In this document: positions 1 to 64,000 of the stretch, piece by piece
Numbering within the stretch: position 1 is the stretch's first letter
Layout of the letters: the number at the start of each line of letters is the position of its first letter
Virus record (IMG/VR): IMGVR_UViG_3300025678_000009
Coordinates: 17,698-81,697 of that record
Strand: one strand, 5' to 3'
Source of the DNA: a virus
Taxonomy: Duplodnaviria; Caudoviricetes
Length of the DNA stretch: 64,000 bases
The notes under the pieces: generated by a model
Told to the model about the DNA's origin: nothing
What the model saw: the letters and a program-made list of their open reading frames with translations, nothing else
Database searches by the model: none
Made by a program: the position numbers and the translations under genes

Positions 1-42
1 CATAAATGAGGATGTTTATATGAGAAAAATACTATTATCTTA

Positions 43-288
43 TCAATTAACTTCTTCATATGTCTTTTCAAAAATATCAGGTTTGCAAGGATAAAACTCC
101 CCATTTACTCCTTTAATTACAAAATCGCCTTTTTTAGCAGTCATTACCCCTTCAAGCGTGTTTATGTTAAACCACTCGCCCATTTCACCCTCGTCTTTCC
201 ACCCAAGAAATTTATAAACTTCACTATAATTATCCCCTGTGTATTGAACTGCTTCAATAATTACTGGTTTTTTTCTGTATTTTTTCAT
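43..288 (-). CDS. conserved phage hypothetical protein (KKPVxIEAVQ...FEKTYE family)
   Basis: 81-aa ORF with recognisable phage motif pattern. Confidence 0.75.
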
Positions 289-294
289 CGTTAC

Positions 295-519
295 TTAATT
301 TTTACTATACTTTTTATTTAATAGTTTTTTTAGTTCAGTTAAATATTCGATATCTTTATCATGTTCAAAATATTGATTATGAATATTTTACAAATCTTCT
401 AAATTTGAGTATAGAAAATCTTTAGTTAAAAATATTTGTTCGTTCAATCTATTAAAAGTTAATTTTATTCCATTCATATTTATGAAATTAAAATTTGCTA
501 CAATATTTGGTTTTTTCAT
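295..519 (-). pseudogene. small ORF with one in-frame TAA
   Basis: MKKPNIVANF...YSNLEDL*NIHNQYFEHDK... reads on in frame across a single TAA and fills the gap between flanking genes. Confidence 0.4.
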
Positions 520-1316
520 CTTCTTTGTTTCGATTTGTGATATTGTAAGAGTGATTTAACCTCTTTTTTCATATATGTGACAGGATATAGAATTTCGTCT
601 GCCACATAATATTTTGAATTTTCAAATTGAATATGATATTTTGGCTCTGATGTAGGAGGTTCTTCATCCCACTTTTTAATTACTAAATGATTGATTGTTA
701 GATTTCTAGGAGTGAATCCATATTTTTCTAAAAAGAATGCATACATGGATAACTGAAGAGAATACTTCATGAAATTGCAATCCATGATGTGATTTAAAGG
801 AGCATTCAAAGTTGCATATTTTTGATTGCGAGAATCATAAAAACTTTCTAAATCAATTGTTTTACTAGTTTTATAATCTTCCAAATCAATATATCTTACT
901 CCATCAATTGTTTCTATGAAACATCTATCTGTCATTCCACAAGCCTGGAATTCATTATTATAAAGACAAAGTTCTGGATGAATACCATCTTCTAATTCTT
1001 CTAAACTCTTGATGGGTTTTATATCGCCATCAAACTCTGTAAAAAATACAGGTTTATCTTTAGAAGATTTATCTTCTTCTTCTTTTAGAGAATGAAATAA
1101 AGTACCCTTCTCTCTAGCAACTCTTCCTTCCTCTGCCCATTTCTTTTTTATATCTTCTGCTGTAAGAGGATTTTTTTTAGTAGAATGTTTTTTTGCATAT
1201 TTCTCTGCAATTTCATTCCAATCTTTTTCTGGTTCTACAATTTTAATTATAGAACTAAAAGACGTATAAGGCTTTTCATTTATTATATATTGATGTGTAG
1301 ATTGCTTAAAATACAT
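516..1316 (-). CDS. PD-(D/E)XK (Cas4-like) exonuclease
   Basis: GTLFH, HPE, CGMTD and LEDYKT motifs, plus YSLQLSMYA. Confidence 0.75.
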   Translation of the reverse strand: MYFKQSTHQYIINEKPYTSFSSIIKIVEPEKDWNEIAEKYAKKHSTKKNPLTAEDIKKKWAEEGRVAREKGTLFHSLKEEEDKSSKDKPVFFTEFDGDIKPIKSLEELEDGIHPELCLYNNEFQACGMTDRCFIETIDGVRYIDLEDYKTSKTIDLESFYDSRNQKYATLNAPLNHIMDCNFMKYSLQLSMYAFFLEKYGFTPRNLTINHLVIKKWDEEPPTSEPKYHIQFENSKYYVADEILYPVTYMKKEVKSLLQYHKSKQRR

Positions 1317-1318
1317 TT

Positions 1319-1555
1319 TTATATTATTTCCATTTTAAGTTTTTTATCATTTAATTTACCTATGAAGAATTTAGTTCCTTTAGTTAACTTTAAGTTAACA
1401 TCCCCTATAAATTCAATAACCTCTTCTAAAGGATTTCTTACAATCTTCGTTATAAAAATATCATGTTCTACTGAACCATATGTTATATAAACAAAAGATT
1501 TTTCAATTAAATGACATTTTTGAAGTTGTGAAATTACTCTAGCTTTCATTTTCAA
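1319..1555 (-). CDS. hypothetical protein
   Basis: ORF packed in a co-directional block. Confidence 0.6.
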   Translation of the reverse strand: MKMKARVISQLQKCHLIEKSFVYITYGSVEHDIFITKIVRNPLEEVIEFIGDVNLKLTKGTKFFIGKLNDKKLKMEII

Positions 1556-1928
1556 TTATTTTTTCAATTTCTATTTGCTCATCAGCAGTTGTAAGGGGTT
1601 GCCATTTTCCTATAGGACAAGCACATGATGTACATCTAAGTTTCATAGAATGTTCTCCTAATCCACATCCACAATGAATACATTTGTCATTATTTGAAGA
1701 TGTGATTTCATTAAACCATTGTTTAGTTTTTAATTTTTGAATTATTTCTGGAGCTTCTTCAAAAGATTTATTTTTTTGATTTTGATTAAACCAAATACAA
1801 TCTTTACATATAGTTTTCCTATATTTAGCTAAATCTTCAACATGCTCTTTTTTAAAAGCAAGATTTTTAATTCCTTCAGCTATCTGAGCTTTGTTTTTCC
1901 AGATTTCTGGTAATAATTCTCTTATCAT
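1539..1928 (-). CDS. Cys-rich putative Zn-binding protein
   Basis: CxxC, CxxCGC and CxxCxCPIGKW motifs. Confidence 0.65.
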   Translation of the reverse strand: MIRELLPEIWKNKAQIAEGIKNLAFKKEHVEDLAKYRKTICKDCIWFNQNQKNKSFEEAPEIIQKLKTKQWFNEITSSNNDKCIHCGCGLGEHSMKLRCTSCACPIGKWQPLTTADEQIEIEKIIENES

Positions 1929-2382
1929 AATTATCTTTTATTTCATTACATTTTTGATATAAATCTTTCCATTTACCTATTCTAGTGTTTATATTTTTCT
2001 TACTTGTAGGTGCATTTCTTTCATCATAACCTTCCAGATATTTTAATACGTCTTCAAAATGATTTATTTTTTGTTCAATTAAAAATTGAAGTTGTGTCAC
2101 TTTTTGAATAAGTATTTGATAATCAATTCTTTCATCTGGTAAAAAAGTATGGTCTGAAAATTTTAACAGATTATCCACTCTATTTTTTATTTCAAAATAA
2201 TCAAATCCAAAATATAACAACCCTAAAAATTTAAAATATGGTTTAGAAGGATTAAATAAAAAATTATTCATTTCTTTTTCGTATGATGCCCATATTCTAC
2301 CAATATCAGATTTTGTATAACCTTTTTCTATTAGTTCTGGAAAATCATCTAATGTATCTTTAGCTATTTGTAGTGCTTGCAC
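1876..2382 (-). CDS. hypothetical protein
   Basis: 168-aa ORF in operon. Confidence 0.65.
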   Translation of the reverse strand: MQALQIAKDTLDDFPELIEKGYTKSDIGRIWASYEKEMNNFLFNPSKPYFKFLGLLYFGFDYFEIKNRVDNLLKFSDHTFLPDERIDYQILIQKVTQLQFLIEQKINHFEDVLKYLEGYDERNAPTSKKNINTRIGKWKDLYQKCNEIKDNYDKRIITRNLEKQSSDS

Positions 2383-2683
2383 GCAATTTTAAATTTAATT
2401 TTATAGTTGTTTCACTACCTCTATCTAAAGGAGTTTTTAAATTTACAACATTTTCTTTTAAAATCCCTTCTTTTCTAAATTTAGATAAATGATTTTCAAC
2501 ACTTTGTAATGACTTGAAAATATTCCATTTAACTATTTCTTTCTTTATTTCTGGATTTAAACCTTTTAAATAAACAATACATAAAAGCTTTAGTTCATTA
2601 TCTGAAAGGTTATCAAATTGTTGTTTTAACTGATATGTTAAAAACTCAATTGGTGTATCAAAGTATTTATCTATTTCTATCAT
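2360..2683 (-). CDS. hypothetical protein, possibly winged-HTH
   Basis: 107-aa ORF with SLQSVENHLSKFRKEGIL helix pattern and upstream promoter box. Confidence 0.6.
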   Translation of the reverse strand: MIEIDKYFDTPIEFLTYQLKQQFDNLSDNELKLLCIVYLKGLNPEIKKEIVKWNIFKSLQSVENHLSKFRKEGILKENVVNLKTPLDRGSETTIKLNLKLRASTTNS

Positions 2684-2697
2684 CTCATTATAATATA

Positions 2698-2705
2698 CAA
2701 AGTTA
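2698..2705 (-). promoter_or_regulatory. Bacteroidota-type -7 promoter box TAACTTTG
   Basis: matches TAnnTTTG consensus just upstream of ORF 2683. Confidence 0.55.
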
Positions 2706-2713
2706 TTACTAAC

Positions 2714-3316
2714 TTACAAAGTTATTTCAAAAATATTTTTACAATCTTGCTGAAATTTTTTATCTTTTTTTAGTTTTAAAAATAATTCATTAATTCTTTT
2801 AGCTCCTAAAACCACATCAAATCCTTTCTCGACTAATTTCACTTCTTCTTTTGTTAGAAATTTTTTATAAACAGTCATTAGATGACTGAGATAATCTACA
2901 AAATCTGCATAATCATTTAAATTAGGGTCAGTATATTTTGTAAAAGCTAAAGTATTTATAGGATGATTATAATTAGACAAATGGATTATAGCCAAAGATT
3001 GTCGCATTATTACAATGTTTTTAGGGTTAAGACCCAAAAGAAGTAGTATTGCATTAGAGGAAAATGACCCTGTTACTACATATTTATAATTTAAAGGTCT
3101 GTTAGATAAAAAATCATACAATATAGCAGCAACACAATTTTGTCCTCCTGGGCTATCTATATAAATTACTCCTGCGTAGTCTCCTATTATAGGTAAATAC
3201 GCTCCTTCATCTGTATCTACAACTAAACTATTCTCATATTCTTCAATTTCTTCTATAAATTGCTGAATTTTACCCGACTCTCTGTTCATTTCAAAATCTA
3301 AATAAAATGTCTTCAT
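2714..3316 (-). CDS. divergent ClpP/crotonase-fold protease-like protein
   Basis: IYIDSPGG, GSFSSNAILL (Ser position) and IIHLS (His position) resemble ClpP motifs. Confidence 0.55.
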   Translation of the reverse strand: MKTFYLDFEMNRESGKIQQFIEEIEEYENSLVVDTDEGAYLPIIGDYAGVIYIDSPGGQNCVAAILYDFLSNRPLNYKYVVTGSFSSNAILLLLGLNPKNIVIMRQSLAIIHLSNYNHPINTLAFTKYTDPNLNDYADFVDYLSHLMTVYKKFLTKEEVKLVEKGFDVVLGAKRINELFLKLKKDKKFQQDCKNIFEITL

Positions 3317-3567
3317 AAGTTAAAAATTCTTTTTATTTCTTCAATATAAAATAAGTAATCTTTGTTATTTTCTTTGGTCTTTAAATATTCAAAAGCACTG
3401 TTTACATTTTTAAAATCAGAATGAGTAAAGTTAAGTATTTTATCTTTAGGGATAGCTACCTGTTTTACAACTTCCCCATCGTCTTCTAAAAGTTTAATTA
3501 TTAAAGCACCTTGTCCAAAAGAACTTCTATAATGGTCTACATTTGCTAACAATTTTTGTATACGCAT
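3313..3567 (-). CDS. hypothetical protein
   Basis: first ORF of leftward block, overlaps next gene by ATGA-type junction. Confidence 0.65.
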   Translation of the reverse strand: MRIQKLLANVDHYRSSFGQGALIIKLLEDDGEVVKQVAIPKDKILNFTHSDFKNVNSAFEYLKTKENNKDYLFYIEEIKRIFNL

Positions 3568-3649
3568 ATTTTATTTTTTTATAAAGGTAATAACTTTTTA
3601 AGTTATTGCAGTATTAATAAAACGTTAACAGTAAAATAGTTAAATTATA

Positions 3650-4279
3650 TTGATGAAGATGAATAACGTTTTAAGATTTATAGAAGACCTTGAAAACAAG
3701 TGTAAACAGTATAATATAAAATTATTTTTATATGATTTAAAATATATAGAAAGCGAAGGTGATAAATTTGGAGGTTGGTTTGACCCCGATAATAAAGAAT
3801 TACATTGTGCATTTCCTGATAAAATACAAACTAAATATGTAGAAGTTTTAATACATGAGAGTTGTCATATGGATCAATGGATAGAAAATACTAAATACTG
3901 GTCTATAGAAAGGGAAAATAATTCTCTTGATGAATTTTGGAAAATATTAAAAGGAATAAAAGTAAAAAATCTAAAATTTCATTTAAGAAATGTTCAAATG
4001 ATGGAAGCAGAATGTGAAAAAATGGCTATTGAAAAAATAAAATTTTATGACTTAGGTATAGATATTAATAAATATACTCAAAAAGCAAATTCTTACTTAT
4101 TATTTTATACCCTCCTAATAGAAACTAAAAAGTGGACAGATTATCCTCCTTATAAATATGGAGTAATTTGGAGAAAAATGCCAATTAAAATATTATCTAA
4201 ATTTCACCTAAATGATGATTTAAAATCACTTTATTTAAATAAATGCTATAAAAAGAAAAGTTTAAAAAACCTCCCCTAA
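3650..4279 (+). CDS. HExxH zinc metallopeptidase-like protein
   Basis: VLIHESCHMDQW and downstream MEAECE. Confidence 0.65.
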   Translation: MMKMNNVLRFIEDLENKCKQYNIKLFLYDLKYIESEGDKFGGWFDPDNKELHCAFPDKIQTKYVEVLIHESCHMDQWIENTKYWSIERENNSLDEFWKILKGIKVKNLKFHLRNVQMMEAECEKMAIEKIKFYDLGIDINKYTQKANSYLLFYTLLIETKKWTDYPPYKYGVIWRKMPIKILSKFHLNDDLKSLYLNKCYKKKSLKNLP

Positions 4280-4302
4280 AACTAGCATTAATAGGGGAGG
4301 TT
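4262..4302 (-). terminator. intrinsic terminator, U-tract on minus strand, possibly bidirectional
   Basis: AACCTCCCCTA / TAGGGGAGGTT stem next to an A-tract. Confidence 0.7.
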
Positions 4303-4623
4303 AGTGTAACTTCTAAAGTGCCTAGAAGTTTTTTTGACCTGTAGGTCATTAATATGATGCAAAAATACAATATCTTCCTATATAGCTCGTTAAGCTATTG
4401 TTAATTCTAAGTTAAACTTCCGATTATCAGGGTATCCAATATCCCACTAGCATTAGAAACATAGGCAAGCAAATAACCTTTATAAAAACCCAAAGTGCAT
4501 TTTCAAGATGACAGGAATAATCCTCACTCTACTAATCCACTTTTAGAATCTCCTGTCGCTACGTCTGTATTATACATTAGGCTAGTACTAACTTCAGTGG
4601 TGCTACCAGGGTGCTTCATTTCA

Positions 4624-4631
4624 CAAAGATA
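4624..4631 (-). promoter_or_regulatory. -7 promoter box TATCTTTG
   Basis: TAnnTTTG consensus, reading leftward into a region without long ORFs. Confidence 0.55.
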
Positions 4632-4983
4632 TGAATTAGAATTAGGATTCCAAATTAAGTTTATGTAAATTAAATTGATGAGAAAGATAAAAATAATATT
4701 AGAGGTAATAACATATATAGCAATATTGTTCCTGATATGGCTATTATTAATCTTTGACCCTCATACTGTTCAACACTAAACTTTCTCTTATTGCGAAATA
4801 TAAAAATTTTTTATTTTCAAAATTTTTATTGTGAATTTCTATGTTAAAAAATTTTTATTTTTTTTTCAAATTTTGATGTTGTAGCTCATATTTACTGACC
4901 CAACGCCAAGAAAGATACCCCTCCTTCATTTTAGCGGGGGATAACCTCCATTGATTTATTATTCATCTTAAAAATTTACAGAC

Positions 4984-5325
4984 ATGCAAAAATTAACATT
5001 TGACAAATCGGCTAAAACCATCGAAAGAACGCATTCCATTACAGGTAAAGTTCTCTATGCTGAAGATTACACTGCAAGCAACAACGTTCCTGGTGTATCT
5101 ATCCAGTTGGAAGGTTGTCCTTATAACCTTAGAGTTCTGAAGGGTTCTATTAAGGGTGCAGGCAATGCTTCCACAGTTTTGGGTTGTACAGTTACCTTGA
5201 CAGGTATCATGCGTGAATATAACGGTAAGCAGTATTTCAATCCAAAAGACCTTACTGTTGACAAGAAATCAGGTATTGCGACCATTGCAGGTGCAGGTGT
5301 TGCTTATGCAGGTAGTTTAGATTAA
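4984..5325 (+). CDS. hypothetical protein, possible OB-fold
   Basis: beta-rich with MREYNGKQYFN motif; followed by terminator. Confidence 0.65.
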   Translation: MQKLTFDKSAKTIERTHSITGKVLYAEDYTASNNVPGVSIQLEGCPYNLRVLKGSIKGAGNASTVLGCTVTLTGIMREYNGKQYFNPKDLTVDKKSGIATIAGAGVAYAGSLD

Positions 5326-5363
5326 TTGCTTGCTTGTTTGGCTTGTCGCATGGTTTTCATATC

Positions 5364-5409
5364 AGACACTGCACATCCTTAATTGGGTGTGTGGTGTTTT
5401 TCTTTTTTT
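5364..5409 (+). terminator. intrinsic terminator
   Basis: GCACATCC/GGGTGTGT stem and long T-tract. Confidence 0.7.
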
Positions 5410-5432
5410 CTAAATCTCTCTAAATCAATATT

Positions 5433-5723
5433 ATGAAAAAAGTACTCTTTAAAACCATTGACGAAGTAAGAACTGTAGTAGAACTCTTCAAAGAATATGT
5501 TGTAGACAATTTTTATTCTATAAAGGATAAAATGTTTGTAGTCATCTTTAAGAATACTATTGTAGACTGTTTGATTGAAACAGGATTTGAACCAGAAGAT
5601 TTCAAACCTGTATTTGTTTCTTCTATCAGAGAAGTAGAACGTATTAGAGACCTTTTAGGAAATCCTGAGAGTTTCTATTATAGATACTTTCAAATGAAGA
5701 AACAATACCTTGTTAACTGTTAA
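5433..5723 (+). CDS. hypothetical protein
   Basis: 96-aa ORF with A-rich start context. Confidence 0.65.
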   Translation: MKKVLFKTIDEVRTVVELFKEYVVDNFYSIKDKMFVVIFKNTIVDCLIETGFEPEDFKPVFVSSIREVERIRDLLGNPESFYYRYFQMKKQYLVNC

Positions 5724-5932
5724 AGCTAAAGCCATAGTCATAACGAATTGACAACCATTTGGTTATTCTCATCGTAGGGAATTATGGCTCTAAATGTGAA
5801 ATTCATTACTTGGGCTCATCCAAACCGTTATAGTCGGATTTATTTTTTTAACTTTCTAAATAGAGTAAACTACAAATCAGGAGTTCAACACTACCTATAA
5901 TAAAGTGTGTTGTAAAATTAAATGCTAAAACT

Positions 5933-6235
5933 ATGACACAAATAACACCTTTTCTTAAACATGGTATATTAGGTAGAGAATGTGGTTTTATCATACCTGT
6001 AACAAGTGAAGACCCTTCACTTATGGTATTAGAAACTAAACCTGGATCTAAAAAGTGGGGAATAGCTATCTTTATTGGTACTGAAATAGTTCAAGAAAAT
6101 TGTATTGGTATAATCAACGATGATAACTATTTAGAAGTTCATAAAGATGTTTTGAATATGCCTGTTACTAATCGCGAAGGCAAACTGTTAGGTTCGGTTT
6201 GGAATAGATTAGAAAATAGAATAAAAACTAAATAA
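5933..6235 (+). CDS. hypothetical protein
   Basis: 100-aa ORF. Confidence 0.65.
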   Translation: MTQITPFLKHGILGRECGFIIPVTSEDPSLMVLETKPGSKKWGIAIFIGTEIVQENCIGIINDDNYLEVHKDVLNMPVTNREGKLLGSVWNRLENRIKTK

Positions 6236-6328
6236 AATACTTCAGTTGTAGGTAATCTATAAACCTTCATTTTTTTTATTCATCTACTTAAAATCCAACT
6301 GACAAATTATAATAATATACAAATAATT

Positions 6329-6571
6329 ATGGCAACAGAATTAAAAACATTAAAAGGTAAAATAGAAATACCTTTAAAAAATGGTACAATGACATCTGAT
6401 TATAAAAATGTTGATGTATCACTTACAAGGTTTTGGGGAGGTAAAGAAAGAGGAGTAAGTTTACAAATTACATTTTTAAATGAAAATGGAAATTATTCTC
6501 ATGTCCAATTAAATAATGAAAATGTAAAACAACTAATTGAAGAACTTAATCTTTACTTCAATGAAGGATAA
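6329..6571 (+). CDS. hypothetical protein
   Basis: 80-aa ORF. Confidence 0.65.
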   Translation: MATELKTLKGKIEIPLKNGTMTSDYKNVDVSLTRFWGGKERGVSLQITFLNENGNYSHVQLNNENVKQLIEELNLYFNEG

Positions 6572-6590
6572 CTCACCTGTTTATTGAAAA

Positions 6591-6830
6591 ATGCGTAATG
6601 GTAAATTAATATCTGTGGACGACATGGACGTAAATCACCTACGCAATGTGCTTAAAATGATTTTAAGGAATCGTGAAAAAGCAATACAAGCTAAACCTAA
6701 AGTTAAATTTAAACTTAATGGTGATATAGCTGAATTTTTTAATGAAGAACAAAATAATTCATTCCAAAATGATTATTATGAATCTGCATTAGAAGTTGGT
6801 ATAACTGATATTGAAACAGGAATACTATAA
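6591..6830 (+). CDS. conserved phage hypothetical protein
   Basis: GKLISVDDMDVNHLRN motif. Confidence 0.6.
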   Translation: MRNGKLISVDDMDVNHLRNVLKMILRNREKAIQAKPKVKFKLNGDIAEFFNEEQNNSFQNDYYESALEVGITDIETGIL

Positions 6831-6832
6831 AT

Positions 6833-6982
6833 TATCCCAATGCACTTAACCTGATAAAGGTGAGCAGTTGTAAATAGTAGACACACCACGACACAGAGAT
6901 AATATCAAAGAAAACAGCACAGCAATGTGTAATCGTTTATGGTTTGAAGTAATGTTTATTTACAACTGAGTGTAGAGGGGAA
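6833..6982 (+). ncRNA. candidate structured RNA, three-way junction
   Basis: TGCACT/AGTGTA, ACCT/AGGT and 12-bp CAGTTGTAAATA/TATTTACAACTG stems. Confidence 0.4.
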
Positions 6983-7062
6983 ACAATATTAATTGGAGCA
7001 CTGAATAGTAGTATTTGGTGCTTCTTTTAATATTAACAAACTGTTAAATACATATCTTATAC

Positions 7063-7093
7063 TTGTATGGTCATAACAATGGTTGTATATTTG
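7063..7093 (+). promoter_or_regulatory. Bacteroidota-type promoter (TTG, 20 nt, TATATTTG)
   Basis: consensus -33 and -7 elements with typical spacing. Confidence 0.6.
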
Positions 7094-7097
7094 TATG

Positions 7098-7193
7098 AGA
7101 TAGTAGCAGTATCTAACAAGTCTCAAGGAACTTATTTATTCTAAATATGTTTATAGCCCAGGATTACTGCTACTAATCTTGGGCTATTTTTTT
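7098..7193 (+). ncRNA. candidate ~95-nt small RNA with complementary hairpin loops
   Basis: bounded by promoter and terminator, no ORF; loop GTAGCAG is complementary to terminator loop CTGCTAC. Confidence 0.5.
7153..7193 (+). terminator. intrinsic terminator
   Basis: 14-bp stem ATAGCCCAGGATTA/TAATCTTGGGCTAT followed by T7. Confidence 0.8.
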
Positions 7194-7485
7194 GTTCAAG
7201 TGCCTATAAAGAACATAAGGCTAACAATCTTCTAATAGATGTATGTGCTGATATACATTATTATGCCTGAATCTTTACCATTTTCCAAGCCACCAATTCA
7301 GACTTCATAATAATGGGAGTGTTAGAACTCTTAATAACGTAGTTAGTATTAAAGTGGTGGGGTGGCATTCACATTTTCTTAACATTGAAAAAGTTTTACA
7401 TTATACGGAAAACAACTTTTTGACCTTTTTTAGGGTTGAATTTAACATATTTGTAAACTAATTGTAAACTTAAAATAAACTTAGT

Positions 7486-7677
7486 ATGAAAGTAATAGAA
7501 TTTTTGGGGAGATTATCCCTGTGCCTATTAATATTAATAGCTTTTGAAGGGTTAATAACTCTTGGATTAGCATTTGAGATAGATAAATACACATGGATTG
7601 CTTGGTTATCACAAGTATTATTAGTGATAGTTTGTGTTTGGTGTGCTTGTAAATGGTTTGAAGATGGTTTTTATTAA
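7486..7677 (+). CDS. small membrane protein with two hydrophobic segments
   Basis: hydrophobic ORF. Confidence 0.6.
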   Translation: MKVIEFLGRLSLCLLILIAFEGLITLGLAFEIDKYTWIAWLSQVLLVIVCVWCACKWFEDGFY

Positions 7678-7880
7678 CGAATTTGCAAAAAAAAGTGGCA
7701 TTTTATTGCAAAAAATGTAAAAAAAGAGGTGTTTTTATGACAAAATCACATACATAAGACATCAAAACCATTCAAAAACAAGCCATTTTACCTCATTTTT
7801 TGAAAAAACCAACAGATAGTAAAACATAAAAAGAGTTTTATGTTAATATGAAAGTTTGATGTAATGTCAGACTTTTTCTT

Positions 7881-7981
7881 ATTATACAAAGAGAGGAAGA
7901 AGCCATATAACTATACTCGACCGCAAGCAGAACACCGACCAACCTGTGCGAGTGTTATACTTCCTCTTTTCTTTGTATAAT
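7881..7981. ncRNA. long imperfect hairpin, candidate structured RNA or ssDNA element
   Basis: ATTATACAAAGAGAGGAAG...TATAAC...ACTCG pairs with CGAGTGTTATACTTCCTCTTTTCTTTGTATAAT. Confidence 0.4.
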
Positions 7982-8084
7982 CAAACACGAAAATAATCTG
8001 ATGATAACTATCTATACTACAGCAAGTGTCATACTGCAAATGTAAATGATAGTGAATTAAGTGTGTCTAAATAAAAGTTTGAAT

Positions 8085-8291
8085 ATGAAAAAGGGATTAG
8101 CTAAAAATTCTTTAATTGGTAAAAAAGGAGAAAGTGATTATAAAGCTAAATTGAAAAATGAAGATGTTTTAAAAATAAAAAAACTATTATCTCAAAATGT
8201 TAAACAAACAGATATTGCTAAAATGTTTAATGTTAGTAAAATGACTATTAGTAATATTAAAAATAATAAAAGTTGGAGTGATTATCAGTAA
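8085..8291 (+). CDS. HTH domain protein of the type found at HNH endonuclease C-termini; possible remnant
   Basis: KLKNEDVLKIKKLL...QTDIAKMFNVSKMTISNI..NKSW. Confidence 0.6.
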   Translation: MKKGLAKNSLIGKKGESDYKAKLKNEDVLKIKKLLSQNVKQTDIAKMFNVSKMTISNIKNNKSWSDYQ

Positions 8292-8309
8292 CAAATTAAA
8301 AACAAAATC

Positions 8310-8570
8310 ATGAGTAATTTACAAAGATTAACTAATTTAAGTTATGATATAGAATGTTGGTTAAGAAAACAAGATTTAAAATCTAATACAGTATTTGTGT
8401 CAAAGTTAACTGCCGAATTTCTTAAATCTAAAAAATTACCATATAGTAATTATAATCCTAAATATAAAGGATTATTCACAGCTAATATTGCTAATGCAGA
8501 ATTAGTTCAAGAACACTTTAAAGAATTTCAAGCATTTGTAATAGAAAAATATAAAAATACAAGTACTTAA
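8310..8570 (+). CDS. hypothetical protein
   Basis: 86-aa ORF. Confidence 0.6.
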   Translation: MSNLQRLTNLSYDIECWLRKQDLKSNTVFVSKLTAEFLKSKKLPYSNYNPKYKGLFTANIANAELVQEHFKEFQAFVIEKYKNTST

Positions 8571-8728
8571 TAGTTTAAAGAGTGGACTTATGTTGTTGAA
8601 TGTAAAACCAACAAGTGTATGTTAACAGTTTATTGGTTAACTTAAGCTAAATAGGAATATCAACAAAGTTATTAAGGTTGAAGCCGCTTGTATTTTTTTA
8701 TTATTAAATAAATTAAACAATAAACAAA

Positions 8729-8959
8729 ATGGAACAGAAAACAAATGAAACTGTATCAACAAGACGACTAGCATTAAAATGGTGGAGTGATGAATCAAAT
8801 TTATTAAATAGAACTGCTTTATTTAATAGATATTTCTCTAATACAGCAACAAAAGATAAAATGTTTACTGTAGCAAATAACTATAAAGAATTAACAGGTA
8901 GAGAAATTGAAGAAATTTACAACAAAGAAGTTCTTGAACCAAAAAGACAAAAACAATGA
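8729..8959 (+). CDS. hypothetical protein
   Basis: 76-aa ORF. Confidence 0.6.
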   Translation: MEQKTNETVSTRRLALKWWSDESNLLNRTALFNRYFSNTATKDKMFTVANNYKELTGREIEEIYNKEVLEPKRQKQ

Positions 8960-9285
8960 AAAAATTACTAATTTTGTTAGTTACAATTATTTTTGTAGCT
9001 TGCAATAAAGAAAACGTAAATCCTAATAGTGTTTCAGATGAAAAGAACATCTATGGAAAATGGTATGTTAATAACCCTTCAGTATGGGTTATGAATATAT
9101 CTACTACAAGAATTACTTATACTAATGGAGCAGTTAAAGAAATTATTAGTATAGATGATACAGCAGTCTGGATAAAGAATCCAGGAACTTATCCTGGATA
9201 TGTACATTGGGTATATAGATTATCTATAGATGGAGATACACTTGAATTTAAAAATAGAAGCACTCTTATTAAATTTAAGTTATGA
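8956..9285 (+). CDS. putative lipoprotein
   Basis: MKK, hydrophobic stretch and lipobox FVAC. Confidence 0.65.
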   Translation: MKKLLILLVTIIFVACNKENVNPNSVSDEKNIYGKWYVNNPSVWVMNISTTRITYTNGAVKEIISIDDTAVWIKNPGTYPGYVHWVYRLSIDGDTLEFKNRSTLIKFKL

Positions 9286-9374
9286 GTATAAAAAATATTA
9301 AAGAATTAATTCTGTACACAACAGAATTAATAGGCTTGTTTTTATTAGCTTATTTATCAAATTAACAATTGTAG

Positions 9375-9446
9375 AAGCCCTGATTGAGCAAAAACTAAAT
9401 AGATTTCTATCTATAGGAGTATACTGGTTCATCAGGGTTTTTTTTT
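9375..9446 (+). terminator. terminator-like hairpin with large loop
   Basis: AAGCCCTGAT / ATCAGGGTT followed by T-tract. Confidence 0.5.
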
Positions 9447-9462
9447 ATTTAAAATCTTGAAT

Positions 9463-9648
9463 ATGGAATTACCAATACTTAAACCTATAAAATACATAAA
9501 TGTACCAGGACATAAATCTACTATTGAATATGGTAGATATTTAGTTGTTCGTAAGGATGGTAAAAAACATCTTGAAACTTTCAATGGTACAGGATGAGCA
9601 TATAATAATAATTCTATTGTTGCATATTATTTACCTAAAATTGATTAA
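9463..9648 (+). pseudogene. small phage gene with in-frame TGA at codon 45
   Basis: MELPILKP...ETFNGTG*AYNNNSIVAYYLPKID reads on past TGA at 9595-9597. Confidence 0.5.
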
Positions 9649-9651
9649 ATT

Positions 9652-9987
9652 ATGGAAAAACTATTGTTATTAATCTTATTAATACCTATTTTTGGGTATG
9701 GTAGAAATTTGAAAATATCAAAACAGATAGGTTTTGATGGAAAAAGTATTATCTATAAAGATACTTCATTTATTATTGAATATGATTGCAATAAAATAAA
9801 AATTGCCGATAAAGAATATTTAATCAAAAGAACTGTATCTGCTGACTTTGATAGTGAAATGGTCATAGATGAGTACTATAATAAAGATATTAAACTTATT
9901 TTAAAAATAGATGTAATGAATTCATCTATCTTACAAGTAGAAATATGGAAAAAACCATTTAATTACGTTCAAATATTTAGATTATGA
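9652..9987 (+). CDS. hypothetical exported protein
   Basis: N-terminal signal-peptide-like segment. Confidence 0.6.
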   Translation: MEKLLLLILLIPIFGYGRNLKISKQIGFDGKSIIYKDTSFIIEYDCNKIKIADKEYLIKRTVSADFDSEMVIDEYYNKDIKLILKIDVMNSSILQVEIWKKPFNYVQIFRL

Positions 9988-10169
9988 AAGTAACTTTTAA
10001 AAAAAACGGAAAGTATTCAATTATTTTAATTCCCGAAGATGACATTGAATCTGGGATATTAAAAAAGATAGCTGATGCCAATGAAGGTGTACAGTTAGTT
10101 ACTGAACCTACAAGAATGATTGAAGAAACAATATCTATAGGTAGCGTAATTATAGCTGAGATGAAATAG
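9984..10169 (+). CDS. hypothetical protein
   Basis: ATGA overlap with upstream ORF. Confidence 0.55.
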   Translation: MKVTFKKNGKYSIILIPEDDIESGILKKIADANEGVQLVTEPTRMIEETISIGSVIIAEMK

Positions 10170-10299
10170 TCATTTTTTTACTTAATGCTAAATTAAAAGC
10201 CCTTATTAATTTAAGAATACATTTAGCAGAGGTTTCTACCTCTATAAAAACAGAAAGGAAATTTTTATAAAAATAAACAAACTTTTAAAATTAAAAAAA

Positions 10300-10719
10300 A
10301 TGGAACAAATTAGTTTAAAACAATTATTTAAAAAAGGAGTATTTAATGCAGTAAGTGTATTGCGTGAAAATGAAAATGGTTATCCTTATGTAACTCTACT
10401 TCGTACAACTTCTAAAGGTACAGCATCACAAAATGTGTATTTTGGTCAGAAAACTGCCCAGATTGTATCTGATACATTTAATGTAGGAGATAAAATTGAT
10501 TCAATGTTAGCAGATGCGCAAGTAATCAAAACTAAAAATGCAGATAATGAAGTGAGATTTAAATTATCTACTAACCCTACTTCAGATTATGCTTCTGAAC
10601 AACAATTAGCTGATATTTTTGGAGTAGATGCTCCTGAAAATGATTTTGATACAGAAATGTTTCAAAAAGGATTTCAGGTTCGTGAATCAGTTCCTGTTGG
10701 AGCAGGAATGGCTGGATAG
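10300..10719 (+). CDS. hypothetical protein
   Basis: 139-aa ORF with strong A-rich start. Confidence 0.7.
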   Translation: MEQISLKQLFKKGVFNAVSVLRENENGYPYVTLLRTTSKGTASQNVYFGQKTAQIVSDTFNVGDKIDSMLADAQVIKTKNADNEVRFKLSTNPTSDYASEQQLADIFGVDAPENDFDTEMFQKGFQVRESVPVGAGMAG

Positions 10720-10735
10720 TTATCCACTGTTTATA

Positions 10736-10789
10736 TAAACAAACGCCAGAGGTGAAATGACGTAAAAGCCTCTATTATTTTTTATTTGA
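10736..10789 (+). repeat. conserved-loop hairpin, copy 1
   Basis: TAAACAAAC, stem AGAGG/CCTCT, loop TGAAATGACGTAAAAG, then TATTTTTTA. Confidence 0.6.
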
Positions 10790-11536
10790 ATGATTTTATT
10801 AATGAAAGAGGAAGGAATTTTTATAGAAGGTTTTAATAATAAATATAAAATATTTTCTACAGGAGAAATAATATCGCTTTATAGATTTGCTAATAATGGT
10901 AAAAAAATAAATACTTTTATACCAATAAAGTTTAGTTATGAATCTAAAACTAAACAGTATCAATGCTCTCTTTCTTCTAAAATATATAATGTGAAAACAC
11001 TTTTTATAAAGTATTTTAATTTAAATCCTCCTAATAATTTTCAAAGATTTACTTTAGACTTTAAAAATGAAAAAGGAAATTTTAATCTAAATAATTTATA
11101 CTTTAAACCTTTACTTTTATCAAAAGCAAATTTTTTACCTGAAGTAATTACAAATAAAAATAATGAACCTATTCAAAAAAAATGTATCGAATGTGGAAAA
11201 ATTAAAGATATTAAATTTTTTATAAAACAAGTTAATCAAAATTTAACTACTTTTAGAAATAAATGTAATACTTGTAGAAAAGATAATTTATTGCTTGAAG
11301 TTAAAAATAATCCTGATAAAAGAAAAACTTATTTGGAATATCAAAGAAAAAGAAGAAGTTTAGAACATGTAAAAGAATATCATAAACAATATGATAAAGA
11401 ATACAGAAAAACTCTTCCAAAAACTTATGTAGCACAAATATTAAGAATGTCTGTTAATGATTTGCCTGAATCTTTATATAAATTAAAAAAAGAACAAATT
11501 ATATTATCTAAAAAATTGAAAAATGAAAAATGCTGA
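10790..11536 (+). CDS. endonuclease-associated or Zn-finger phage protein
   Basis: NUMOD4/HNH-like N-terminal region and CxxC...CxxC. Confidence 0.55.
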   Translation: MILLMKEEGIFIEGFNNKYKIFSTGEIISLYRFANNGKKINTFIPIKFSYESKTKQYQCSLSSKIYNVKTLFIKYFNLNPPNNFQRFTLDFKNEKGNFNLNNLYFKPLLLSKANFLPEVITNKNNEPIQKKCIECGKIKDIKFFIKQVNQNLTTFRNKCNTCRKDNLLLEVKNNPDKRKTYLEYQRKRRSLEHVKEYHKQYDKEYRKTLPKTYVAQILRMSVNDLPESLYKLKKEQIILSKKLKNEKC

Positions 11537-11711
11537 AAAATTAACTCAAGATTTAATGACTGTTTTTGATAGAGTTCAAAAGGGAGAGGTTGATACAAAA
11601 CATGCTCATGCTATGGCAAAAATTGCAAATAGTGCTGTAAATATTTGTAAAGTTCAATTAAACTACAACAAACAAAAAAATTATACTAAAAAAATAAAGT
11701 TTTTAGAATAA
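11523..11711 (+). CDS. small helical protein coupled to upstream gene
   Basis: overlapping ORF with a common phage pattern. Confidence 0.6.
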   Translation: MKNAEKLTQDLMTVFDRVQKGEVDTKHAHAMAKIANSAVNICKVQLNYNKQKNYTKKIKFLE

Positions 11712-11713
11712 TT

Positions 11714-11768
11714 TAAACAAACCCTTGAAGTTGAAATAAGGTAAAAGACTTCAATATTTTTTAATTGA
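11714..11768 (+). repeat. conserved-loop hairpin, copy 2
   Basis: TAAACAAAC, stem TTGAAGT/ACTTCAA, loop TGAAATAAGGTAAAAG, then TATTTTTTA. Confidence 0.6.
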
Positions 11769-11783
11769 CTAAATACCAAAATA

Positions 11784-12179
11784 ATGTCAATTTATTTATC
11801 AAAAGCAACAGAAAAAGATTTAACTAATCTTCAAAAAATAGCTGATAGAGAAGATGAACTTATTGAAATGAGAGACAGATATGGAATCTTATTAGCAGTA
11901 GGTACATCTATAAAAGCCCTAACAGAAGTAAAAGATAAAAATAATAAACCTCTTTATAGAGTAGATTCTTACAAAAAATTAAATCATGACCATTTAGAAG
12001 AAGTTATTACTTATGATGTTCGATTAGACATTTATTCAGGTAAAAAGAATATTATACACAAATTTCAAGAAAGATTTGATAAACAAGAAGGTTATTGGTT
12101 TTTTATGGCTAAAAAGTGGTTCAATTTTTCTTCTAATGTATTAATAGGTTCAGATTGTATCATTAACAAATTAAAATAA
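11784..12179 (+). CDS. hypothetical protein
   Basis: 131-aa ORF. Confidence 0.65.
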   Translation: MSIYLSKATEKDLTNLQKIADREDELIEMRDRYGILLAVGTSIKALTEVKDKNNKPLYRVDSYKKLNHDHLEEVITYDVRLDIYSGKKNIIHKFQERFDKQEGYWFFMAKKWFNFSSNVLIGSDCIINKLK

Positions 12180-12184
12180 ATAAT

Positions 12185-12454
12185 ATGAATCCAGTAACTC
12201 AAGCAGAAAATGAAGGAAGGCTAATATTTTTTCGAAATGGACAATACAAATATATTCCTTCTAAAAAAGCTCAAGCAAAAATAAACGAATCTAAAAGACC
12301 ATTTGATTCAGAAAAAGCCAATAAAATGCATGATTTGAAGATTTCCTTTAGAAAACATATTTGGAATGAAGTTGATAGAAGATTATCCAAAATAGAAAAA
12401 TATGTAGATAAAGGGTTAGTTAAAATTCAAAACAAAGAATTTATTTTAAATTAA
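12185..12454 (+). CDS. hypothetical protein
   Basis: 89-aa ORF. Confidence 0.6.
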   Translation: MNPVTQAENEGRLIFFRNGQYKYIPSKKAQAKINESKRPFDSEKANKMHDLKISFRKHIWNEVDRRLSKIEKYVDKGLVKIQNKEFILN

Positions 12455-12721
12455 ATCTTCATCTTTAAGAATTTGTTTATAGATGTCTTCTTCGAACTCT
12501 TCGAGGGAGGCATCTATTATTTCTTTTTCTTTATCAAAAAACTTCAATTCGTCTTCTATCTCTGCTAAATCAGTATTAGCCCAATTTCTTACACTATCTT
12601 TAAAGAAAATAATTTCTTGATAGACAGCCTTACCTTCAGGTGTAGAAAAATCAACTTTTTCATAGTCATCATAGTCAACTTCTATTGTTTCTCCTGTAGC
12701 AAGTGTTATTTTTAATCCCAT
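12446..12721 (-). CDS. highly acidic small protein, lone antisense gene
   Basis: 27 D/E in 91 aa; second ATG preferred because the first lies 1 nt from the -7 box. Confidence 0.65.
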   Translation of the reverse strand: MGLKITLATGETIEVDYDDYEKVDFSTPEGKAVYQEIIFFKDSVRNWANTDLAEIEDELKFFDKEKEIIDASLEEFEEDIYKQILKDEDLI

Positions 12722-12743
12722 TATATTTAATTTACTTTTCATT

Positions 12744-12751
12744 CAAAGATA
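12744..12751 (-). promoter_or_regulatory. -7 promoter box TATCTTTG
   Basis: consensus box directly upstream of the antisense gene. Confidence 0.6.
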
Positions 12752-12793
12752 TAACAAAAATTTAATAAAAATATTACTTAATAATTTAATAAT

Positions 12794-14461
12794 ATGAAAA
12801 CGTTAAAAGATTTTACTCCTGAAATACAAGCTAAAATACCTGAATACCAAAACAGAGTTTTAGAACCAATTTTTAATGGTTCTAAATACCATAATTTTGA
12901 TATTGAAAAAGCAAAAAAAGCAATAAAATGGAATTATGAAAAATGTGGGTATAAAATGCCAATAGTGTTAGTAGCAGAAAACCCACTAGAGCAACAATAT
13001 CTATTTAATTATTTAAAACTAAATATTAAAAAATACGAGAAAACATTATATGTTTTAAATAATGAATTTGTAGAAATAAAAATAAATGATATAAAATGTA
13101 AAATAAGCAGCTATTTTATATTGTTTTTTAATTTTACAAATCTAAGCATAGATAATCAGCTTCGTAGTCAGCTTGATAGTCAGCTTAGTAGTCAGCTTGA
13201 TAGTCAGCTTAGTAGTCAGCTTGATAGTCAGCTTCGTAGTCAGCTTGATAGTCAGCTTGATAGTCAGCTTAGTAGTCAGCTTTATAGTCAGCTTCGTAGT
13301 CAGCTTAATAGTCAGCTTAGTAGTCAGCTTTATAGTCAGCTTCGTAGTCAGCTTCGTAGTCAGCTTGATAGTCAGCTTAGTAGTCAGCTTGATAGTCAGC
13401 TTGATAGTCAGCTTAGTAGTCAACTTTATAGTCAGCTTCGTAGTCAGCTTTATAGTCAGCTTGATAGTCAGCTTCGTAGTCAGCTTGATAGTCAGCTTAG
13501 TAGTCAGCTTGATAGTCAGCTTAATAATCAGCTTTATAATCAACTTAATAGTCAGCTTCGTAATGAACTCAAAAAATGTAAACTAAAAGATTTATCAAAA
13601 TATAACCCCAACTATCTGTTTACATTAAACATTTATTCAGAAGTCTATTATACCTGGTTCGAATTTATAAGAAAGGAATTTGACTTACCTTTAACTATTA
13701 ATGATGATTTTCAAGAATGTTTTAAATTACATTCTGAGTCTAATATTTATTCTGCAATTTTTTCAAAAGAAGTTTGTGTTATTTCTAAATATCCTTTAGA
13801 AATACATCAGGAAAAAACTCAATTCAGATTAAATAACATAGAAAAATCTGCTGTTATATGGTCTAATTCTTTTGCTCCTTTTGATTGTTACTATGTAAAT
13901 GGATTAAATATTTCTAAAGATTTATTTGAAAAATTATCCAAAAAAGAAGTAACATTTGAGGATTGGATGAAAGAACCAAATGAAGAAATTAAAGCAGCAA
14001 TATTAAGTTTCTATCAACAAAAGTTTGGAGATGAATATTTATTTCAATTTTTATCTAAAAATTTAAAAGAAATTGATACATTTGTAGATAAAAAAGACAG
14101 TAAGTATTTAGAAAGAACTACTAAGGGAATGAACATTGGTGTTTATACTTTATTCAAAGGGAATGTAAATGATGTAGATATAGCTTATATAAGATGTTAT
14201 TGTCCATCAACAGATAGAATGTTTTTTCTTGGTGTAAACCCTGAAAATACAAATGCTAAAGATGCAATAGCTTCATTATATCAAGTTCCACGAAAACTTA
14301 AAGATGAAATAGTTAGTATCCAAAGACAAGGTGAAATTTTTAGTACTAATTTTACAGAAAATGGATTATTTTTACTGAAAGAAATGAAACAAGAAGATAT
14401 ACAAGACATGACATCTATTTCAGGAAATGATTATTTTAAACTAATAAAATATGAATATTAA
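12794..14461 (+). CDS. DUF6745-like protein with internal (SQLx)34 repeat
   Basis: FTPEIQAKIPEY N-terminus; YYTWFEFI, CVISKYP, RLNN..KSAV, YYVNG and EPNEEIK match my recollection of the family. Confidence 0.7.
   Translation: MKTLKDFTPEIQAKIPEYQNRVLEPIFNGSKYHNFDIEKAKKAIKWNYEKCGYKMPIVLVAENPLEQQYLFNYLKLNIKKYEKTLYVLNNEFVEIKINDIKCKISSYFILFFNFTNLSIDNQLRSQLDSQLSSQLDSQLSSQLDSQLRSQLDSQLDSQLSSQLYSQLRSQLNSQLSSQLYSQLRSQLRSQLDSQLSSQLDSQLDSQLSSQLYSQLRSQLYSQLDSQLRSQLDSQLSSQLDSQLNNQLYNQLNSQLRNELKKCKLKDLSKYNPNYLFTLNIYSEVYYTWFEFIRKEFDLPLTINDDFQECFKLHSESNIYSAIFSKEVCVISKYPLEIHQEKTQFRLNNIEKSAVIWSNSFAPFDCYYVNGLNISKDLFEKLSKKEVTFEDWMKEPNEEIKAAILSFYQQKFGDEYLFQFLSKNLKEIDTFVDKKDSKYLERTTKGMNIGVYTLFKGNVNDVDIAYIRCYCPSTDRMFFLGVNPENTNAKDAIASLYQVPRKLKDEIVSIQRQGEIFSTNFTENGLFLLKEMKQEDIQDMTSISGNDYFKLIKYEY
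13154..13561 (+). repeat. coding tandem repeat, 34 x 12 bp (AGTCAGCTTNNT)
   Basis: units counted directly; variation is almost confined to the 4th codon (CGT/GAT/AGT/TAT/AAT). Confidence 0.97.
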
Positions 14462-14651
14462 ATTCATGATTATTCTATCAACCATTTTATGTATATTTGC
14501 TAATTGTATTAGATTTGCAGAATTAGCAGACTATACAATAATTACAAGTTTTAAAGATTATTTAAAAATTAATAATTATATAACTTTAAAATATAATTTT
14601 GTATGGTTATTAATAACTTGTATATTAATTTTTATTCATTATAAACTTTAA
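14451..14651 (+). CDS. small membrane protein
   Basis: two hydrophobic segments. Confidence 0.5.
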   Translation: MNIKFMIILSTILCIFANCIRFAELADYTIITSFKDYLKINNYITLKYNFVWLLITCILIFIHYKL

Positions 14652-14655
14652 AAGT

Positions 14656-15156
14656 ATGACTGATTTTTTTAAATATAAAGGATATACTATTTTTAAAAAT
14701 GGTGATATAATAGGTAAATATAATAAAAAATTATCCCCAAAAGATAATAGAAAAGGTTATAAAACAATTGGAATACACTTTGATAATAAAGTAAAATATG
14801 AATATATACATAGATTAATCGCTATTCATTTTATACCAAATCCTGAAAATAAGCCTTGTGTTAATCATATTGATGGAAATAAAAGTAATAATTCTGTAGA
14901 TAATTTAGAATGGGTTAGTTATTCAGAAAATGTAAAACATGCATATAACAACAATTTATGGAATAACCAAATAAAAAATAATAGAGTAGGTAAAAACAGT
15001 TCTAAAAAAGTTATAGATATATCTAATAGTAAGATATTTAATTCAGCAAAAGAGTTATCAGAAGAGTTAAATATAAATTATACTCACTTATTACAAAATT
15101 TAAGAGGGGAAAGAAGAAGTAAAAATTTATCAAAATTTAAATATTTAAACAAATAA
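14656..15156 (+). CDS. HNH homing endonuclease
   Basis: IHRLIAIHFIPNPENKPCVNHIDGNKSNNSVDNLEW. Confidence 0.9.
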   Translation: MTDFFKYKGYTIFKNGDIIGKYNKKLSPKDNRKGYKTIGIHFDNKVKYEYIHRLIAIHFIPNPENKPCVNHIDGNKSNNSVDNLEWVSYSENVKHAYNNNLWNNQIKNNRVGKNSSKKVIDISNSKIFNSAKELSEELNINYTHLLQNLRGERRSKNLSKFKYLNK

Positions 15157-15158
15157 AA

Positions 15159-15404
15159 ATGGAAAATTTAAAAGAGAAACAAAGAGTCAATGTTGCAAGT
15201 AAAGAATCTACAAACGGTCATTGGTGTAAAGGTGCAAAAAAAGTAGTAATGTTAGATAAAATTACAGAAACTTCATTTATTGAGGGAGATTGTATTTTAT
15301 CTACAAAAAACCATACAGATTTAGAAATGAAGTCTGATTGTTTAATTACAATTCAAAATGTGTATAATCCTTTAACACAAATGTTAGAAAAATCAAAAGA
15401 TTAA
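15159..15404 (+). CDS. small His-containing partner of DUF6745-like proteins
   Basis: ESTNGHW...KNHTDL...IQNVYNP...KSKD resembles the GExTGHxH...QREYxP...VxD pattern. Confidence 0.5.
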   Translation: MENLKEKQRVNVASKESTNGHWCKGAKKVVMLDKITETSFIEGDCILSTKNHTDLEMKSDCLITIQNVYNPLTQMLEKSKD

Positions 15405-15709
15405 TGATAGGAATAGATATAAAAAACGGACAATTTGTAGTATATCCTTCAGGAGAAGTTTTAACTTCTCTTGAAGGTAAAATTACCAAATCCTATTATA
15501 GAAAAGTAGGAGAAAAGTATCAATTAAAAGTATGTTTTGAAAAAGATGGACAAGAATATACATTGAATTGTATAACAGGTAATGTTACATATCAATCTTT
15601 AGTGACAACTTTGATTGAAAATACAGAAGATATGAATATTTCTATAGAAAGAAAAAATAATGGAATGCAGGATTATTATTTAATAAAAAATAACAAAATA
15701 TTAATATAA
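15404..15709 (+). CDS. hypothetical protein
   Basis: 101-aa ORF. Confidence 0.6.
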   Translation: MIGIDIKNGQFVVYPSGEVLTSLEGKITKSYYRKVGEKYQLKVCFEKDGQEYTLNCITGNVTYQSLVTTLIENTEDMNISIERKNNGMQDYYLIKNNKILI

Positions 15710-15728
15710 ATTTATCTATATTTGTTCC

Positions 15729-16724
15729 ATGAACAAAAAGATAAAAATATTAACATTAGTAAATTTAGGGGGGAGTAAATACCATAGAGTAATTATTCCC
15801 CTCGATTTATTAGACAAAGAAAAGTACGAAGTGGTATATCTCAATGAAAAGTTTGTAATAGAACAATCTGTAAAAGATATAGATTATTTATATATTCATT
15901 GGAGACAACATACAAAATGCATATACCTTTCTTTATGGAAAGAAAAATATGGGTTCAAAATTATCCAAGATATAGATGATTATTGGGTATTGCCTCATAA
16001 TCACTACGCTCAAAAAAGAATTACTGAAATAAAAAATCAATTATTTGATCAACTTACTCTTGCAGATATTGTTTTATGCTCAACACAATTTTTAGTGGAC
16101 AAATGTCAAAAATTTAATGACAATTGTCATCTCAGAGAAAATTATATACCTATAGATTACCAACAATTTCAACCTGAATTCATAAAGGTTGAAAATAGAA
16201 AACCAACTATAGGTATATGTGGTTCTTTGAGTCATTATGACGATTGGATGTCTATAAGAAATCAATTAAAAAGAATACAAAGTTTAGATAAATACTTTGA
16301 CTTTGTAGTTGCAGGTTATGCTGATGAAAATAAAAGTTCTAAAGACAGATGGGATAAAATAGTAAGATTATTTAAAAATCCTAAAGTTTATAGACATCTT
16401 CCTGTAAATCAATACATTAATTTCTATAAACACATTGATATTTTATTAGCTCCTTTAGAAGTAAATGAATTCAATAAATCTAAAAGTGGTTTAAAGATAT
16501 TAGAAGCTGGAGTAAAATCTACTATTACGCTTTCTAATAATCTATATAGAGAAAAAGGTATTGATACCTATTTATCTGTAGATGATAAATCTTATTTTGA
16601 ACACTTAAGTGAATTAAAAAATATAGATATATTAAATGATTATAAACAATCATTTTATCAATTAATAATAGAAAAAAACAAACAACTTCAAATAACTAAT
16701 CAATTAGATAAATTTTTGATATGA
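15729..16724 (+). CDS. glycosyltransferase (GT-B, GT4-like)
   Basis: YHRVIIP, DIDDYW, ADIVLCST and DILLAPL...FNKSKSGLKILEAG. Confidence 0.8.
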   Translation: MNKKIKILTLVNLGGSKYHRVIIPLDLLDKEKYEVVYLNEKFVIEQSVKDIDYLYIHWRQHTKCIYLSLWKEKYGFKIIQDIDDYWVLPHNHYAQKRITEIKNQLFDQLTLADIVLCSTQFLVDKCQKFNDNCHLRENYIPIDYQQFQPEFIKVENRKPTIGICGSLSHYDDWMSIRNQLKRIQSLDKYFDFVVAGYADENKSSKDRWDKIVRLFKNPKVYRHLPVNQYINFYKHIDILLAPLEVNEFNKSKSGLKILEAGVKSTITLSNNLYREKGIDTYLSVDDKSYFEHLSELKNIDILNDYKQSFYQLIIEKNKQLQITNQLDKFLI

Positions 16725-16870
16725 AAGTAAAGTTTCTAAACATGTGTTCAAGAAAAGATAACGGGACACTATTTTTTGCAATCCTGCCAACAATAACTAT
16801 AGCATCTAATAAAAATCAAAATTATTTGTATTTTGCTTGGTTAAATTATTTAATCGTAATAGAGATATAA
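16721..16870 (+). CDS. 49-aa hypothetical protein
   Basis: ATGA overlap with the glycosyltransferase stop; translated by hand, not in ORF track. Confidence 0.45.
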   Translation: MKVKFLNMCSRKDNGTLFFAILPTITIASNKNQNYLYFAWLNYLIVIEI

Positions 16871-16910
16871 ATTTTAAAGAAACACAAATATGTCAAACGA
16901 AGAACAAAAC

Positions 16911-16940
16911 GGCTTTTTTTGCCAATACATTGTTAGCAGC
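16911..16940 (+). repeat. attC-like site A (right arm only)
   Basis: GTTAGCAGC at 16932 is the exact complement of GCTGCTAAC at 17151. Confidence 0.6.
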
Positions 16941-16956
16941 AGTAACGGATTTAAAA

Positions 16957-17145
16957 ATGGAACATTCAAAACAAGAAAAAGAAATTTACGAATTAGCAGA
17001 ACTTTTGATGCAGTCTGAAAACTTAGAAGCAAGTGCAACTATCCTTCGTGATTTTGCTGAAAAATGTTACCAAGAAGGTGCAATAGATGCTCAAAATGAT
17101 GCGGCAAAAGAAATACGTGAACACTATGTAGAAGGTGGTCGGTAG
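16957..17145 (+). CDS. cassette 1 gene, hypothetical
   Basis: internal ATG 16957; upstream ATG 16890 is in frame only if the T7 run at 16914-16920 were T6. Confidence 0.6.
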   Translation: MEHSKQEKEIYELAELLMQSENLEASATILRDFAEKCYQEGAIDAQNDAAKEIREHYVEGGR

Positions 17146-17150
17146 TTATT

Positions 17151-17236
17151 GCTGCTAACGGGATGCAGCTATACGCAGTTGTGTGTAGGATTTGTGCGGT
17201 GGGAAAATTGCGTATAGGTGCTGTTATATGAAGTAG
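17151..17236 (+). repeat. attC-like site B
   Basis: TAAC GGGAT GCAGCTATACGCAGTT ... AATTGCGTATAGGTGC T GTTA. Confidence 0.8.
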
Positions 17237-17324
17237 GGATTATTTAGCAGAAACTTCATTTGGAACACGAAAATAAATTTAAAATAAAAGCCTTGGGCGG
17301 GCTTCGTAAAACCCAATAAATAAA

Positions 17325-17612
17325 ATGGATAAATTATCTGACGCACCATTAGAGTCAATGGTTGCACCAATACAAAGAGAGCCTAAAATGGGCAAGGTTT
17401 ACATCGGAACAAAAGTAATCCGTGCAGAACCTATGAGTAATGAAGCGTGGCTACGTTCACAAAACAAATGGCAGGAAGGACAAGAAACTGCTGGTGATGG
17501 CTATAAAGTTCAATACGAAGATGGTTACTTATCTTGGTCGCCTAAGCACGTTTTTGAACGCTGTTATCGTGAGCTTACGCCACAAGAAGTAGGAATGGTA
17601 ATCGAGTATTAA
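17325..17612 (+). CDS. cassette 2 gene, conserved phage domain (YIGTK...GYKVxYEDGYxSWSPKxVFE)
   Basis: recognisable widespread phage motif, function unknown. Confidence 0.75.
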   Translation: MDKLSDAPLESMVAPIQREPKMGKVYIGTKVIRAEPMSNEAWLRSQNKWQEGQETAGDGYKVQYEDGYLSWSPKHVFERCYRELTPQEVGMVIEY

Positions 17613-17678
17613 TTATCAGTGCGGTGGGGCTTTTATTTTAAATTTCTAAACGAAATGCTTAATCGAAGCTCTACCGTC

Positions 17679-17821
17679 CTATTTCATATAACGGTAAACG
17701 GCTATGCTTAGTGCCGATTTTGAAAGACTAAGCTAATTTTAAACAACAAATTTTTATATGGAAAATACAGGATTATTTAACGCAGAAGGTAAGGCATTGA
17801 GCATAGCCGATGTTATGGCTA
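17679..17821 (+). repeat. attC-like site C
   Basis: TAAC GGTAAA CGGCTATGCTTAGTGCC ... GGCATTGAGCATAGCCG AT GTTA. Confidence 0.8.
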
Positions 17822-17967
17822 TGTTGCCAACCGCAATGATTAACAGAGTTGAAGTGATTGACGAAAATGGCAGGAGCTACGTTAATTGGAAACCAGCAAA
17901 CAGAACCGAATTACAGGTGCAAGATAATGGCAGAACGCTAAAAGTATTCGTGTCGCAAGGCAATTAG
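17758..17967 (+). CDS. cassette 3 gene, first 18 codons inside site C
   Basis: RVEVIDENGRSYVNW...LQVQDNGRTLKVFV small phage family. Confidence 0.7.
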   Translation: MENTGLFNAEGKALSIADVMAMLPTAMINRVEVIDENGRSYVNWKPANRTELQVQDNGRTLKVFVSQGN

Positions 17968-18078
17968 CCATAACGTTTTGCGGCTTGGTGTCTGTTATTT
18001 TGCCTTGCAGACATTTCAAGTTTTAGATAAATTTAATAGGTAAAATAATAGCACTAAGCCGCTGTTAGTGGCTGGTGC
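17965..18078 (+). repeat. attC-like site D
   Basis: TAAC GTTTT GCGGCTTGGTG(T)CTGTTATTTTGCC ... GGTAAAATAATAGCACTAAGCCGC T GTTA; one extrahelical T. Confidence 0.85.
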
Positions 18079-18094
18079 GGTAAATTAAACTAAA

Positions 18095-18361
18095 ATGAAA
18101 CAGATAGACAAAACTTTCTATTCTCTTTGCGAAGAAATAGACGATTTAAAAGAAGCAGTTGAATATTGGAAAACAATGTATGAAACTGAAAGAGCAACTA
18201 ACAATAAGATGCTTAATGATAATTTAGAAACTGCGAAACAAGGCGTTGCAAATGCTTTAAGGTTTGCTCTTTCGGTTTCAGATGACGAAAATGGAAACTT
18301 GGTTATTAGTAAAGAGAATAGAAAAGATTTAGCAGAAAATTGGATTGGAAGCGGTAAGTAG
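18095..18361 (+). CDS. cassette 4 gene, coiled-coil hypothetical
   Basis: 88-aa ORF ending at the AAC box of site E. Confidence 0.7.
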   Translation: MKQIDKTFYSLCEEIDDLKEAVEYWKTMYETERATNNKMLNDNLETAKQGVANALRFALSVSDDENGNLVISKENRKDLAENWIGSGK

Positions 18362-18509
18362 CACTTGCCACTAACGGTTCACGGCTTGTTGTCAGGCGGG
18401 GATTTAGAACCACAAATTTTCAATAAACAATAAAACTTAATAAAATGAGCGAAATTTCAAACAACCACGAAACCGCCAATGGCACAAAACCCGTGTTATC
18501 GGCTGTTTT
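18361..18509 (+). repeat. attC-like site E
   Basis: TAAC GGTTC ACGGCTTGTTGTCAGGCGG ... CCGCCAATGGCACAAAACCCGT GTTA. Confidence 0.75.
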
Positions 18510-18843
18510 TCTTCATCAGAAAATCGAAAAGTTAATCCCATTTATAAGTGAGGAATTTATCACTTATCCACTTTTGGAGGAAGGCAAATACATACCTTTC
18601 TTAAAATGCTGGCAAAAAGCAGATACGGAAAACAAATGTACTCGGTTGTCAAATAGATTAAATAAGCACTTTGAAAAAACAGGTTATGAAATTTCATTTA
18701 TTGGCAAAGAACATAGAAGCGTTATTCACGAATTTTACCTTTACCCAAAGTGGAAAGAATTAAAAAACGGTTCTTATAAATTTGTCAAAAAAGATTGGTC
18801 TATTGAGGAAATGTTGGATTTGTTGGGTTATGTCCTAAAATAG
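18445..18843 (+). CDS. cassette 5 gene, first 17 codons inside site E
   Basis: 132-aa ORF; no other Met until near the C-terminus. Confidence 0.7.
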   Translation: MSEISNNHETANGTKPVLSAVFLHQKIEKLIPFISEEFITYPLLEEGKYIPFLKCWQKADTENKCTRLSNRLNKHFEKTGYEISFIGKEHRSVIHEFYLYPKWKELKNGSYKFVKKDWSIEEMLDLLGYVLK

Positions 18844-18882
18844 CCGATAACGGTATCGGGCTTGGCGCATGTATTTTTGGCG
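18837..18882 (+). repeat. attC-like site F (left arm only)
   Basis: AAAATAGCCGATAAC GGTAT CGGGCTTGGCG; no complementary right arm found. Confidence 0.65.
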
Positions 18883-19072
18883 ATTTTGAAACGATAAATT
18901 TTAAATAAAATGGAAACAGCAAGAGAATTTACATTAAGGAAGTACCCTGAATTATGGGGTAAAAATCACAACGCAGGTGATATTATCAGAGCAATGGAAG
19001 AATATGCGAATTGGTAGAACGCTTCTATCATTGTCGATAGCACACTGAAAATATTTTTTTAATAAATAACAA

Positions 19073-19723
19073 ATGAATTATAAAATATACTCTATAGTTT
19101 ATGATGAAAATCAATTGCACGAATATGAAAAATATGATAATTCTCACATAAAGAGTTATGAAGATAAAAGCTATTTATTTGAATATAATTGTCTTATAGA
19201 TATTCTTGATAATTTTAATATAAATGAAGATTATTTAGGCATTTTTTCACACAAATTTCCATTCAAAACAGGATTATTCAAAAAAAAGTTATATTGGCTT
19301 TTAGAGAATAATCCTGATTTTGATATTTATGGACTATGTCCTCAACATGTTTTAAAGGGACAATATTTGGATTTTACTGAGAAAATGCATCCAGGATTTA
19401 AAAAAATATTTTATTCTTTATGTAAAGATTTAAACTTAAAAGTAGAAGAACCTAAATATGTTATTTATAGTAATTTTATGATAATGAAAACTTTCATTTA
19501 TAAAGAATTTGTAAACGAAATTATTAAGCCTGCTATTTATTTATTAGAAACTAAATATAAAGAAGAAGCTTGGAAAAATAGTAATTATAATGGTTTGGAA
19601 AAATCTAAACTAAAAATGTATACAGGGCTTGATTATTACCCTATGATAACCTTTATATTAGAACGACTTATCTCAATCTTTGTTTTAAATAATCCTAAAT
19701 ATTCTTTTAAAAATCTTATTTAA
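19073..19723 (+). CDS. glycosyltransferase-associated protein (DUF4422-like)
   Basis: YLGIFSHKF, YSNFMIMK and FILERLIS motifs. Confidence 0.55.
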   Translation: MNYKIYSIVYDENQLHEYEKYDNSHIKSYEDKSYLFEYNCLIDILDNFNINEDYLGIFSHKFPFKTGLFKKKLYWLLENNPDFDIYGLCPQHVLKGQYLDFTEKMHPGFKKIFYSLCKDLNLKVEEPKYVIYSNFMIMKTFIYKEFVNEIIKPAIYLLETKYKEEAWKNSNYNGLEKSKLKMYTGLDYYPMITFILERLISIFVLNNPKYSFKNLI

Positions 19724-19782
19724 AAAATATTTGATATTCCGATATAAATGACTATATTTATATCGAGAATAAAATATATACT

Positions 19783-20805
19783 ATGAGTAAGAAAAAATGG
19801 ACAAATGAAAAAATAGAATGGTTAAAACAAAATTATGAAAATAAATCTATATCAAATTATGATATTGTGAAATATTTAAATATTGACTGGATAACAATAA
19901 CTAAAAAAGCATCTCTTTTAAATCTAAAAAGAAAATTTAGAGAAAATTCTAAGTTATTTAATTTTAATACTACTATATGTGATGATTATAAAACAGGTAA
20001 AAGTATACCTAAATTAGCAATTGAATATAATTGTTCTAAAGATAGCATAAGACAAATTCTTATTAAAAATAACATTAATAGAAGATCTGCCCTAGAAAAT
20101 AAAAGACAATTCTCTTACGATAAAAATTATTTTGAAAAAATTGATTCAAAAGATAAAGCCTATTTTTTAGGTTTATTATATGCTGATGGGAACGTGTTTG
20201 CTAAAACAGGATCTGTTCAATTATCTCTTCAAGAAAAAGATGGTTATATTTTAGAAAGATTTAAGGAATATATTAATTATGAAGGAAATCTCAAATATAA
20301 AAATATAAAAGCAAATAAAAAAAATTCACAGAATATGTGGCTTTTTAGAATAACTAGTATAGAACTATGCAAACAATTAATAAAATTAGGTTGTGTTCCA
20401 AGAAAATCCCTTATTTTAACTTTTCCAACAGAAGAACAAGTTCCAAAAGAATTTCAATCTCATTTTATTAGAGGGTTTTTTGACGGAGATGGGTGTATTT
20501 ATATCAGCAATAAAAGCATAAGTTCATCTTTCACATCAACAAAAGAATTTTTGCAGGAAGTACAAAAAATTTTAATCAAAGAAGTTTCTTTAAATCTAAC
20601 AAAATTAACTCGTAAAAAAGCAAATAAAAATACTTATAGTTTCAATATAAGTGGATTTTACCCCTTAAAACGTTTATATGAATATTTATATAAAGATTGT
20701 GATGATTTGTATTTAGAAAGAAAAAAAGAAAAAATCCATGAATTTACTCCACAAAGAAAGGAAAGAAAAACTTCTGAAAAATATAAAATGAGTTTAATTG
20801 TTTAG
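19783..20805 (+). CDS. free-standing LAGLIDADG homing endonuclease
   Basis: YFLGLLYADG and FIRGFFDGDG. Confidence 0.9.
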   Translation: MSKKKWTNEKIEWLKQNYENKSISNYDIVKYLNIDWITITKKASLLNLKRKFRENSKLFNFNTTICDDYKTGKSIPKLAIEYNCSKDSIRQILIKNNINRRSALENKRQFSYDKNYFEKIDSKDKAYFLGLLYADGNVFAKTGSVQLSLQEKDGYILERFKEYINYEGNLKYKNIKANKKNSQNMWLFRITSIELCKQLIKLGCVPRKSLILTFPTEEQVPKEFQSHFIRGFFDGDGCIYISNKSISSSFTSTKEFLQEVQKILIKEVSLNLTKLTRKKANKNTYSFNISGFYPLKRLYEYLYKDCDDLYLERKKEKIHEFTPQRKERKTSEKYKMSLIV

Positions 20806-20850
20806 AAAGATTATTTTCAATTTGGATAGAAAACAAAAATTATAAGATAT

Positions 20851-22269
20851 ATGAATACTAAAAGAAAAGTAAAGGATTACATGGGGCAAGATGTGGCTAT
20901 TTATTGTTCTTCTAAAGAAGAATGGGATAAAATAGTTGATTTATTTGACAGCCCCACAGTAAAAAAACATTATTGGGAAAATTTTATCAATGGGGGAAAG
21001 TCAGATACTATTAGAATAACAGGGTGTGGGTGGAGTCCTAAAGAACATTTTATTAAAAAAAATTATACCATTTATCCAGCATTTGATTTTTTAGAAGAAG
21101 ATAAACCATTTAATGTAGGAGGTTTAGTTTATTTAGAAAAACACTATAAACATGAAACGGAAAGTAGAGACTATTCTATTGATTTACCTTTGAATTCCCC
21201 TTTAGAAATTAAAAGTATAGATTTTACTTCAAATGTTTATAATAATAGACAAAAAGAATGGACATTATGGTTTAAAGGTAAATCACTTGAATATCCTGCT
21301 TGTAAATTTAAATTGTGGCAAAACACTAGCGAATTACAAGAAATTAAACCAAAGGTAGAAATGTTACCTTATCCAACAGATAAGAAATATTTTAAAGCAG
21401 TTGTTACTAAAGATATTCATAAAAAGGATTTAGTTACTAAAGGGAATATACCCGAATTAATACCTAAAGGGTATCAAACTTGGTTTATATTAGATGGTAC
21501 ACTTTGGGAAGAAAGGATATTATCAAAGGAAGATGATGTGTGTCCAGAAAATAATAGATGGGGTGCAAATATTCCTGCTGAATATTTTGAAATAGTAGAA
21601 GATAAAAAAGCTTTTAAATTTGAAGAAGGTAAATGGTATTCTTTTAATTGGGATTGGCATAGTTCTAATTCCCCAGTTATAGCTAAAATAAAAAATGTAT
21701 TTGAAAATTCCATTAATGTAAGTTGGAGAAGTTATTTGTGGGGAGAAAACGATTATGATACATCAGGTACATATCTCTTTGAAGATATTTCAAATATCAA
21801 AGAGTTATCAATAGAACAAGTACAACAATATCTCCCAGAAGGTCATCCTGATAAATTCAAAGTTGAAACACCTATTAATAATACTCCATTCAAAGTAGGG
21901 GATTATATAACGATAATTGACGCTAAAACTAATAAAAGTGAATCTATTGGAGATGTATTAAAAATAACTGAAATAATTGATGAAGGGAAAAATTATGGAT
22001 TATGGTTCAAACATATTCCAGAATCATTTTCAGGAGGAGGTTTTAGATATAATACGTATAAAGACAAGATTAGACGAAGTACTCCCGAAGAAGTAAAAAA
22101 TTCACTTATAGTTTCTCAATATCCGTTAACCCCCAAACAATGTTTTGAAGCAAAACCCTTAATTAAAAATAGAAACCCTGTAGTAAAAGAAACTATCAAA
22201 AAGAGAAATAGATTAGAAATTAAACCAATTAAACAAACGATTAAATTAAAACATTATGTCAACATCTAA
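20851..22269 (+). CDS. mosaic hypothetical protein
   Basis: 472-aa ORF with apparent multi-domain structure. Confidence 0.7.
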   Translation: MNTKRKVKDYMGQDVAIYCSSKEEWDKIVDLFDSPTVKKHYWENFINGGKSDTIRITGCGWSPKEHFIKKNYTIYPAFDFLEEDKPFNVGGLVYLEKHYKHETESRDYSIDLPLNSPLEIKSIDFTSNVYNNRQKEWTLWFKGKSLEYPACKFKLWQNTSELQEIKPKVEMLPYPTDKKYFKAVVTKDIHKKDLVTKGNIPELIPKGYQTWFILDGTLWEERILSKEDDVCPENNRWGANIPAEYFEIVEDKKAFKFEEGKWYSFNWDWHSSNSPVIAKIKNVFENSINVSWRSYLWGENDYDTSGTYLFEDISNIKELSIEQVQQYLPEGHPDKFKVETPINNTPFKVGDYITIIDAKTNKSESIGDVLKITEIIDEGKNYGLWFKHIPESFSGGGFRYNTYKDKIRRSTPEEVKNSLIVSQYPLTPKQCFEAKPLIKNRNPVVKETIKKRNRLEIKPIKQTIKLKHYVNI

Positions 22270-22651
22270 AAAAGTATCAAAATTTGTAGCAGCTAATTTG
22301 AAAAAATTAAACAAAACTGAAAAAGAAGTTCAACAAGAAAAAATTGAAAGATTCGTAGAAGATGCAACAATTGAAGCAGAAACTCAAATTGCAATTATTA
22401 AAACTTCAACTCTACCTAGATTAGAGAATGAATTGAAGCGATTAGAAATTAATTTGAAAAGAGAAAAAGATAATTTTGAGGAGGCAAGATTTTCAGTAGC
22501 TAATTCTTTTGCTGAATATGTATCTAAACGAGAAAGAGTTTTAGATGAAATTGATGGAATCAACGCTTTAATCTCTCACAAAAAAGAGGATATTGAAAAT
22601 GCTAAAGCAGAATTAGCAACATTGGAATCAATTTTAGAAGATTTAAAATAA
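22256..22651 (+). CDS. coiled-coil hypothetical protein
   Basis: heptad-rich 131 aa. Confidence 0.7.
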   Translation: MSTSKKVSKFVAANLKKLNKTEKEVQQEKIERFVEDATIEAETQIAIIKTSTLPRLENELKRLEINLKREKDNFEEARFSVANSFAEYVSKRERVLDEIDGINALISHKKEDIENAKAELATLESILEDLK

Positions 22652-22672
22652 GATTAACAATTTGATAGTTTT

Positions 22673-22700
22673 AAAAGGTAGGTGAAATATCCCACCTTTT
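22673..22700 (+). terminator. terminator-like hairpin
   Basis: AAAAGGT(A)GG / CCACCTTTT. Confidence 0.5.
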
Positions 22701-22714
22701 ATTATTTTTATTGT

Positions 22715-24007
22715 ATGATTACAATATACACCATTTGTTTTAATGAAGAATTAATCTTACCATTTTTTGTTAAATGGTATAGAAAAAAATTCCCAAATTG
22801 TAGAATAATAATTTATGATAATTATTCTACAGACTCTACAGAAAAAATAGCTTTACAAAATAATTGTCAAGTTATAAAGTATGATTCTAATAATCAAATT
22901 AGAGATGATTTATACTTAAACATAAAAAATAATTGTTGGAAAGATGCTGAAACTGATTGGGTTTTAGTTTGCGATGTTGATGAACTTCTCGATATAAATC
23001 AAACACAATTAATTGGGGAAAATTGTAGTATTATCCTTTCAAAAGGATATAATATGATTAATATAGAAGATAATTTAGATTTAGAATCAATTAACTATGG
23101 AATAAGGGCAAAGCAATATGATAAATATTACTTATTTAATAGATTAAAAATCAAGGAAATAAATTATGAAGCAGGATGTCACTCTTCAAATCCTGTTGGG
23201 GAAGTTATATTTAGTAAAAATATTTACAATTTGTATCACTACAATATGTTAAGTGAGCAATATCTTATAAATAGATATAAAAGAAATTTTGAAAGACTTT
23301 CCAAAGAAAATAAGAAAAATGGATGGGGAATTCACTATAAAGAGAATGAACAAACTATTAAAGATAAATTTAAAGTAGCTAAACAATGGTTTAGTGAAAA
23401 TAAGACATTTAACCCAGAACAAGCAATAAATATTAAAATGATACAACATAATTATACAGAAATAGAAGGTTGGTTTAATATGGAAAATCAATACCTCGAA
23501 TTATTAGAGAATACTCCAGATGGAGGAATATTTGTAGAATTAGGAACATATAAAGGTAAATCTACTTCATTTATCGTTACAGAAATGTTAAATAAGGGTA
23601 GAAATGTTAAATTTTATACTGTAGATACATTTCAAGGAGATAGTGGTTCTACAGATAAACAAGAAGTAGAAGCATATACAAAAGTAAATGTTTCTAAAAT
23701 GTATGAAGAATTCAAACAAAATACTAAACATTTAGAAGGTAAATTTACTACAATGGTAAATTATTCAGATGAGGCTACTGAATATTTTTTAGACAATTCT
23801 GTAAATTCATTATTCATAGATGCAGGACACTCCTATGAAGCTGTATTAAAAGATATTACAGCTTGGTTGCCTAAAATGAAGAATGGCGGAATTATGTCAG
23901 GACATGATTATAATAGTTGGGAGGGAGTTAAAAAAGCAGTGAATGAATTGTTAGGAACTCCTGATAAAGTAGAAAATGATTGTTGGTTTGTAAAAATTAA
24001 AAAATGA
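22715..24007 (+). CDS. GT2-like glycosyltransferase fused to class I SAM methyltransferase (Methyltransf_24-like)
   Basis: YDNYSTD and WVLVCDVDELL; then VELGTYKGKS, FIDAGHSYE and MSGHDY. Confidence 0.8.
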   Translation: MITIYTICFNEELILPFFVKWYRKKFPNCRIIIYDNYSTDSTEKIALQNNCQVIKYDSNNQIRDDLYLNIKNNCWKDAETDWVLVCDVDELLDINQTQLIGENCSIILSKGYNMINIEDNLDLESINYGIRAKQYDKYYLFNRLKIKEINYEAGCHSSNPVGEVIFSKNIYNLYHYNMLSEQYLINRYKRNFERLSKENKKNGWGIHYKENEQTIKDKFKVAKQWFSENKTFNPEQAINIKMIQHNYTEIEGWFNMENQYLELLENTPDGGIFVELGTYKGKSTSFIVTEMLNKGRNVKFYTVDTFQGDSGSTDKQEVEAYTKVNVSKMYEEFKQNTKHLEGKFTTMVNYSDEATEYFLDNSVNSLFIDAGHSYEAVLKDITAWLPKMKNGGIMSGHDYNSWEGVKKAVNELLGTPDKVENDCWFVKIKK

Positions 24008-24822
24008 AATATTTTATTGATACAGAATTTGTCGAAGGAACACAGGATAAAACGATATTTGGAATTAAATATAGTAAAACAAAACCAACTATTGATTTAA
24101 TTAGTATTGCTTTAGTCTCAGAGGATGGTCGTGAATATTACGCTATTTCAAAAGATTTTAATTTAAAAGAAGCTTGGAATAGATATGATATTAAAGTAGA
24201 AACTATGTCAGGAGATGCTAGAAATATATATCCTGAAGGAAGAAAGTATAAAGAATGTTGGATTAGAGATAATGTATTAATGCCTATATTTATAGAATTA
24301 AAAGAAAAAGAAACTTATGATGAAAATAATTCAGAGTTTAAACCTTTTTTTGATAAAGATTTAATAAAAGAAATGATTATTAAACTTTGGGAATTAAATA
24401 CTGATAAAGAAAATTATAAAGAAATAAAAAGGCTTATTAATAAGTATGGTAAATCTAATAAACAAATAGCAGAAGAAATATTAGAGTTTGTTTATAACTT
24501 TGCTGTTACTGGTTATCCAAAAGAAAACACAGATAAAATAGTTCCTAAAGATATAGAATTTTATGGTTATTATTCTGATTATGATTGGGTAGTTTTTTGT
24601 TGGTTGTTTGGTTATATGAAAGATTTACCTAAAGGATTTCCTATGTATTGTATTGATTTAAAACAAGAGTTGAATACAATTGAACAATTTCAAAAAGAAA
24701 AACAAATATTTTTTCTACCTTTAAAAGAATATGAAAAATACCCAAAACAAATTAATGAACATAATGCTTTAGCAGATGCTAAATGGAATTTTGAACTTTA
24801 TAAATTTTTAGAACAATTATAA
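24004..24822 (+). CDS. DEDD 3'-5' exo(ribo)nuclease, Rv2179c-like
   Basis: YFIDTEF, YDWVVFCWLFG and HNALADAKW. Confidence 0.8.
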   Translation: MKYFIDTEFVEGTQDKTIFGIKYSKTKPTIDLISIALVSEDGREYYAISKDFNLKEAWNRYDIKVETMSGDARNIYPEGRKYKECWIRDNVLMPIFIELKEKETYDENNSEFKPFFDKDLIKEMIIKLWELNTDKENYKEIKRLINKYGKSNKQIAEEILEFVYNFAVTGYPKENTDKIVPKDIEFYGYYSDYDWVVFCWLFGYMKDLPKGFPMYCIDLKQELNTIEQFQKEKQIFFLPLKEYEKYPKQINEHNALADAKWNFELYKFLEQL

Positions 24823-24825
24823 AAA

Positions 24826-25407
24826 ATGAAAGAAATAACAGAAACAGGATATTGGAATGGAGAAACAGCACATTTACATCATGTGCATTGTAAAGAATTA
24901 AGTAAATGGATATGTGAGTTTTTAAACGAAAGGGTATTTAGTTATGAACCTATTAGAGATTTAGGTTGTGGTTTAGGTAATTATCTAAAAGACTTACAGA
25001 AATTTGGATTTGAAAATTTAGTAGGATTTGAAGCAGATATTCCAAAAAATAAAACATTTGATAGAATTATTGAACATGATTTAACTAAAGAATTAATATT
25101 TAGTCCAAAAGGAGTAATTATCAGTCTTGAAGTAGGGGAACATATACCTGCTGAATACATGAATATTTATTTAGATAACATTTGTAATAACTGTAATAAT
25201 TATTTAATTACTTCTTGGGCTATTAGAGGACAAGCAGGATTTGGTCATGTAAATTGCCTTGATAATCATGAAATTATACCTGAAATAGAAAGAAGAGGAT
25301 TTAAACTACTTAAACAAGAAACTGAAGAAGTTAGGAATATAGATCTATCTGAAGCCCCCTGGTTTAAAAATACACTTTTCATCTTTAAAAGACATGATAT
25401 TAAATAA
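24826..25407 (+). CDS. class I SAM-dependent methyltransferase
   Basis: DLGCGLGNY, SLEVGEHIP and GQAGFGHVN. Confidence 0.8.
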   Translation: MKEITETGYWNGETAHLHHVHCKELSKWICEFLNERVFSYEPIRDLGCGLGNYLKDLQKFGFENLVGFEADIPKNKTFDRIIEHDLTKELIFSPKGVIISLEVGEHIPAEYMNIYLDNICNNCNNYLITSWAIRGQAGFGHVNCLDNHEIIPEIERRGFKLLKQETEEVRNIDLSEAPWFKNTLFIFKRHDIK

Positions 25408-25412
25408 AATAT

Positions 25413-25772
25413 ATGAACACAACAATCAATGTAATACCTAAAAAAGAAAGAATTAAAGTATATGAACGTGCTTTAGAAATAATAGAAAATGAAGAAGATG
25501 TATATGAATTAGGAAAAGCTTATGGATTATGCCTTTTGTTAAGATGCATAGATTCTAATTTGAATTCATACTTAGCAACGTATGATTTTAGAGGAATTTA
25601 TTGGCATCATAACGAAACTCCAGATTTATATCCAGAGTTTAAAAGATATTATAACTGTGAACCAAGAAAGTTTATAGAATTATATGAATCTAACAGAGAT
25701 GTTTGGAGAAGAGTAGTTCTAAGATTGATTTTAGAAAAAATGGGTGTAGATACAATTAAATTAGATGAATGA
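25413..25772 (+). CDS. hypothetical protein
   Basis: 119-aa ORF. Confidence 0.65.
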   Translation: MNTTINVIPKKERIKVYERALEIIENEEDVYELGKAYGLCLLLRCIDSNLNSYLATYDFRGIYWHHNETPDLYPEFKRYYNCEPRKFIELYESNRDVWRRVVLRLILEKMGVDTIKLDE

Positions 25773-26812
25773 TGAATTTTAGAGAACAAGTGCAAAAAGA
25801 AGCAAGTGAAACTTTATTAAAATTTGATTGTGGTACAGCTAATGTAGCAATGAGGCTTGGTAAAACAGTTTTAGGTCTCAAAATAGCATCAAATTTTAAT
25901 AAAGTTCTTGTTTCTTATCCTATAGATGGAATTAAAAAAGGTTGGGTATCTGATGCTGAAGAATTTGGATTCGATATTTCTAACATCACTTTTACAACAC
26001 ATCTTAGTTTATCCAAACATAATTTATCTCAATTTGATTGTATTATCTTGGATGAATTGCATGATATCTCTATTAATAATTGGAACTATATTGCATTATC
26101 CACCTATAAACGATTATATGGATTGACAGCAACTCCTCCTAATAGAGGTGAAAAGAAATCATATATGAATATGTATTGTCCTGTCAGATATACAAAAACT
26201 ATGGATGAAACTACAGGAATAACTAATAAAGATTATGAAATTATAGTACATCTTGTAAAACCAAGTGAAAAAAGAGATATTCCCTTAAAATCAGGTAAAT
26301 TTTGGAGTGAAAAAGCTCAAATTGATTTTTATACAGCTAAATATCAATCTACTAAACAATTCTCAATGATGTTAATGCTCATTAGAGCTATTCAAAATTC
26401 TAAAACTAAGTTTGAATATCTTAAAAAACTTGCAAAAAGTTTAGATAGAGGATTAATATTTGTAGAATCAATTGAACAATGTAATAGTTTACCTTATCCA
26501 AGTGTACATAGTAAAAATTCTGAATCTGAATATAATTTAGAGCAATTCAAACAAGGAAATATACCTATTTTATCATCTATAGGGCAATTAAAAGCAGGTA
26601 TAACATTTAAAAATTTGAATACTTGTATAATTTTACATTGTTATAGTAGTAATAATAAAGCTATCCAAAAGATAGGAAGAGCCTTAAATTATGTAGATGG
26701 AGAAAAAGCTAATATTCATATATTATGTTTAGATAATACAATAGATATTGATTGGTGTAAAAAAGGATTATCAGATTTAGAACAAACAAAAATAAAATGG
26801 ATTAAAGTATGA
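25769..26812 (+). CDS. superfamily 2 helicase
   Basis: MRLGKT, ILDELH, GLTATP and QKIGRAL. Confidence 0.85.
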   Translation: MMNFREQVQKEASETLLKFDCGTANVAMRLGKTVLGLKIASNFNKVLVSYPIDGIKKGWVSDAEEFGFDISNITFTTHLSLSKHNLSQFDCIILDELHDISINNWNYIALSTYKRLYGLTATPPNRGEKKSYMNMYCPVRYTKTMDETTGITNKDYEIIVHLVKPSEKRDIPLKSGKFWSEKAQIDFYTAKYQSTKQFSMMLMLIRAIQNSKTKFEYLKKLAKSLDRGLIFVESIEQCNSLPYPSVHSKNSESEYNLEQFKQGNIPILSSIGQLKAGITFKNLNTCIILHCYSSNNKAIQKIGRALNYVDGEKANIHILCLDNTIDIDWCKKGLSDLEQTKIKWIKV

Positions 26813-28101
26813 ATTATTTAAAAATATCCAATAAAGGATTATTAGATATAGAAGCTCTTACGTTATTAGGGGCTTCTTCAAAAAGAGGTGATAGTACAAA
26901 AATAGGAATGTTTGGTAGTGGGAATAAATTTGCTTTAGCTTATTTATTAAGGAATAATTATAATATAAAAATATTTAGTGGAAAGAATGAAATCAAATTG
27001 TCAACTGTTCAAAAAAGATTCAGAGATAAAGATTTTAATGTTATTTTGGTAAATGGTAAAGAAACATCTATAACTACTGATTTTGGAAAAGACTGGAATT
27101 TAGCACAAGCTATTAGAGAGATATATTGTAATTCTATAGATGAAGGAGAACACACTTTAGAATTTGTAAAAGATGTTATACTGGAAGACAATAAAACATC
27201 TTTTTATATAAAATCACAACCAGAAATTACTAATTATATTTCCAATTTTGATAATTATTTTGCAGAAAATAAAAAAGTATTATTTGAATGTCCCTATGGT
27301 AAAATTTTAGAAAAAGGAGGAGATAAATTAAATTTATATAGAAAAGGTATTAGATGTATGGAAACGGATAAACAATCTATATATGATTATGATTTAACAG
27401 AAGTTGAAATTGATGAAAATAGATTAGTTAAATATACTTGGCAAATAGCTTCTAAAATATGGAATTTGATATACCAATGTACAAATAAAGAAGTAATTAT
27501 GAACATTTTGACTAATTGTTCAAATAATCAATTTATAGAATGTATACCTTCCGACTTTCAATCTGTTAATAATTCTTTAATGTCCAAAGAATATAAAGAA
27601 TGTTTGAAAAATGTTACAATAGCTCCAAGAGCTATGGCAGGTCTATTATCTATAGAAGAACAGGCATCAAGTGTTATTTTACCTGATACAATCTATAATC
27701 ATGCCCTTAGTATTTTAGACAATAATAATATTGCTTCTAAATTTAAAATTTATAAAGACGGTTTTTATGTAGAAATACCTATGACTCCTTTATACCAATC
27801 TTCTTTGGAAAAAGCAATTGATTTTTTTGTAGAATGTAACTATAAAGAAGTATTAGATTACGATATAATCATAGCAAGATTTGAAAAAAAAGATATATTA
27901 GGATTAGCAGATATCCAAAATCAAAAAATTTTATTATCTGAAATTTGTATGGAAAGTGGATTACAAACTATAATAGAAACGCTTATAGAAGAATATATTC
28001 ATTTAAAATACGAAGTAAAAGACGAAACAAGAGGGTTTCAAGATGCAACTATAAAAGAATTAGTTAAATTGTTAAAAGTAAAAAATAGTTATTTAATTTA
28101 A
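26809..28101 (+). CDS. GHKL/HATPase-fold ATPase with C-terminal peptidase-like motif
   Basis: IGMFGSGNKFA, REIYCNSIDEG and TLIEEYIH. Confidence 0.65.
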   Translation: MNYLKISNKGLLDIEALTLLGASSKRGDSTKIGMFGSGNKFALAYLLRNNYNIKIFSGKNEIKLSTVQKRFRDKDFNVILVNGKETSITTDFGKDWNLAQAIREIYCNSIDEGEHTLEFVKDVILEDNKTSFYIKSQPEITNYISNFDNYFAENKKVLFECPYGKILEKGGDKLNLYRKGIRCMETDKQSIYDYDLTEVEIDENRLVKYTWQIASKIWNLIYQCTNKEVIMNILTNCSNNQFIECIPSDFQSVNNSLMSKEYKECLKNVTIAPRAMAGLLSIEEQASSVILPDTIYNHALSILDNNNIASKFKIYKDGFYVEIPMTPLYQSSLEKAIDFFVECNYKEVLDYDIIIARFEKKDILGLADIQNQKILLSEICMESGLQTIIETLIEEYIHLKYEVKDETRGFQDATIKELVKLLKVKNSYLI

Positions 28102-28286
28102 AATAAAATAAAATGTCAAAGATTAAAATTACAGAAGAACAAATTGAAATTAATGGTAAAACATATAAAAGTACCCATAAATTTTGAAAATTCTCAAAAT
28201 TCATATAGATATGGAAATGGAGAAGGAAATGGAAATGGATATGGATATGAAAGACAAATAATTTTTTAAAAAAATCAATAATTACA

Positions 28287-28320
28287 ATAAAGGACAAATT
28301 TTATTAAATTTGTCCTTTAT
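28287..28320. terminator. 15-bp perfect hairpin
   Basis: ATAAAGGACAAATTT / AAATTTGTCCTTTAT. Confidence 0.55.
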
Positions 28321-28345
28321 TATATTTTTTATAAAAATTAAACTT

Positions 28346-30358
28346 ATGAATTATATAATAACAAAAACACCTGAATATTTTAAAAAAATAAGTGATTATA
28401 ATTTTTGTCTTTTAGAAGATATGATATTACCTAATATTATAGCTATAGACACAGAAACTACTGATTTAAAACCTATATTAGGAGATATATTCGCAATTCA
28501 AATAGGTACAGGTACTAATAATTATTTAATACATTGTTATAATGATAATTTTAAACCAGAAGAAATATTTCCTTTTATAAAAGATAAAATATTAATAGGT
28601 CACAATATTACATTCGATTTAGGATTTTTTTATAAATATGGATTTTATCCTAATAAGGTAAAAGATACTTTCATAGCATCTAAAATTCTTTACAATGGAT
28701 TAAAAGAATATAGACATGATTTTGGTTCAGTATTTGAGAGAGAATTAAATATAAATTATGATAAATCCGAACAAAAAAATATTAATAAAATTAAATTATC
28801 TACTACTAAATCTATTCAATATTGTTTTAATGATGTAGATAAATTAATTGAATTACATAATTTTCTAGAAAAAAAGATAATTGATAAAGGTTATTTTGAA
28901 ACTTATAATTTACATTGTGAATATATTAAAGCATTAGCTTATATGGAACAATGTGGAGTTCCTTTATCTAAAGATAAATGGCAACAAAAGATTAATTCAG
29001 ATAAAATAATTTTAGAAGAAAAAGAAAAAATAGTAAGTAATTATATATTAAATAATCTTCCTCAATTTCAAGAAAAACAATTAAATTTATTTAATTCTGA
29101 ACCTAAATTAAATATAGATTTATCTTCTCCTATACAAATGCTTTTTGTTTTCCAATCTCTTAAAATAAATTGTATAGATGATGAAAATAAAAATTCTATT
29201 TCAGAAAATGTAATAAGAAAAACTAAACATGAATTTGTAGATATTTGGTTAGAATATCAATCTGCTAAACATGATGTTACAACTTTTGGTGAAAATATTT
29301 TTGAAAAAGTGATTGATGAAAGAATTTATACAAGTTATAATCCTATATTAGATACTGCAAGAATTTCTTCAAGGAAAGGAGATGTAAATACACTTAATTT
29401 ACCTGCAAATCAACGTACAAGAGAATGTATAGAAGCTAAACCTGGATTTAAAATGATTGTAGCTGATTATGAAGGACAGGAAACAAGAGTAGGAGCAGAT
29501 ATTACAGGAGATGAAGCTATGATAGATAGTATTATTAATGGATCTGATTTACATTGTGCTTTTGCAAAAGTTTTGTTTCCTGAACTTCAATTTTTAAGTG
29601 ATGAAGAAATTATTAAAAATCATAAAGAAAAAAGAACAGCAGCTAAAGCTCCCAGATTTGCTTTTGCCTATGGAGCAAATGCTTATACTATTCATGTAAA
29701 TGAAGGGATTCCTCTTAAAGAAGCTCAAAAAATAGAAGATGCCTATAAACAATTACATTCTGGTATTTATAAATATGGAGATAAAAAATTAAAAGAAGCT
29801 ATTGAATTAGGTTATATAGAATCTACAATGGGATTTAAATTACATCTTTTTGATTTTCAAAGATTTAAAAATCTTCAAAATAAAATAAGTCAATTTTCTA
29901 AAAAAGAATGGGAATCTTATAAAAAAGGTAAGGAAGAATATCAAAAATTAGAAAAAGCTAAAGAACAAAGAAAACTCTATAATATAAATGATGAAAATTC
30001 TTATGATTTTTACTTAAAAAATAGAAGTTTAATTTCTAAATTTTTTAAATTAAAATCTCAATATTATAGACTTTGTTTAAATAATCCTACACAAACAACT
30101 GCTGCTCATCAAACTAAATTAGCAGCTTGTATGCTTTTTGATTTTATAAAAGAAAATAATCATTTAAATAAAGCAAAGATTTGTATAATACCTCATGATG
30201 AATTTGTAATGGAAGTTCAAGAAGATTTATCAGAGTTATATAAAGAAAAATTAGGATATTTTATGAGAGAAGCAGGTAATAAATTAATTAAAAATCCATT
30301 AATAAAAATGAGTGCAGAAGCTAATATAGGTAATAATTGGTATTCTGCAAAAGGATAA
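28346..30358 (+). CDS. polA: family A DNA polymerase with 3'-5' exonuclease
   Basis: IDTET; motif A ADYEGQETR; motif B RTAAKAPRFAFAYG; motif C PHDE. Confidence 0.92.
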   Translation: MNYIITKTPEYFKKISDYNFCLLEDMILPNIIAIDTETTDLKPILGDIFAIQIGTGTNNYLIHCYNDNFKPEEIFPFIKDKILIGHNITFDLGFFYKYGFYPNKVKDTFIASKILYNGLKEYRHDFGSVFERELNINYDKSEQKNINKIKLSTTKSIQYCFNDVDKLIELHNFLEKKIIDKGYFETYNLHCEYIKALAYMEQCGVPLSKDKWQQKINSDKIILEEKEKIVSNYILNNLPQFQEKQLNLFNSEPKLNIDLSSPIQMLFVFQSLKINCIDDENKNSISENVIRKTKHEFVDIWLEYQSAKHDVTTFGENIFEKVIDERIYTSYNPILDTARISSRKGDVNTLNLPANQRTRECIEAKPGFKMIVADYEGQETRVGADITGDEAMIDSIINGSDLHCAFAKVLFPELQFLSDEEIIKNHKEKRTAAKAPRFAFAYGANAYTIHVNEGIPLKEAQKIEDAYKQLHSGIYKYGDKKLKEAIELGYIESTMGFKLHLFDFQRFKNLQNKISQFSKKEWESYKKGKEEYQKLEKAKEQRKLYNINDENSYDFYLKNRSLISKFFKLKSQYYRLCLNNPTQTTAAHQTKLAACMLFDFIKENNHLNKAKICIIPHDEFVMEVQEDLSELYKEKLGYFMREAGNKLIKNPLIKMSAEANIGNNWYSAKG

Positions 30359-30409
30359 AATTTTAACTTATATCTTGGTTTTTTGTAAAATAATTTGTAC
30401 CTTGTATTG

Positions 30410-31342
30410 ATGAAATATACTACTGAAACTTTTATAACTAAAATTACAGAATTAGATAAAAAATTTAATAAAAATTACGATTATAGTAAATTCCAATATT
30501 TAGGTACACATAAAAAATCTGTTATTATTTGTCCTATTCATGGAGAATTTTTAATGAATCCTAATAATAGATTAAATGGTCAAGATTGTTATCATTGTGG
30601 TAAAATAAAAAACATTAAACCATTAGAGACTAGATTTGCTAATTTTTTAAAAGTTGTTAAAGCCCAAGATCAAAAAAATAATTTAGTTTATGATTATAGC
30701 AAATTTATCTATAAAAATTCTCATACTAAAGGCATTATAGTTTGTAATTTACATGGGGAGTTTAAAATGGCAGCTAAACATAGAATACAAGGACATAAAT
30801 GTAAAAAATGTGCTTTAATTACTAAAAAATCAGTTGCTATATCTTCTGAAGAGTGGATTAAAAGATTTCAAAAAGTTCACAAACAAAAATATACATATCC
30901 TCAAATAATACATAATGGAAGAAAGAAAATTCCAATTTTTTGTAAACTACACGGAATTTTTAATCAATGTCCCGAATCTCATGCAAAAGGTAATGGATGT
31001 AAAAAATGCTCTCAACTTTTATGTACATTTCGGAAAAAAGATTGGATTAAAAAAGCTAATGGAAAACAAGGAACATTTTATATTTTAAAATGTTGGAATG
31101 AAAATGAAGAATTTTATAAGGTAGGAATTACATTTAATGGAGTTAAAATTAGATATCATATGAAAAATTCTATTACTTATAAGTATAAAGTTATTAAAGA
31201 AGAAATATCTTCAGATCTTTCTTATATTTGGGATAAAGAAAAACAAACAATAAAAAAATTACAAAAATTTCATTACACACCTTTGCTTCCTTTTCAAGGT
31301 AGTTATTCAGAATGTTTTTCTGAAATAAAGCAATTGGTATGA
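30410..31342 (+). CDS. putative homing endonuclease (DUF723-like Zn-ribbon repeats plus GIY-YIG-like C-terminus)
   Basis: three YDYSK...CxxHGxF...CxxC repeats and FYKVGIT; own promoter-like box. Confidence 0.7.
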   Translation: MKYTTETFITKITELDKKFNKNYDYSKFQYLGTHKKSVIICPIHGEFLMNPNNRLNGQDCYHCGKIKNIKPLETRFANFLKVVKAQDQKNNLVYDYSKFIYKNSHTKGIIVCNLHGEFKMAAKHRIQGHKCKKCALITKKSVAISSEEWIKRFQKVHKQKYTYPQIIHNGRKKIPIFCKLHGIFNQCPESHAKGNGCKKCSQLLCTFRKKDWIKKANGKQGTFYILKCWNENEEFYKVGITFNGVKIRYHMKNSITYKYKVIKEEISSDLSYIWDKEKQTIKKLQKFHYTPLLPFQGSYSECFSEIKQLV

Positions 31343-31363
31343 AGCTAAATAAAATAATTATAT

Positions 31364-31831
31364 ATGAATAAATTTAAATTTTTAAAAACTTATTTTTCGC
31401 CATTCAAAAGAATAAGACCTATATTTTATATAGGAAAAATTAGATATGGCACTCCTTATTTTTTCCCTCGCAGATGGGTAAAAAATAAAGAAAAGCCTGG
31501 ATATTTAAAGGCTATCCCTAAAAAAATAGGATTTGATTTTGTGGGATTAGGTTGGAAAACTAAATGGGAATATAATGATTACAGATTTGAATGGAATCCT
31601 GTTTGGTCTTTTGTATTTTTTAAGTGGCAAATAGCTTTAATATTTGCTCCAAAAGAAGATAAAAATCATTATTGGGAATGTTGGTTAGCTTATGAATTAT
31701 CTACAGATAAAACCAAATCTGTACAAGAAAGACTGGAAGAGGCTAAAAAAATATTTCCTTGTGTTTGGACTTCATACTATAAAGATAATTATAAAGAAAC
31801 AATATGTTATTGGGATAAAATTTTAAAATAA
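31364..31831 (+). CDS. hypothetical protein
   Basis: 155-aa Trp-rich ORF. Confidence 0.65.
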   Translation: MNKFKFLKTYFSPFKRIRPIFYIGKIRYGTPYFFPRRWVKNKEKPGYLKAIPKKIGFDFVGLGWKTKWEYNDYRFEWNPVWSFVFFKWQIALIFAPKEDKNHYWECWLAYELSTDKTKSVQERLEEAKKIFPCVWTSYYKDNYKETICYWDKILK

Positions 31832-32403
31832 TGAAATACGAATTAATAAACAATATTTTAAATAGTCCAATTACTTTATTGGACTATTTAATTTTAGAAT
31901 GTATAAAAGAAGATAATGCTGAAAAATTTTTAAAAAACAAAAAATATGATGAACATTTTAACTTTCTAAGAAAATTAGAATTAATTTCTAATAACAATAA
32001 ATTAACTTTAAAAGGTAAACAATTATATAATGATTTAAACATATTTAATGAATCTTCTGATTTTTATTTCAAAATACATAAATCTTTACAGGATGAATTA
32101 TTAAATCTAACAGGAAAGAAACAAAAAATGCTCCAAGGGAAATATGGATTTTTACCTACCGAAAATGATTTAAAGTTACGTTTACAGAAAGTTATTAAAA
32201 AATATAACTTAACAGATGAAAAAAAGATAAAAGAAGTTTTAATTTCATATGTTAGAAGATGCGTAAAAGAAAAATTTGGATATGTACAGACTATAGGGTA
32301 TTATATTTTAAAAGACGATATGTCTAATTTTGTAACAGATTATGAAAATTATATAGAAATAAAACAAGAAGAACAAGATGAATTTACAGGAATCAACGTT
32401 TGA
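31831..32403 (+). CDS. hypothetical protein upstream of helicase, possible loader or initiator
   Basis: position in replication operon. Confidence 0.6.
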   Translation: MKYELINNILNSPITLLDYLILECIKEDNAEKFLKNKKYDEHFNFLRKLELISNNNKLTLKGKQLYNDLNIFNESSDFYFKIHKSLQDELLNLTGKKQKMLQGKYGFLPTENDLKLRLQKVIKKYNLTDEKKIKEVLISYVRRCVKEKFGYVQTIGYYILKDDMSNFVTDYENYIEIKQEEQDEFTGINV

Positions 32404-33481
32404 TTTATTACAAAAAGAGATAGATTTAGGTATAAATGGAAAAAATCAAGCCATATCTATAGGATTAAAAAGATTAGGAAAATATGCTAATATAAGACCA
32501 AGAATTTTAACACTATTATTTTCTACAACAGGTGCAGGAAAATCAAGTCTAATGGATACTATTATACTAAATGCTTGTGATTCTCATATGACTTCCCCTA
32601 ATTCTTATAATTTAAAACCTGATTTTCAATTATTTAGTATGGAAAGGTCTAAAATATTACGTATTGCTAAATGGACTTCATATATCATATTCAAAAATGA
32701 AGGTATAGAAATTCCAGTACCTAAATTATTAGGATGGTGGGATGAAAAACTTTCTAAAGCAGAATATTCTCTTGTTTTAAGTCAAAAAGAATATATGGAT
32801 CAAATGTTAAATGATTATATAGATATTTATGAAGGAGCAAAATCCCCCAATGAATTTTATTCTATTATGAAAACTCATCTTGAATCAAAAGGAAAGTATG
32901 ATAAAGTTATTAAAAATAAAAAAGAAATTAAAATTTATGAAAAAAATAATCCTAATGAAATAGTAATTCCTGTAATAGATCATGGTAATTTAATTAAAAC
33001 TACTCAAGTATTACCCTCTAAGAAACAAGCAATTGATAAAACAGTAGAAATGGTACAAGGATTTAGAGACCTTGAGGAATGTTCTCCTTTTTGGGTAGCA
33101 CAAGTAAATAGAAGTATTTCTTCTGTAAGTAGAACAAAAGATAATGAACATGAATTAATGTTAGAGGATGTGAAAGAATCTGGAGATGTAGGGGATGCAT
33201 GTGATTTAGCTATGAGTTTATTTGACCCTATTAAATATGGACAATCCTCTAAAACAGGTTACAAGCCAATAGATTTTATAGATAAAACAGATGGTTCTAA
33301 CTATTTCAGGTCAATACAAATTTTAAAATCTACTTATGGACAGGATTCTCTTAGAATACCTTTAGCATTTAATGGCTTTTGTGGACAATTCAAAGAATTA
33401 CCTAAAAGAAACTCTATTTCCGAAACAGAATATCCCCAATTTATAGAAAACATTTTAAATAAATCATATTTTTTAACATGA
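32378..33481 (+). CDS. DnaB-like replicative helicase
   Basis: STTGAGKSS, VIDHG, VAQVNR and LEDVKESGD. Confidence 0.8.
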   Translation: MNLQESTFDLLQKEIDLGINGKNQAISIGLKRLGKYANIRPRILTLLFSTTGAGKSSLMDTIILNACDSHMTSPNSYNLKPDFQLFSMERSKILRIAKWTSYIIFKNEGIEIPVPKLLGWWDEKLSKAEYSLVLSQKEYMDQMLNDYIDIYEGAKSPNEFYSIMKTHLESKGKYDKVIKNKKEIKIYEKNNPNEIVIPVIDHGNLIKTTQVLPSKKQAIDKTVEMVQGFRDLEECSPFWVAQVNRSISSVSRTKDNEHELMLEDVKESGDVGDACDLAMSLFDPIKYGQSSKTGYKPIDFIDKTDGSNYFRSIQILKSTYGQDSLRIPLAFNGFCGQFKELPKRNSISETEYPQFIENILNKSYFLT

Positions 33482-33651
33482 TAGAGATAATATTAATACT
33501 GATATTTATAGAACTAATTTTTTCACCAAGGGTAGATATAACAAAGAATAAAGATGTTCTATTATGGTACGGAAAAACGAAAAGAAAATACATAAAGTTA
33601 TTTTAACACACAAAACAAAAATATTTTGTATTTTTACAAAAAAATTAAATT

Positions 33652-34593
33652 ATGTCAGAAACAAAAAAGTTTAGTAGATTACCACTCAATGAAAAAGGTG
33701 AATTAATTAAAGGGGAATGTTCTTTAAAATCACCTACAAATCTTGTCTTTATTTCTCAAAAAAAGACAGGAAAGACATTAACTGCTGTAAATCAACCCAA
33801 GATTTTAATTGCTGATTGCGAAGGAGGAACAAAAGATTTTGGTTTTCCTGTAAACAATCAAGTAAACGTATTAAAATATGAAGGGGAAGAAGCATTTAAA
33901 AAAACAAATAAATATGGATGGCTTCCAATGGGATTATTTCAACTTGTAGATGAATTGAAACAAGCTAATGACATGACTACTTATTGGATATTATTTAATG
34001 AATTTGATGACAAAAAAGACAAAGTTACTTATGAAGCTCTTGTTAAACACATTAATAAAATGCCGTTCCCAATACTTATGTTAGATACAATTACTTCTTT
34101 TATTGAAGTATCTAATTCAGCAGCTTTACATGAATACAATCAAAATGTAAAGCCTGAAAGTAAAAAAACTGATATTAAAAGGGTCGATGAATACGGGGGG
34201 GTACGCCTCATAAGACGTAAGTTTGAAGAAGTTAAGTTATTTGTAGAACAAAATGCAGCACCTTTTATTATTTTTGCAGGGCATATTGCAGAAAAAAAGA
34301 AAGTATTTAAAAAATCGGAAGAAGATATATCTACAGTGGATATTGATTTGGAAGGAGTTTTAAGTAAAATATTTACGGTGAAAGCATCAGCAATTGGGAT
34401 ATTCCAAAGAACTAACGAAGGTTGTTTTTTAGACTTTACTAAAAGAGATGAGTCAGATTTAGGGGTACGAAACGCTCACCTATCTAATAAAACAATTAAG
34501 ATAGCAGATTTTATTACTTCAGAAGAATTGGTTCAAGGTAAAACCCCCAAAACTTATTGGGGTACAATTTATCCAGAAATAGAATTTAAATAA
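33652..34593 (+). CDS. AAA_24/Sak4-like ATPase
   Basis: QKKTGKT, ADCEGGT, LDTIT and FAGH. Confidence 0.75.
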   Translation: MSETKKFSRLPLNEKGELIKGECSLKSPTNLVFISQKKTGKTLTAVNQPKILIADCEGGTKDFGFPVNNQVNVLKYEGEEAFKKTNKYGWLPMGLFQLVDELKQANDMTTYWILFNEFDDKKDKVTYEALVKHINKMPFPILMLDTITSFIEVSNSAALHEYNQNVKPESKKTDIKRVDEYGGVRLIRRKFEEVKLFVEQNAAPFIIFAGHIAEKKKVFKKSEEDISTVDIDLEGVLSKIFTVKASAIGIFQRTNEGCFLDFTKRDESDLGVRNAHLSNKTIKIADFITSEELVQGKTPKTYWGTIYPEIEFK

Positions 34594-34599
34594 ATAAAA

Positions 34600-35592
34600 A
34601 TGAAAGTTAACAAAGGAAACGACAGCAAAGAAAAAACACTCTACACAGGCGTAGGTTTAGTAACACCTCTGATTTTTAACCCAGATCGCCAGACTTTAGA
34701 TAAAATTTTAGGCATAGAAAGAGATGAAGATTATGAACAAAAGCCTGAATTTGAATATGTGAAAGATGATGCAGTAGTAAAAGTTAAGAGAAAGAATGAA
34801 GAAGGGGAGGAATTTGATGAAGAAGTTGAAACTAAGAGATTAAATGTAACAGTTTGGGTTAGAGAAACTAAAACAGATGAGGTATTTCCAATTAATTTTA
34901 CTTTGTATGATATTGACGATGTGTCTTCTACAGGAAAAACTAAATATATTACTCAACATGGTAAATCTACTTACATTGATAGTGAATCTAATTTGCCTGA
35001 TTGGTTTAAATTTACTCCAGGTAAGAAGAAAATGGCTCTTAATTATAGAATAGCAAAAAGAGGAGAAACAGCATTGTTAGAATTTTTAGCTAAATGGACT
35101 AATATTTCTCCATTTGATATTGAGAGTTCATTATTTCCTGAAAATTCTAAAAAGTTTTGGAATGGTGACATGAAAGAATTGAATAGCCTTCTTTTAGATT
35201 TTGGTGATTCTTCTGTAATGGCTCAATTCGGAGTTAGAAGCAAGGAAGTAGAACAAGAGGATGGTTCTACAGAAACTAAAGAATACCAAACAATTAGTAC
35301 TAAAGCATTTGCAAGTTCTAAATACATGAAATTCTTTAGAAATTATGCATCTAAAAATTTTGATGGATTATTGAAAGATGGAGATAATAAAAACTTTTTA
35401 TCTTTTGATACTAAAGCAAAAATTGGGGATGATTCTATGTATGAATTAGCTAATTTCTTAAATAATATTCACGGAGAATATGGAGATAACAGCTACACAG
35501 TTAATGAAGAAATTAGAGAATATCAATCAGAAGAAAATCCACTGAATCAAGAGAAATCTATTGTTAGTTCAGAAACAGATGCAGATTATTAA
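34600..35592 (+). CDS. putative single-stranded DNA-binding protein
   Basis: position after Sak4-like gene and acidic C-terminal tail. Confidence 0.45.
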   Translation: MKVNKGNDSKEKTLYTGVGLVTPLIFNPDRQTLDKILGIERDEDYEQKPEFEYVKDDAVVKVKRKNEEGEEFDEEVETKRLNVTVWVRETKTDEVFPINFTLYDIDDVSSTGKTKYITQHGKSTYIDSESNLPDWFKFTPGKKKMALNYRIAKRGETALLEFLAKWTNISPFDIESSLFPENSKKFWNGDMKELNSLLLDFGDSSVMAQFGVRSKEVEQEDGSTETKEYQTISTKAFASSKYMKFFRNYASKNFDGLLKDGDNKNFLSFDTKAKIGDDSMYELANFLNNIHGEYGDNSYTVNEEIREYQSEENPLNQEKSIVSSETDADY

Positions 35593-35615
35593 CAAGTTGA
35601 CATAATTTAATAATG

Positions 35616-35648
35616 AAGTCCTAACATTGATTTGTTAGGACTTTTTTT
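35616..35648 (+). terminator. intrinsic terminator
   Basis: AAGTCCTAACA/TGTTAGGACTT followed by T-tract. Confidence 0.75.
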
Positions 35649-35660
35649 AATTTTGTAAAT

Positions 35661-35867
35661 ATGGAAAAAGAAGAAATTTTAAACGATATTTCAGTAAGTA
35701 GCAGAATGAAAAATATTACTGAAGAAGAAAGAAAAATTATAGAATTTATTATAGATTATGCTTTTAAAGACTCTGAAAAAGTTTATACTAGTGGAACAAT
35801 ATTAGTTCCTTTATTTAGAGTATTAGATGGAATAACCCAAAAAGGAAAACCTTATTATGAAGGATAA
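35661..35867 (+). CDS. hypothetical protein
   Basis: 68-aa ORF. Confidence 0.6.
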   Translation: MEKEEILNDISVSSRMKNITEEERKIIEFIIDYAFKDSEKVYTSGTILVPLFRVLDGITQKGKPYYEG

Positions 35868-36856
35868 TGAAAGTAAAAAAACAAGTTGATTTAAAGGATT
35901 TAATATTTGAAAAAGTATCTCAAGAACAAATATTTAGATTTTATTATCCTTATGATTTTAAACTAAATCATTTATGTTTGAGTGCTTTTGTCAAAGAGAG
36001 AAACCCTTCTATGATTATAGGTACTAAATCACAAGATGGAGATATTATTTTTAAGTGTTTCAATAGTCATCATAAAGGAGATTGTATAGTTTTTGTTAAG
36101 GAATTGTTTAGTTTAGATTATCGAGAAGCACTTGAAAAGATTGCTAAAGATTTTGGGATTTTGGAAATAGACAATACTAGATATGAATCTATAATTAAAC
36201 AATTACCTATTTCTAAAATCACTAAAAAGAAAACTGCTCCAGATATTGTTGTTGCTACAAGAAGTTTCAATAATGAAGAACTGTCGTATTGGAATGATTA
36301 TTATCAAGATATAGAAGACTTAAAGAGAGAGCATATTTTTGTTCCTAAAAAAATTTGGGTCAATAAAGTACCTCTTATTTTAAAATCTACAGAATTGACA
36401 TTTTGTTATTATTACCCAGAAATAGACAAGTGGAAATTATACAAGCCATTTGCTCCAAAAGATAGAAAATGGATGGGTAATGTTCCACTACAAACTTCTT
36501 GGGGATTAGAAAATATAGATAAAGAACAAAATACTATAGTAACAAAAAGTCTAAAAGATTATATGATTGTCAGAAAGATTTATAATTATGTTGTAGGTGT
36601 TCAAAATGAATCCCTAGCTGCATTCTCAGAAGAATTTTCTAAAAATATAACTATAGGTAGTAAAAAAGTATATTATGCTGGAGATAGCGATATTCCTGGA
36701 AAAGCAGCAAGTTATTTAATTACAGAAAATTTTAAATGGAAACATCTTAATCCTCCAGATAAGTATTTGCCTGAAATAAAAGATTGGGCAGATTTAGCTA
36801 AAAACCAAGGGATAGAATATGTTTATAATCATTTTAAAAATAAAAATATCTTATGA
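35867..36856 (+). CDS. DNA primase (Toprim)
   Basis: ERNPS...CF...GDCIVFV N-terminal domain; TKSLKD, QNES and GDSDIPG. Confidence 0.8.
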   Translation: MKVKKQVDLKDLIFEKVSQEQIFRFYYPYDFKLNHLCLSAFVKERNPSMIIGTKSQDGDIIFKCFNSHHKGDCIVFVKELFSLDYREALEKIAKDFGILEIDNTRYESIIKQLPISKITKKKTAPDIVVATRSFNNEELSYWNDYYQDIEDLKREHIFVPKKIWVNKVPLILKSTELTFCYYYPEIDKWKLYKPFAPKDRKWMGNVPLQTSWGLENIDKEQNTIVTKSLKDYMIVRKIYNYVVGVQNESLAAFSEEFSKNITIGSKKVYYAGDSDIPGKAASYLITENFKWKHLNPPDKYLPEIKDWADLAKNQGIEYVYNHFKNKNIL

Positions 36857-36988
36857 CAGAAGAACAATTTATAAAATTTTTAAAAACTTATCCTTATGTA
36901 TTTGAAATTTTAAGCGAGAAACATAATGGAGATTTACCTCATTGGTTATTTAGATAATTAAAAGATAAATTAAAATAATGTTTTAAGT

Positions 36989-37405
36989 ATGAAAATAAAT
37001 TATATAGAATGTAAGGAATGCAGTGATGTATTATTTTCTTTCAATAGGCATGATTATAAACAATGTACTTGTGGAAAATCTTTTATAGATGGTGGTTGGG
37101 ATTATACTAGGTATTCAGGAGAATTAAAATCAGGAGAAATTAAAGATTTGATGCCTGAAATTAGAGAGCAGTTTAAATGGGGGCAAAATTATGATGAAAA
37201 TAATAATAGATTATATAAAACTATTTTCAAAAAACTAGAAGAATTAGATATACGTCACATCAACAACATTATAGAATATCTTTTAGAAAAAGGTAGTTCT
37301 AAAGATGAAGAAAATAATTTTGTTTATCGTAAGCAAATAATGGCATATATATTAATATTTATTTATGAATTGCAAAATAGATTAAAAAATGGAAAAGAAA
37401 TTTAA
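36989..37405 (+). CDS. Zn-binding conserved phage protein
   Basis: CKEC...RHDYKQCTCG..FIDGG.DY. Confidence 0.7.
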   Translation: MKINYIECKECSDVLFSFNRHDYKQCTCGKSFIDGGWDYTRYSGELKSGEIKDLMPEIREQFKWGQNYDENNNRLYKTIFKKLEELDIRHINNIIEYLLEKGSSKDEENNFVYRKQIMAYILIFIYELQNRLKNGKEI

Positions 37406-38327
37406 GCACAAAAAAACAGGTGAAATAATAACTTATAAAGATGGAGTTATTAAATCAGGAACATTTGTTTTAGATATGGGGTGTGAACCAAGTAGCGAAT
37501 ATTGGGAGGAAGTGAAAGAAACTTATCCTATTGGGACTAAAGCTAAAGATGAAGAAGATTCTGTTTGGGAACATTTAGGTAACAATAATTATAAATTATT
37601 TATTTCTCAAAGAATTATAATGCCTTTTGAAATAGGCGAAGGTAAAAGATTTCAAGTGATTGAAGAACCTAAAAAAGATTATGAAATATTGAGTTTAAGA
37701 TATAATAATCATGATATTAGACCTTTTCAAGATGTAATTGTTGATTATAAAAATGATAAACCTGTTCGTAGAAGTGACAATAAATCTGTACATAATACTG
37801 TAGAAATATCAGAATTTACAAAAACAGATTGGGAAAAATACATTACTATTTTATCTGTAAGTAGATTAAGTGATGATTTTGTAATAACATTAGGGGATTA
37901 TTGTAAAACTAAAAAGGGTTCAAGTGGTAAAGTCACAACTATTGAATTTTGTGGTAATGGTGAATTAAGAATAGGTTCTGATAAAAGATATTATGTAGGA
38001 ATAAATGATGTTGTAAAGAGTGAAGTTTTATTTAGAACAGAAGACAATGTTGAAATTAGAGAAGGTGATAAATATTGCTGCATTTATAAAAACAATTTTG
38101 AACCATTTGAAGATTTAAAAATGTTTACTGCTAATAATGGAGTAGTTTTGAAAGATCAGTTTTTATTTTTTTCAACAAAAGAAGCTGCTGAAAATTTTAT
38201 AATTTGTAACAAACCTTGCTTATCCTTTAATGATATTTGGAACATAAGCGACAATAAATCATCAGATAATAATTATGTTGTAGTGTCTAAAAAAGAACTA
38301 AAGCAACTTGTAAAATCTAAATTATGA
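37389..38327 (+). CDS. mosaic hypothetical protein
   Basis: 312-aa ORF. Confidence 0.7.
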   Translation: MEKKFKHKKTGEIITYKDGVIKSGTFVLDMGCEPSSEYWEEVKETYPIGTKAKDEEDSVWEHLGNNNYKLFISQRIIMPFEIGEGKRFQVIEEPKKDYEILSLRYNNHDIRPFQDVIVDYKNDKPVRRSDNKSVHNTVEISEFTKTDWEKYITILSVSRLSDDFVITLGDYCKTKKGSSGKVTTIEFCGNGELRIGSDKRYYVGINDVVKSEVLFRTEDNVEIREGDKYCCIYKNNFEPFEDLKMFTANNGVVLKDQFLFFSTKEAAENFIICNKPCLSFNDIWNISDNKSSDNNYVVVSKKELKQLVKSKL

Positions 38328-38569
38328 AATGGAAAGATAAAATACTTAAACAAAAAGAACAAGGAAGAATCCCTAAACAATATTTTGGACTAGTTGTTGC
38401 TAATGTTGAACAAGCAATTAATGAATATAAATTGGAATTACTAGATAACATAGAGATATTATACCAAAATAGTAATAAAAATAAAGATTCTATAGAAGAA
38501 AGGAATAAATCCGCTTATTACACAAGATTAGAAACAATTCAAGAAATAATTAAAATAATCAACAAATGA
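38324..38569 (+). CDS. hypothetical protein
   Basis: ATGA-coupled ORF. Confidence 0.6.
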   Translation: MKWKDKILKQKEQGRIPKQYFGLVVANVEQAINEYKLELLDNIEILYQNSNKNKDSIEERNKSAYYTRLETIQEIIKIINK

Positions 38570-39327
38570 AAAATTGGAAAAACACAACAGACTTTTTAAG
38601 AGAAATCCCTCTTCCAGAACAAACACGTACATATAAACCTGTCTCTCATGCAATTTTTATTGATGAAATAAAAGAAGAGCTTTACAAAAGAGGACATAGC
38701 GTTAAAACAGAAAGATATCTTACGGCTAACAATGGATTGATAATGACAGGTAATTTTACAGTAGATAATCCAGATAGTCATATAAACCCTGCTATTTTCT
38801 TTACTAATTCTTATAATAAAATGAGAAAAGCAGAATTGATGACGGGTGCTATTGTATTGGTTTGTAGCAACGGTCTAATCAGACAAGAAGTTGCTCACAG
38901 ATTCTCTAAAAAACATAGTGGTACAGTATTAGAAGATTTGAGGAACAATATTGTTTTAGCAGTAGAATCTGTAGAAAAAGAATTTGAAAAATTGAAAAAG
39001 AATGCGGAAGAAATGAAACAAATTCAACTAACAGATAATCAAATTGCATCCATTATTGGAGATATGTATATTAATGAATCTATGATTAGTGAAACTCAAT
39101 TATCTATCTTAAAAAAAGAAGTAAAAACTTCTGTAAATTTTGCAGATAAAACTGTATGGGATTTATATAATAATACTACTGAAGCTTTTAAGGATTCTCA
39201 CCCTATGCATTTTGACAAGCAGCATTTAAAATTGCATGCGTACATGTCAGACTTATTTTCTTTAACTGGTTCAAGAGGACTTTATAAAAATAAAGAGTCT
39301 GTAATTCAAGAAGCTATCTTAGTTTAG
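38566..39327 (+). CDS. DUF932-like protein
   Basis: YKPVSH, TNSYN, VCSNG, KKH and TVWDLYN. Confidence 0.7.
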   Translation: MKNWKNTTDFLREIPLPEQTRTYKPVSHAIFIDEIKEELYKRGHSVKTERYLTANNGLIMTGNFTVDNPDSHINPAIFFTNSYNKMRKAELMTGAIVLVCSNGLIRQEVAHRFSKKHSGTVLEDLRNNIVLAVESVEKEFEKLKKNAEEMKQIQLTDNQIASIIGDMYINESMISETQLSILKKEVKTSVNFADKTVWDLYNNTTEAFKDSHPMHFDKQHLKLHAYMSDLFSLTGSRGLYKNKESVIQEAILV

Positions 39328-39343
39328 AATCATTTTTAACTCT

Positions 39344-39379
39344 AAGCACCTATAGGAATTATCTTATAGGTGCTTTTTT
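39344..39379 (+). terminator. intrinsic terminator
   Basis: AAGCACCTATAG/TTATAGGTGCTT followed by T-tract. Confidence 0.8.
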
Positions 39380-39390
39380 AATTTAAAAAA

Positions 39391-39582
39391 ATGGAAAAAG
39401 AAAAAAGAATTTATTTAGTAGATGACTACAACTATGAAGTTGAAACGTCTCCTTTTAATTGGGATGATGAAAAATTTATATCTGAAGCAGAAATTCAAGG
39501 AAATGTTTATAGTTTAGAAGGATTTGAAAAAGCTTGGAATGATAGAAGTTTACTCTCCAATTATACAATTAGAATAATATGA
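39391..39582 (+). CDS. hypothetical protein
   Basis: small coupled ORF. Confidence 0.6.
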   Translation: MEKEKRIYLVDDYNYEVETSPFNWDDEKFISEAEIQGNVYSLEGFEKAWNDRSLLSNYTIRII

Positions 39583-39773
39583 CAAAAGTAGAATTTTTAA
39601 AAGATGTATCTTATGCAATAGATAGAATGAGAGGAAAAATGACAATTTTTTATAAAAATAAACCTTTAAAAACTATCCTATTACATAAAAATATGGATTA
39701 CAATGAAAAGAATCAAAAATTAGCTGAAAAAATAGCATTAGAGTCACAAAAAGCAAAAGAATTAATAATATGA
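39579..39773 (+). CDS. hypothetical protein
   Basis: small coupled ORF. Confidence 0.55.
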   Translation: MTKVEFLKDVSYAIDRMRGKMTIFYKNKPLKTILLHKNMDYNEKNQKLAEKIALESQKAKELII

Positions 39774-40018
39774 AAATAGAATTTGAAAATGAACCATTTG
39801 CAATAGATAAATGGTTAGCAGGTGAAATAACAGTTGATGTAGGAGATGATTTAGAGTACAAAGAGGAAATATATCCTTTTACATTATTTGCTTCAAGTGA
39901 TAATGGAGTTTTAGAAGTAACTTGGACAGAAAATGAACCTTTTAAAAATTTAATCGAAATAGAAACAAAAATTAAACAAAAATACTTAGAAAATGAGAAT
40001 AATACAAATAGCTTATGA
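39770..40018 (+). CDS. acidic hypothetical protein
   Basis: small coupled ORF. Confidence 0.6.
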   Translation: MKIEFENEPFAIDKWLAGEITVDVGDDLEYKEEIYPFTLFASSDNGVLEVTWTENEPFKNLIEIETKIKQKYLENENNTNSL

Positions 40019-40214
40019 ACCTAATTTAAGTTTTGAATTTAAAAAATTTATAAAAACAAATGTAAACCCTTCAATGTGGTGTGATGACTCACAACAATAT
40101 TTTATAGATTTTATTATTGATTCAGTAGATAATTTAGATTTTGAAATAGAAGAGAATGATAATAAAACATTATTAAAATTTTTAGAACAAGGTATAGATT
40201 ATATAGAAATATGA
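39993..40214 (+). CDS. acidic hypothetical protein
   Basis: small coupled ORF. Confidence 0.55.
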   Translation: MRIIQIAYEPNLSFEFKKFIKTNVNPSMWCDDSQQYFIDFIIDSVDNLDFEIEENDNKTLLKFLEQGIDYIEI

Positions 40215-40621
40215 GAAAATACTTAACTTATGATGATTTTTTAGGAAAATATCATCCTATAAAAAATCATTTAGATAAAAATGCTGGATATGATGGATAT
40301 ATGTTTGAAACTTTTGGAAAAGAATTAGAATTTGTGTTAAAAACTCAAATGCATTCTCCTCAACAAATATGGACTATAATAGATGGGGAGAATAATGACA
40401 TGTGGATAATACCTGGCTATCATTATGAAAACAGATTAGGATTTATAATTACTAAAGAACCTATAAATAGAAATGAATTAGATGTAGAGTATTGTATGGA
40501 AAATTATTACACTACAGGAGAAGCAAAAAATTACACTATAGAATGTATAGAGTCTATATTTAATAAAGATTTATCTGAAGAAGAAATTGATTTAATTAAT
40601 AATTATTATTCACAATTATGA
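40211..40621 (+). CDS. hypothetical protein, paralog of 48952-49224
   Basis: MFETFG.E...IWTIIDG...IIPGYHYENRLGFIIT. Confidence 0.7.
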   Translation: MRKYLTYDDFLGKYHPIKNHLDKNAGYDGYMFETFGKELEFVLKTQMHSPQQIWTIIDGENNDMWIIPGYHYENRLGFIITKEPINRNELDVEYCMENYYTTGEAKNYTIECIESIFNKDLSEEEIDLINNYYSQL

Positions 40622-40875
40622 TAGAAGAAGTTGTATTAAAATTATCTGAAAATTTAATTCTAACTATAGAAGGACATTATTATCCAGAAGAACCTATGGT
40701 TTGGACTCTACCTAATGGTGATCCAGGACATCCTGGTTCTCCAAGTGAGTTTGAGATATATAACATAGAAATAACAAAAGGTAGTATCTATGATTTAATT
40801 GACTATTTAAATGGGACTTCTGATTTATGGGAATTTTTAACAGATTTATGTATTAAAAAAATAGAGGAAAAATGA
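40618..40875 (+). CDS. hypothetical protein
   Basis: PGHPGSP motif. Confidence 0.65.
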   Translation: MIEEVVLKLSENLILTIEGHYYPEEPMVWTLPNGDPGHPGSPSEFEIYNIEITKGSIYDLIDYLNGTSDLWEFLTDLCIKKIEEK

Positions 40876-41102
40876 AACAGTTAACAAATGAAGGTTATAG
40901 GTCTAAAAGAAAACTCAAATTATTAGAAGAAGAAGGTATTGGACAATTATTATTGGACTTTTATCAGTTATCAAGTAGTTATAATACTCCTAATTGTACT
41001 GTAGAACAAAATGTAAATTTGTTAATATCTAAATTAAAACAAAAATATGACCTTATTTTAGAAGAGTTTAAACCTAAAGAACAAATAAAAATGAATTTAT
41101 GA
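40872..41102 (+). CDS. hypothetical protein
   Basis: coupled ORF. Confidence 0.55.
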   Translation: MKQLTNEGYRSKRKLKLLEEEGIGQLLLDFYQLSSSYNTPNCTVEQNVNLLISKLKQKYDLILEEFKPKEQIKMNL

Positions 41103-41311
41103 TAAATCAAGTAATAAATTATTATTGGGAAGATGAAAAGAAAAATTATGAAGAATTTCTTTTTGAGAATTATGAAAAATTCGTATTAGAAGAATTCAAT
41201 AAATTAAATTTAGAAGATAAAAACAATGTAATTTATTGGTTAAATACAGAATATGGTACAAATCATATATTTATGATATTATTAGAATTAAAAAATCAAA
41301 TAAATGAATAA
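41099..41311 (+). CDS. hypothetical protein
   Basis: coupled ORF. Confidence 0.55.
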   Translation: MINQVINYYWEDEKKNYEEFLFENYEKFVLEEFNKLNLEDKNNVIYWLNTEYGTNHIFMILLELKNQINE

Positions 41312-41630
41312 CACTTATTATAAAAAAGAAGGAAGAAAATACATTCCTGTGAATTATTATGAACCAGAGGGTTTATCAGAAGGTTTATGGTTAATAACTA
41401 AAAATAAATATTCTAAACAATATAATAGCATGCTATTTCCGATTCTGGTACACGAATTACAAAATGTTGGAAAATTTTGTGATTTTTATAAAGCGTACAA
41501 AGAAGAAATACAAAAAGTTGTTATGAAAGAGTATGAAGATTTTTTTAAAAAGAAGCGAGAAGAAGATCAATCATTTTCTATTTCAGAATTAACAGATTGT
41601 ATAATTGCAGGATTAAGTAAAATAAAATAA
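41304..41630 (+). CDS. hypothetical protein
   Basis: coupled ORF. Confidence 0.6.
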   Translation: MNNTYYKKEGRKYIPVNYYEPEGLSEGLWLITKNKYSKQYNSMLFPILVHELQNVGKFCDFYKAYKEEIQKVVMKEYEDFFKKKREEDQSFSISELTDCIIAGLSKIK

Positions 41631-41632
41631 TT

Positions 41633-41935
41633 ATGAAAAAATATTTTAGTTATAAAGATGGTTTTACAGATGCGTTACCAAATATTAATCAAACTGATTA
41701 TTTACAAGTAGTCAAATGCGAACATACAGAAAAAGAAGTATTGCAATTATATTATTTTGGAATGAATGGGGAAAATGCATTATGCTTACATTCAGAGGAT
41801 GAAAAAAATACTCAAAAATCTGTAAAATTATTTAAACAAGAAAATCCAGATTTTTGTAAATATTTGGAATTTTTTACAGAAGATAACCCTATTAGATTTA
41901 ATCAAATAATGAACAAATATTATGAAAGAAAATAA
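41633..41935 (+). CDS. hypothetical protein
   Basis: coupled ORF. Confidence 0.6.
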   Translation: MKKYFSYKDGFTDALPNINQTDYLQVVKCEHTEKEVLQLYYFGMNGENALCLHSEDEKNTQKSVKLFKQENPDFCKYLEFFTEDNPIRFNQIMNKYYERK

Positions 41936-42161
41936 AGGTACAAGAGCTAAAAAAGTGATGTTTTCTAAATCCTTACATTTCATGGGGAGAAATGGTTATT
42001 ATAAAGCAATTGGATTAGAAATGTGGAAATATAATGAATACCCAGAATTAGGAGTTCAAATATACCCAATTACTTCTAAAAATAAATTAGGAAATTGTCA
42101 AATAGAAATTCCATTAGAAGATATTGATTTATTTATTGATACATTAAAAGATTTAAAATGA
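41922..42161 (+). CDS. hypothetical protein
   Basis: coupled ORF. Confidence 0.6.
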   Translation: MKENKGTRAKKVMFSKSLHFMGRNGYYKAIGLEMWKYNEYPELGVQIYPITSKNKLGNCQIEIPLEDIDLFIDTLKDLK

Positions 42162-42322
42162 AAAAATTTATATTTTCTCATAAAAATAACTCAATTGTAA
42201 TTCAACTAATTGCAGATAATTTTGAGGAGGCTGAAATTCTACTCGAAGAAATAGTGAAAGACACTTGGTGCTTTGTAGTAGAAAATGAAGAAGGAGAATA
42301 AATGTAAAAATAATATTCAAAA

Positions 42323-42613
42323 ATGAGTAAAATACATCAAAAAGTCATTGATTCTTTTTTAGAAGGTAAACAATGTAGAATAAATAATACAATGACAAAT
42401 GGTTCGGAATTGTTTTTATTTAGTAATTGTATAGCAAGAAAAGATGGGAAAAATATGCAAGTAACTACTGCTAAATTCAATACTGTAACTACAAGAGACA
42501 GATTAAATATGCTACCTGGAGTTTGGGTTAGATGCAGAAAAGGAAATTTACAAATAAATTTTCAATCTAAATGGCAGGATTGGGATGGTGAATGGATAAA
42601 TATAGAAAAATGA
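42323..42613 (+). CDS. conserved phage hypothetical protein
   Basis: TVTTRDRLN motif. Confidence 0.65.
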   Translation: MSKIHQKVIDSFLEGKQCRINNTMTNGSELFLFSNCIARKDGKNMQVTTAKFNTVTTRDRLNMLPGVWVRCRKGNLQINFQSKWQDWDGEWINIEK

Positions 42614-42978
42614 AAAAAGTAACTATAGAAGAATTACGAGAAGGAGATGAAATAATTGTTGCAAGTGGTTCAAAACTAAAATATTTAAAAGTTTTAAAAA
42701 ACCCTACTTTATCAGACAAGAAGGGTTGGAAAAAGGATGTTGACGCAAATGGATATTTTTACTGGAATACTTCAGCAAATAAGTATAAAAATTTATTGTG
42801 TTCTACAACTGTAAATGAAGTAACGTATAAATTTAAGGGGTATAGAGCAACTCAGGTAGAATACTTTAAAACTTTTAAAGAGCCTGTTTATGAAAAAGAT
42901 TCAACAAAACACAACAAAAGAGTTAGCATAGATTTAAATTACAAAGACATTTTACTAATTAAAAGACGTGAGCAATGA
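42592..42978 (+). CDS. hypothetical protein
   Basis: 128-aa ORF; likely start at the internal MKKVT. Confidence 0.6.
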   Translation: MDKYRKMKKVTIEELREGDEIIVASGSKLKYLKVLKNPTLSDKKGWKKDVDANGYFYWNTSANKYKNLLCSTTVNEVTYKFKGYRATQVEYFKTFKEPVYEKDSTKHNKRVSIDLNYKDILLIKRREQ

Positions 42979-45221
42979 TTTTAGAACAAAAGCAAACAAA
43001 TTTATTAATTGCAGGAGAAGACTCTTCTAAGAAGGCAACTATTAATCAAGGTAAAATTGCTAAATTGCAATACCTTTTAACAAAAGGTTTATATTCCGAC
43101 CCTATTAGCGCAACTATAGTTGAGCTGACCAATAATGGGGTAGATTCTATAGTACAATCAGGAAAAAATCCAATAGAACATCCAGTAATTGTTACAATTA
43201 CAGATTCTTTGTTATCTATAGAAGATAAAGGTATTGGTTTAAATAAAGAAGAGTTTGAAAATGTAGTGATGAATTATTTAACTTCTACTAAAGAAGATGA
43301 TAATCAAGCGATTGGGTATTTCGGAATTGGTTCGAAAAGTTTTTTATCATTAGATAGAAGTGCTACTTTTATTTGTAGAAAAGATGGTTTAGAGTATAAA
43401 TTTTTGTGCTATCAAGGAGAAGAATTCTTAGAATACGATTTGATATATGAAAATGAAACCAAAGAAGAAAATGGTGTAAGAGTAGAAATTTCTATTAATG
43501 GTTGGAGAGAGAAATCTGATTTTGAAAATAAAGCAATTAAAAAATTAGCATATTATGATACAGTTTTATTGTATATAGATAACAAATTAATAGATAATAA
43601 AATAATAAGAAATGAGCACTGGCAATATTCAAATAACTCGTGTAATAATTCATTACATTTTTGTTTAAAGGATGTTTATTACGAAATTGATTGGAATAAG
43701 TTGGGGATAAATAGAATTAATTTACCAATAGCTTTAAGATTTGGATTAGATTCTGGTATAACACCAACACCATCAAGAGAGAACATTTTATATACTGCTG
43801 AAACAATAGAGCTAATAAAAAGAAAGATAGAAACAGTTGCAAATTGGTTCGTAGAAAAATACAATGAAAATGTTAAAGAATATGATACTATTTTAGATGC
43901 TTGGAAAGAATTTAATAAACATTCTAAATATGTAGAATTAAGAGACAAAACTTTTTGTATTGATTCCATTATTAAATATGCTACAGAAGTTCCTAAAGAA
44001 TTCAGTGTAAAAAATCTTCCAGATGCTATATATTTTCACAATAAAGTTTTTTCTATCTTAAATAATTATCACTACGTAGGATATTCTGATTATTATGGAA
44101 ATTTATATAAGAAAAATATAGGGGTTTGGAAAGCAGATTTTTTAATAGATAATACAAGCTTTACTGTAATAGTAAACGAAGTTCCGTCTAGGAATGTAAA
44201 AAGTTTTTTATTAGAAAAATATGAAGGTAAAGAAGTTTATTACTTGGTTCCCCATAAAGAACAAAAAAGAAGGTTTAAACCTGAAAAAGGTAAACTTCAC
44301 GATGAATTTTGTTATTGGGACATCTTAAATCTAAATAATGTATCTAAATCCAGTTGGAGTACTTATATTAGACAATTTAATTTAGTAGAGTCTCAATTTA
44401 GAGATAAATTAATTGATGAAACTAATGTAGAGACATCTGAAGAATTCTTAAAATGGAAAGAAAATAAAAAACAAGAACGTAAATCTAAACCAAGAAATGT
44501 AGATTCTAATTATGTAGTTTTAGATAAAAAAGAAGATGAATTTACTTTAGCTGTTTGTAGAAATTCAAGTTTTTATGGAAAATGTGCTTTTGATAAACAA
44601 ACTGAAAAAGTACATGTAAGTTCTAAGAATAAATTTTTAACAGTTTATTTTGATGAAACAGACAGAGAAAAAGCAGAATTTTACTTTAAAATTGTAAAAA
44701 ATATTAGAATTGCCATCATTGGTAAAAGAGAAAGACTTAAAATTCAAAACAATCACAACTTTATGACACCAGAACAATTTGAAAAATCAAAACCATTTAG
44801 AAGATTAGTAACAGCTATTAAATTTAGTAACTTGTTAGACAAATATCGAGATATGAAAAATAATTCTAACAGCATTATAAGAAAATGTTTACCTAAATTA
44901 AATACCGACTTAGAAATTTTAGAAGAATACGTTAGGAAAAATTTTAAAGATGCACATTCCTCTACTCAAATTATTATGGATTTAGCGGAATCTCAAAATC
45001 TTTGGGATTATGAACATATGGATACATATAATAGAATAGAAAAAGAATTAGAACAATATTCATTCTTACAATATCTTAAAGTACCTAGTTATTGGGACAA
45101 GAAAGCAGAAAAAGAAATTAACTCTATTATTACTAAAATGCTATATGTTCAAAAAACTGTCAGAGGTCTGCATGATAATATTGAAATCACAATTAAAAAT
45201 GAAGAAAATGTTGCTGCTTAA
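42975..45221 (+). CDS. rIIA-like protein with Hsp90/GHKL ATPase N-terminal domain
   Basis: IVELTNNGVDS, EDKGIGL, IGYFGIGSKS and TPTPSRENI. Confidence 0.75.
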   Translation: MILEQKQTNLLIAGEDSSKKATINQGKIAKLQYLLTKGLYSDPISATIVELTNNGVDSIVQSGKNPIEHPVIVTITDSLLSIEDKGIGLNKEEFENVVMNYLTSTKEDDNQAIGYFGIGSKSFLSLDRSATFICRKDGLEYKFLCYQGEEFLEYDLIYENETKEENGVRVEISINGWREKSDFENKAIKKLAYYDTVLLYIDNKLIDNKIIRNEHWQYSNNSCNNSLHFCLKDVYYEIDWNKLGINRINLPIALRFGLDSGITPTPSRENILYTAETIELIKRKIETVANWFVEKYNENVKEYDTILDAWKEFNKHSKYVELRDKTFCIDSIIKYATEVPKEFSVKNLPDAIYFHNKVFSILNNYHYVGYSDYYGNLYKKNIGVWKADFLIDNTSFTVIVNEVPSRNVKSFLLEKYEGKEVYYLVPHKEQKRRFKPEKGKLHDEFCYWDILNLNNVSKSSWSTYIRQFNLVESQFRDKLIDETNVETSEEFLKWKENKKQERKSKPRNVDSNYVVLDKKEDEFTLAVCRNSSFYGKCAFDKQTEKVHVSSKNKFLTVYFDETDREKAEFYFKIVKNIRIAIIGKRERLKIQNNHNFMTPEQFEKSKPFRRLVTAIKFSNLLDKYRDMKNNSNSIIRKCLPKLNTDLEILEEYVRKNFKDAHSSTQIIMDLAESQNLWDYEHMDTYNRIEKELEQYSFLQYLKVPSYWDKKAEKEINSIITKMLYVQKTVRGLHDNIEITIKNEENVAA

Positions 45222-45444
45222 AAACTATTTAAAATCTCTACAAGAATTAATAGAAAAATATCCAGAAGCCAGTGAATATCCAATTATTTATTCTCATGAT
45301 GACGAAGGTAATGAATATCAAAGAGTTATAAATGAACCTTGTTTATGCCAAATAAAAGATTTAAACAAAGAATCTTATAGATACTTAGATTTAGTAGCAT
45401 TTATAAATGATGGTAGTGATTGTAACGCAGTAATAATTAATTAA
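45208..45444 (+). CDS. hypothetical protein, paralog of 48145-48393
   Basis: IYSHDDEGNEY...PCL...VIIN. Confidence 0.65.
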   Translation: MLLLKNYLKSLQELIEKYPEASEYPIIYSHDDEGNEYQRVINEPCLCQIKDLNKESYRYLDLVAFINDGSDCNAVIIN

Positions 45445-45449
45445 AAAAT

Positions 45450-45785
45450 ATGGCAAGTCCTTATAAACATGCTTTAAATTCAGTAGAAAAATGGGGAGGC
45501 AATTATAAAGATTACCTTCCTATTCATGAATTTTTAGATTCGACAAAATTACATTTAACTACATGGCAACATAGAGCCATTTTACATAATACATTTGGAG
45601 TAGGAATATGTGAACAAGTTTTTGGTACATTTATAACAAATTCTGATAAAAAAGAAATTGAAGTCAGATATATTGCCATAAAACACATAGAAGAAGATTG
45701 TGGAATAGTTCCTACAATAGAACAATGGTTAAATGATTTAAAACCTAAAAAATTTGCAATTAATTTTAAAAAAGAAACAAGATGA
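45450..45785 (+). CDS. DUF6915-like protein
   Basis: PYKHALNS..KWGG...DYLPIHEFLDSTK...HRAILHNTFG...HIEED. Confidence 0.7.
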   Translation: MASPYKHALNSVEKWGGNYKDYLPIHEFLDSTKLHLTTWQHRAILHNTFGVGICEQVFGTFITNSDKKEIEVRYIAIKHIEEDCGIVPTIEQWLNDLKPKKFAINFKKETR

Positions 45786-46096
45786 ATGTAAAACAAACAA
45801 TTAAAGACTTAAAAGTAAAATTTCCTAATATCAATAAAATAAGTATTGAATATATAGGAAGTGGAGATAGTTTTGAAGATTTTTGGAATTTAGAAACTAC
45901 TCCAGAATCAGATATTGAACAATCTGATATTGAAGATTTATTATGGTATGCTATAGATAATTCTGATGCTAATTTTAATAATGAAGGGTCAGAAGGAGAA
46001 ATCATAATTGATTTAGATAATGAAAAAATGTCTATTGATAATTATTGGATAATTTATGATAAGCAGTCTACAGGATTAGTCACGTTTGAAGAATAA
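45782..46096 (+). CDS. acidic DUF6878-like protein
   Basis: YIGSGDS and NNEGSEG. Confidence 0.6.
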   Translation: MNVKQTIKDLKVKFPNINKISIEYIGSGDSFEDFWNLETTPESDIEQSDIEDLLWYAIDNSDANFNNEGSEGEIIIDLDNEKMSIDNYWIIYDKQSTGLVTFEE

Positions 46097-46110
46097 CTAA
46101 TTAATAACAG

Positions 46111-46144
46111 GTAAAGATAGGTAGAAATATCTATCTTTACTTTT
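46111..46144 (+). terminator. intrinsic terminator
   Basis: GTAAAGATAG/CTATCTTTAC followed by T-tract. Confidence 0.7.
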
Positions 46145-46156
46145 AAATTTGACAAA

Positions 46157-46354
46157 ATGATTTATTTAAAACAGTTAAAAAGTAGTAATTGGAAAAAGTC
46201 TGATTTATGGAATTACGATATTGTTTTAGAAGTTGATGAATTAGAAGAATGGTGGAAAAATAAAATAGGTAAAGTAATTAAAGCTACTTATAGTCAATCC
46301 AAAACTTATTATAAAGATTGTCAAGAATTTATAACTAAAAACAAACTAAAATGA
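46157..46354 (+). CDS. hypothetical protein
   Basis: 65-aa ORF. Confidence 0.55.
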   Translation: MIYLKQLKSSNWKKSDLWNYDIVLEVDELEEWWKNKIGKVIKATYSQSKTYYKDCQEFITKNKLK

Positions 46355-47748
46355 ATTTATTAAACAAGTTTAAAGAGTTTTTTACAAACTCTAAAATAAA
46401 AGAATTAGAGGAAAAAATAACTCAAATTCAGAAAAACCAAATAGTGTCTGCAGTAAAAAAATCAGAAGTTTTAGCTCCTCCTTCTATGGTAAAGCTAATT
46501 CAAAAATGTATTTACAATGTAGGTACAAAAAACATTGATGTAGTATTTACAGATGGAGATGTAATAAGTGGAGTTGTAGAATCAAATATTTATGAACAAA
46601 TCAGAAATACTTCGTCTAAAGAAGATGTGTTGCGGTTGTTAACTCCTAACAATGTTAAAGGAAGTGATTATGACATAGACAAAAATGATGATGAGAAATT
46701 TATTAAAGAACAAATTACTCCTATTGTAAGTATTTTATCAGAAATAGATAATTTTGAAGTTGTTGGGGAAGATGTATTTTTAAAAGGAGTTAAATCTATA
46801 GCTATTCCAAGTTCTATTGTGGCTGAGTTTATTAGAATAGTATCAGAAATGGATAAAAACAGAGAAAGGGAATATGGATTAGAATACATTTCAAAAGATG
46901 CTGATTTAGGAGAAGAATATAATTCTCTTTTGATGTTTACTTATAAACTGCTTTTGAACCCACTAAAAGAGTCAAGAGAACAACTTCTGAATTTTATCAA
47001 AAAAAATGATATTAAAATTACATCTTATGGTAATTTGGTACTTTATAGAGCTTGTTGGGAATCAAAAACTGAAGATACAGAGTTAATTAGATTTGTAGCT
47101 AAAGAATACCTCAAAATTAAAGCATGGAAAAAATCGCCTAAAAACTATACAGTAGCATCAAGATTAGGTAATTACAAACTACTTTTAAATAATGAGATAC
47201 CAAAAGATGATAATCCTTATTGGGAAAATCAAGGAAATCTTGCAGAATTATATTCTAAACTTCCCGAAATGCAATCTAAAGGAAAGCAATATTATTCCGA
47301 TCATGGAAAGAAGAAAATTGTAATAGGAGATATTTATAAAATAGATGACAAAGATGTAAATTTAGATGCAAATGTCTGTGCTGCTGGGGGATTACATTGT
47401 GCTTCATATGATTATGATTATAGTGGATTTGGAGATACTAATCTTATTGTGCTAGTAAATCCTTCAAAAACTATAACTGTACCTACTTACGATTTTTCTA
47501 AAATGAGAGTAAGCGAAATGATGATTGTAGGAATTAATCCTAATGAAAGAGGTGTACATATTGATGAAGGATTCTACTCCAATTTAGATGAAAACTACCA
47601 TAACTACTCTATAGATGAACTACAAGAAGCATTTAAAAACAAATCTTTTGAACCTATTAGTGTATCTACAGAGATTACTGATTTAACTATGAAAGAAATA
47701 ATCAATATTACAAAAGTTTTAAAACATAGAGTAATAGAAATTATTTAA
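46351..47748 (+). CDS. rIIB-like protein
   Basis: GNLVLYR, CAAGGLHCAS, VLVNPS and KMRVSE; near rIIA-like gene. Confidence 0.7.
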   Translation: MNLLNKFKEFFTNSKIKELEEKITQIQKNQIVSAVKKSEVLAPPSMVKLIQKCIYNVGTKNIDVVFTDGDVISGVVESNIYEQIRNTSSKEDVLRLLTPNNVKGSDYDIDKNDDEKFIKEQITPIVSILSEIDNFEVVGEDVFLKGVKSIAIPSSIVAEFIRIVSEMDKNREREYGLEYISKDADLGEEYNSLLMFTYKLLLNPLKESREQLLNFIKKNDIKITSYGNLVLYRACWESKTEDTELIRFVAKEYLKIKAWKKSPKNYTVASRLGNYKLLLNNEIPKDDNPYWENQGNLAELYSKLPEMQSKGKQYYSDHGKKKIVIGDIYKIDDKDVNLDANVCAAGGLHCASYDYDYSGFGDTNLIVLVNPSKTITVPTYDFSKMRVSEMMIVGINPNERGVHIDEGFYSNLDENYHNYSIDELQEAFKNKSFEPISVSTEITDLTMKEIINITKVLKHRVIEII

Positions 47749-47757
47749 TTAATACTT

Positions 47758-47797
47758 AATAACAAGAGTAGTATTTTATTACTACTCTTGTTATTTT
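47758..47797 (+). terminator. intrinsic terminator
   Basis: 16-bp AATAACAAGAGTAGTA/TACTACTCTTGTTATT stem. Confidence 0.7.
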
Positions 47798-47852
47798 AAT
47801 TTAAAAGAAATTTGTAAATGAAAGAATATAAAAAATTTAAAAATTATATTAT

Positions 47853-48122
47853 ATGAGGAATAAAAAGTATAATATTTCATATACAGAAGATAATGATGGA
47901 TTATATTATCTATGTTTAAATGAAGAAAAAATAGCTACAATTCCTAAAAATATAAATCATCACAAATTAATAGATGTTATTCAAAACTTTATATTAGATT
48001 ATAATAATTTTAACAACTTAGTAATTCAAAATGACGAAGATTATTTAGGTATAATTATAGATTTATATAATGATGAAGACTATCTTTTAGGGTCAACTTA
48101 TTGGTTTGAAGATTTTGAATAA
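47853..48122 (+). CDS. acidic hypothetical protein
   Basis: 89-aa ORF. Confidence 0.6.
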   Translation: MRNKKYNISYTEDNDGLYYLCLNEEKIATIPKNINHHKLIDVIQNFILDYNNFNNLVIQNDEDYLGIIIDLYNDEDYLLGSTYWFEDFE

Positions 48123-48144
48123 GAATTAAATTAATTTTAAAAAT

Positions 48145-48393
48145 ATGCCAACAGTAAATGAAACAATCAAAGCTCTACAAGAGATAGTAGCTTTAAATCC
48201 TAAGTTTGGAGAATTTGAAACTATATATGCTACTGATTATGAAGGAAATGAATATAATAAAGTAATTTCAATTCCATGTTTAGCTAAAGTAGTAGATATA
48301 GAACAAAATAATTATTTAGAAATAATAGATTTTCATAATATAGATGAAAAACCATCATTTTTAGAAAGATGTAATTGTGTAATAATTAATTAA
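48145..48393 (+). CDS. hypothetical protein, paralog of 45208-45444
   Basis: IYATDYEGNEY...PCL...VIIN. Confidence 0.65.
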   Translation: MPTVNETIKALQEIVALNPKFGEFETIYATDYEGNEYNKVISIPCLAKVVDIEQNNYLEIIDFHNIDEKPSFLERCNCVIIN

Positions 48394-48399
48394 GAAAAT

Positions 48400-48585
48400 A
48401 TGGGTAAAATACCAGCAGCAGAAGAATTCTACGATAAAAGTAAACATGATTCTATTTTAGATATAATGACTGATTTTGCTAAACTTCATGTAAAAGCAGC
48501 TTTAAAAGAAGCATTAGAAGCATTTCAGAAATCTATAGAAATAATTGACAATCAAATAATTAAACTTAAAGAAAATGAAAATTAA
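48400..48585 (+). CDS. hypothetical protein
   Basis: FAKLHVKAALKEA motif common in Bacteroidota phages. Confidence 0.6.
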   Translation: MGKIPAAEEFYDKSKHDSILDIMTDFAKLHVKAALKEALEAFQKSIEIIDNQIIKLKENEN

Positions 48586-48949
48586 TATAGAAAAATACCT
48601 TTCAGAAGAAGAAATAAAAGATATATGTAAAGAAGAAATTAGAAAACATGTTAGAAATTGTGTAGGAGATTTATCTGTTTCTTCAGATGTAGGTAGAGTT
48701 TTTGTAACAAAACTTGCTCAAAAGTTAGCTAAAGAAGGAGTTCAAGAAATTATACCTAATTTTAAAGAACTAATAAATGAACAAATAGAATCTCAAATTA
48801 AAAAAGTTACACTTTCTGACTTTTTTGTTAGTTCATTTGGCTGGAGTAATACAGGTAATAAAATTTTAAATGAAGTTTTATCAAATAATAAGGAATTATT
48901 AGATGCTAAAATTAAAGAAATATTTCAAATTAAATTAAAAGAACATTAA
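48575..48949 (+). CDS. hypothetical protein
   Basis: 124-aa ORF. Confidence 0.65.
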   Translation: MKINIEKYLSEEEIKDICKEEIRKHVRNCVGDLSVSSDVGRVFVTKLAQKLAKEGVQEIIPNFKELINEQIESQIKKVTLSDFFVSSFGWSNTGNKILNEVLSNNKELLDAKIKEIFQIKLKEH

Positions 48950-48951
48950 TC

Positions 48952-49224
48952 ATGTCAAGAAAATCAGATTTTGACATATTCTTAGAAAAATTTAACCCTC
49001 TTCACCATCCAAATGAAGAGGGTTTTTATATGTATGAAACATACGGAGAAGAATATGAAATGGTGCAGAAACATATAAAAGAAAAAAGAAATGAATATTG
49101 TTGGACAGTAGTAGATGCTGATGGAAAACTTTATTTAATTCCTGGGTGGCATTGGGCAAATCGAATGGGCTATATATTAACAACAGTTCCTTTTAAAGAA
49201 GGAGAAAGAGATTATAAATATTAA
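48952..49224 (+). CDS. hypothetical protein, paralog of 40211-40621
   Basis: MYETYGEE...WTVVDADG...LIPGWHWANRMGYILT. Confidence 0.7.
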   Translation: MSRKSDFDIFLEKFNPLHHPNEEGFYMYETYGEEYEMVQKHIKEKRNEYCWTVVDADGKLYLIPGWHWANRMGYILTTVPFKEGERDYKY

Positions 49225-49453
49225 AGAATTATGACAGAAAGAAAACTTCTTAAAAGAAATTAGCTAAATTAAAACAATTTAAATCTGCTTTACCAAGATT
49301 AATAGATTGCAGTAATGTAAATGGAGATGACTTTTACAATTCTAAAGATTTAGAAGATGTAAATAAGCAAATTGAAGAAATAGAAAAAATAATAGCAAAA
49401 AATAGGAAAATCACTTGTTGATAAAAATACAAAAGAAATCAAAATAATTAAAT

Positions 49454-49756
49454 ATGGAATTACATTACAAGTGTACCATGTGGTGCAAATTAATATTTTC
49501 TGATGAAACAAATAAAAAAGATTTAATACAAAAATTAAATGAAGGGTATTTACCTTTAGAATTAGGATATAATGAAAGTGTAGAGGGAGTAAATAATACA
49601 GAGTGGATACCTATTAATGATACAGAAGAATTTATATCTGTTGAAGAAAACGATAACCAGTCTACTATTAAATTATATGATAACATATCAAAAGCTCCTA
49701 TATGGGACAATAGTTATGAATCGGAAATTAAAAGAAGGTTAAGTCGTAAAAATTAA
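49454..49756 (+). CDS. hypothetical protein
   Basis: 100-aa ORF. Confidence 0.6.
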   Translation: MELHYKCTMWCKLIFSDETNKKDLIQKLNEGYLPLELGYNESVEGVNNTEWIPINDTEEFISVEENDNQSTIKLYDNISKAPIWDNSYESEIKRRLSRKN

Positions 49757-49794
49757 AGTTTATAAATATTTTAAAAAATTTAACTAATTGATTT

Positions 49795-50061
49795 ATGATT
49801 AAGTTTTCAAAAATTCAAAGAGGTTATTACCCTATATCATATTCCGATATAAATAAATATATAAAGGTCTGTAGAAAGTGGGATTATGGAAATAAAGACA
49901 CCTGTAAATATTGTGCAGAACAAATTATAGAAAAATTACAATTAATTCACCCTTCTTTAATAATTAAAGATTCATTATATAATGAATTGGTAGAAATAAT
50001 ACATGATTTAAATAATGGAAAATTGTATAAAAATAAACATCTTTTAATTTCTATAAATTAA
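49795..50061 (+). CDS. hypothetical protein
   Basis: 88-aa ORF. Confidence 0.55.
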   Translation: MIKFSKIQRGYYPISYSDINKYIKVCRKWDYGNKDTCKYCAEQIIEKLQLIHPSLIIKDSLYNELVEIIHDLNNGKLYKNKHLLISIN

Positions 50062-50065
50062 TATT

Positions 50066-50518
50066 ATGATAGAAAAAAAATTAGCATTATGTCAACATTT
50101 AGGTATTGATTATTTTAATTATAATGAGGAATATTATATAGGAAGTAATCAAGATAAATTTGACGAAGAAACATCTTCTTTAGTTGAAGAAGAAATAGAG
50201 AAATTATTAGAAGATTATTTATTAGTAGATAGTGAAATTAATAATGAATATGATAATACATACAATTATGAAAAAAATGAATATCTAATAGTAACAGATG
50301 AAGAAGCTGAAGAAGAATGGGAAAATAATTTAGATAATTATATAGAAGAATGTGTACTTCCTGAACTACCTAAACAATATAGATATTATTTTGATGAAGA
50401 TAGTTTTAAAAGAGATTGTAAATATGATGGAAGAGGACATTCTTTAGCTTCTTATGATGGGAGGGAAAATGAAGAAATAGTAGGAAACATTTATTATTAT
50501 ATTTATAGAATAAATTAA
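50066..50518 (+). CDS. very acidic protein with ArdA-like C-terminal motif
   Basis: YYFDEDSFKRDCKYDG resembles ArdA YFDYEAxGRD. Confidence 0.55.
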   Translation: MIEKKLALCQHLGIDYFNYNEEYYIGSNQDKFDEETSSLVEEEIEKLLEDYLLVDSEINNEYDNTYNYEKNEYLIVTDEEAEEEWENNLDNYIEECVLPELPKQYRYYFDEDSFKRDCKYDGRGHSLASYDGRENEEIVGNIYYYIYRIN

Positions 50519-50523
50519 ACTAA

Positions 50524-50862
50524 ATGGAAAATTCACTGACAAATCAACTTATAGATAATTACTACGATGAATTGTCTAAAGTAAGAACTGAACTTACAAA
50601 CAGAATAAAAGATATTGTAAAAGAAAATATAGTTATATATGACACTTCAGAAGGTACAGATGATACCTACTATGAACTTCCTACTTTTTATACAGTAAAC
50701 AAGTATAGTCAATATGATACTTACAGCATTGTTAAGATTACTAAAGACTTAGAAATAGTAGGTAATGGTTGGGATGAGGGTAATACTTACACGCAAGATA
50801 TTACAGAACTTACTTTAGATAGTTTATACGAATTATACATCGAATTAACAAAAGGGAATTAA
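50524..50862 (+). CDS. acidic hypothetical protein
   Basis: 112-aa ORF. Confidence 0.6.
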   Translation: MENSLTNQLIDNYYDELSKVRTELTNRIKDIVKENIVIYDTSEGTDDTYYELPTFYTVNKYSQYDTYSIVKITKDLEIVGNGWDEGNTYTQDITELTLDSLYELYIELTKGN

Positions 50863-51416
50863 TGATAAGTGAAAAACAGATTGTGAAAAATTTAGATAGG
50901 GTCTGGCAAATGTCAGACCCTTTTTTAATTGATGGAAAAGAATGGTACTATAAAGCAAGAGATTATGCAGATGAATTAGCTATCGAGTTTAAAATTGATT
51001 TGTATCAATCAGCAGCTATAATAAGTGCATTAAGTCCACTTAAAGAATGGAATCTCAATAAAAGAATTGCAAGAGAGTTTTTAGAAGGAAAGAGAGATAT
51101 TCATTTTTATAGACAAGTTCAAAAGGCAAAAAGAGTATTGATGACTGAAAAAGAGCATAGAGTTCCAGTAATTCTTAACGGTAGAAAAACTATTTCTTTT
51201 TATAAAAATATTTATACTCCTTGGGACAATGAATTTGTTACAGTGGATACACATGTAGTAGATGCGCTTATAGCTCCTAAAGCGAATATAACTCCAAAGC
51301 GTTATAATTTAATACAAACTTCAATTACAAATCATGCAAAAAAGGTAAATTTGAGACCTTGTGAGGTACAAAGCATACTATGGTTAACACACAAAAATTA
51401 TAAAAATGGAAGATAA
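50862..51416 (+). CDS. conserved phage protein with helix-hairpin-helix glycosylase-like motifs
   Basis: WY..A, ISALSP..EW..N, VTVDTH and QSILW. Confidence 0.5.
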   Translation: MISEKQIVKNLDRVWQMSDPFLIDGKEWYYKARDYADELAIEFKIDLYQSAAIISALSPLKEWNLNKRIAREFLEGKRDIHFYRQVQKAKRVLMTEKEHRVPVILNGRKTISFYKNIYTPWDNEFVTVDTHVVDALIAPKANITPKRYNLIQTSITNHAKKVNLRPCEVQSILWLTHKNYKNGR

Positions 51417-51606
51417 TATAGAAACAAACAGTGCATCTTTTAGAATACAATTAAGTTCAAATTGGTTTAGGGAGAATGATATAATTTCCGAAGATTTAGT
51501 TGTTTTAGAAAAACCTAAAAGAAAATGGTACAAAGTATTTTTTCAATTTTTAACCATAGGGTTTTATCAAGCACCTTGGGAATATAAAGTAAAAAGAAAA
51601 AAATGA
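51406..51606 (+). CDS. hypothetical protein
   Basis: coupled ORF. Confidence 0.55.
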   Translation: MEDNIETNSASFRIQLSSNWFRENDIISEDLVVLEKPKRKWYKVFFQFLTIGFYQAPWEYKVKRKK

Positions 51607-51929
51607 AAATATTTAAAGAATTAAAAAAACTTGGTTACAAGCATTATACAGAATACACTATTGAAGAACTATACAACTTACCATTAAACTCTGAAGAAAG
51701 AATAATAGAACAATCTTTAGTTTTGAGATGGTTTAGAGAGAAGTATAATCTACCAAGCCATATTCATACTATGTGGCAATATGATTGGAATAATTATTCT
51801 TATCAATGGCATATTACAGAAAATAAAGAAGAATGGAATTGTATAGAACATTTCAAAACATATGAAGAAGCAGAACAAGCTTGTTTAGATAGATTAATTG
51901 AAATAGTAAATGAAAGTAAAAAAGATTAG
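51603..51929 (+). CDS. hypothetical protein
   Basis: WFREKY...TYEEAEQACL motif common in Bacteroidota phages. Confidence 0.65.
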   Translation: MKIFKELKKLGYKHYTEYTIEELYNLPLNSEERIIEQSLVLRWFREKYNLPSHIHTMWQYDWNNYSYQWHITENKEEWNCIEHFKTYEEAEQACLDRLIEIVNESKKD

Positions 51930-52173
51930 AAACAAAAATGAACTGCCTCCTAAACCTAAAAAATTGCCCGAAAAGAAAACAGTGGTTAGGTTTGATTTTG
52001 AGGGTGATGATGGTTTAAAATATAGAATACCTAAAGCAAGATTAAAGATTAATGAAAATGGAGGAGCAAGCTGTCTTATAAAAGATGAAAATAATAAATG
52101 GAAAGCTATTAAAGGTAAATTGAAATCTATAAAAATTGTTTATGAAACTAAAAAAGTAAAAAAAAATAAATGA
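51910..52173 (+). CDS. basic hypothetical protein
   Basis: coupled ORF. Confidence 0.55.
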   Translation: MKVKKIRNKNELPPKPKKLPEKKTVVRFDFEGDDGLKYRIPKARLKINENGGASCLIKDENNKWKAIKGKLKSIKIVYETKKVKKNK

Positions 52174-52811
52174 ATAACATATTAATTAAATCTATTTCTT
52201 ACGATGAAAATGAAATATTAAATAACATTATAAAACTTCATTGTAAAACAAATATTGAATTAGATGCTACTTTTAGTAAAGGTAATTTTTACAAAGGAAA
52301 AGTTAAAGAACCAATCTGGAAATTCGATTTATATCCTCAAGTAAGTGGAGTTGTTAAAGCTGATTGTAGAGATTTATCTAATTATGTAAAAGATGGTTGC
52401 ATCAATACTTTAATATTTGACCCTCCATTTTTAGCTACCAAAGGTAAATCTTTAGATATTAATAACCAATCAAATAAGATAAATAAGAGATTTGGTATTT
52501 ATCCTACCGAAAAAGAACTTCATCAATTTTATATAGATAGCCTTAAAGAATTTTATAGAATACTTAAAAATAATGGTATTTTAATATTTAAATGTCAAGA
52601 TAAAGTAAGTTCAGGAAATCAATATTTAAGTCATGTATTTATTATAAACGAAGCAGAAAAAATGGGGTTTTATATCAAAGATTTATTTATTTTATTAGCT
52701 AAAAATAGAATAGTTGCTAATTGGCAACTCAAAAATCAAAAAAATGCAAGAAAATTTCATTGTTATTATTTAGTTTTGCAAAAAAGTAAAAAGAAAATAA
52801 ACTATATATGA
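52170..52811 (+). CDS. amino-type (N6-A/N4-C) DNA methyltransferase
   Basis: LDATFSKG, FDPPF and RILKNNGILIFKCQD. Confidence 0.75.
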   Translation: MNNILIKSISYDENEILNNIIKLHCKTNIELDATFSKGNFYKGKVKEPIWKFDLYPQVSGVVKADCRDLSNYVKDGCINTLIFDPPFLATKGKSLDINNQSNKINKRFGIYPTEKELHQFYIDSLKEFYRILKNNGILIFKCQDKVSSGNQYLSHVFIINEAEKMGFYIKDLFILLAKNRIVANWQLKNQKNARKFHCYYLVLQKSKKKINYI

Positions 52812-52993
52812 ATGAACAAATAAAAGAAATTGAGCATGTGATGTATTTAATTGCTCTTAAAAGAAGACACGGTGATTCTTCTATGGAAGTATATATTAAA
52901 TATCCTGGAACTTTATCTCATTTACAATCAATAGGTTATGATGTAAATGAAATAGAAAGAGATTGTTTAACTAAAATTATTGTGACATGGTAG
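52808..52993 (+). CDS. hypothetical protein
   Basis: coupled ORF. Confidence 0.5.
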   Translation: MNEQIKEIEHVMYLIALKRRHGDSSMEVYIKYPGTLSHLQSIGYDVNEIERDCLTKIIVTW

Positions 52994-53029
52994 TATATAA
53001 TATTTAAAAAATTATAGTATCTTTAGGAA

Positions 53030-54085
53030 ATGAAAATTTGTGGAATATATAAAATAACTTCTCCTTCTGGTCGAATTTATATTGGACAAAGTATTGATAT
53101 ACAAAAAAGATGGAATCAATATAAATATAATAGTTGTAAATCCCAAACCAAATTATATAACTCACTCAAAAAGTATGGATGGGAAAATCATAAATTTGAA
53201 ATAATAGAAGAATGTAGTAAAGAAGAACTTTCCAACAGAGAAAAGTTCTGGGAAAGTACTATAGAGAAAAAATGTCTACTAAACATTATAGAATGTGGTA
53301 AAACTCCTCCTAAAAATAACAAACAATCATTTATTGAAAGATATGGGGCAAAAGAAGGTATTAAAAAATGGAATAGTTATATAAACAATAAATCTATAAA
53401 GGCTTCTGGTAAAATAGCATGGAATAAAGGAAAGACTGGAAACCAAAGTCATATGTATGGAATTATAGTTAAAGAAAATTCCAAAATAAAACAAGTACAA
53501 AATTCAAAATATAATAAATTATATCAATATGATAAAGAAGGAAATTTTATTAAAGAGTGGGAAAGAATATCAATTGCAAAAAAGGAATTGAATATCTCTA
53601 TAAACTGCACAACTAATTTAGAAAAAATAAAATATTCTGGAGGGTATATATGGTTTTCAGAAAAACATAAATGCTTAATAGTAGATTTAAAGAAGTTTAT
53701 TGATTTATCTAAAATAAAACCTAAAAGAGTTTTTAATTCCTATATTCTAAGTGAAATGCAAAACAGAATGAGAAAAATTGCGAAAAATAAAGAATACCAT
53801 GAAAAAGCTATCTTTAATAGGGAAAGTAATTTATCTAATGAAGATAAACTTAGAAGAATAGAATTTGCAAAAACTCTATACTTAAAAAGTAATCTACAGA
53901 AATCTATTTTACAGTATGATTTAGATGGTAATTTTATCAAAAAATGGTCTTCTATAACTGAGGCTGCTAAAACTATTGATAGTATAAATTTTAAATCTAT
54001 TATACCAAAAATAATAATGGTAGCTAAAGGTAAAAGAAATAAAACGAGAGGTTTTAAATGGTGCTATGAAAAAATGGAAATATAA
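53030..54085 (+). CDS. GIY-YIG homing endonuclease with NUMOD repeats
   Basis: GIYKITSPSGRIYIGQS and two LYQYDxxGNFIKxW modules. Confidence 0.9.
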   Translation: MKICGIYKITSPSGRIYIGQSIDIQKRWNQYKYNSCKSQTKLYNSLKKYGWENHKFEIIEECSKEELSNREKFWESTIEKKCLLNIIECGKTPPKNNKQSFIERYGAKEGIKKWNSYINNKSIKASGKIAWNKGKTGNQSHMYGIIVKENSKIKQVQNSKYNKLYQYDKEGNFIKEWERISIAKKELNISINCTTNLEKIKYSGGYIWFSEKHKCLIVDLKKFIDLSKIKPKRVFNSYILSEMQNRMRKIAKNKEYHEKAIFNRESNLSNEDKLRRIEFAKTLYLKSNLQKSILQYDLDGNFIKKWSSITEAAKTIDSINFKSIIPKIIMVAKGKRNKTRGFKWCYEKMEI

Positions 54086-54506
54086 TGAAAAATATATAAA
54101 CTCTATAGAGGATTGTCCAAAAGAATCAATAGGTTTTGTATATAAAATAACTAATAAAAAAAATGATTCATATTATATAGGGTCTAAAAAATTATTTTTT
54201 AAAAAAACTAAGAAAATTAGTAAGAAGAAAGCTAATGAAATTTATAAAGGAAGGGGTCGTAAAAAAACTAAAGAAACTATTAAAACAGAATCGGATTTTT
54301 TAGAATATCTTTCATCATCAAAGAAAGTACAGGAAATGATTGCAGAACAAGGGTTAGAAAATTTTAGATTTGATATCTTAAAGTTTTGTTCATCCTACAC
54401 CGAAATGATGATGGAAGAAACTTTCTTAATTTTACAATCTTTTATAAATAAGGAGGAAAAAATCTTAAATGATTGGCTTTCACTTAAAATTCGTAAACCA
54501 AAATAA
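54066..54506 (+). CDS. GIY-YIG family (Seg-like) nuclease
   Basis: GFVYKITN...YYIGSK and YLSSS. Confidence 0.7.
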   Translation: MKKWKYNEKYINSIEDCPKESIGFVYKITNKKNDSYYIGSKKLFFKKTKKISKKKANEIYKGRGRKKTKETIKTESDFLEYLSSSKKVQEMIAEQGLENFRFDILKFCSSYTEMMMEETFLILQSFINKEEKILNDWLSLKIRKPK

Positions 54507-54507
54507 A

Positions 54508-54807
54508 ATGAAAACAGAAGAAGTAGTAGATAGACTAACGAGTAGACTTTGGGGTAAAGATGCAGAAAAAGAACATAATTTTTCCCATTATTTTTCTTAT
54601 ATAAAAAACGGTTATATTGAATCAATTTCTCTAACTGTAAATGAAGAAAACTTTTCAATCAATATAGATTTATGGAATAGTGAAAATGATGATAGAGAAT
54701 GGATTGAAAGTATAAATGATTATGACGATTTATTTCACCATATACTATGGAAATACGAAAAAGTAATTTCAACATTATTAGAAATAAAAAAAGATTTAAT
54801 TATATGA
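54508..54807 (+). CDS. hypothetical protein
   Basis: ORF with likely start at MKTEE. Confidence 0.55.
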   Translation: MKTEEVVDRLTSRLWGKDAEKEHNFSHYFSYIKNGYIESISLTVNEENFSINIDLWNSENDDREWIESINDYDDLFHHILWKYEKVISTLLEIKKDLII

Positions 54808-55157
54808 AAGTAACATTAAATATCGAGAACGATGCTGAATTAAGAACATACATTAAAGATTGTATAAAAGGTCAAGTTTTAAGTATTGTTAGAGAAGAAT
54901 TTCTTGAAATTGTAAAAGAAGAATTGGAGAAAAAGATAAAAGGAACCTCAAAATATCAATTTAAAACTATGCAGCAAGAAGCTATGAATAAAGCAACAAG
55001 CGATATTCTTCGAACAGAACACAATGTTGCAAGTTGGAATCAAAGTTTTATAGAACCATATATAAATAAAAAGATGGATGAGGTTCTAAAAAATAAAAAT
55101 TGGAAACTATTGGTAGATACTTTAGCAAAAGAAAAGGTTAAAAAATTAATAGAATGA
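54804..55157 (+). CDS. hypothetical protein
   Basis: ORF with likely start at MKVTL. Confidence 0.6.
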   Translation: MKVTLNIENDAELRTYIKDCIKGQVLSIVREEFLEIVKEELEKKIKGTSKYQFKTMQQEAMNKATSDILRTEHNVASWNQSFIEPYINKKMDEVLKNKNWKLLVDTLAKEKVKKLIE

Positions 55158-55160
55158 TTT

Positions 55161-56243
55161 ATGCAAATAAACAAATCAGAATACAGAAAAATAAATAAAC
55201 TTAGTGCAAGTGATATTAAGTTATTTGAAAAAGACAGAAATAAATTCTATAGAACTAAAATATTAGGAGAGCGTCAAGAAGATTTGACTTCTTCTGCTAT
55301 AGTCCTTGGAACATTGGTAGACTTTATTTTGAGCGAGTGCAGAGGTTCTTTAGATGAATTTGATAGACGTTTTGATGAAAAGTTTAAATTGCTGAGTGTA
55401 AAAAAAGGTAGTGGTCAAATGTTTTTATTAGTAGATGAACTTTTTAAACTTACGCTTAGAGATATGGATGAAGAAGGAAATATAACTTCTTCATTTTCAA
55501 CTCGTTTTGAAGAAGCGTTTGATAAAATTCAATCTCAAGATAAATTTAAAGGTAAAAAAGTAGAATGGGCTTTAGAACAATTTAGAAATTCAGATGAAGA
55601 AATTTATTTCCAAGAATGTTTAAGTTCTATAGGAAAATATGTAGTAGACCAATCAATGCTGGAAAAAGCTAAATCTGTAGTAGAAAGAGTTATTCAAGAT
55701 GAAAATATTAATTGGTTATTTAATGGTGCTCAAGAGTTAGATAATTTAGGTAAAACTGTCATAGAATTTGAATATCTAGGAATGGAATGTAAATGTGAAA
55801 TAGATGATTTATCTATTGACCATTTAAATAAAAAAATAATTATTACTGAAATTAAGACATCTTACGATATTGAAGATTCATTCGAATATACATATCTAAA
55901 AAGAAGATATGATTTAGCTGCTGGGTTTTATTACCTAGCTGTAAATCAAGAATTTAGAGAAAAACAAGGTCTACAAGATTACGAGATAGAATTTCAGTTT
56001 TTAGCAGTAGATACTTCTAAAGAAAAATTACGACCTCTTATTTACAAATTGTCTAAGATTGATATTGACAATTCCATTAACGGATTTACTTTAAAAACAG
56101 GTCATTATTACAAAGGATTGATTGAACTAATAAATGAAATCAAATGGTGTAATGAACAAAGTCAATGGTCAATTTCAAAAATTGCTTATGAGAATAACAG
56201 TATATTAAATTTAGAAATTAATTATGATACTACAGAAGAATGA
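55161..56243 (+). CDS. PD-(D/E)XK exonuclease, RecE/ExoVIII-like
   Basis: LSASDIK, LGTLVD, KCEIDD, EIKTS and YDLAAGFY. Confidence 0.75.
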   Translation: MQINKSEYRKINKLSASDIKLFEKDRNKFYRTKILGERQEDLTSSAIVLGTLVDFILSECRGSLDEFDRRFDEKFKLLSVKKGSGQMFLLVDELFKLTLRDMDEEGNITSSFSTRFEEAFDKIQSQDKFKGKKVEWALEQFRNSDEEIYFQECLSSIGKYVVDQSMLEKAKSVVERVIQDENINWLFNGAQELDNLGKTVIEFEYLGMECKCEIDDLSIDHLNKKIIITEIKTSYDIEDSFEYTYLKRRYDLAAGFYYLAVNQEFREKQGLQDYEIEFQFLAVDTSKEKLRPLIYKLSKIDIDNSINGFTLKTGHYYKGLIELINEIKWCNEQSQWSISKIAYENNSILNLEINYDTTEE

Positions 56244-56514
56244 AATACAAGATATTATAAATAAAAAATCAAATTCTAAAAATGACCTTTACATTAGTGA
56301 AGAAGAGTGTTTAAATTTAATAGAAACTTATATCTTTTATAAGAAAGGTATAAAAATAAATGATATTATTCCTCCTACTGTCTATCTTAAACAAGGAGCA
56401 TTAGGTAAATTATTAGGACAAGAACATTTAAAATTAATGCATTTAGCAACAGATATTGCTTGGTCATACTTTGTAAAAGAACTTAACGAAAGTTTTACAG
56501 AAGAAAAACATTAA
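56224..56514 (+). CDS. hypothetical protein
   Basis: 96-aa ORF. Confidence 0.55.
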   Translation: MILQKNEIQDIINKKSNSKNDLYISEEECLNLIETYIFYKKGIKINDIIPPTVYLKQGALGKLLGQEHLKLMHLATDIAWSYFVKELNESFTEEKH

Positions 56515-56520
56515 AATTAG

Positions 56521-56528
56521 TATATTTG
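56521..56528 (+). promoter_or_regulatory. -7 promoter box TATATTTG
   Basis: consensus box 4 nt before ATG 56533. Confidence 0.6.
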
Positions 56529-56532
56529 CACT

Positions 56533-56913
56533 ATGGGACAATTACAGAATACGCAAAAAATAAAAGGGTTAAAGTCGCAAGTTGAGAAATTAAAAGCTGA
56601 AAGGCAGTTAATAATTCAAGAAGTTGCTGTAAAGCAACAACAAACTAACATGTTGAAGAGACAAATTTCTGAAATTGAATCTAAGATTAAACAACTTGAA
56701 AATATTACAGAAAGTGAACCAAGATGTTCGGAGCATGCAATTTTAAGACTTTTAGAACGTAAACAAAATATAAATTTAGATTATATCAATGGTTACATCT
56801 TGTCTCCAAAAATAAAGCAAATGTTAGAAGTTTTAGGAGGAAATGGTAAATATCCTCATGAGGATGGATTTACAGTAGTTTTTAAAGATTATACAGCAAC
56901 AACAATTATTTAA
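56533..56913 (+). CDS. coiled-coil protein with HAILRxxER motif
   Basis: 126-aa ORF. Confidence 0.65.
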   Translation: MGQLQNTQKIKGLKSQVEKLKAERQLIIQEVAVKQQQTNMLKRQISEIESKIKQLENITESEPRCSEHAILRLLERKQNINLDYINGYILSPKIKQMLEVLGGNGKYPHEDGFTVVFKDYTATTII

Positions 56914-56915
56914 AT

Positions 56916-57869
56916 ATGGCAAAGAAAGAAGAAAAACAAGGAGTAGACAAAACATTAGCGGATTTGGAAGCTAAATATGGATTAGGTAAATTAAAAAAAG
57001 AAGAATTAATTATTGTAGATAGTGGAAGTTATAGCATTAATAATGCTACTAATTTGGGGGGATACCCATTGGGAAAATTAATAGAAATATATGGAGCAGA
57101 GTCATGTGGAAAGTCAACAATAGTTTTACATGCCATAGCTTCATTCCAAAAAAGATTTCCAGAAAAAAAAGTTGCATTATTTGATTATGAATACAGTTTT
57201 AGTCCAGACTATGCAGAAAATCTAGGGGTAAATGTAGATGAATTATTAATATATCAACCAGATAATCAGGAACAGGGTTATGATATGATAGTAGGTCTTC
57301 TAGAAAAAGAACTATGTTCTTTAGTAGTATTAGATAGCCATACTTCAGCCATTCCTATAAAAATTATAGAAGGTGAAATGGGGGATGCTACTATGGGTCT
57401 ACAAGCTAGGAACAATAGTAAATTTTTAGGAAAAATAAAAGGGTTATTAGATAGAAGTAAAACAACCATGTTAGCTATATCTCAAACCAGAGCTAATATA
57501 GGAGGAATGGGAGATATCAATGTTCCTACTGGAGGAAATTCTTGGAAATTTTATTCAGATATGAGATTCAAAATTTGGAAATCTAATGATAAAGTCAATG
57601 AACTAAATAAAACTACTTTGGACGTAATTAAAAATAAATGTGCTACACCTTTTGGGAAAGCAGAATTTGATATAGTTTGGGGGGAAGGTATAGATACATT
57701 AAAAGAAATAATAGAAATTGCTTCTGAAAAAGGGGTTATTAAAAAAGCAGGTTCGTGGTACAGTTATGAAGAAAACAAAATTGGACAAGGTATAGATTCT
57801 GTAAAAAAATTATTCAAAGATAATCCAGAACTTTTAGAAGAAATCAAACAAAAAATTTTGGAGAAATGA
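56916..57869 (+). CDS. recA: RecA recombinase
   Basis: IEIYGAESCGKST, QPDNQEQ, LDSH, TGGNSWKFYSDMR and KAGSWY. Confidence 0.95.
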   Translation: MAKKEEKQGVDKTLADLEAKYGLGKLKKEELIIVDSGSYSINNATNLGGYPLGKLIEIYGAESCGKSTIVLHAIASFQKRFPEKKVALFDYEYSFSPDYAENLGVNVDELLIYQPDNQEQGYDMIVGLLEKELCSLVVLDSHTSAIPIKIIEGEMGDATMGLQARNNSKFLGKIKGLLDRSKTTMLAISQTRANIGGMGDINVPTGGNSWKFYSDMRFKIWKSNDKVNELNKTTLDVIKNKCATPFGKAEFDIVWGEGIDTLKEIIEIASEKGVIKKAGSWYSYEENKIGQGIDSVKKLFKDNPELLEEIKQKILEK

Positions 57870-58063
57870 AAATAATTGCTAAATTTATAGGCAGAGATGG
57901 TTCTTTAGGTTATAAAAATTGTAAGTATTATCATTTAAATCTTAGAGTGGGTGAAAACAGAGTATGTGTAACAAGAAAAGATGAATGGGGAGGTTCATGG
58001 GAATATTCATCATTCATTAAGTTCTTAGAAAATCGGACAGACATTAATATACAGAATGATTAG
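57866..58063 (+). CDS. hypothetical protein
   Basis: KFIGRDGSLG motif. Confidence 0.55.
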   Translation: MKIIAKFIGRDGSLGYKNCKYYHLNLRVGENRVCVTRKDEWGGSWEYSSFIKFLENRTDINIQND

Positions 58064-58745
58064 AGCAAATAGAACTACACAATTATTACTTCCTTTTTAC
58101 AGCACTTTTGGAAATGAATTTATAAATAATTTCACAAATATTATAGGTTCTAAAGCTGAAAATATAAGATTATATATAGGAGATTCTAAATACAGTTCCT
58201 CGTACAAAGAAAAAAATGTGTTTATTAATGAACCAATTATTTTTGTTCAACTATTAGAAGAACCATTTAATTTTGAAAAACATCTTTTATATATACAATC
58301 TCATCAAAATTATATCACTGATTATGAACAAGAAAACTATAAAATAATAGTTTTTAAATTAGATGAACCTTATTTAACAGCATTAAAGAATTTAAAACAA
58401 TCAAAATACTCTAAAATGTATAATGATTCTTTATTAGATAAATTCTTTTCTGGTACAAGAGATTGGTATTTAATGTATGTAGATGATTATAAATCTGTTA
58501 TTTTCAATACCACTGTTAATAGAAAAGAGGTTACAGAAACTCAAATGAGAGATAAATGGGAATCAATTAATGCAGAAAACTTCTATAAAAATATCATTCT
58601 TAGTCCATATCATGTTTTTAAAAAAACAAAAAATTTAAAAACATTGTTAGAAATAATATATAATGCAAAAATACCTGAAGAAAATGAATTGGTTTCTGAA
58701 ATAAAATTAGAACAAGAAATATTAAATTATGAAATTGAAAATTAA
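58056..58745 (+). CDS. hypothetical protein
   Basis: 229-aa ORF. Confidence 0.65.
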   Translation: MIRANRTTQLLLPFYSTFGNEFINNFTNIIGSKAENIRLYIGDSKYSSSYKEKNVFINEPIIFVQLLEEPFNFEKHLLYIQSHQNYITDYEQENYKIIVFKLDEPYLTALKNLKQSKYSKMYNDSLLDKFFSGTRDWYLMYVDDYKSVIFNTTVNRKEVTETQMRDKWESINAENFYKNIILSPYHVFKKTKNLKTLLEIIYNAKIPEENELVSEIKLEQEILNYEIEN

Positions 58746-59184
58746 AAAATTACACCCAAATGCTGTAATTCCTAAACAAACTACAGAATTAGCTGGAGGT
58801 TGGGATGTTACCTGCACAGAAATTGTGCAGGAATCTCCTGACTTTATAATCTGTAAATTAGGATTTGCACTGCAACCACCAGCAGGTTATAGAGTAATAC
58901 TTGTTCCTAGGAGTTCTTTTACTAAAACTATATGGGTAATGCAAAATTCTCCAGGAACAGGAGATGCTGATTATTTAGGGGAATACCAATATAGACTAAG
59001 AGCATTACCTATTAGAAATAATGTATTAGGAACTGCTTTTGTATACCCAGAAGTTCCATTTAAAGTTGGAGATAGAATTGGACAGATTTATTTAGAGGAA
59101 GTAATTCCTATTGAATTTGAAGAAGTAGAAGAATTAACAGAAACAGAAAGAGGAACAAACGGTTTTGGAAGTACAGGTAAATAA
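58729..59184 (+). CDS. dut: trimeric dUTPase
   Basis: AGGWDV, PRSS, GTGDADYLGE, DRIGQ and RGTNGFGSTG. Confidence 0.92.
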   Translation: MKLKIKKLHPNAVIPKQTTELAGGWDVTCTEIVQESPDFIICKLGFALQPPAGYRVILVPRSSFTKTIWVMQNSPGTGDADYLGEYQYRLRALPIRNNVLGTAFVYPEVPFKVGDRIGQIYLEEVIPIEFEEVEELTETERGTNGFGSTGK

Positions 59185-59190
59185 ATAAAC

Positions 59191-59781
59191 ATGAATAACG
59201 AATTATTAAATTACTTTAAAGGGGACGAATTAGCAGCTAATGTATTTTTAAGTAAATACGCACAAGAAGGAGATATAACTCCAGATGAATTATGGAAATT
59301 GTGTGAAGATAATGCACATGCGATTTCAAATTATGGTAGAGTAATGAATATAGGAACTTTACATAAAAAAGATAAAAGAGGTAGAAGTGGTAAAGTGAAA
59401 CCTTTTATATTAAAAAATAGATTGAGTTCAAATAGTTATTATATTACTTATAATAATAATTTTATACATAGATTAGTAGCAGAAGCTTTTTTAAATAACT
59501 TAAATAATTACAAAGAAGTTAACCACATTGATGGAAATAAATTAAATAATCATGTTAATAATCTTGAGTGGTGTACAAGAAGTGAGAATATAAAACATAG
59601 TTATGATAAAAAATTAAGAATTAAATCTTCCGAAGAATCGTCAAAATTGACTACAAAAGACATAAACGAAATTAGAAAATTGTATTCCAGTGGTGATTAT
59701 TTACAAAAAGATTTAGGTATAAAATTCGGAATAAATCAACAACAAATTTCAAAAATAATAAATTACAAACAATGGAAGTAA
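59191..59781 (+). CDS. HNH homing endonuclease fused to a captured RNR N-terminus
   Basis: first ~35 aa resemble the RNR start; then IHRLVAEAF, VNHIDGNKLNN and HTH. Confidence 0.85.
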   Translation: MNNELLNYFKGDELAANVFLSKYAQEGDITPDELWKLCEDNAHAISNYGRVMNIGTLHKKDKRGRSGKVKPFILKNRLSSNSYYITYNNNFIHRLVAEAFLNNLNNYKEVNHIDGNKLNNHVNNLEWCTRSENIKHSYDKKLRIKSSEESSKLTTKDINEIRKLYSSGDYLQKDLGIKFGINQQQISKIINYKQWK

Positions 59782-62456
59782 GAACAGATGAAAATTTAAT
59801 GTTTCCTAATGATGAATTAGCAAGGTCAGTTTGGAAATCAAAGTATGCTCAAGAGAACGAAACTCATTATGACCAAATGCATAAAAGAATGGCAAAAGAG
59901 TTTGCAAGAGTTGAAACTAATTATATTTTAAAATTAGAAGATTCAGCTAAAGAAGTTCCTTTACTTTCAGAAGAAGGTAAGAAATATTACCAATATGGGC
60001 AACACCTTCTCTATGAAAGTAGAGATAAGGGTAAGAGTGTTTCTGAATTAGTACAAGAAAGAGTCTATAATCTCTTTAAAGATTTTAAATACATTATTCC
60101 TCAAGGTTCTATTATGTCTAATCTTGGTAATAAAGCAGTTACATCATTATCAAATTGCTTTGTTGTAGGACAACCTACTGATAGTTATGGTGGTATTTGT
60201 AAGAAAGATGAAGAGATGGCTCAACTTATGAAAAGAAGAGGAGGTGTAGGATTAGATATTTCTACTCTTAGACCCGCTACTACTAAAGTTAGTAATGCTG
60301 CTAAATCATCTACAGGTGCTGTTTCATTTATGCATAGATTTTCTAATACAACAAGAGAGGTTGCACAAGATGGAAGACGTGGAGCATTAATGTTATCTAT
60401 TGATATTAATCATCCAGATGTAATGGATTTCATTAAAATTAAAAGAGATTTAACTAAAGTTACAGGAGCAAACATTTCTATAAAACTTAATAAAGAGTTT
60501 ATGGAAGCTGTAGAAAAAGATGAAGATTATATACTTAGATACCCTTGTGATTTAGATTTATCTAAATTTACAAAAGAATATGTAAAAGCTAATTATAATG
60601 AGCTCCATTATATAGAAGATCATACAAATAATAATGAAGTTTGTTATGTAAAAACCATTAAAGCAAAAGAATATTGGGATGAGATTATTAAATCTGCTCA
60701 TGGTGTAGCTGAACCAGGATTAATGTTTTGGGATAACATGATTGATTATTCTCCTGATGGAGTGTATGAACAATTCAAAGCTATTACAACTAATCCATGT
60801 TTTAGCTACGAAACTAAAATATTAACTGCTTATGGATACGAAAGAATTGGAGATTTAGAAGGACAAGATATTGATTTTATAAATAAAGATGGTGAAGTTG
60901 TATCTGGAACAGTATTTAAATCAGGAGAAAAAGCTACTTACACATTAACTCTAAGTAATAAAGAAACAATTGTAACTACAATTGATCATAGATTTATGCT
61001 AACAGACGGTTCTGAAAAACAGGCTCAATATCTATCTAAAGAAGATAGATTAATGCCTTTTTTTATTTTGAATGATAAACTTAATGAATTTGTTAAATAT
61101 GGATTTATTCAAGGAGATGGATGTACAGGAAGACTAAATTCTCCTAATCATTTAGGTATAGAAGTTAATATTGGAGAAAAAGATGGAGATATTGCTAATT
61201 TATTTAATATAAAAGATATTGGAAAAAATTATTTAGGGGGATTTAATGAAATTTTAAAAGAGTTAGGATTCAGTTCTTCTTCTTTACCAAATAGAACTTT
61301 ACCGAAATCTTTTAATGATTGGTCTTCTGAAAACAAATTAATGTTTTTAAAAGGGTTGTGGTCTGCCAATGGAAGTATTATAAAAGGGCATCGGATATCT
61401 TTTAAATCTACTTGTAAAGAACTGATAATAGAATTAACTAAAGTATTAAAGGAATTTGAAATTGATAGTTACTTTACTACAAATAGGGCTAAAGAAGTAA
61501 AATTCTCCAATGGGATTTATTTATGTAAAGAGTCTTATGATTTAAACATATCTAAATATAATTCTATCCTTAATTTTGCAGAAAAAATTAGTTTTGTACA
61601 TAATTATAAACAGGATTCTTTAAAAGAACTTATACTATTGAAAGCTCCAAAAGTGTTATCTGCAAAAAATACAGAAGTTAGACCAGTTTATGATTTTACT
61701 TTAAATGATAATACTCATTGGGGTGTTATTCAAGGAGTTATAGCTCATAACTGCTCGGAGATTGGTATGCAGGAATATGATGCTTGTAGATTAATTGCTA
61801 TAAATTTATTCAGCTTTGTAGATAATACATTTACACCTGAAGCTACATTTGATTTTGAGAAATTCTATCAAATTAATTATGAAGCAATGAGATTAAGTGA
61901 CAATTTAATTGATTTGGAATTAGAACATATTGATAGAATTCTTAGAAAAATAGCTGAAGACCCCGAACCTTTTGAAGATAGAAGAACAGAATTTGAACTT
62001 TGGGAAAAGATTAAAAAGACTGCTGCTGCAAGTAGAAGAACAGGATTAGGATTTACTGCATTAGGAGATACTTTAGCAGCATTAGGTTTAAAATATGATT
62101 CGGATGAAGCCTTAGAGGTTATTGAAAAAATAATGTCTAAAAAGATGGAATCTGAATTAGATTGCACTATTGATTTAGCTGTTTTAAGAGGTAGTTTTAT
62201 TGGAGCTGATACTAAATTAGAGTTTGAAGATGATGGTTTAGGTAATTATACGGGTAAAAATAAATTTTATCAATTTTTAGCTACTGAATTTCCAGAGCAA
62301 ACTGAAAGAATGATTAAATTTAATAGAAGAAACGTGAGTTTTTCAACCGTTGCTCCTACAGGTACAGTAAGTATTATGACTCAAACTACTTCAGGCATTG
62401 AACCTTTGTTTATGCCTTTCTATATGAGAAGAGTTAAAATTAATCCAAATGAATAA
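59772..62456 (+). CDS. nrdJ: class II (B12-dependent) ribonucleotide reductase, N-terminal fragment, intein-containing
   Basis: SLSNCFV, RRGGVG, GRRGALM, TNP|CSEI, RRTGLG and TVAPTGT; ends at INPNE-stop. Confidence 0.9.
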   Translation: MEVRTDENLMFPNDELARSVWKSKYAQENETHYDQMHKRMAKEFARVETNYILKLEDSAKEVPLLSEEGKKYYQYGQHLLYESRDKGKSVSELVQERVYNLFKDFKYIIPQGSIMSNLGNKAVTSLSNCFVVGQPTDSYGGICKKDEEMAQLMKRRGGVGLDISTLRPATTKVSNAAKSSTGAVSFMHRFSNTTREVAQDGRRGALMLSIDINHPDVMDFIKIKRDLTKVTGANISIKLNKEFMEAVEKDEDYILRYPCDLDLSKFTKEYVKANYNELHYIEDHTNNNEVCYVKTIKAKEYWDEIIKSAHGVAEPGLMFWDNMIDYSPDGVYEQFKAITTNPCFSYETKILTAYGYERIGDLEGQDIDFINKDGEVVSGTVFKSGEKATYTLTLSNKETIVTTIDHRFMLTDGSEKQAQYLSKEDRLMPFFILNDKLNEFVKYGFIQGDGCTGRLNSPNHLGIEVNIGEKDGDIANLFNIKDIGKNYLGGFNEILKELGFSSSSLPNRTLPKSFNDWSSENKLMFLKGLWSANGSIIKGHRISFKSTCKELIIELTKVLKEFEIDSYFTTNRAKEVKFSNGIYLCKESYDLNISKYNSILNFAEKISFVHNYKQDSLKELILLKAPKVLSAKNTEVRPVYDFTLNDNTHWGVIQGVIAHNCSEIGMQEYDACRLIAINLFSFVDNTFTPEATFDFEKFYQINYEAMRLSDNLIDLELEHIDRILRKIAEDPEPFEDRRTEFELWEKIKKTAAASRRTGLGFTALGDTLAALGLKYDSDEALEVIEKIMSKKMESELDCTIDLAVLRGSFIGADTKLEFEDDGLGNYTGKNKFYQFLATEFPEQTERMIKFNRRNVSFSTVAPTGTVSIMTQTTSGIEPLFMPFYMRRVKINPNE
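60798..61751 (+). mobile_element. intein (318 aa) with LAGLIDADG domain
   Basis: CFSYET start, IAHN|C end, GFIQGDG and FLKGLWSANG; inserted just before the catalytic Cys of NPCxE. Confidence 0.92.
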
Positions 62457-62505
62457 AAAGTTAAAATAATTTTGTAATCCAATTTCTTTTCAGTAATTTT
62501 ATCTG

Positions 62506-63090
62506 ATGGACAGATATATACCAAGAATAGGAGATTCTTTTGGAGATTATAAAGTAATTTCAGAAGAAATATTTAGAGGAAACTCCAATAAGAAAAAAAT
62601 TAAAGTTCAATGTAAATGTGGAACTGAAAAGATTTTAGATTATGATTATTTAAAAAATTACTTGAATCCTATATGCAGTAAATGTGCTAAAAAAGAACAA
62701 CATAGAAAAATAATAGACAATAGAAAAAAGAATGGTACTTTACACAAAGGAATAGGCTGTTTGAATAAAACTTTTATTAATTCTATTAAACAATCTGCTA
62801 TTAGAAGAGGATATAAATGGTTGATAACTATAGAAGAGCTATGGTATCTATATTTAAATCAAGATAAAAAATGTAAATTAAGTGGTTTAGAAATTAATTT
62901 CTCAGAATACTTAAAAAAAGGAAGATATGACTTTAAAAATGCAAATGCTTCTTTAGATAGAATAGATTCTAGTAAAGACTATACATTAGATAATGTACAA
63001 TGGGTGCATAAAGATGTAAATCGCATGAAAAACATATTTAGTCAAGAATATTTTATTAAAATTTGTAAAAATGTCGCAGAAAAAAATTGA
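62506..63090 (+). CDS. His-Me finger/HNH-like homing endonuclease splitting RNR
   Basis: CxCG N-terminal module and SLDRIDSSKDYTLDNVQWVHKDVNRMK. Confidence 0.85.
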   Translation: MDRYIPRIGDSFGDYKVISEEIFRGNSNKKKIKVQCKCGTEKILDYDYLKNYLNPICSKCAKKEQHRKIIDNRKKNGTLHKGIGCLNKTFINSIKQSAIRRGYKWLITIEELWYLYLNQDKKCKLSGLEINFSEYLKKGRYDFKNANASLDRIDSSKDYTLDNVQWVHKDVNRMKNIFSQEYFIKICKNVAEKN

Positions 63091-64000
63091 TTTTATTGAT
63101 CAAAATGGAGATGCTTGGATTGAATATCCAATTTTGCATCCTAAATTTAAAGAATGGATTTTTAGGTCTCAAAATTGGAATCCTAATGAGCCTGAGTATA
63201 TAGATTCTTTATCTAAAGAAGAACTTCAAGATTTATTTGAAAAATCTCCTTGGTATGGTTCTACAGCTAATGATATTGACTGGGTTAAACGAGTTGAAAT
63301 TCAAGGTATCATACAAAAATATATTACTCACTCTATTTCTTCAACAATTAATCTCCCTGAAAATGTAAAAGAAGAAGAAGTTTCTAAAATCTATATGGAA
63401 TCTTGGAAGAAAGGTCTCAAAGGAATTACTGTTTATAGAGATGGTAGTAGAAGTGGCGTATTAGTGTCTACAGATACTAAGAAGAAGGAAGAATTTGAAT
63501 ACCACGATGCTCCTAAAAGACCTTCTGAACTTGCTTGTGATATACACCATCCAACAATCAAGAATACTAAATATACTGTAATTGTAGGTCTTTTACATAA
63601 TAAACCTTATGAAGTATTTGCAATTCCTTTTGAAGTTGCTAAGGGATATAAGAATGGTTTTTTATCTAAATCTAAATCAGGAGTTTATAATTTGATTGCA
63701 TCTCTTGATGAAAAATCAACAATCCATACAGATGTTACTGGTAATATGAGCGATAGTGAAGCAATAATAACTAGATTAATAAGTACAGCACTCAGACACG
63801 GAAGTTCAATAGATTTCATTGTAGAACAATTAAAAAAATCACATGGGGATATTACTTCTTATACTAAAATTTTAGCAAGAGTATTATCTAAATATGTAAA
63901 ACCAAAAAAATTAAAAGAATCTTGCCCAGAGTGCGGACAGGAAACTATGATGAGAGAAGAAGGATGTACAAAATGCACCTCTTGCGGATATTCTAAATGT
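63071..64000 (+). CDS. nrdJ: class II RNR C-terminal fragment, open to the window end
   Basis: translated by hand: MSQKKIDFIDQNGDAW...QKYITHSISSTINLP...KGITVYRDGSR...CPECG...CTSCGYSKC; no stop before 64000. Confidence 0.9.
   Translation, partial: MSQKKIDFIDQNGDAWIEYPILHPKFKEWIFRSQNWNPNEPEYIDSLSKEELQDLFEKSPWYGSTANDIDWVKRVEIQGIIQKYITHSISSTINLPENVKEEEVSKIYMESWKKGLKGITVYRDGSRSGVLVSTDTKKKEEFEYHDAPKRPSELACDIHHPTIKNTKYTVIVGLLHNKPYEVFAIPFEVAKGYKNGFLSKSKSGVYNLIASLDEKSTIHTDVTGNMSDSEAIITRLISTALRHGSSIDFIVEQLKKSHGDITSYTKILARVLSKYVKPKKLKESCPECGQETMMREEGCTKCTSCGYSKC

Follow-up and report, generated by a model that had tools for sequence, protein, structure and literature searches.

The DNA analysed here (the window, 64,000 nucleotides, positions 17,698 to 81,697 of IMG/VR record IMGVR_UViG_3300025678_000009) belongs to a large, AT-rich phage from sludge, whose 81.7-kb record is only about 42% complete, which would put the full genome at about 190 kb. 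Between 16.87 and 19.05 kb of the window lies a block of about 2.2 kb, in which six small genes are separated by folded-DNA sites, namely four complete TAAC...GTTA hairpins (B to E) and two half sites (A and F). The block is richer in GC than the rest of the genome, as the original prediction had pointed out (0.39 and 0.34, compared with about 0.25 for the phage). Its parts are as follows; R1 denotes the covariance model described below.

16871..16931, + strand: half site A, where the GC-rich block begins on the left; remnant of an A-rich loop, then a right arm ending ...TTTGCCAATACATT before the GTT at 16932; TAAC and left arm both missing
16932..17159, + strand: cassette 1 (C1) body; 5′ box GTTAGCAGCAGTAAC, 3′ box ...GCTGCTAAC (I13); ORF 16957-17145, 62 aa, no family
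17160..17692, + strand: cassette 2 (C2); hairpin B (AAC 17157 to GTT 17225; R1 match 17147-17237, 57.7 bits); 5′ box 17223-17237, 3′ box 17678-17692; I12 and I14; ORF 17325-17612, 95 aa, phrog_9467 (PHROG match, E 3.6e-16)
17693..17974, + strand: cassette 3 (C3); hairpin C (AAC 17690 to GTT 17814; R1 match 17680-17826, 58.5 bits; I10); 3′ box ...TAGCCATAAC; ORF from 17758 or 17816 to 17967, about 50-69 aa, phrog_10600
17975..18375, + strand: cassette 4 (C4); hairpin D (AAC 17972 to GTT 18066; R1 match 17962-18078, 80.6 bits); 3′ box ...GCCACTAAC; ORF 18095-18361, 88 aa
18376..18851, + strand: cassette 5 (C5); hairpin E (AAC 18373 to GTT 18497; R1 match 18363-18509, 62.2 bits); 3′ box AAAATAGCCGATAAC; ORF 18445 to 18843, 132 aa, with its start codon (18445) in the hairpin E loop
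18852..19020, + strand: degenerate cassette 6 (C6); half site F, 35-aa ORF 18910-19017 and terminal 3′ box ATTGGTAGAAC at 19010-19020
19021..19056, + strand: remnant after the terminal AAC; GCTTC and a small palindrome, where the phage backbone restarts

The array begins inside a site, as originally proposed: site A lacks its left arm, and what is present resembles the right arms of the other sites (...TTTTGCCAAACCCGT-GTTA) and is not matched by R1. The right edge had likewise been placed inside site F, and this site indeed consists of a spacer and a left arm (CGGGCTTGGCGCATG) with neither right arm nor GTTA box; it is followed, however, by the degenerate sixth unit with its own 3′ box, so that the array ends at an AAC and not inside site F. 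Beyond it, the gene at 19073-19723 has no relatives in IMG/VR. Could the two truncated ends (from 19021 on, and 16871-16931) be halves of a single hairpin, as if a circle had opened within a loop? Comparison by eye shows no complementarity between them, and the idea was rejected.

All five pairs of unit-end boxes predicted from the sequence are present. The 15-nt boxes at 16932-16946 and 17145-17159 agree at 93%, as do those at 17223-17237/17678-17692 and 18495-18509/18837-18851, while the pair 18064-18078/18361-18375 reaches 87% and the pair at 17812/17974 has a 10/10 core. The GTTA box of each unit pairs with the TAAC box of that same unit and not with the arm that it adjoins: in the window, 11, 8 and 10 of 12 positions match in the unit's own box compared with 5, 4 and 5 in the arm next to it. 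The hairpin stems are present as well (I14, I10 and I19). Across about 20 arrays (53 intervals), the mean own-box complementarity is 7.9/12 compared with 4.45/12 for the neighbour, the latter equal to the permutation null (4.45 ± 0.21), and as the box positions are set by the hairpins this comparison leaves no search freedom. In C5, the boxes show compensatory changes across three lineages.

Simple scans for hairpins and boxes matched the AT-rich backbone many times by chance and were therefore replaced by a covariance model (R1) trained on the sites, four window sites included. The window sites score 57.7-80.6 bits with R1 (these four being part of the training set), and independent phage and bacterial sites score up to 70 bits. 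Over the whole 81.7-kb record R1 finds no match outside the block, whereas more than 70 R1 sites occur in other phage contigs, every one of them in gene-sense orientation. Bacteroidota chromosomes carry the same site family: 11 of the 15 genome matches to one hairpin arm are Bacteroidota, and of 61 genomes sampled from a single Bacteroidota family, 21 contain sites. In the bacterial arrays the genes run antisense to the sites, which is the canonical direction (50 versus 10 ORFs).

The units recur in other phages, and their limits are sharp. A methyltransferase (MTase) cassette is found in at least 11 contigs at 91-97% identity with unrelated flanks, always from TAAC to TAAC; for C4, contig L017 shares 17971-18388 at 93%, again from TAAC to TAAC, with different neighbours on both sides. 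C5 has homologues in L001, L002, L003, L022, L025 and L027, and in L001, L002 and L022 homology breaks at the TAAC of the 3′ end. The 3′ tail of C2 (17623-17694) also occurs in L002, where it stops at ...CATATAAC, once more at TAAC. Homology takes in the upstream hairpin for the MTase cassette, C4 and, in more diverged form, the C5 of L002, and never the downstream hairpin. On the left the limits are less sharply defined than on the right, with L001 and site A both beginning inside a loop. Judged from these homology breaks, the crossover point is TAAC on the gene-sense strand, so that a cassette comprises a hairpin and the gene downstream of it. In the original prediction the strands crossed over at G|TT of the + strand, and every hairpin came after the gene to which it belonged; since homology runs from TAAC to TAAC, the hairpin belongs to the downstream gene, and the cassette coordinates first given are off by one hairpin. 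The expectation that cassettes would be found elsewhere with identical boundaries and different neighbours thus holds for the neighbours, but the boundary is TAAC rather than G|TT. As a side observation, the G|TT rule survives solely when the minus strand is read as 'top', and the genes of the phage then run antisense to the canonical direction.

The stems have evolved under pairing constraint on one strand. Double changes affect 11 of 15 stem pairs, the observed covariation score is reached by none of 500 shuffles, and slid controls score much lower. TAAC and GTTA vary hardly or not at all across 73 sites; inspection by eye shows an asymmetric spacer (4-6 versus 1-2 nt) and a mismatch that is kept at stem positions 4-5. 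In phage sites G·T pairs outnumber A·C pairs by 135 to 49, with one conserved column supplying 33 of the A·C cells, which identifies the sense strand as the folded strand. The bias persists in bacterial sites with genes on the opposite strand (59 G·T versus 25 A·C) and therefore follows the site and not the mRNA. This bears on whether the sites are purely regulatory RNA hairpins, immobile and acting in intercistronic processing, stability or translation control, with shared units explained by common descent. Frequent G·U-type pairs on the sense strand would suit such a role, as would the start codons found within the loop in 47 of the 73 sites, whose stems would then bracket the point on the mRNA at which translation begins. 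It is difficult to reconcile, however, with a strand bias that stays with the site when the genes are antisense, with the same units standing between unrelated neighbours in unrelated phages (one of them with in-frame TGA codons), or with an Rfam search of the sites that returned no family and only spurious hairpin matches. We regard an RNA-only function as extremely improbable.

Variants of the array itself, taken from assembled contigs and not from raw reads, point in the same direction as the homology breaks in other phages. In contigs from a source-like sample C1 is joined straight to site D (TAAC/TAAC), and C2 and C3 are absent; the joint (17155 to 17971) is ambiguous over five letters at TAAC(G). 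In runs X1 and X3 the C1 unit (16919-17160) occurs in other contexts at a depth of about 88x, compared with 17-20x for the backbone, and ends at 17159/17160. Relatives from other studies differ over the whole of about 16740-19050: in their contigs (runs X2, X3 and X5) the match is lost at about 16726-16740 on the left and regained from about 19001-19069. From the sequences, these differences look like turnover in place, and the earlier suggestion that the array was captured as a block is doubtful in view of the C1-site D joint and of relatives that diverge over the entire interval.

The lack of a tyrosine recombinase, first noted for the window, extends to the whole 81.7-kb record, which has no PF00589 match. 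Comparison of the record with a phage Xer-like protein gave no match and no recombinase remnant, and no Xer-like gene lies at the 3′ end of the array (in the R1 sense, downstream of 19020) or elsewhere in the record. With neither gene nor remnant present, the array could be a fossil, and any mobility that it retains would require mobilisation in trans. The search for an IntI/XerC-like gene was thus negative for the record, but such genes of the Xer-like kind do stand beside related phage and bacterial arrays. Nine phage loci contain 28 sites, every one of which precedes, on the same strand, an Xer-like gene of 269-298 aa directly downstream of the array (for example the 269-aa ORF at L147:3631-4437). 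Xer/IntI-like tyrosine recombinases without the IntI insertion adjoin bacterial arrays, as in the Chitinophagales array L130 (7750-8880, minus strand). Recombinases near related arrays score 223 and 154 bits against TIGR02249 (cut-off 265) and leave model positions 182-237 unmatched, and no genome searched with this model gave a match above the curated cut-off. The array-linked family argues against a classical IntI as the enzyme. Many arrays have no recombinase nearby, such as that in the 462-kb LR756500 genome, and most array-bearing phage records encode none. Protein searches with the integrase of phage record G007 and the recombinase of bacterial array L130 found nothing new in viral contigs. 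The G007 integrase was considered as an array enzyme and rejected, since it is unrelated to the array-linked family; it probably serves its phage as an ordinary integrase.

Integrons, the standard example of a gene-capture platform, are regarded as almost absent from Bacteroidota. The phage array shares with integrons and with orphan clusters of their sites (CALINs) the rows of mostly single-gene units between imperfect hairpins with inverse AAC/GTT cores, complementary unit ends exactly as in integron cassettes, one fixed crossover triplet, a strand-specific fold and the existence of orphan arrays. With four complete sites within 1.4 kb and a record devoid of tyrosine recombinases it would be classed as a CALIN, provided that its sites are counted as attC-type, and HattCI has called a related site in Polaribacter phage P12002L an attC (PMC9892861). 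Nevertheless, that the block is a fragment of a classical integron, with an attC behind each gene, crossover at G|TT on the + strand, an antisense bottom strand and IntI-type mobilisation, is highly improbable. Homology includes the upstream and never the downstream hairpin, arrays end at an AAC with no hairpin after it in other arrays as here, G·T pairs are in excess on the sense strand, and genomes searched with TIGR02249 lack an integron integrase above its cut-off. In the phages it is the folded, recombinogenic strand that carries the genes, each preceded by its hairpin; the R stems reach 10-15 bp and contain a fixed G·T pair; and the two sides of the internal loop are unequal (4-6 and 1-2 nt), unlike those of the canonical attC spacer, which is roughly 5x6. 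The enzymes linked to these sites lack the IntI-specific insertion, which has been reported as essential for integron function (PMC8138268). P12002L_attC1, the one site of this family in Qi et al. 2023 and its sole member tested experimentally, shares the TAACGG..CGGCTA...GTTAGG design and was the only one of six sites for which IntI1 recombinants were not verified (PMC9892861).

Two other routes of exchange deserve consideration. In the first, the units would be 'peel and paste' single-strand elements moved in trans by an IS200/IS605-type HUH transposase (TnpA) that cuts beside hairpins and inserts 3′ of, for example, TAAC. Units that start just 3′ of TAAC, end in TAAC and fold on the sense strand would fit, a complete IS605 (tnpA and tnpB) lies near the arrays in the two array-bearing phage records with a completeness of at least 90% (G007 and G009), and TnpB genes occur near C5 homologues. 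IS200/IS605 elements, however, have a hairpin at each end, unlike the units here, which have one each, at the 5′ end. The IS copies resemble normal insertions that are complete in themselves, PF01797 is missing from the phage's own record, from G000, G001 and G006 and from the 462-kb LR756500 genome, and the consistent partner of the arrays is a tyrosine recombinase. This explanation is very unlikely.

In the second, regulatory hairpins would be shuffled by homologous or microhomology exchange at TAACG, CGGCTTGG or GTTA with no dedicated enzyme, in the manner of the promoter-stem-loop (PeSL) motifs of T4-type phages, through which small, non-essential ORFs in hyperplastic regions are shuffled among related phages and can form mini-circles (Arbiol et al. 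2010, PMC2839356). The phage carries rIIA/rIIB and a T4-like replication module, and the scarcity of recombinases in array-bearing phage records would also be understandable. A PeSL, though, combines a promoter with a terminator and recombines by homology (PMC2839356), whereas breakpoints here are fixed at TAAC and not scattered over the conserved stems, and homologous exchange gives no role to compensating, cassette-specific boxes or to a conserved G·T pair. No early promoter-terminator unit was recognised: TAnnTTTG, the Bacteroidota -7 motif and the only promoter motif tried, occurs 0 times on the sense and 7 times on the antisense strand of 73 loops, and no T run follows the window stems. 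The tyrosine recombinase partner of related arrays, and its strict geometry with the sites, argue for a dedicated enzyme. On balance, enzyme-free shuffling is unlikely.

The block is best described as an orphan member of a barely described integron variant. The best explanation, to which a probability of roughly 0.75 is assigned, is that it is an array of six integron-type cassettes whose 81.7-kb record encodes no recombinase. The cassettes would be moved by a tyrosine recombinase acting on the folded sense strand and, in this phage, supplied in trans. The order on the + strand is the TAAC| of the previous unit, a 4-6-nt spacer, stem and loop, 1-2 nt, GTTA and the roughly 10-nt box next to it, the gene, and then the box complementary to the first with its TAAC|; the stem is imperfect and 15-20 bp long, and the A-rich loop of 5-145 nt often holds the start codon. 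In an excised circle both boxes would flank the hairpin and pair, so extending it into a single long folded site of the gene-sense strand. By analogy with integrons, we infer that the enzyme would bind this folded single strand and cut within the 5′ TAAC (AA|C), and strand exchange with a second such site or an array end would excise, insert and reorder units. For this phage the enzyme might come from the host, from a co-infecting phage or from the unsequenced 58% of its own genome.

The recurrence of cassettes among different neighbours and the presence of the sites in Bacteroidota chromosomes support the proposed cassette pool common to Bacteroidota phages and hosts. For the window alone the finding is modest, because this member is recombinase-less and partly decayed; the site family, on the other hand, has members in dozens of contigs of uncultured phages and in one third of the genomes sampled from a single Bacteroidota family. 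A broader proposition, to which we give even odds, is that Bacteroidota and their phages run a large, essentially undescribed counterpart of integrons with small, insertion-less Xer-type enzymes, in which phages keep 'inverted' cassettes (gene on the folded strand, start in the hairpin) that let virulent and giant phages trade early and anti-defence genes, for instance DNA methyltransferases, with each other and with host arrays, and that the window holds an orphan library served in trans. If a simple Xer-type enzyme does recombine these folded sites, the IntI insertion would not be a prerequisite for single-strand hairpin recombination, phages would have a dedicated exchange route for accessory and anti-restriction genes, and the origin of integrons from Xer-like ancestors would become testable.

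Published precedent is thin. Qi et al. 2023 report CALINs in virulent phages, with one site of this family among them (PMC9892861); phages, too, rarely carry integrons (17 CALINs in 10,705 genomes), and IntegronFinder 2.0 lists one complete integron in Bacteroidota. On phage P12002L, R1 gives weak, clustered matches between methyltransferase genes. Among chromosomal systems, the recombinase-associated rAID-1 arrays of gut Bacteroidales (Ross et al. 2019, bioRxiv 10.1101/471110; recombinase BF9343_RS08045) have the layout of the Chitinophagales arrays L130 and L143. The likeness is one of layout: rAID-1 is chromosomal and carries immunity genes, and its repeats are not described as TAAC/GTTA hairpins in the text consulted. 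The array in the window is carried by a phage, has its genes inverted and lacks a recombinase. Compared with the Xer-associated hairpin arrays of Bacteroidota and their phages in general (rAID-1-like, with no curated name), the window has the R1-family sites in one orientation but not the 3′ Xer-like gene.

Finally, a contig of run X5 (depth 3.5) contains a C6-like unit between F-type hairpins, with a joint from 19008 to 18847 that may reflect either a tandem arrangement or a circle.

The 81.7-kb IMG/VR virus record that contains the window has a CheckV completeness of ~42%; the phage has a GC content of 25% and encodes rIIA/rIIB, a DNA polymerase, ribonucleotide reductase and homing endonucleases. 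GC climbs to 0.34-0.39 across ~16.87-19.05 kb of the window, and with a probability of about 0.9 this block (cassettes C1-C6, + strand) is a genuine cassette array of the site family captured by R1, a covariance model of TAAC...GTTA hairpin sites. All the box pairs of the original prediction were recovered (inverted repeats I13, I12, I18 and I16, and the core of C3), as were the hairpin stems between the boxes (I14, I10 and I19). A site reads, in order, TAAC, a 4-6 nt spacer starting with G, an imperfect stem of 15-20 bp, a loop, the return stem, 1-2 nt and GTTA. Signs of partial decay include the half sites A and F, a degenerate sixth unit and a C5 start codon supplied by the hairpin loop.

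The alignment behind R1 comprises twelve sites drawn from the window and two other contigs; compensatory double changes occur in 11 of its 15 stem pairs, and the observed covariation was reached by none of 500 shuffles. An R1 scan of the window and the remaining 17.7 kb of the record gave no matches beyond the array sites. The complementarity of each unit's own ends, claimed for the window cassettes, extends to 53 intervals between adjacent R1 sites from ~20 arrays: when the 12 bases after GTT are compared with the 12 preceding the next AAC in reverse complement, the own-box match is 7.9/12 versus 4.45/12 for the adjacent arm (permutation null 4.45 +/- 0.21). Outer stem position 11 is a fixed G.T pair (5' box GTTAKNNGCWG, 3' box ATTGCNNMTAAC), and in the C5 family box pairing is preserved despite sequence change in three lineages.

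Paired boxes of cassette C5 in three lineages
Window: GTTATCGGCTG pairs with ...AGCCGATAAC
Contig L002: GTTATAGGTTG pairs with ...AACCTATAAC
Contig L025: GTTGTGCGT pairs with ACGCACAAC

Copies of the cassettes in other genomes reveal where the units break. Contig L017 carries C4 at 93% identity over window 17971-18388, which takes in all of hairpin D upstream of the gene, the gene itself and the site E TAAC, with flanks unrelated to the window on both sides. At least 11 contigs besides the 76-kb G001 carry the methyltransferase cassette of that contig at 91-97% identity; its neighbours vary from contig to contig, and in every comparison homology runs from the TAAC before the upstream hairpin to the TAAC after the gene. 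The C5 copies in L001, L002, L003 and L022 have ...ATAAC as their 3' end, and the tail of C2 as found in L002 finishes with ...CATATAAC. A terminal AAC without a following hairpin closes the arrays of L037/L039, L041, the 462-kb phage genome LR756500 and L152/L147/L181/L167, a pattern with which the terminal box of the window array (19010-19020) agrees. Judging from these sequence comparisons, breaks at TAAC and array ends at AAC indicate that a cassette consists of a hairpin and the gene downstream of it, with TAAC on the gene-sense strand as the exchange point. A G|TT crossover with the hairpin behind the gene, as originally proposed, is contradicted by the C4, methyltransferase, C5 and C2-tail copies and by the array ends; the cassettes do occur elsewhere with different neighbours, as anticipated, but their edges lie at TAAC instead.

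At L001:3890-4440 (IMGVR_UViG_3300033069_001069, 37.8 kb, 100% complete), a single C5 cassette (94% amino acid identity) separates two genes in an unrelated phage, which is probably recoded, since its ORFs contain many in-frame TGA codons. This insert begins within a hairpin loop, has ...CCGATAAC as its end, and lies between two direct copies of ~62 bp of target sequence (AAATCAATAATTTTC...CCAACAGA), with AAC before each copy; the duplication provides the cassette gene with the start of the host gene. Inside cassette 2, the C2 ORF lies between the arms of a perfect 18-nt inverted repeat (AAATTTAAAATAAAAGCC and its complement; window 17275-17292 and 17628-17645). L002 contains a copy of the outer shell that lacks the ORF, so C2 may be a gene lodged inside an older unit that had no ORF of its own.

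Sequencing runs show signs of turnover at the locus. One activated-sludge run, probably the source sample, contains 90% of the stretch, and about one-fifth is found in twenty-three runs from 17 other studies, mostly of wastewater or sludge. Logan contigs of four runs were aligned to the stretch. A contig of the source-like run joins 17155 to 17971 and lacks C2 and C3; its joint can be placed anywhere within five letters at TAAC(G). Another joins 17228 to 17970, giving an empty unit of hairpin B followed by GTTATAAC. C1 reaches a depth of ~88x versus 17-20x for the backbone and ends at 17159/17160 in three runs, and the shell of cassette 4 (hairpin D, 5' leader and 3' box) is found again at high depth around other inserts. 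These joints come from assemblies rather than reads, and therefore support the existence of variant forms, not their frequencies or circles. Among relatives of the phage, the match is lost at ~16726-16740 and regained at ~19001-19056. In runs X1, X2 and X5, window 18089-18102 is joined to 18345-18358: in many contigs cassette 4 is preserved at both ends (hairpin D and the 5' leader as far as the start codon on one side, the final 20 nt with the 3' box on the other), while the middle differs. These contigs reach a depth of up to 130x versus 14x for the C4 ORF, and it seems that one shell has served for different genes.

The stems carry a strand signature. Stem cells in 73 phage sites comprise 135 G.T versus 49 A.C, with one conserved column contributing 33 of the latter. 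The same bias (59 versus 25) lies on the site strand in 37 bacterial-chromosome sites, where the genes are on the opposite strand; the fold under selection therefore belongs to one DNA strand and not to the mRNA. In integrons, the recombinogenic 'bottom' strand of attC is cut in the 5' ...AA|C box. By analogy, the phage gene-sense strand would correspond to the bottom strand, and unit boundaries at TAAC would then be as the attC mechanism predicts. A mechanism in which a tyrosine recombinase acts on a folded single strand is proposed as likely.

An exact 22-nt hairpin arm matched 15 bacterial-assembly stretches, 11 of them from Bacteroidota and including the complete chromosome of Lacibacter sp. 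MH-610; all 15 contain R1 sites, most of them several. A cassette pool spanning Bacteroidota phages and hosts had been envisaged, and R1 sites indeed occur in other phage arrays and in 21 of 61 sampled genomes of one Bacteroidota family (that of Lacibacter), a lower bound. ORFs of at least 90 aa run antisense to the sites in chromosomal arrays (50 versus 10 sense), which is the canonical integron direction, and in the opposite direction in phage arrays (32 sense versus 1 antisense). The array at L130:112-8880 (Chitinophagales MAG, G014:C43) is headed by an IntI/Xer-like recombinase in a layout resembling rAID-1; its cargo includes duplicated proteins with T9SS sorting tails and an RloB + AAA_21 pair, a likely anti-phage system. 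The 74-kb phage G007 (90% complete) carries, near its two contig ends, a pair of oppositely directed arrays (L113:5609-7871, + strand; L114:6257-11870, - strand). On the Lacibacter chromosome, site clusters in opposite orientation lie ~45 kb apart (3.3228 Mb and 3.366-3.369 Mb), perhaps as the two ends of a prophage.

The absence of a recombinase, noted for the window, holds across the whole 81.7-kb record, which contains neither a gene of the array-linked type nor a remnant. Such a gene is likewise absent from the array-bearing LR756500, from G001 and from the 100%-complete G002 and G009. The search for an IntI/XerC-like gene did succeed beside bacterial arrays and in nine other phage loci. 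A tyrosine recombinase of 377-430 aa adjoins several bacterial arrays (G014:C43; G024:C64, 760 nt from a site; Lacibacter L137; several G012 contigs); in NCBIfam it comes closest to TIGR02249 ('integron integrase'), scoring 223 bits against a cut-off of 265, with the insertion region (model positions 182-237) unmatched. That insertion is essential for integron function (Smyshlyaev et al. 2021, PMC8138268). A profile of five array-linked recombinases returned 80 loci from IMG/VR. Nine of these contain R1 sites, 28 in total, without exception upstream of the recombinase gene and on the same strand, which by analogy would be the order expected on an integron bottom strand (sites, insertion point, integrase). 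These phage enzymes (269-298 aa) match XerA best (NF040815, 206-208 bits, below the 220-bit cut-off). A hairpin-free stretch of 45-70 nt separates the terminal TAAC from the start codon of the recombinase, with the motif AATCAATTAGTTACATAA (AATCAATCACTTATATG in L181) in common, a candidate attI counterpart:

L152:7940-7995, array-recombinase gap
L147:3585-3632, array-recombinase gap
L181:3437-3480, array-recombinase gap

The integron-like reading is right in kind, since this is a cassette array, but its geometry is wrong, the boundaries being at TAAC, and its enzyme is probably wrong, the recombinases near related arrays being Xer-like without the IntI insertion. The window array is an orphan, partly decayed member of a widespread, barely described integron variant. 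Qi et al. (2023, PMC9892861) found 17 CALINs (attC clusters without an integrase) among 10,705 phage genomes screened, including one in Polaribacter phage P12002L, where R1 gives weak clustered matches between methyltransferase genes. P12002L_attC1, in the primer table of that study, has the same design as the window sites and was the sole site of six not recombined by IntI1. IntegronFinder 2.0 reported a single complete integron for Bacteroidetes. The bacterial arrays match the layout of rAID-1 of Bacteroidales (XerD-like recombinase, co-directional genes, integron-like repeats; bioRxiv 10.1101/471110). The nearest phage analogue is the PeSL cassette of T4-type phages (PMC2839356), whose mechanism is homology between promoter-terminator motifs. 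The published full texts searched yielded no description of phage inverted cassettes with a Xer-type recombinase, and one may still exist.

Other elements lie near the arrays or elsewhere in the window. Two homing endonuclease genes look free-standing, a LAGLIDADG gene 760 nt downstream of the array (19783-20805) and a GIY-YIG gene (53030-54085), and no connection was found between either and the cassettes. A near-perfect 16-nt inverted repeat with AAC/GTT-like ends (TTTATTAAAATTTGAT; 25810-25912, within ORF 25769-26812) is probably unrelated to the array sites, because R1 gives no match there. In G009 and G007, the two phage records with an array and a completeness of at least 90%, full-length IS605-type elements (tnpB and a divergent tnpA Y1 transposase gene; L112:5136-6799 and L113:3700-5338, respectively) lie a few kb or less from cassette arrays, and TnpB genes lie close to C5 homologues in L019 and L027.

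Follow-up and report, generated by a model that had tools for sequence, protein, structure and literature searches.

A class II ribonucleotide reductase (RNR) gene that is interrupted by an endonuclease gene raises the question of whether its two parts are rejoined by splicing, have been inactivated or work as two separate chains. We investigated such a locus in a 64,000-nt stretch, hereafter the window, of a Caudoviricetes record from IMG/VR (IMGVR_UViG_3300025678_000009).

Anatomy of the interrupted nrdJ locus

By its sequence features, the reductase is a class II (AdoCbl-dependent) NrdJ. It contains the PF02867 barrel, the Cys pair, the N-x-C-x-E loop and a C-terminal Cys-rich zinc finger, its closest PDB matches are the B12-dependent RNR of T. 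maritima (1xje and 1xjk), and its homologues are annotated as B12-dependent RNR in crAss-like phages. The gene is present in two parts with an endonuclease gene between them (Table 1), and this split is a gene arrangement rather than a statistical signal. All the coordinates of the original prediction were recovered: nrdJ-a ends with RRVKINPNE followed by TAA at 62456, the AT-rich stretch of about 50 nt before the endonuclease ORF measures 49 nt, and the reductase resumes at an in-frame ATG at 63071 that overlaps the end of the endonuclease ORF by 20 nt. The spacer has no significant structure (fold z-score +0.62) and contains one TAATTTTG box (62467-62474), a motif with no enrichment across the window. 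The stop codon of nrdJ-b falls just beyond the window end, and since the near-identical contig L055 has TAA immediately after base 64000, nrdJ-b is complete at its 310 aa.

Table 1. Features of the interrupted nrdJ locus, in window coordinates
Feature	Coordinates	Strand	Description
HNH_3 endonuclease gene	59191..59781	+	Pfam HNH_3; PHROG 59, E 3e-39
nrdJ-a	59772..62456	+	N-terminal 576 extein residues of class II RNR and in-frame intein
LAGLIDADG intein	60798..61751	+	318 aa; Pfam LAGLIDADG_3 and Intein_splicing
Spacer	62457..62505	+	49 nt, AT-rich, between nrdJ-a stop and endonuclease start
HNH endonuclease gene	62506..63090	+	194 aa; between nrdJ-a and nrdJ-b
nrdJ-b	63071..64000	+	310 aa, own ATG (MSQKKIDF...)

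The conserved motifs are divided as had been proposed. Fragment a has the Cys pair, the N-P-C-x-E loop of the thiyl radical (NP/C-S-E), SLSNCF, YDACRL, APTGT and SGIEP, and fragment b has the second hairpin strand, the final two strands of the barrel (ISSTIN and TVYRDG), the TSCPD domain and the C-terminal Cys-rich zinc finger. The PF02867 profile is shared accordingly, with positions 1-415 in nrdJ-a and 423-523 in nrdJ-b. Compared with eight unsplit homologues, the split form has one residue added and none lost (NPNE/MSQKK-IDF at the junction, NPND-EDSR-VDF in the unsplit proteins), and both pieces are colinear with the unsplit reference, residues up to 563 being in fragment a and those from 564 onward in fragment b. 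The first 4 residues of nrdJ-b are non-homologous, and homology to unsplit NrdJ begins at residue 5. The alignment of T. maritima NrdJ with nrdJ-a extends to residue ~516, and the break maps between residues ~516 and ~546 of that protein, downstream of the APTGT/SGIEP segment and upstream of the last two barrel strands. In L008, an unsplit homologue modelled with AlphaFold (pLDDT 86), this corresponds to a beta-hairpin loop between strands 517-524 and 542-549, a loop that differs in length among homologues.

Two other elements are found at this locus. An intein sits between the NP and the catalytic Cys of the NPCxE motif in fragment a (Cys1 ... His-Asn / Cys+1), where it is visible as a gap in the alignment to an unsplit homologue; NrdJ-a could not be active until it has spliced out. 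Of 54 related loci, 11 have this site occupied, and the original prediction was silent on this element. Directly upstream of nrdJ-a lies an HNH_3 gene unrelated to the endonuclease between the halves, whose first ~33 codons correspond to the RNR N-terminus of a different nrdJ lineage (alignment and by-eye comparison with the N-termini of L051 and L007). It is part of the invaded locus, but not of the split.

Persistence of the split in other phages

The MSQK start and the overlap with the endonuclease stop were found in two further, independent assemblies, L138 and L139, so the arrangement is no artefact of assembly. On L139, a contig of 1.5 kb with fragment a outside it, fragment b is 70% identical to that of the window, begins with the same ATGTCGCAG and likewise overlaps the endonuclease gene by 20 nt. 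L138 shares with the window 56% identity in fragment a, 52% in fragment b and 72% in the endonuclease; between nrdJ-a and the endonuclease it also has a gene for peptide deformylase, an insertion that rules out a simple intron in that phage. P0009 begins MSQKTTDF. Split instances are only three or four among 120 listed relatives, and the same split was found in none of 54 IMG/VR loci and 80 JGI metagenome loci.

The halves retain all conserved motifs in the window, L138 and L139. Fragment b has a dN/dS of 0.27 between the window and L139, and the endonucleases of the window and L138 differ by a dN of 0.24 with saturated synonymous sites. Taken together, these observations indicate that the split is old and that both the halves and the endonuclease have remained under purifying selection. 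With the cut retained in two or more further phages that have clearly diverged, it is most likely that the enzyme functions as two chains. Some of the divergence between fragments may predate the split. If the endonuclease spreads the split allele by homing, the persistence in several lineages would be partly selfish drive.

We consider it unlikely that the insertion killed nrdJ and that the ORFs are decaying remnants in a phage supplied with dNTPs by a host RNR or by another RNR of its own. The 81.7-kb record holds a single RNR locus but is only ~42% complete; the phage may have another RNR outside it or depend on that of the host, and either would relax selection on nrdJ. There are also relatives with a damaged nrdJ (e.g. 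L051, with an internal deletion or frameshift), and Campylobacter phage nrdA genes have been described as degenerating under mobile-element load (PMC3653736). On the other hand, the halves are full-length and stop-free in addition to bearing every motif in three lineages, and they are still intact where the endonucleases have diverged to synonymous saturation. Moreover, the break deletes nothing, the precise start codon of nrdJ-b is conserved, and dN/dS is 0.27 or lower.

Search for an intron or intein at the break

Cryptic RNA splicing would require the 634-nt insert to be a group I (or other) intron, with its core hidden in the endonuclease ORF or too divergent for recognition. It would join ...KINPN to KKIDF... 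and restore a single frame, and the U at 62450 and G at 63079 would permit joining in frame, with a length equal to that in L058. Introns of nrdJ situated only ~35 codons further upstream carry sister endonucleases (L007, L058, L140, L141 and L143), with the endonuclease ORF overlapping part of the ribozyme. However, no ribozyme was found by Rfam (E<=10) in 801 nt around the gap, while searches of the same size recovered Intron_gpI in both L058 (37.7 bits) and L007 (54 bits), around their homologous endonuclease genes. Large-region Rfam searches missed these two true introns, showing that the filters can fail. A custom covariance model (R1), built from the introns of six relatives and run with filters off, gave at most 7 bits (noise) within 62457-63090, against 95-193 bits on true introns. 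Positive controls for these tools were the relatives L007, L058, L118, L140, L141 and L143.

The group I core motifs of these introns are likewise absent from the gap, where only the unstructured spacer is non-coding. The intron-borne sister endonucleases end in ...NHANQQPS, a tail encoded by the ribozyme core, which is missing from the endonuclease of the window and from the free-standing one of L060; the window gene overlaps nrdJ-b instead. A start codon is lacking in exon 2 of L058, whereas the ATG of nrdJ-b is kept in three lineages, and in L138 a whole deformylase gene also lies between the halves. A group I intron with an internal endonuclease ORF was thus rejected, on the negative covariance model and the separate ATG, and we regard any cryptic intron as very improbable. 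The original claim that there is no space for a group I intron core withstood these searches.

Trans-splicing by split-intein halves is known from the 'fractured genes' of marine metagenomes (Dassa et al. 2009, PMC2677866), in which NrdJ and NrdA are likewise in two pieces with a free-standing endonuclease gene between them, and nrdJ-a already hosts a contiguous intein; here it is effectively refuted by the alignment to unsplit homologues, which leaves no extra residues of an intein at either side of the break, fragment a stopping 4 residues past its last homologous strand and fragment b starting 4 before homology, with no room for an N-intein of ~100 aa or a C-intein of ~35 aa, no Cys/Ser/Thr +1 nucleophile context, and a location away from the thiyl-radical Cys at which the known NrdJ is fractured. 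On sequence grounds, neither RNA nor protein splicing appears to rejoin the halves at the split site.

The intervening endonuclease and a probable two-chain reductase

The protein encoded between the halves has an N-terminal Cys-rich ribbon and a C-terminal HNH-type beta-beta-alpha nuclease domain (ASLDRIDS...NVQWVHKDVN.MK). It had no match in Pfam, and PHROG endonuclease/HNH families match it with E 1e-16. The best Foldseek match of its AlphaFold model (pLDDT 85.6) is PacI (3ldy; prob 1.00, E 2e-3), followed by the HNH domains of Cas9, Gme and Cap5, and all 21 family-invariant residues are retained (block ASLDRID...NVQWVH..N..K). These lines of evidence identify it as an HNH-type endonuclease, although Arg takes the place of the classical motif's first His throughout the family, which makes the catalytic detail uncertain. 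It has 39-44% identity with the intron-borne relatives of its family. Related copies are free-standing downstream of nrdJ in L060, L080, L146, L167, L055 and L138, and the nrdJ site is free of insertion in more than 50 homologues. Between the window and L139, DNA identity is 92-97% near the endonuclease/nrdJ-b junction and decreases to 55-57% at the 3' end, with no comparable gradient in unsplit controls. This suggests a homing-like footprint and putative homing; the comparison with L138 revealed no such gradient around the endonuclease.

The reading that we favor, and find quite probable, is that a free-standing HNH endonuclease split nrdJ into separate genes whose products assemble into an active enzyme with no splicing. 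The homing-endonuclease gene would have inserted directly into the coding sequence, at a surface beta-hairpin loop ahead of the final two strands in the ten-stranded catalytic barrel, giving the upstream part a stop codon and the downstream part an ATG. The locus now consists of three genes, nrdJ-a, endonuclease and nrdJ-b, the last two probably coupled in translation through their overlap. After excising its own intein, NrdJ-a would provide the cysteines and the thiyl-radical loop as well as, judging by homology, the sites for effectors and cofactor, and NrdJ-b would supply one hairpin strand, both remaining barrel strands and the Cys-rich reducing tail. The chains would then join non-covalently, like NrdA-a and NrdA-b of phage Aeh1. 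The endonuclease may cut unsplit nrdJ alleles of co-infecting relatives, with endonuclease and split being copied together into the cut alleles by recombinational repair.

More tentatively, as a version that could well be wrong, we suggest that this endonuclease clade, from a family that normally resides in group I introns of nrdJ, shed the ribozyme and is now naked within the coding sequence. The host enzyme would survive the naked insertion because the cut falls in a hairpin loop, so that the chains could zip together again by strand complementation with no tails like those of Aeh1. By homing into intact nrdJ alleles, the endonuclease would turn each into a two-gene allele, and such a transmissible split state would explain the same junction in phages whose reductases are only 52-70% identical.

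To our knowledge, only one endonuclease-fragmented, splice-free RNR has been characterised, the class Ia enzyme of Aeromonas phage Aeh1, which is the textbook case of an essential enzyme surviving a selfish-gene invasion with neither intron nor intein. The precedent had been invoked in the original prediction, and it is both real and closely parallel (nrdA-a / mobE / nrdA-b, 'genes in pieces'; Crona et al. 2010, PMC3045599; Friedrich et al. 2007 cited there). In both cases a free-standing endonuclease gene lies between two structural elements of the 10-stranded RNR barrel and overlaps the downstream fragment, essential elements are divided between two polypeptides, and relatives carry free-standing endonuclease copies beside the RNR gene (mobE between nrdA and nrdB). 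By its arrangement the window locus is of this kind, with two-chain activity as its probable counterpart. It differs in being class II, known here from sequence (AdoCbl, no NrdB partner), and in having a later break in the barrel: Cys-462 of Aeh1 moves to fragment b, while all three active-site cysteines stay in fragment a of the window. The endonuclease family probably also differs from that of mobE. The Aeh1 enzyme requires unique tails at the break for activity (PMC3045599), whereas those of the window have only 1 and 4 residues, so the mechanism of assembly would have to be different. An independent second case among B12-dependent enzymes would show the Aeh1 solution not to be unique. The window locus is set apart by its break point, by having essentially no added tails and by the persistence of the split in three or more diverged lineages, in one of which a further gene lies between the halves.

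Pairs of adjacent genes, with products that have to associate, also encode class II RNRs in P. aeruginosa and other Proteobacteria and in Thermus phage phiYS40, where a 12-nt gap separates the genes (PMC4520616; PMC3653736). As in the window, the C-terminal piece bears the Cys-rich reducing tail, but no endonuclease lies between the genes. NrdJa of P. aeruginosa (734 aa) contains every catalytic and cofactor-binding element, and its NrdJb (229 aa) solely mediates thiol-disulfide exchange (PMC4520616), which bears out the original statement that this natural split is further C-terminal. It follows the barrel, whereas the cut in the window gene is ~110 residues closer to the N-terminus and within the barrel domain (Pfam 415 to 423 of 523). 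A split of the Proteobacterial type was therefore rejected, since the barrel profile from 423 to 523, with ISSTIN and TVYRDG, is in fragment b, which contributes two barrel strands that natural NrdJb does not.

Group I intron-encoded homing endonucleases are known from phage RNR genes, as in T4 nrdB (I-TevIII) and nrdD (I-TevII). Those borne by nrdJ introns in L007, L058, L118, L140, L141 and L143 belong to the same protein family as the window endonuclease and are found in the same conserved region of the same gene, APTG(S/T) to SGxEP. They sit, however, in a detectable ribozyme that restores the frame, and exon 2 lacks its own start codon, while the window element has no ribozyme, a stop/start pair of its own and a different insertion point. 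One endonuclease family is thus found in one gene in three settings, intron-borne, free-standing beside it and naked inside it, a natural experiment that makes the benefit of an intron to a homing endonuclease directly testable. Many of the 'NrdJ C-terminal' proteins of ~310-350 aa that are catalogued from metagenomes are miscalled second exons of intron-split genes, and true two-gene alleles are rare among them.

Structure of the interrupted nrdJ gene

Three selfish elements were found in one class II RNR gene, nrdJ, between 59.2 and 64.0 kb (see table). The original prediction, that an endonuclease ORF interrupts this gene, is confirmed by coordinates, Pfam and alignment, and its reading as a split with no intron is supported by intron searches. 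We consider it probable that a naked HNH homing endonuclease turned this class II RNR into a genuine two-gene form, nrdJ-a and nrdJ-b, which has been maintained in evolution, in which case the two chains would assemble and have reductase activity. The window covers 64 kb at the 3' end of an IMG/VR virus record of 81.7 kb and ends with the contig; nrdJ-b is complete, since the near-identical contig L055 has a TAA directly after the last base of the window.

Features of the nrdJ locus (window coordinates)
Feature	Coordinates	Length	Remarks
HNH_3 endonuclease ORF	59191-59781		first ~33 codons are RNR N-terminus
nrdJ-a	59772-62456		contains the intein
LAGLIDADG intein	60798-61751	318 aa	between NP and the catalytic (thiyl-radical) Cys of nrdJ-a
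Spacer		49 nt	between nrdJ-a and the 194-aa endonuclease ORF
Endonuclease ORF	62506-63090	194 aa	
nrdJ-b	63071-64000	310 aa	

The break was placed by alignment with eight unsplit homologues, which at this point read ...YYMRRKKVNPND-EDSR-VDFTDQNGD... (n = 8). Fragment a ends in ...RRVKINPNE and fragment b starts with MSQKK-IDFIDQNGD, meaning one residue gained and none lost. When L008, an unsplit homologue, is modelled with AlphaFold (pLDDT 86), the break falls between the long strands 517-524 and 542-549, in the loop of a beta-hairpin situated between APTGT/SGxEP and the final two barrel strands; the length of this loop is variable among homologues. On T. maritima NrdJ the position is between residues ~516 and ~546. 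The Pfam barrel model is divided between nrdJ-a and nrdJ-b (break at positions 415|423 of 523), and a motif check found the predicted partition, with NPCxE and TVAPTGT in fragment a and the later barrel strands and C-terminal Cys cluster in fragment b.

Regarding the other two elements, an in-frame insertion at the intein site is also present in 11 of 54 related IMG/VR nrdJ loci. The RNR-like N-terminus of the HNH_3 ORF resembles the nrdJ starts of L051, L053 and Lbo-JY46, unlike the start of nrdJ-a itself, which resembles that of L007. Judging from these sequences, this endonuclease looks like it moved in with a piece of its former host gene; neither Rfam on 5.5 kb nor a custom covariance model gave an intron signal at the ORF. 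A GIY-YIG and NUMOD1 endonuclease ORF of 351 aa at 53030-54085 brings the homing-endonuclease-type genes of this phage to at least four. A family A DNA polymerase is encoded at 28310-30358. When phage GenBank records were searched for near-identical DNA, the window had zero matches.

Occurrence and age of the split

A length-restricted protein search returned many NrdJ C-terminal proteins of 310-350 aa (P0001-P0120), three of which start like nrdJ-b of the window: P0004 (MSQKKIDF), P0009 (MSQKTTDF) and P0102 (..MSQKEISF). Contigs are on record for two of them, P0009 being known from the protein alone. The 1.5-kb contig L139, from SRR32315879, carries the last 38 residues of the endonuclease, 37 of them identical to those of the window, followed by a fragment b (70% identical) that matches the window in its ATGTCGCAG start and its overlap of 20 nt. 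On the 113.8-kb contig L138, from SRR29078115, the gene order is nrdJ-a, peptide deformylase, orthologous endonuclease and nrdJ-b. Its nrdJ-a (56% identical to that of the window) has the C-terminus RRVKINANAT, the endonuclease (72%) ends in ...VAERN and nrdJ-b is 52% identical. The inserted deformylase gene (L138:4881-5411) has a start overlapping the nrdJ-a stop.

It is unlikely that nrdJ is a dead gene. Conserved motifs are all kept in every fragment seen (window, L138 and L139), and dN/dS of fragment b is 0.27 between window and L139. The endonuclease has a dN of 0.24 between window and L138 with saturated synonymous sites, and such saturation makes dN/dS of the fragments against L138 unusable. 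Diverged copies with all motifs, together with these values, indicate that the junction is old, and both halves and the endonuclease have been intact ever since the split arose.

No further split of this type was found in 54 IMG/VR nrdJ loci, 78 IMG/VR endonuclease loci or 80 loci from JGI metagenomes, where the endonucleases reached 46% identity at best. Most short proteins starting with MPFYMRR, MRRKKVNP or MTQTTSG initially resembled further splits; in L140, L141 and L143, the contexts examined, they were calls of exon 2 that follow a group I intron at the APTG site. Most metagenome proteins of this kind (310-350 aa, "RNR barrel + TSCPD") start at an internal Met, and those in these three contexts are exon-2 miscalls of intron-split nrdJ rather than separate subunits.

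Between the window and L139, DNA identity is 92-97% from the end of the endonuclease through the initial ~80 nt of nrdJ-b, dropping to 55-57% at the 3' end. Protein bins give 86, 84, 72 and 54%, against about 47, 75, 55 and 48% in unsplit controls. Such a gradient, not seen for L138, resembles a co-conversion tract. Paralogous endonucleases are free-standing directly downstream of nrdJ in L060, L080, L146, L167, L055 and L138, and upstream in L083, which parallels mobE between nrdA and nrdB. In L055, the continuation of the window, and in L138 this second, same-family copy lies directly 3' of nrdJ-b (L055:207-944; L138:6946-7518); in L060, L080, L083, L146 and L167 nrdJ is unsplit.

The intervening endonuclease and the search for an intron

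The 194-aa ORF has zero Pfam matches and matches PHROGs endonuclease/HNH families (E 1e-16). PacI is the best structural match of its model (pLDDT 85.6), followed by the HNH domains of Cas9, Gme and Cap5, and all family-invariant residues are kept. In the protein tree, the window and L138 endonucleases form a clade (100/100) that groups weakly (84/79) with nrdJ intron endonucleases and L060.

An intron had to be taken seriously as a rival, since related phages have intron-borne homologues of the endonuclease (39-44% identity) in nrdJ, at the APTG(S/T) motif just ~35 codons upstream. Rfam Intron_gpI scores there are 54 bits (L007), 39.5 bits (L118) and 37.7 bits (L058); in L058, exon 2 lacks a start codon and the exon junction reads exactly APTGSV|SILTQ, and one ribozyme core is common to L140, L141 and L143. 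When Rfam was run on large regions of four relatives, two true introns went undetected, making negatives on long inputs unreliable, so all decisive scans were redone on ~1-kb pieces. For the window break region, Rfam was negative at E<=10 on 801 nt and on 5.5 kb, and the relatives' core motifs were not found in the gap. The custom covariance model (R1), built from six relatives' introns and run with filters off, did not exceed 7 bits within the gap or 12 bits over the whole of 58.5-64 kb. True introns scored 95-193 bits with it, and introns outside the training set that lie beside further family members (L059, L063, L064 and L100) scored 45-71 bits. The intron-borne endonucleases end in ...NHANQQPS, encoded by the ribozyme P4-P6 region; this tail is missing from the endonuclease of the window and from free-standing L060. 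The 49-nt spacer is without structure (fold z-score +0.62). The absence of an intron, as predicted, is thus upheld by tests that were positive on relatives, and cryptic RNA splicing joining the pieces is very improbable.

Rejoining of the chains by protein trans-splicing can be practically dismissed, with zero extra residues at the break to make split-intein halves and the known "fractured" NrdJ broken at another site. Translational bypass, frameshifting and read-through were dropped as explanations, the 614-nt gap holding a complete conserved gene. There was no support for the spacer acting as a regulatory hairpin or a promoter like that of Aeh1 mobE, given the fold z-score and a Bacteroidota-type TAnnTTTG box that is not enriched.

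Comparison with known split RNR genes

The split of the window belongs to a known but rarely documented kind, for which the paradigm already exists in Aeromonas phage Aeh1. Its class Ia nrdA-a/mobE/nrdA-b, named as precedent in the original prediction, is a close match: mobE is inserted at a point between neighbouring barrel strands and overlaps the fragment that follows it, and the enzyme has full activity (PMC3045599). The window shares both arrangements. While the unique tails of the Aeh1 fragments are essential (PMC3045599), those of the window have just 1 and 4 residues. Fragment a of the window keeps the three active-site cysteines. The P. aeruginosa split lies after the barrel, as NrdJa holds all catalytic and cofactor elements of NrdJa/NrdJb (PMC4520616), in agreement with the original prediction that this natural split is further C-terminal. 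Two cases of split nrdJ are named in a survey of phage RNRs from 2013, one of them in phiYS40 with a gap of 12 nt, and none is of the window's type (PMC3653736). In the open-access literature we found no report of an intron-less endonuclease interrupting the barrel of a class II RNR. With its relatives the window forms a comparative series, one endonuclease family in one gene in intron-borne, adjacent and naked states.

Other interrupted nrdJ genes were observed. In the crAss-like phage cr108_1 (MT774385.1, positions 1301-4909), two CDS annotated in GenBank as vitamin B12-dependent RNR (311 and 523 aa) flank a hypothetical protein of 308 aa. This site differs from that of the window in being N-terminal, and R1 scores just 14 bits there. 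In the nrdJ of L053 (2252-6768), an interruption of 1.9 kb with a 408-aa ORF lies near reference residue 645, and the upstream ORF continues into non-RNR sequence; a fractured gene that carries split-intein halves may explain this, or else another intron. In L051 (4261-6749), a ~70-residue internal deletion with a frame change (reference residues 633-703) removes the ISSTIN/TVYRDG region, and this may be a dead allele. L007 has a second group I intron core (700-882; 66.7 bits with the custom model) ~3 kb upstream of nrdJ on the same contig.
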